6,015 bases of DNA from positions 1 to 6,015 of the IMG/VR virus record IMGVR_UViG_3300020029_000084; one strand, given 5' to 3'. Under the pieces are notes generated by a model that searched no databases, was not told where the DNA came from, and was given only the letters and a program-made list of their open reading frames with translations. Source of the stretch: a virus. The position numbers were made by a program, and so were the translations under genes. This document shows, piece after piece, positions 1 through 6,015 of this stretch. The stretch's first letter is position 1; each line of letters starts with the position of its first letter.

Positions 1-65
1 TCGCCAAAAATACAGTCAAAAACGCCGGTAACGCCAGGAATGACGCGAATAACAAGTTGTTTCAT
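1..65 (-). CDS. Partial duplicate of the 5' end of the 97-aa hypothetical gene (same sequence as 5895-5959); runs off the left edge
   Basis: The ATG (reverse complement of cat at 63-65) corresponds to the start at 5957-5959 of ORF 5666-5959. It lies inside the terminal redundancy. Confidence 0.5.
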   Translation of the reverse strand, partial: MKQLVIRVIPGVTGVFDCIFG

Positions 66-121
66 AAATATAAAAAGTTAAAGGTTATAAAATTTACAAA
101 TCTCGACCCATTTACGGGAAA
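1..121. repeat. Left copy of the 121-nt terminal redundancy (identical to 5895-6015), marking a circular genome of 5,894 nt
   Basis: Base-by-base comparison shows 1-121 equals 5895-6015. Genes run across the junction. Confidence 0.95.
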
Positions 122-335
122 GCTCATGCCAGTAGGACTTACCTTCGGCAGCATCATACCAGGGGAATGCAGAAGCTATGTACTGCTTGGGCGGAGTCCG
201 ACTAAAAAAGTCGAAGGGTCCGAAAAGAGGAAGGGCCTCATCGCGATTCTTAAAAAACGAATCAAGAGCCGAATTTCTGGCGAGAAAAAGAAGGAATAAA
301 TCCTTGACCATGAAAGAATCAGAAATGCGTGTCAT
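78..335 (-). CDS. Hypothetical protein, 85 aa (ORFan)
   Basis: Open frame on the strand that carries every recognisable gene. Its stop is 12 nt before the start of the next minus-strand gene across the circular junction. The leader is A/T-rich like the other genes. I recognise no motif. Confidence 0.45.
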   Translation of the reverse strand: MTRISDSFMVKDLFLLFLARNSALDSFFKNRDEALPLFGPFDFFSRTPPKQYIASAFPWYDAAEGKSYWHELSRKWVEICKFYNL

Positions 336-352
336 AAAAAAAGTTTATTGGT

Positions 353-436
353 TAAGCAGCGGTGCCGCACCCTCACTTCGTTCGGGTCGGTTCTCCGAAC
401 CGCGAAATGCGTCACCTCGCTACAATGGTGTAAACA
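353..436. repeat. Copy A of the 84-bp perfect direct repeat; GC-rich structured element in the VP2-to-85-aa intergenic region
   Basis: Identical at 84/84 positions to 1916-1999. Predicted fold: outer stem 358-369 with 408-421, hairpin cggttc-tcc-gaaccg at 388-402, and a short hairpin ccc/ggg at 370-386. It lies 16 nt downstream of the VP2 stop and 17 nt upstream of the 85-aa ORF start in coding direction. Confidence 0.9.
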
Positions 437-442
437 AAAGTA
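435..442 (-). promoter_or_regulatory. Candidate Bacteroidota-type -7 promoter box (TACTTTTG, fits TAnnTTTG) at the upstream edge of repeat copy A
   Basis: The minus strand reads TACTTTTG. I found no convincing -33 TTTG at the proper spacing, and copy B has no equivalent box. Confidence 0.15.
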
Positions 443-452
443 ATGAAAAAAA

Positions 453-1700
453 TCAATACTTCATAGGGATGTTCTTATATTCACCAATTTTAACTCCTTT
501 TCGAACACCATCACTGTCATAATATTCTTCAAAGGAAGTCCTGGTACCACCAACGGAACCTCGGGATCTGGTACCCACACGCATGGCAGCGGCAGCGGCA
601 GCACCACCAACAACCTTTTCGGTAACACCCATGAGCAGGGGATGCTTACGCTGCCAGTTCATAAAACCTTCAGCGGCAACACCTTGTTCTCCGACAGTGT
701 ATCGAAGGCCGTTGAGATAAAGGGCAATATCCTTACCGGTCATCTTCTTCGTCTTACCCGTAGGCTCACCTTTCTCGTTAACTTCCTGCACATCAATAGG
801 GGTAGTCCAGTTCACATCAAACCACTCCAGTAAATCCTTACGCTCAACGTCCATCAACCTGGTAGAGGCACCAAGATTATTGGCAGAGGCAATTAAATAC
901 GTAAGATTGGCAGCGGCCATTCGCTCCATAAGCGGAATTTCGGCATCATTGATGGCACGGAGGCGTCGATTCTCTTCAGCGATATTGGCACACTCTCCGA
1001 CAATCTTCAACCAATTCTGGGTAGCAATAAGATCAGCGTATTTATTCTGGGCTTCCTGCCACGCCGTTGCAGCATCAAGATTGGCCGCAAGGGCCTTCTT
1101 TGATTTGACACCAGCTTCAGAAAGTTGTACAGCCAGATCAAAAGCTTCCGCATAACGATCGGGGGACTGAGTCTGGTTTTCGATATTCTGAGCCTGGGCA
1201 CGATCAAGACGAGCAGCCGCATTGTTGCGTTCACGCTCAGAGGCAGTAAGCATATTCTGACCAAGGGACGTCATATCAAGAGGACCAGCACCAGGGAGAC
1301 CGGGGCCGCCGGAAGGTCCGGACGCGCCGACAGAACCGGCGGAACCACCAGGCATGGTAGCACTGACGCCTACTCCGGAAGATCCAAGAACAGCAGCAGG
1401 AGTAACACCTGCAGCATTGTATCGATCAAACACCGCTGAGGGGTCGTTGTACTTGTTTTCATAATCAAATTGTTTTTGCCAATTTCCGTATTCATACTCA
1501 GCCTGTTTGGCCATCTGCTCAAGAGCATACTTCTGCTGAAGAGCCATCTGTTTCTTCATATACTTCCATTGGCGTCGGGCATTCATGCCACCAAAGAGCT
1601 GACCGATAGCGCCGGAAATAAGACCGGAAGCGCCAGTCTGAGCAGCACCTTGGTATAACTGTCTGCCGAAAGAACCGGCAGCGGTAAAGGGAACAGGCAT
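453..1700 (-). CDS. VP2: Microviridae VP2-like DNA pilot / minor capsid protein, 415 aa
   Basis: The size and architecture are typical of gokusho/alpa VP2. It has a Gly/Ala-rich N-terminus, a Q/K/E-rich helical segment, an AGVTP motif resembling the conserved AG(L/I)NP, a Gly/Ser/Pro low-complexity linker, a long Ala/Gln/Asn-rich coiled-coil-like region, and a basic C-terminus. It lies in the structural module of a genome that has clear VP1 and VP4 genes. Confidence 0.78.
   Translation of the reverse strand: MPVPFTAAGSFGRQLYQGAAQTGASGLISGAIGQLFGGMNARRQWKYMKKQMALQQKYALEQMAKQAEYEYGNWQKQFDYENKYNDPSAVFDRYNAAGVTPAAVLGSSGVGVSATMPGGSAGSVGASGPSGGPGLPGAGPLDMTSLGQNMLTASERERNNAAARLDRAQAQNIENQTQSPDRYAEAFDLAVQLSEAGVKSKKALAANLDAATAWQEAQNKYADLIATQNWLKIVGECANIAEENRRLRAINDAEIPLMERMAAANLTYLIASANNLGASTRLMDVERKDLLEWFDVNWTTPIDVQEVNEKGEPTGKTKKMTGKDIALYLNGLRYTVGEQGVAAEGFMNWQRKHPLLMGVTEKVVGGAAAAAAMRVGTRSRGSVGGTRTSFEEYYDSDGVRKGVKIGEYKNIPMKY
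585..602. repeat. Tandem hexanucleotide (ggcagc)x3 encoding the Ala6 run in the VP2 C-terminal region
   Basis: Read directly. The minus strand reads gct gcc gct gcc gct gcc, giving AAAAAA in the VP2 frame. Confidence 0.9.
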
Positions 1701-1702
1701 AA

Positions 1703-1900
1703 TTAAGGACGTTTAAAGTTACCTATCTGTTCGTAAGTAATGGTAGTCCGGGTAGTATCTCCGGACTTGACAGAGGATGCCGACTGGACAACGTAATGTC
1801 TCGCCGTACACGATCCAAGGAAAAAAGCCGCAAGGGCGGCCACGATTGCTGTAACCAAAGTCCAAAACTTCTTGGAGTGAAGTACATCTTTGAAAGTCAT
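1703..1900 (-). CDS. Small putative lipoprotein, 65 aa (signal peptide plus lipobox FLGS-C31)
   Basis: It has a basic n-region (K4, K10, K11), a hydrophobic h-region (WTLVTAIVAALAAFFLG), and Cys31 preceded by L-G-S, which fits the bacterial lipoprotein signal pattern. Its stop is 2 nt before the VP2 ATG, so the two are probably co-expressed. Confidence 0.6.
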   Translation of the reverse strand: MTFKDVLHSKKFWTLVTAIVAALAAFFLGSCTARHYVVQSASSVKSGDTTRTTITYEQIGNFKRP

Positions 1901-1915
1901 GATAAATTATTTTAA

Positions 1916-1999
1916 TAAGCAGCGGTGCCGCACCCTCACTTCGTTCGGGTCGGTTCTCCGAACCGCGAAATGCGTCACCTCGCTACAATGGTGTAAACA
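1916..1999. repeat. Copy B of the 84-bp perfect direct repeat, 15 nt upstream of the lipoprotein ORF start
   Basis: Identical at 84/84 positions to 353-436, at an offset of 1563 nt. The same predicted fold applies, with the core at 1921-1984 and the hairpin at 1951-1965. Confidence 0.9.
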
Positions 2000-2019
2000 G
2001 TTAAAGAACGATAGAAAAA

Positions 2020-2093
2020 TGCGCGGCCTCTCCGGCAGTCGCTACCAATAAACCTCTAACCATTCACACACTCTTGTCAGAGGGGTCCGCGCA
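2020..2093. other. Long-range inverted repeat / stem enclosing about 47 nt in the major noncoding region
   Basis: tgcgcggcctct (2020-2031) pairs with agagg-ggt-ccgcgca (2079-2093), giving 12 bp with a 3-nt bulge. An inner ctct/agag mini-hairpin lies at 2071-2082 and competes for the agag (2079-2082) used by the outer stem, so the two are alternatives. Confidence 0.55.
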
Positions 2094-2122
2094 CGTAGCA
2101 TATATCATCAAGTAAAGAGTAC

Positions 2123-2146
2123 ACTATTTTTCTTCAGAAAGATAGT
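2123..2146. other. A/T-rich hairpin (9-bp stem with 1 mismatch, 6-nt loop)
   Basis: actattttt (2123-2131) pairs with aaagatagt (2138-2146). The loop is cttcag. Confidence 0.45.
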
Positions 2147-2150
2147 ATTT

Positions 2151-2191
2151 AAGGGGTGAGTGGAGACATAAATGCCTCACACTCACCTCTT
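2151..2191 (-). terminator. Long stem-loop 21 nt downstream of the 103-aa ORF stop; candidate terminator or RNA/ssDNA structural element
   Basis: aaggggtgagtg (2151-2162) pairs with cactcacctctt (2180-2191), matching at 11 of 12 positions. Further pairing inside the loop is possible (gag/ctc, ca/tg). No classical U-tract follows on the coding strand, so terminator function is uncertain. Confidence 0.35.
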
Positions 2192-2211
2192 TGCGGGTGG
2201 CCAGAACGGGG

Positions 2212-2523
2212 TCACTTACCATCACCTTCGGTGCTGGTGGCTGCAGACTCCGTCTGCCCGTTCTTACCCGAGTCAAGAGCAGAATCAATAAGTTCCTGTC
2301 CTACTTCAAGACCGTCAAACTTATCCATACGAGAGAAGCTATTAGGGTCGAAGTCGAGTTCGGGATTAAACCTCTCACCTTTATCCCAATCCGATTGGGA
2401 AGCTTCAATATCGGGACGACCGGGAAGAATATCAACCGAACCGGAACCATCGAGGACAGACATGATACGCTGACCACGCGAGACATACTGCGGAGGATCT
2501 TCAAGTAACCAAACAAGTGCCAT
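2212..2523 (-). CDS. Hypothetical acidic protein, 103 aa; candidate internal scaffolding protein (VP3-like by position and composition only)
   Basis: It starts 12 nt after the VP1 stop, on the same strand and in the same frame register. It is strongly acidic (about 21 D/E against about 9 K/R) and looks disordered, with G/S/D/E-rich stretches. No motif can be recognised by eye. Confidence 0.55.
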   Translation of the reverse strand: MALVWLLEDPPQYVSRGQRIMSVLDGSGSVDILPGRPDIEASQSDWDKGERFNPELDFDPNSFSRMDKFDGLEVGQELIDSALDSGKNGQTESAATSTEGDGK

Positions 2524-2535
2524 AATATCAACAAA

Positions 2536-4344
2536 TTAACGGTTGGACAAACGGGTTGCGAAAGTTTTATTAACAAGGTTCTTCTTACGAACGCTATACG
2601 ACATATTCACGAAGAAGTTGTCCTCAACCTTCGAAGAAAAGGGAGAATTGACCTGGGCCATATCGACAAAAAGATACGGATAAGTAAGGAACGAACCAGT
2701 ACGAGTCGTGGTATTAAAAGAACGCTGCTGGACCCAATAATTGTACAAAGTCATCGGAATGTTAGGACCGGACTTAGCGGCCAACATGCCGAGAACTTCG
2801 TCGTAAGAACTACGGAACTCATTATAACAGGGTTCGAGAGAAATGGTTGAAGGAGTGCCACCTCCAGCAATAGAATAACGCTGAAAGCGATAATCCGGTA
2901 CATCTTGATAGCCAATATCGTTATAGATCGGATTGAAATAATCAGCACCTTGATAATTAAGATAATCGGGGCGAACTTCCGACCAGTAATAGACAGGTCG
3001 AATACTCAACATATCGATAAGATAACCAGGTTCCTTAAAATAATAACTCTGGGAACGACCAAGCGGAGCATTAAAAGCAATAGCACCACCCTGCTGACCA
3101 AGGGGATTACCACCTTCTTGGAAATTGTTGACACCAGATTGATTCATAACAACCTGGACATTTACAGTCTGCGAAGCACTAAACAACAACTTCGGGCGAT
3201 CAACATGCTCAATCTTGGAAGCAAAAAAGGTCTCAAGCCAATCCGAGTAACGATTACCTCCGGCTCCAAGCAAATCCTTGTATTCCTGCATGCGAGAAGC
3301 AATAGCAAGTTGAGGTATGGTGGTGATACCGGTCATGGAAACACTATCCCCGGAAGCAATAGGCAGCATTCGCGAAAAACGATCGGGATTCGAAGGAACC
3401 ACAGCCATGGGGTGAGCCAAAGTAACAGCGGACCGAAATTTATAAGAAACAGTAGTTGTAACGAAGCTATTAGAAGTCTGGCTGGTAGGAACCGAATTAA
3501 ACTCCTCTTTCAAAGCATCAAGAGAAGCGACAGGGTAGCCATCACCCGAAGCGGCGCCGGCATCAACCAAGTCACTGTAAACGATCTGAGCAGCAAGATT
3601 AAACCGATTATAAGTGTTGTTGGGAGTTGCCACAGCCGAGGGGTAAAACTGAGATTCAAAAAAAGCGTCCAAATACTGAAGATTGCAAAAGCGCTGTGTA
3701 AAATAAGAAGGGTCCGGACTAGCTACCCAATACATAGAATTGTCCGACTCATCACGATGAATATACCAAGAGCCAGGCCAAGCAATCGAGTACAAAGACC
3801 ACTGACTGTAGCCATAATAATTGCGAACAATGTCCCAGTAAGCCAAATAAGAATCGGCATTGACCCAACGAGCCGAAGAGACGCCGGTGTCAAGAGAAAT
3901 AGAAGACGCCCAACCATCGTTACTAAGAAACTGGTTATAACCCATGGAGGCGCGAAGCCAATAAAGCAGCGAATTGGGATACGAAAAATGCTCAGAAGTG
4001 ACATTAGTCTCTTCGGAAGTTGAAGACCATGCAACAGGAATCCAATTAAGCGACACATCATTCATATCGAATTTACTGCTATTCGTCCTCATCTCCGGAT
4101 GATACAGCTGCATGGGCACCCAAAAACGATGAAGCCGCACCGTGTAAGGATTAAACGTCGGTACAGCCAGGGGATTCGAACGAACATCAATGCCCTGGGC
4201 GATCGTCACCCGATCACGAGCATTAATGAAGTCGATCCGGACAGGATACAGGATTCCGGGAGTACAGGTAAATGCCTTGGACTCCGGAACATCATACCGC
4301 GAATAACCATTCACGGCATGAGAAATAAAAGATTGTCTTGCCAT
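2536..4344 (-). CDS. VP1: Microviridae major capsid protein VP1 (F-like jelly-roll), 602 aa
   Basis: It is the largest ORF. The N-terminal region (..F.CTPG.LYPV..DFINARDR..I..GIDVRSNPL..P.FNPY.V.LHRFWVP..L) has the layout of the conserved microvirus capsid N-terminus. The protein is rich in Y/W/N/S as in gokusho/alpa capsids and lies directly downstream of the Rep gene. Confidence 0.92.
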   Translation of the reverse strand: MARQSFISHAVNGYSRYDVPESKAFTCTPGILYPVRIDFINARDRVTIAQGIDVRSNPLAVPTFNPYTVRLHRFWVPMQLYHPEMRTNSSKFDMNDVSLNWIPVAWSSTSEETNVTSEHFSYPNSLLYWLRASMGYNQFLSNDGWASSISLDTGVSSARWVNADSYLAYWDIVRNYYGYSQWSLYSIAWPGSWYIHRDESDNSMYWVASPDPSYFTQRFCNLQYLDAFFESQFYPSAVATPNNTYNRFNLAAQIVYSDLVDAGAASGDGYPVASLDALKEEFNSVPTSQTSNSFVTTTVSYKFRSAVTLAHPMAVVPSNPDRFSRMLPIASGDSVSMTGITTIPQLAIASRMQEYKDLLGAGGNRYSDWLETFFASKIEHVDRPKLLFSASQTVNVQVVMNQSGVNNFQEGGNPLGQQGGAIAFNAPLGRSQSYYFKEPGYLIDMLSIRPVYYWSEVRPDYLNYQGADYFNPIYNDIGYQDVPDYRFQRYSIAGGGTPSTISLEPCYNEFRSSYDEVLGMLAAKSGPNIPMTLYNYWVQQRSFNTTTRTGSFLTYPYLFVDMAQVNSPFSSKVEDNFFVNMSYSVRKKNLVNKTFATRLSNR

Positions 4345-4353
4345 ATGAAATAT

Positions 4354-5421
4354 TTAAGTTAATGAAAGGCCGTAAAAATCATACCACGACTCAATAATAT
4401 CCCGATCGAGCCAGGCAGGAGGATCAATACAGGGAACAGGGCCGGCAGAAACAAATTCCCGATATTTTTTCATCTCCCATGAATATGTTTCTCTAAAGGA
4501 TAAGGCGGAAGCCGGAAGAAACCTTTTAACACAAAGGTTAACAACATGACGAACCAAAGAAGAACGGCTAAAGCGTGAATAAGCATCAGCAGAGCGAACC
4601 GCGCGAATGATCTGCGCGTCCTGTTGAAGATACCGATTGTAGTATCGAGGAATGGCATAAGAATACTTAATACCACTCTTAAGATCCAGATAATCCCAGG
4701 ACGAACAAGTAGCAGAAGGAGCAGGGCGGATGCCAAGATAATCACCAACGCCAGCAGATACGAATTTTCTCGTATAACGGCGATGTTCGAGGAGGTTAGC
4801 CAAAGGAACAGATTTTCCATCTACGGTAACAGTTTTATCAGCAATTTGCTCGGGGTCAAACGCAATTTGTTTAGTAACGTATTTAACAACATATCGTGCA
4901 CGCTTATGCGTGCCTTTTGCAAGCCATATAAATCCAAGATCACCAACAGCTTCCCGGATATCATTATACAGGACATCGGTTCCGAAAAGAAAACCATGAA
5001 AGTGAAGACGCGGCTCCGAGCCTATTTCGGGATGGGTACCGAACTCCTGGAAAAACGCATGTTTAAAGGAATGTCCGATTTTGTGCCGCACACGCTCGTT
5101 CCACCGGCGGATAAAGAGAGTCGGATTCCGGAGTGCATCATCGTAATACTTGGGATCAATGGTTATGGTTATAAAAATGGCCTGGCGGTGTTCTGCCTTA
5201 CAACGAGCCAACTCACGCTCAAGACGGACAAACCAATCATTCCGGAGACGACGAAGACAGTCCTCGCATTTGCCGCAAGGTACCATGAGCCACTGACGAG
5301 AGATATCCCAGGGAGCCAGGGCAAGCTGAGATTTCTGGTAGTCAGAAACACGGGAACCGACGATATTCCTGCGATCAAAATACCGACGGTTCCGAATCCA
5401 TATGGGATGAGAGCAAGCCAT
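4354..5421 (-). CDS. VP4: Microviridae replication initiation protein VP4 (HUH rolling-circle endonuclease), 355 aa
   Basis: It has an N-terminal Cys cluster (C3, then PCGKCEDC at residues 48-55). RCR motif I is FITITI (nt 5158-5175), motif II is HFHGFLF (nt 4984-5004), and motif III is YVVKYVTK (nt 4870-4893). I verified motifs I and II by back-translating the nucleotides. Confidence 0.93.
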   Translation of the reverse strand: MACSHPIWIRNRRYFDRRNIVGSRVSDYQKSQLALAPWDISRQWLMVPCGKCEDCLRRLRNDWFVRLERELARCKAEHRQAIFITITIDPKYYDDALRNPTLFIRRWNERVRHKIGHSFKHAFFQEFGTHPEIGSEPRLHFHGFLFGTDVLYNDIREAVGDLGFIWLAKGTHKRARYVVKYVTKQIAFDPEQIADKTVTVDGKSVPLANLLEHRRYTRKFVSAGVGDYLGIRPAPSATCSSWDYLDLKSGIKYSYAIPRYYNRYLQQDAQIIRAVRSADAYSRFSRSSLVRHVVNLCVKRFLPASALSFRETYSWEMKKYREFVSAGPVPCIDPPAWLDRDIIESWYDFYGLSLT

Positions 5422-5630
5422 CAGAAAAGAGACTGAAGTAAATCAATTTTAAGATGAGGGTAGACGCGGGAAATACGTTCCAGGTAAGCGGAGGCCGAAT
5501 CATAGTCGACAAACCAGGCGAAGACACGACGAACCCGGTTGCGGTAAAATCCGACCGAATAGCGGAGGGGAATACCCTCCACTACCGGACAAGACCTCGG
5601 ATAACTGAAATTTTCCATACTAAAGAACAT
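5421..5630 (-). CDS. Hypothetical small basic protein, 69 aa, translationally coupled to VP4
   Basis: Its stop TGA overlaps the VP4 ATG by one base (TGATG at 5419-5423). The protein is Arg-rich. An alternative start exists at Met5. No recognisable motif. Confidence 0.5.
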   Translation of the reverse strand: MFFSMENFSYPRSCPVVEGIPLRYSVGFYRNRVRRVFAWFVDYDSASAYLERISRVYPHLKIDLLQSLF

Positions 5631-5665
5631 TTCCGAGAACGGGACGCCTCACAACACGGGCACCG

Positions 5666-5959
5666 TTACGACTCTTTTTCTTCTTTCGACTCATAATCGG
5701 GAAAACTAATAACAATGAAAGACTGATACAATGCCAGACGAGCGCCATGATCAAGAGCTGTACGAACAACCGGGGTCAGATTCGAAGTCCGGATATAGGC
5801 AGTGGTACCCAAAAGATCATCAACGCAAATGAAGCCGGAAAGACCCGGATCAAGCTGATCAAAAGAACAAGGGACGAACTGACCATTATCAAGATCGCCA
5901 AAAATACAGTCAAAAACGCCGGTAACGCCAGGAATGACGCGAATAACAAGTTGTTTCAT
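5666..5959 (-). CDS. Hypothetical protein, 97 aa (ORFan) with an acidic/Lys-rich C-terminal tail
   Basis: Open frame on the coding strand. It starts 12 nt after the stop of the 85-aa ORF across the circular junction. Its composition is ordinary and globular-like. No recognisable motif. Confidence 0.55.
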   Translation of the reverse strand: MKQLVIRVIPGVTGVFDCIFGDLDNGQFVPCSFDQLDPGLSGFICVDDLLGTTAYIRTSNLTPVVRTALDHGARLALYQSFIVISFPDYESKEEKES

Positions 5960-6015
5960 AAATATAAAAAGTTAAAGGTTATAAAATTTACAAATCTCGA
6001 CCCATTTACGGGAAA
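5895..6015. repeat. Right copy of the 121-nt terminal redundancy (identical to 1-121). It also contains the 3' end of the 85-aa ORF (5972-6015, same sequence as 78-121).
   Basis: Base-by-base identity with 1-121. Confidence 0.95.

Follow-up and report, generated by a model that had tools for sequence, protein, structure and literature searches.

In animal guts, few phages are as abundant as the microviruses outside the phiX174/G4 group, and we know of no account of how their complementary strand is started. Among described systems, the primase-dependent origins (oric) of G4, St-1 and alpha3 come closest to the element reported here, which we call E: they are intergenic, lie on the viral strand of a microvirus genome and contain an SSB-resistant mini-hairpin of GNA or GNNA type within a hairpin cluster (PMC13037366). 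Mini-hairpins of sequence GCGNAGC melt at 70–76 °C and are poorly bound by SSB; they are reported from the complementary-strand origins of G4, St-1 and alpha3 as well as from ssiA of RSF1010 (CCGAAGG), and N4 hairpin promoters contain mini-hairpins with GGA and GAA loops (review PMC13037366). E resembles the G4-type origins in that both of its copies are intergenic and share one orientation, with a predicted structure and G-T pairs that favor the viral strand. It differs from them in sequence, to which it shows no similarity, and in architecture, being one three-way junction rather than three tandem hairpins with a conserved CTG 3′ of hairpin I. E is moreover optional, is duplicated in the genome studied here and is a putative priming site, and its host is probably a member of the Bacteroidota, whereas G4, St-1 and alpha3 infect Enterobacteria.

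Structured, orientation-dependent noncoding cassettes are also found in rolling-circle plasmids (ssoA, ssoU, ssoT and ssoW) and in RSF1010 (ssiA and ssiB), where they are dispensable, exchanged between replicons and sometimes present twice. A patchy, optional distribution is typical of such single-strand origin cassettes in rolling-circle plasmids. E is similar in these respects but resides in a phage, is much shorter than ssoA-type origins (roughly 150–300 nt) and lacks their RSB/CS-6 organization: the CS-6 motif (TAGCGT/A) belongs in a terminal loop, while E of this genome has TAGCGA at the base of its structure and its relatives have CAGCGA or TGGCGA, none of them in a loop, and CS-6 was rejected as not conserved. 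The n′ (PriA) primosome site of phiX174, a single hairpin of ~55 nt, has no similarity to E. Like E, it is an intergenic hairpin structure of a microvirus; synthesis of the complementary strand makes use of it on the viral strand (PMC9865509). Intergenic hairpins of reekeekee- and roodoodoo-microviruses were likewise identified computationally, by nucleotide-level conservation and compensatory substitutions, and proposed as complementary-strand starts without proof; they belong to other clades, differ in sequence and architecture and were reported as conserved within clades, with no duplication described (PMC9865509). REP/BIME elements and the mRNA-stabilizing hairpins of phiX174 share with E that they are short, GC-rich, repeated, intergenic and sense-oriented. 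REPs, however, are simple imperfect palindromes of host chromosomes, present in hundreds of copies and mobilized by RAYT, in contrast to the phage-only three-way junction of E.

The repeat and its genomic context

The window, i.e. the whole stretch of DNA analyzed, is 6,015 nt long, and its bases 1–121 are identical to bases 5895–6015. It therefore represents a circular genome with a terminal overlap; the microvirus genome unit is 5,894 nt, with every gene on the minus strand. It belongs to a clade of gut microviruses whose hosts are probably Bacteroidota. E occurs as an exact direct repeat at 353–436 and 1916–1999, with a spacing of 1,563 nt and both copies in the same orientation on the viral (minus) strand. 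The perfect 84-bp repeat claimed by an earlier reading of the sequence alone (the sequence-only reading) was borne out, with 84/84 positions identical (100% over 84 nt), and a chance origin is excluded because the second-longest exact repeat in the genome unit measures only 12 nt. The features of the locus are as follows.

1916–1999, minus strand: copy B of E at site B, the ancestral position, between the intergenic core and the ATG of the 65-aa ORF; covariance-model score 116 bits
353–436, minus strand: copy A of E at site A, after the VP2 stop and ahead of the ATG of the 85-aa ORF; 100% repeat, with no relative carrying E here
1703–1900, minus strand: 65-aa lipoprotein-like ORF, directly downstream of copy B, with homologues in relatives
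453–1700, minus strand: VP2 (DNA pilot protein), between both copies of E
78–335, minus strand: 85-aa ORF, directly downstream of copy A, with weak homologues at the same position in relatives
435–442, minus strand: TACTTTTG, a match to the TAnnTTTG box (Bacteroidota −7 promoter box) overlapping the left edge of copy A
2001–2136, minus strand: conserved intergenic core of ~135 nt to which E is appended; ~90% identity in 81/81 distinct relatives examined

The distances given by the sequence-only reading also hold: 16 nt lie between the VP2 stop and the start of copy A and 17 nt between the end of this copy and the ATG of the 85-aa ORF, and copy B is followed after 15 nt by the ATG of the 65-aa ORF. 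Its description of a GC-rich element in A/T-rich surroundings applies with one exception. The G+C content is 57% for E, 66% for its three-way junction and 47% for the genome on average, compared with 17–27% in the flanks, save for the flank of copy B on the core side (43%).

E is normally a single-copy, optional element attached to the universally conserved 135-nt intergenic core. This core comprises CTTTACTTGATGATATATGC, a closed domain (GCGCGG...CCGCGC) whose inner stems covary, and thereafter ATTTTTCTATCGTTCTTTAA; just upstream of E it ends in a terminal GC stem followed by ATTTTTCT. E and the core are separate folding domains. An ACTTGAT motif within the core presumably resembles the nick site of the phiX174 origin.

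Searches for known element classes gave no assignment of E. Rfam cmscan over the whole window (E-value ≤ 10) returned three weak matches elsewhere and none in E, ARAGORN found 0 tRNA or tmRNA genes, and a scan for sigma-70-like promoters returned none within E. A terminator scan yielded no terminator-like site at either copy, where P1 is followed by GCTGCTTA. The TAnnTTTG box has three distinct matches in the genome, a total not above chance, and the E-related one is found only at the junction between the flank of copy A and E; the two-box Bacteroidota promoter pattern had 0 matches, with no −33 TTTG at the right spacing from TACTTTTG. A MITE or IS-derived element was rejected as well: the ends of E (TGTTTACA... 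and ...GCTGCTTA) do not form inverted repeats, neither copy has a consistent duplication at its borders and no copies beyond chance occur in GTDB.

Secondary structure and apical loops

On the viral strand, E comprises an unpaired 5′ tail and a three-way junction, located as follows.

1924–1979, minus strand: three-way junction of copy B; 97% of cells paired, four double-compensatory pairs, DNA fold z = −3.1
361–416, minus strand: three-way junction of copy A (P2 388–402, P3 370–386), identical in sequence to copy B
1980–1999 (copy B) and 417–436 (copy A), minus strand: unpaired 5′ tail, TGTTTACACCATTGTAGCGA, according to the alignment of 17 copies

The stem P1 (GGTGACGCA/TGCGGCACC) is accompanied by two hairpins, P2 with CGGTTC-GGA-GAACCG (1951–1965 in copy B) and P3 with CCC-GA-AC-GAA-GT-GA-GGG (1933–1949 in copy B). 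These correspond to the outer stem, 6-bp hairpin and ccc/ggg hairpin proposed by the sequence-only reading, all of which were upheld by covariation among 17 homologous copies. In this shallow alignment (94% identity), 97% of cells were paired and four pairs showed double compensatory changes; such changes occurred in P1 (two pairs), P2 (GC, AU, CG and GU types) and P3. The covariation was matched in 0–1 of 500 shuffles and dropped to approximately zero when the 3′ partners were moved by 1–3 columns, and it rests on few events because the alignment is shallow. Within the tail, the first 10 nt (TGTTTACACC) are invariant in all 17 copies.

Two further proposals, equal folding on either strand and a switch between alternative pairings, did not survive. 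Fold z-scores on the minus (coding/viral) strand were −3.1 with DNA and −2.3 with RNA parameters, as opposed to −2.05 and −0.76 on the plus strand, and the G-T wobble pairs seen in E of relatives are compatible with the minus strand only. A structure specific to the viral strand is supported by these G-T pairs and by the better z-scores, which are best with DNA parameters. No compensatory change supports the presumed switch pairings, which are disrupted in 4/17 sequences; there, the compensation lies in the hairpin. An alternative helix between CACC (5′) and the GGTG of P1 was rejected because, in the relatives L002 and L040, only the 3′ partner carries a change that compensates the one in P1.

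Both apical loops of E are C(GNA)G triloops. The P2 loop reads C-GGA-G in 17/17 copies; the P3 loop reads C-GAA-G, except for C-GTA-G in L001 and L041, and only the N position varies. Exact mini-hairpin heptamers are found in P3 of L003 (GCGAAGC) and L001 (GCGTAGC). At the level of sequence, E fits the mini-hairpin DNA motif of Hirao (GCGNAGC or C-GNA-G), and its loops are candidate mini-hairpins.

Distribution among relatives and the copy at site A

About 30 related gut microviruses carry a single copy of E, every one of them at site B, and a second copy (site A, after VP2) is present only in the genome studied here. Across roughly 90 clade loci, ~20 carry E, invariably at site B, and about three quarters of the clade are cleanly without it. 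A covariance-model search of 468 kb of clade DNA revealed no diverged or extra copies; what look like double copies in L097, L105, L113 and L114 stem from the terminal overlaps of circular contigs. A scan of JGI metagenomes added just one carrier, and all matches outside GTDB are microviruses of the same clade. In 185,579 GTDB species genomes, four matches to a 22-nt pattern were obtained, which is chance level, with the rest of E unmatched; the possibility of a common host repeat or contaminant is thereby refuted. Our literature search returned no earlier description of E. We conclude that E is a discrete, optional cassette of ~80 nt, and neither a host repeat nor a known RNA family.

Carriers are scattered on the trees of both upstream and downstream DNA, and the genes flanking E vary among them. 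E of this genome is 96% identical to that of the distant genomes L004 and L005, compared with 92.5% for its closest relative, L002. Pairwise comparisons gave a mean identity of 94% in E, 90% in the intergenic core and 74% in adjacent coding DNA. E is thus either under strong constraint or recently spread.

At site A, E is absent from the relatives examined, whose intergenic region contains TATATTTG or TATGTTTG in place of TACTTTTG. On its left side, the duplicated segment has precisely the same boundary as the E indel at site B, and its right edge is known within a few nt. In comparison with the empty site of L009, the site A junctions have only TG (left) and TTA (right) in common. The recent duplication suggested by the sequence-only reading is supported, since only this genome has two copies and these are identical; another of its suggestions, a recombination scar from acquisition of the lipoprotein and VP2 module, is not, as relatives have that module at the same location while they carry E at site B alone or lack it. 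The whole E unit would recently have been copied from site B into the intergenic region between VP2 and the 85-aa ORF, possibly by microhomology-mediated recombination or template switching, leaving two identical copies in the same orientation.

Possible roles of the element

We tentatively interpret E as an accessory single-stranded DNA signal for starting complementary-strand synthesis that was recently copied into site A, a reading we consider plausible, if short of probable. E would work as folded single-stranded DNA on the packaged (coding-sense) strand, where its GC-rich three-way junction would present two very stable C(GNA)G mini-hairpins beside the invariant single-stranded 5′ tail. 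After entry, this structure would remain free of SSB, and the host enzymes that prime the complementary strand, primase or RNA polymerase, may use it as an auxiliary site at which to enter or start; E would then be a portable single-strand origin cassette. A start site comparable to those of G4 and phiX174 was the first of four roles suggested by the sequence-only reading, and strand specificity, the two C(GNA)G loops and the cassette-like presence and absence favor it as a candidate. E is not the essential origin, because about three quarters of the clade lack it, and in those genomes the universal intergenic core or other modules must suffice. Only this genome has CTG, the start triplet of E. 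coli primase, 3′ of P1 (GCTGC); the sequence there is GTAGC in most relatives and TCCCT in L003. We know of no described priming signals in Bacteroidota.

E offers a compact, conserved and sequence-defined candidate for the complementary-strand start, and natural controls exist in the form of genomes with zero, one or two copies, compensatory variants and sibling modules at other sites.

The main rival, possible in our view though doubtful, is a function in RNA. E would then be an intercistronic or 5′-leader structure of a polycistronic mRNA, comparable to REP/BIME or the mRNA-stabilizing hairpins of phiX174, that acts in nuclease protection or as a processing site and tunes the ORF 15–25 nt downstream, with lipoprotein and VP2 as targets at site B and the 85-aa ORF at site A. 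Because the viral strand is at the same time the mRNA strand, such a role accommodates strand specificity and covariation equally well; the covariation and G-U pairs are as compatible with RNA as with DNA, and the RNA fold of E has z = −2.25. Both copies and all homologues are sense-oriented, with 22–26 nt from the P1 3′ end to the ATG. This spacing, however, is an AT-rich leader that is also found in genomes without E. Copy A lies 16 nt past the VP2 stop and directly after the TAnnTTTG box, but that box occurs at chance level and without a −33 element. While the GC stem and ATTTTTCT of the upstream core resemble a leaky terminator, P1 has no U-tract behind it and no terminator-like site was found there. 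The RNA minimum-energy fold involves pairings that covariation contradicts, and E has zero Rfam matches even at an E-value ≤ 10. Stable RNA hairpins typically carry GNRA or UNCG tetraloops rather than triloops of the C(GNA)G type, which mark stable DNA mini-hairpins (PMC13037366). As to the leader or 3′-end role put forward by the sequence-only reading, the sense orientation near an ATG speaks for it, and the absence of a U-tract or terminator and the DNA-type triloops speak against it. Were the RNA reading true, E would be a new leader or stabilizer element in organisms that do not use Shine-Dalgarno sequences.

We consider it unlikely that E has no function at all and is a selfish or neutral GC-rich insert that spread among co-infecting microviruses by recombination through the conserved core, is easily lost by slippage and was copied here by chance template switching. 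Its patchiness on both flanking trees, its clean presence or absence at one site, the merely 2–3 nt in common at the site A junctions and its greater similarity to L004/L005 (96%) than to L002 (92.5%) agree with such a history. A neutral insert should nevertheless decay, whereas no other stretch of the region is as conserved as E (94%), which has invariant unpaired positions and compensatory changes. It also lacks terminal inverted repeats and a clear target-site duplication, its copies are confined to the clade with none in host genomes, and the genome size of microviruses is tightly limited.

Distinctly improbable, in our estimate, is a non-priming role in which E, as DNA or RNA, is bound by a phage or host protein, for instance in packaging or condensation within the capsid, as an accessory site for Rep or as a decoy against ssDNA-sensing defense. 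The tail TGTTTACACC, unpaired yet invariant, points to recognition of a specific sequence, as do the junction ATTTCG and the loop bases, and E adjoins the core with ACTTGAT, which presumably resembles the phiX174 nick site; yet no candidate binding protein co-varies with E, the flanking genes vary among carriers, E is optional and no known motif was matched in it. Most improbable of all is an artefact in which assembly or amplification produced a chimeric contig, whereas no individual molecule carries both copies of E: although the source is a metagenomic contig, exact-protein look-ups with the 85-aa, 65-aa and 103-aa ORFs returned no other assembly of this genome and the site A copy is unique among ~30 E-carrying genomes, all four junctions must occur in reads, so that E at site A must exist in some genome, collinearity with L002 on the site B side extends from VP2 across E into VP1, and the 121-nt terminal overlap suggests an assembly k-mer of ~121 that would exceed the 84-nt repeat, in which case single k-mers would span each copy and both flanks.

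Returning to E as a single-strand origin, similar hairpins are widespread in the clade. Among 25 full-length genomes, C(GNA)G hairpins with a stem of at least 4 numbered 60 on the viral and 11 on the complementary strand (~5 times commoner on the former), counts that do not represent independent events as the genomes are related. They are mostly intergenic and belong to several unrelated modules at different sites. None of the genomes is without such a hairpin, and L096, L104 and L110 yielded no other than that of E. E and unrelated GNA-mini-hairpin modules at four intergenic sites might be interchangeable portable complementary-strand origins, at least one of which would be needed per genome, that move between genomes and intergenic regions; we regard this broader proposition as speculative and somewhat unlikely. 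If it is true, the window would represent an origin cassette soon after it was copied within the genome, E would be the first mobile single-strand origin in a phage, and the first sequence-defined candidates for ssDNA recognition by Bacteroidota priming enzymes would be at hand. As E shows, the few noncoding bases of these phages are modular and exchanged independently of genes, which matters for the annotation, classification and engineering of gut microviruses. In the window, the mini-hairpin scan also located the following.

2223–2257, minus strand: two more C(GNA)G mini-hairpins on the viral strand, within the 103-aa ORF at its 3′ end

They read GCAGAC-GGA-GTCTGC (2243–2257) and CACC-GAA-GGTG (2223–2233). 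The counterpart of the former in L002 and L009 is GCAGGC-GAA-GCCTGC, which combines a compensatory change in the stem with a change of the loop N.

A perfect repeat in a circular microvirus genome

Bases 1-121 of the window recur as bases 5895-6015, a terminal direct repeat that identifies the window as a circular 5,894-nt genome with an assembly overlap. Every plausible gene lies on the minus strand:

5959..5666, minus: 97-aa ORF
5630..5421, minus: 69-aa ORF
5421..4354, minus: Rep / VP4
4344..2536, minus: major capsid VP1
2523..2212, minus: 103-aa ORF
1900..1703, minus: 65-aa lipoprotein-like ORF
1700..453, minus: VP2 pilot protein
335..78, minus: 85-aa ORF

The mRNA sense of Microviridae is that of the packaged strand, and the minus strand is therefore the viral strand. 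Shine-Dalgarno-like motifs are missing from all eight ORFs, the closest relatives derive from mammalian faeces, and TAnnTTTG boxes are present in an intergenic region of relatives; from these features together we infer a Bacteroidota host. In the window and two relatives (MG945170 and L009), the 103-aa ORF ends ~75 nt short of the conserved SEEK* end of most relatives, and a 54-aa ORF (2124..2288, minus) in a different frame from the 103-aa ORF (2212-2523) terminates in LSEEK*. The C-terminus of the 103-aa ORF seems shifted or truncated in this subclade.

The 84-nt noncoding element E occurs as copy A (353-436) and copy B (1916-1999). The sequence-only reading had described the copies as identical, and they indeed match at 84/84 positions; its distances to the adjacent codons (16 nt from the VP2 stop to copy A, 15-17 nt from each copy to the next ATG) were likewise correct. 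The longest other exact repeat in the genome is 12 nt. G+C content is 57% in E and 66% in its junction, compared with 47% in the genome and 17-27% in the flanks.

Secondary structure of the element

On the viral strand, E consists of a 20-nt unpaired tail (TGTTTACACCATTGTAGCGA, its first 10 nt invariant), the outer stem P1 (GGTGACGCA/TGCGGCACC), the junction ATTTCG, the hairpin P2 (CGGTTC-GGA-GAACCG), one base and the hairpin P3 (CCC-GA-AC-GAA-GT-GA-GGG, including tandem G-A mismatches). An A-G mismatch in P1 is a C-G pair in MG945813. In the 17-copy alignment, paired cells make up 97%, and four pairs show two-sided changes: in P1 (U-A to C-G and A-U to G-C), in P2 (G-C, A-U, C-G and G-U types) and in P3 (A-U to G-C). 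Only 0-1 of 500 shuffles reached these pairing and covariation values, and no slid control pairing did. The competing pairings earlier proposed as a switch showed no gain in covariation and are broken exactly at the sites where P2 is compensated.

Fold z-scores were −3.1 (DNA parameters) and −2.3 (RNA parameters) for the viral (minus) strand, and −2.05 and −0.76, respectively, for the complementary (plus) strand. A G-T pair is present at one P0 position in 12 copies and, in a single relative (L062), at one P2 position; on the other strand these would become A-C mismatches. E is a folding domain distinct from the 135-nt intergenic core (2001-2136, minus).

Distribution among relatives and the second copy

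Three GenBank microviruses (Dulem virus 225, MG945170 and MG945813) each contain a single homologous copy, and further carriers were found among IMG/VR genomes and in one JGI contig. Among 80 clade genomes collected via the 103-aa protein, about one quarter carry E, each as a single copy and without exception where the window has copy B. A covariance model made from 17 copies detected neither additional nor diverged copies in 468 kb of clade DNA, leaving the window as the only genome with two. In genomes without E, the intergenic core is followed directly by 12-20 nt of AT-rich leader and then the ATG, which makes E a clean indel of ~80-95 nt. In neighbour-joining trees, whether built from the 900 nt upstream or the 700 nt downstream, carriers are dispersed, implying that E was repeatedly gained, lost or recombined. 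Even so, no other stretch is conserved as well as E, whose mean pairwise identity is 94% compared with 90% in the core and 74% in adjacent coding DNA. Other, non-E inserts lie between the core and the lipoprotein ATG in two relatives (~60 nt in L053, ~13 nt in L090), and this site may be an insertion hotspot.

In relatives, the place of copy A is a short AT-rich intergenic region. The window sequence on either side of copy A matches the empty site of L009, the junctions sharing only TG and TTA. Since the left edge of the duplication is exactly that of the indel at copy B and the right one differs by a few nucleotides at most, E behaves as a unit. Recent duplication, one of the explanations initially offered for the perfect identity, is borne out by a divergence of 4-10% between genomes versus none between the two copies. 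Recombination between them would delete the lipoprotein ORF as well as VP2, a lethal loss that may account for the rarity of such duplications.

The possibility that E is a common host repeat did not hold: 185,579 species genomes yielded four matches, the chance expectation, and none extended beyond the search pattern. One chance match, in a Eubacterium sp. MAG (JAFRWY010000126.1, reverse complement ~3125-3224), revealed five tandem hairpins, unrelated to E, in the intergenic region upstream of a gene; all five have C-GAA-G triloops (for example ACCGC-CGAAG-GCGGT, TCTGTG-CGAAG-CACAGA and CATCTG-CGAAG-CAGATG).

Mini-hairpin modules and a putative role

Both apical loops of E are G-N-A triloops with a C-G closing pair: GGA in P2, and GAA in P3 (GTA in Dulem virus 225 and L041), the P3 apex of the relative L003 being the exact heptamer GCGAAGC. 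According to a review, 'mini-hairpin DNA' is formed by GNA loops only; GCGNAGC has a melting temperature of 70-76 °C, and such hairpins bind SSB poorly (PMC13037366). Their reported locations are the complementary-strand priming sites of phages G4, St-1 and alpha3, ssiA of RSF1010 (CCGAAGG) and, with GGA and GAA loops, the hairpin promoters of phage N4 (PMC13037366).

A count of C(GNA)G hairpins (stem ≥4 bp) over 25 full-length clade genomes gave 60 on the viral versus 11 on the complementary strand. They are mostly intergenic, fall into several unrelated modules including E, and occur at least once in every genome; in L096, L104 and L110 none was found besides the E hairpin. One of these modules consists of two hairpins within the 3' end of the window's 103-aa ORF:

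2243-2257, minus: mini-hairpin GCAGAC-GGA-GTCTGC
2223-2233, minus: mini-hairpin CACC-GAA-GGTG

Both overlap coding sequence and belong to the window's own subclade. MG945170 and L009 have GCAGGC-GAA-GCCTGC in place of the first; the change in the stem is compensatory, and the loop N differs. Another hairpin with an 8-bp stem (GGTGAGTG...CACTCACC) lies at 2155-2187 (minus).

Upstream of the 69-aa ORF homologue, most genomes have a second conserved structured noncoding module of ~190 nt (viral strand ~1930-2110 in the relative L004; equivalent region in ~30 loci). Its own three-way junction, the stems of which covary, comprises GGAGSYCGA, GACGC-GNA-GCGTC (N = A, G or C), CNGCC-GTTA-GGCNG and TCGRSC; a CAC-GAA-GTG and a GCGCTCGAAAG...CTTTCGAAGCGC hairpin are also present. 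The window, with E twice, does not have this module, its intergenic region there (5631-5665) being only 35 nt. L003 and L008 have a different hairpin pair at this place, MG945170 has a GNA-hairpin module between VP4 and VP1 (~1945-2040), and Dulem virus 225 has, between VP2 and the 85-aa ORF homologue, a 190-nt structured insert with GCGTAGC and GTCC-GAA-GGAC in a 283-nt intergenic region (3834-4116; predicted fold −87 kcal/mol). These GC-rich inserts, at other intergenic sites, are unrelated modules.

E is a real, conserved, optional structured cassette, duplicated in the window, with a putative function. Tentatively, we favour an accessory complementary-strand initiation signal, because E acts as a structure on the viral strand only, has DNA-special loops, is present or absent like a cassette at variable intergenic sites, and belongs to a set of which each genome has one module or more. 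The single-strand initiation signals of ssDNA phages and of rolling-circle plasmids are known to have these properties. The steps from a stable ssDNA structure to a priming site are ones that we infer by analogy. Microviridae already have known structured elements of this kind in intergenic regions, where the complementary strand is started (G4 oric, the n' site of phiX174 and the hairpins predicted in PMC9865509), but E has no sequence in common with them. Neither the three hairpins plus CTG of G4 oric nor the RSB/CS-6 of ssoA were found in E; tests for a terminator, promoter or MITE and for all Rfam families were negative, and the mini-hairpin loop signature was the only class feature among those tested that E possesses. 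E is annotated in no database record and described in none of the papers found by our literature search.

A serious rival, although we think it rather unlikely, is an mRNA leader, stabiliser or processing element, because the viral strand doubles as the mRNA strand, an ORF always follows directly downstream of E and a TAnnTTTG box adjoins copy A; this box, however, occurs at chance frequency and without a −33 partner. A functionless recombining insert appears improbable, and a protein-binding site with another role more improbable still. That the second copy is an assembly artefact is very unlikely, because the reads must contain all four junctions and the 121-nt overlap suggests an assembler k-mer longer than the 84-nt repeat.

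The intergenic core is ~90% conserved in 81/81 distinct clade genomes, far above coding DNA, and is a candidate viral-strand origin and/or leaky terminator. In most relatives it starts where the 103-aa ORF homologue ends, at the SEEK* codons of the C-terminus. It contains CTTTACTTGAyGATATATGC, resembling the phiX174 origin nick region (ACTTG^ATATT). Next comes a closed GCGCGG...CCGCGC domain, which has a GNRA-like loop and in which the CCTCT/AGAGG and CCTTC/GAAGG stems covary; the core terminates in ATTTTTCT.
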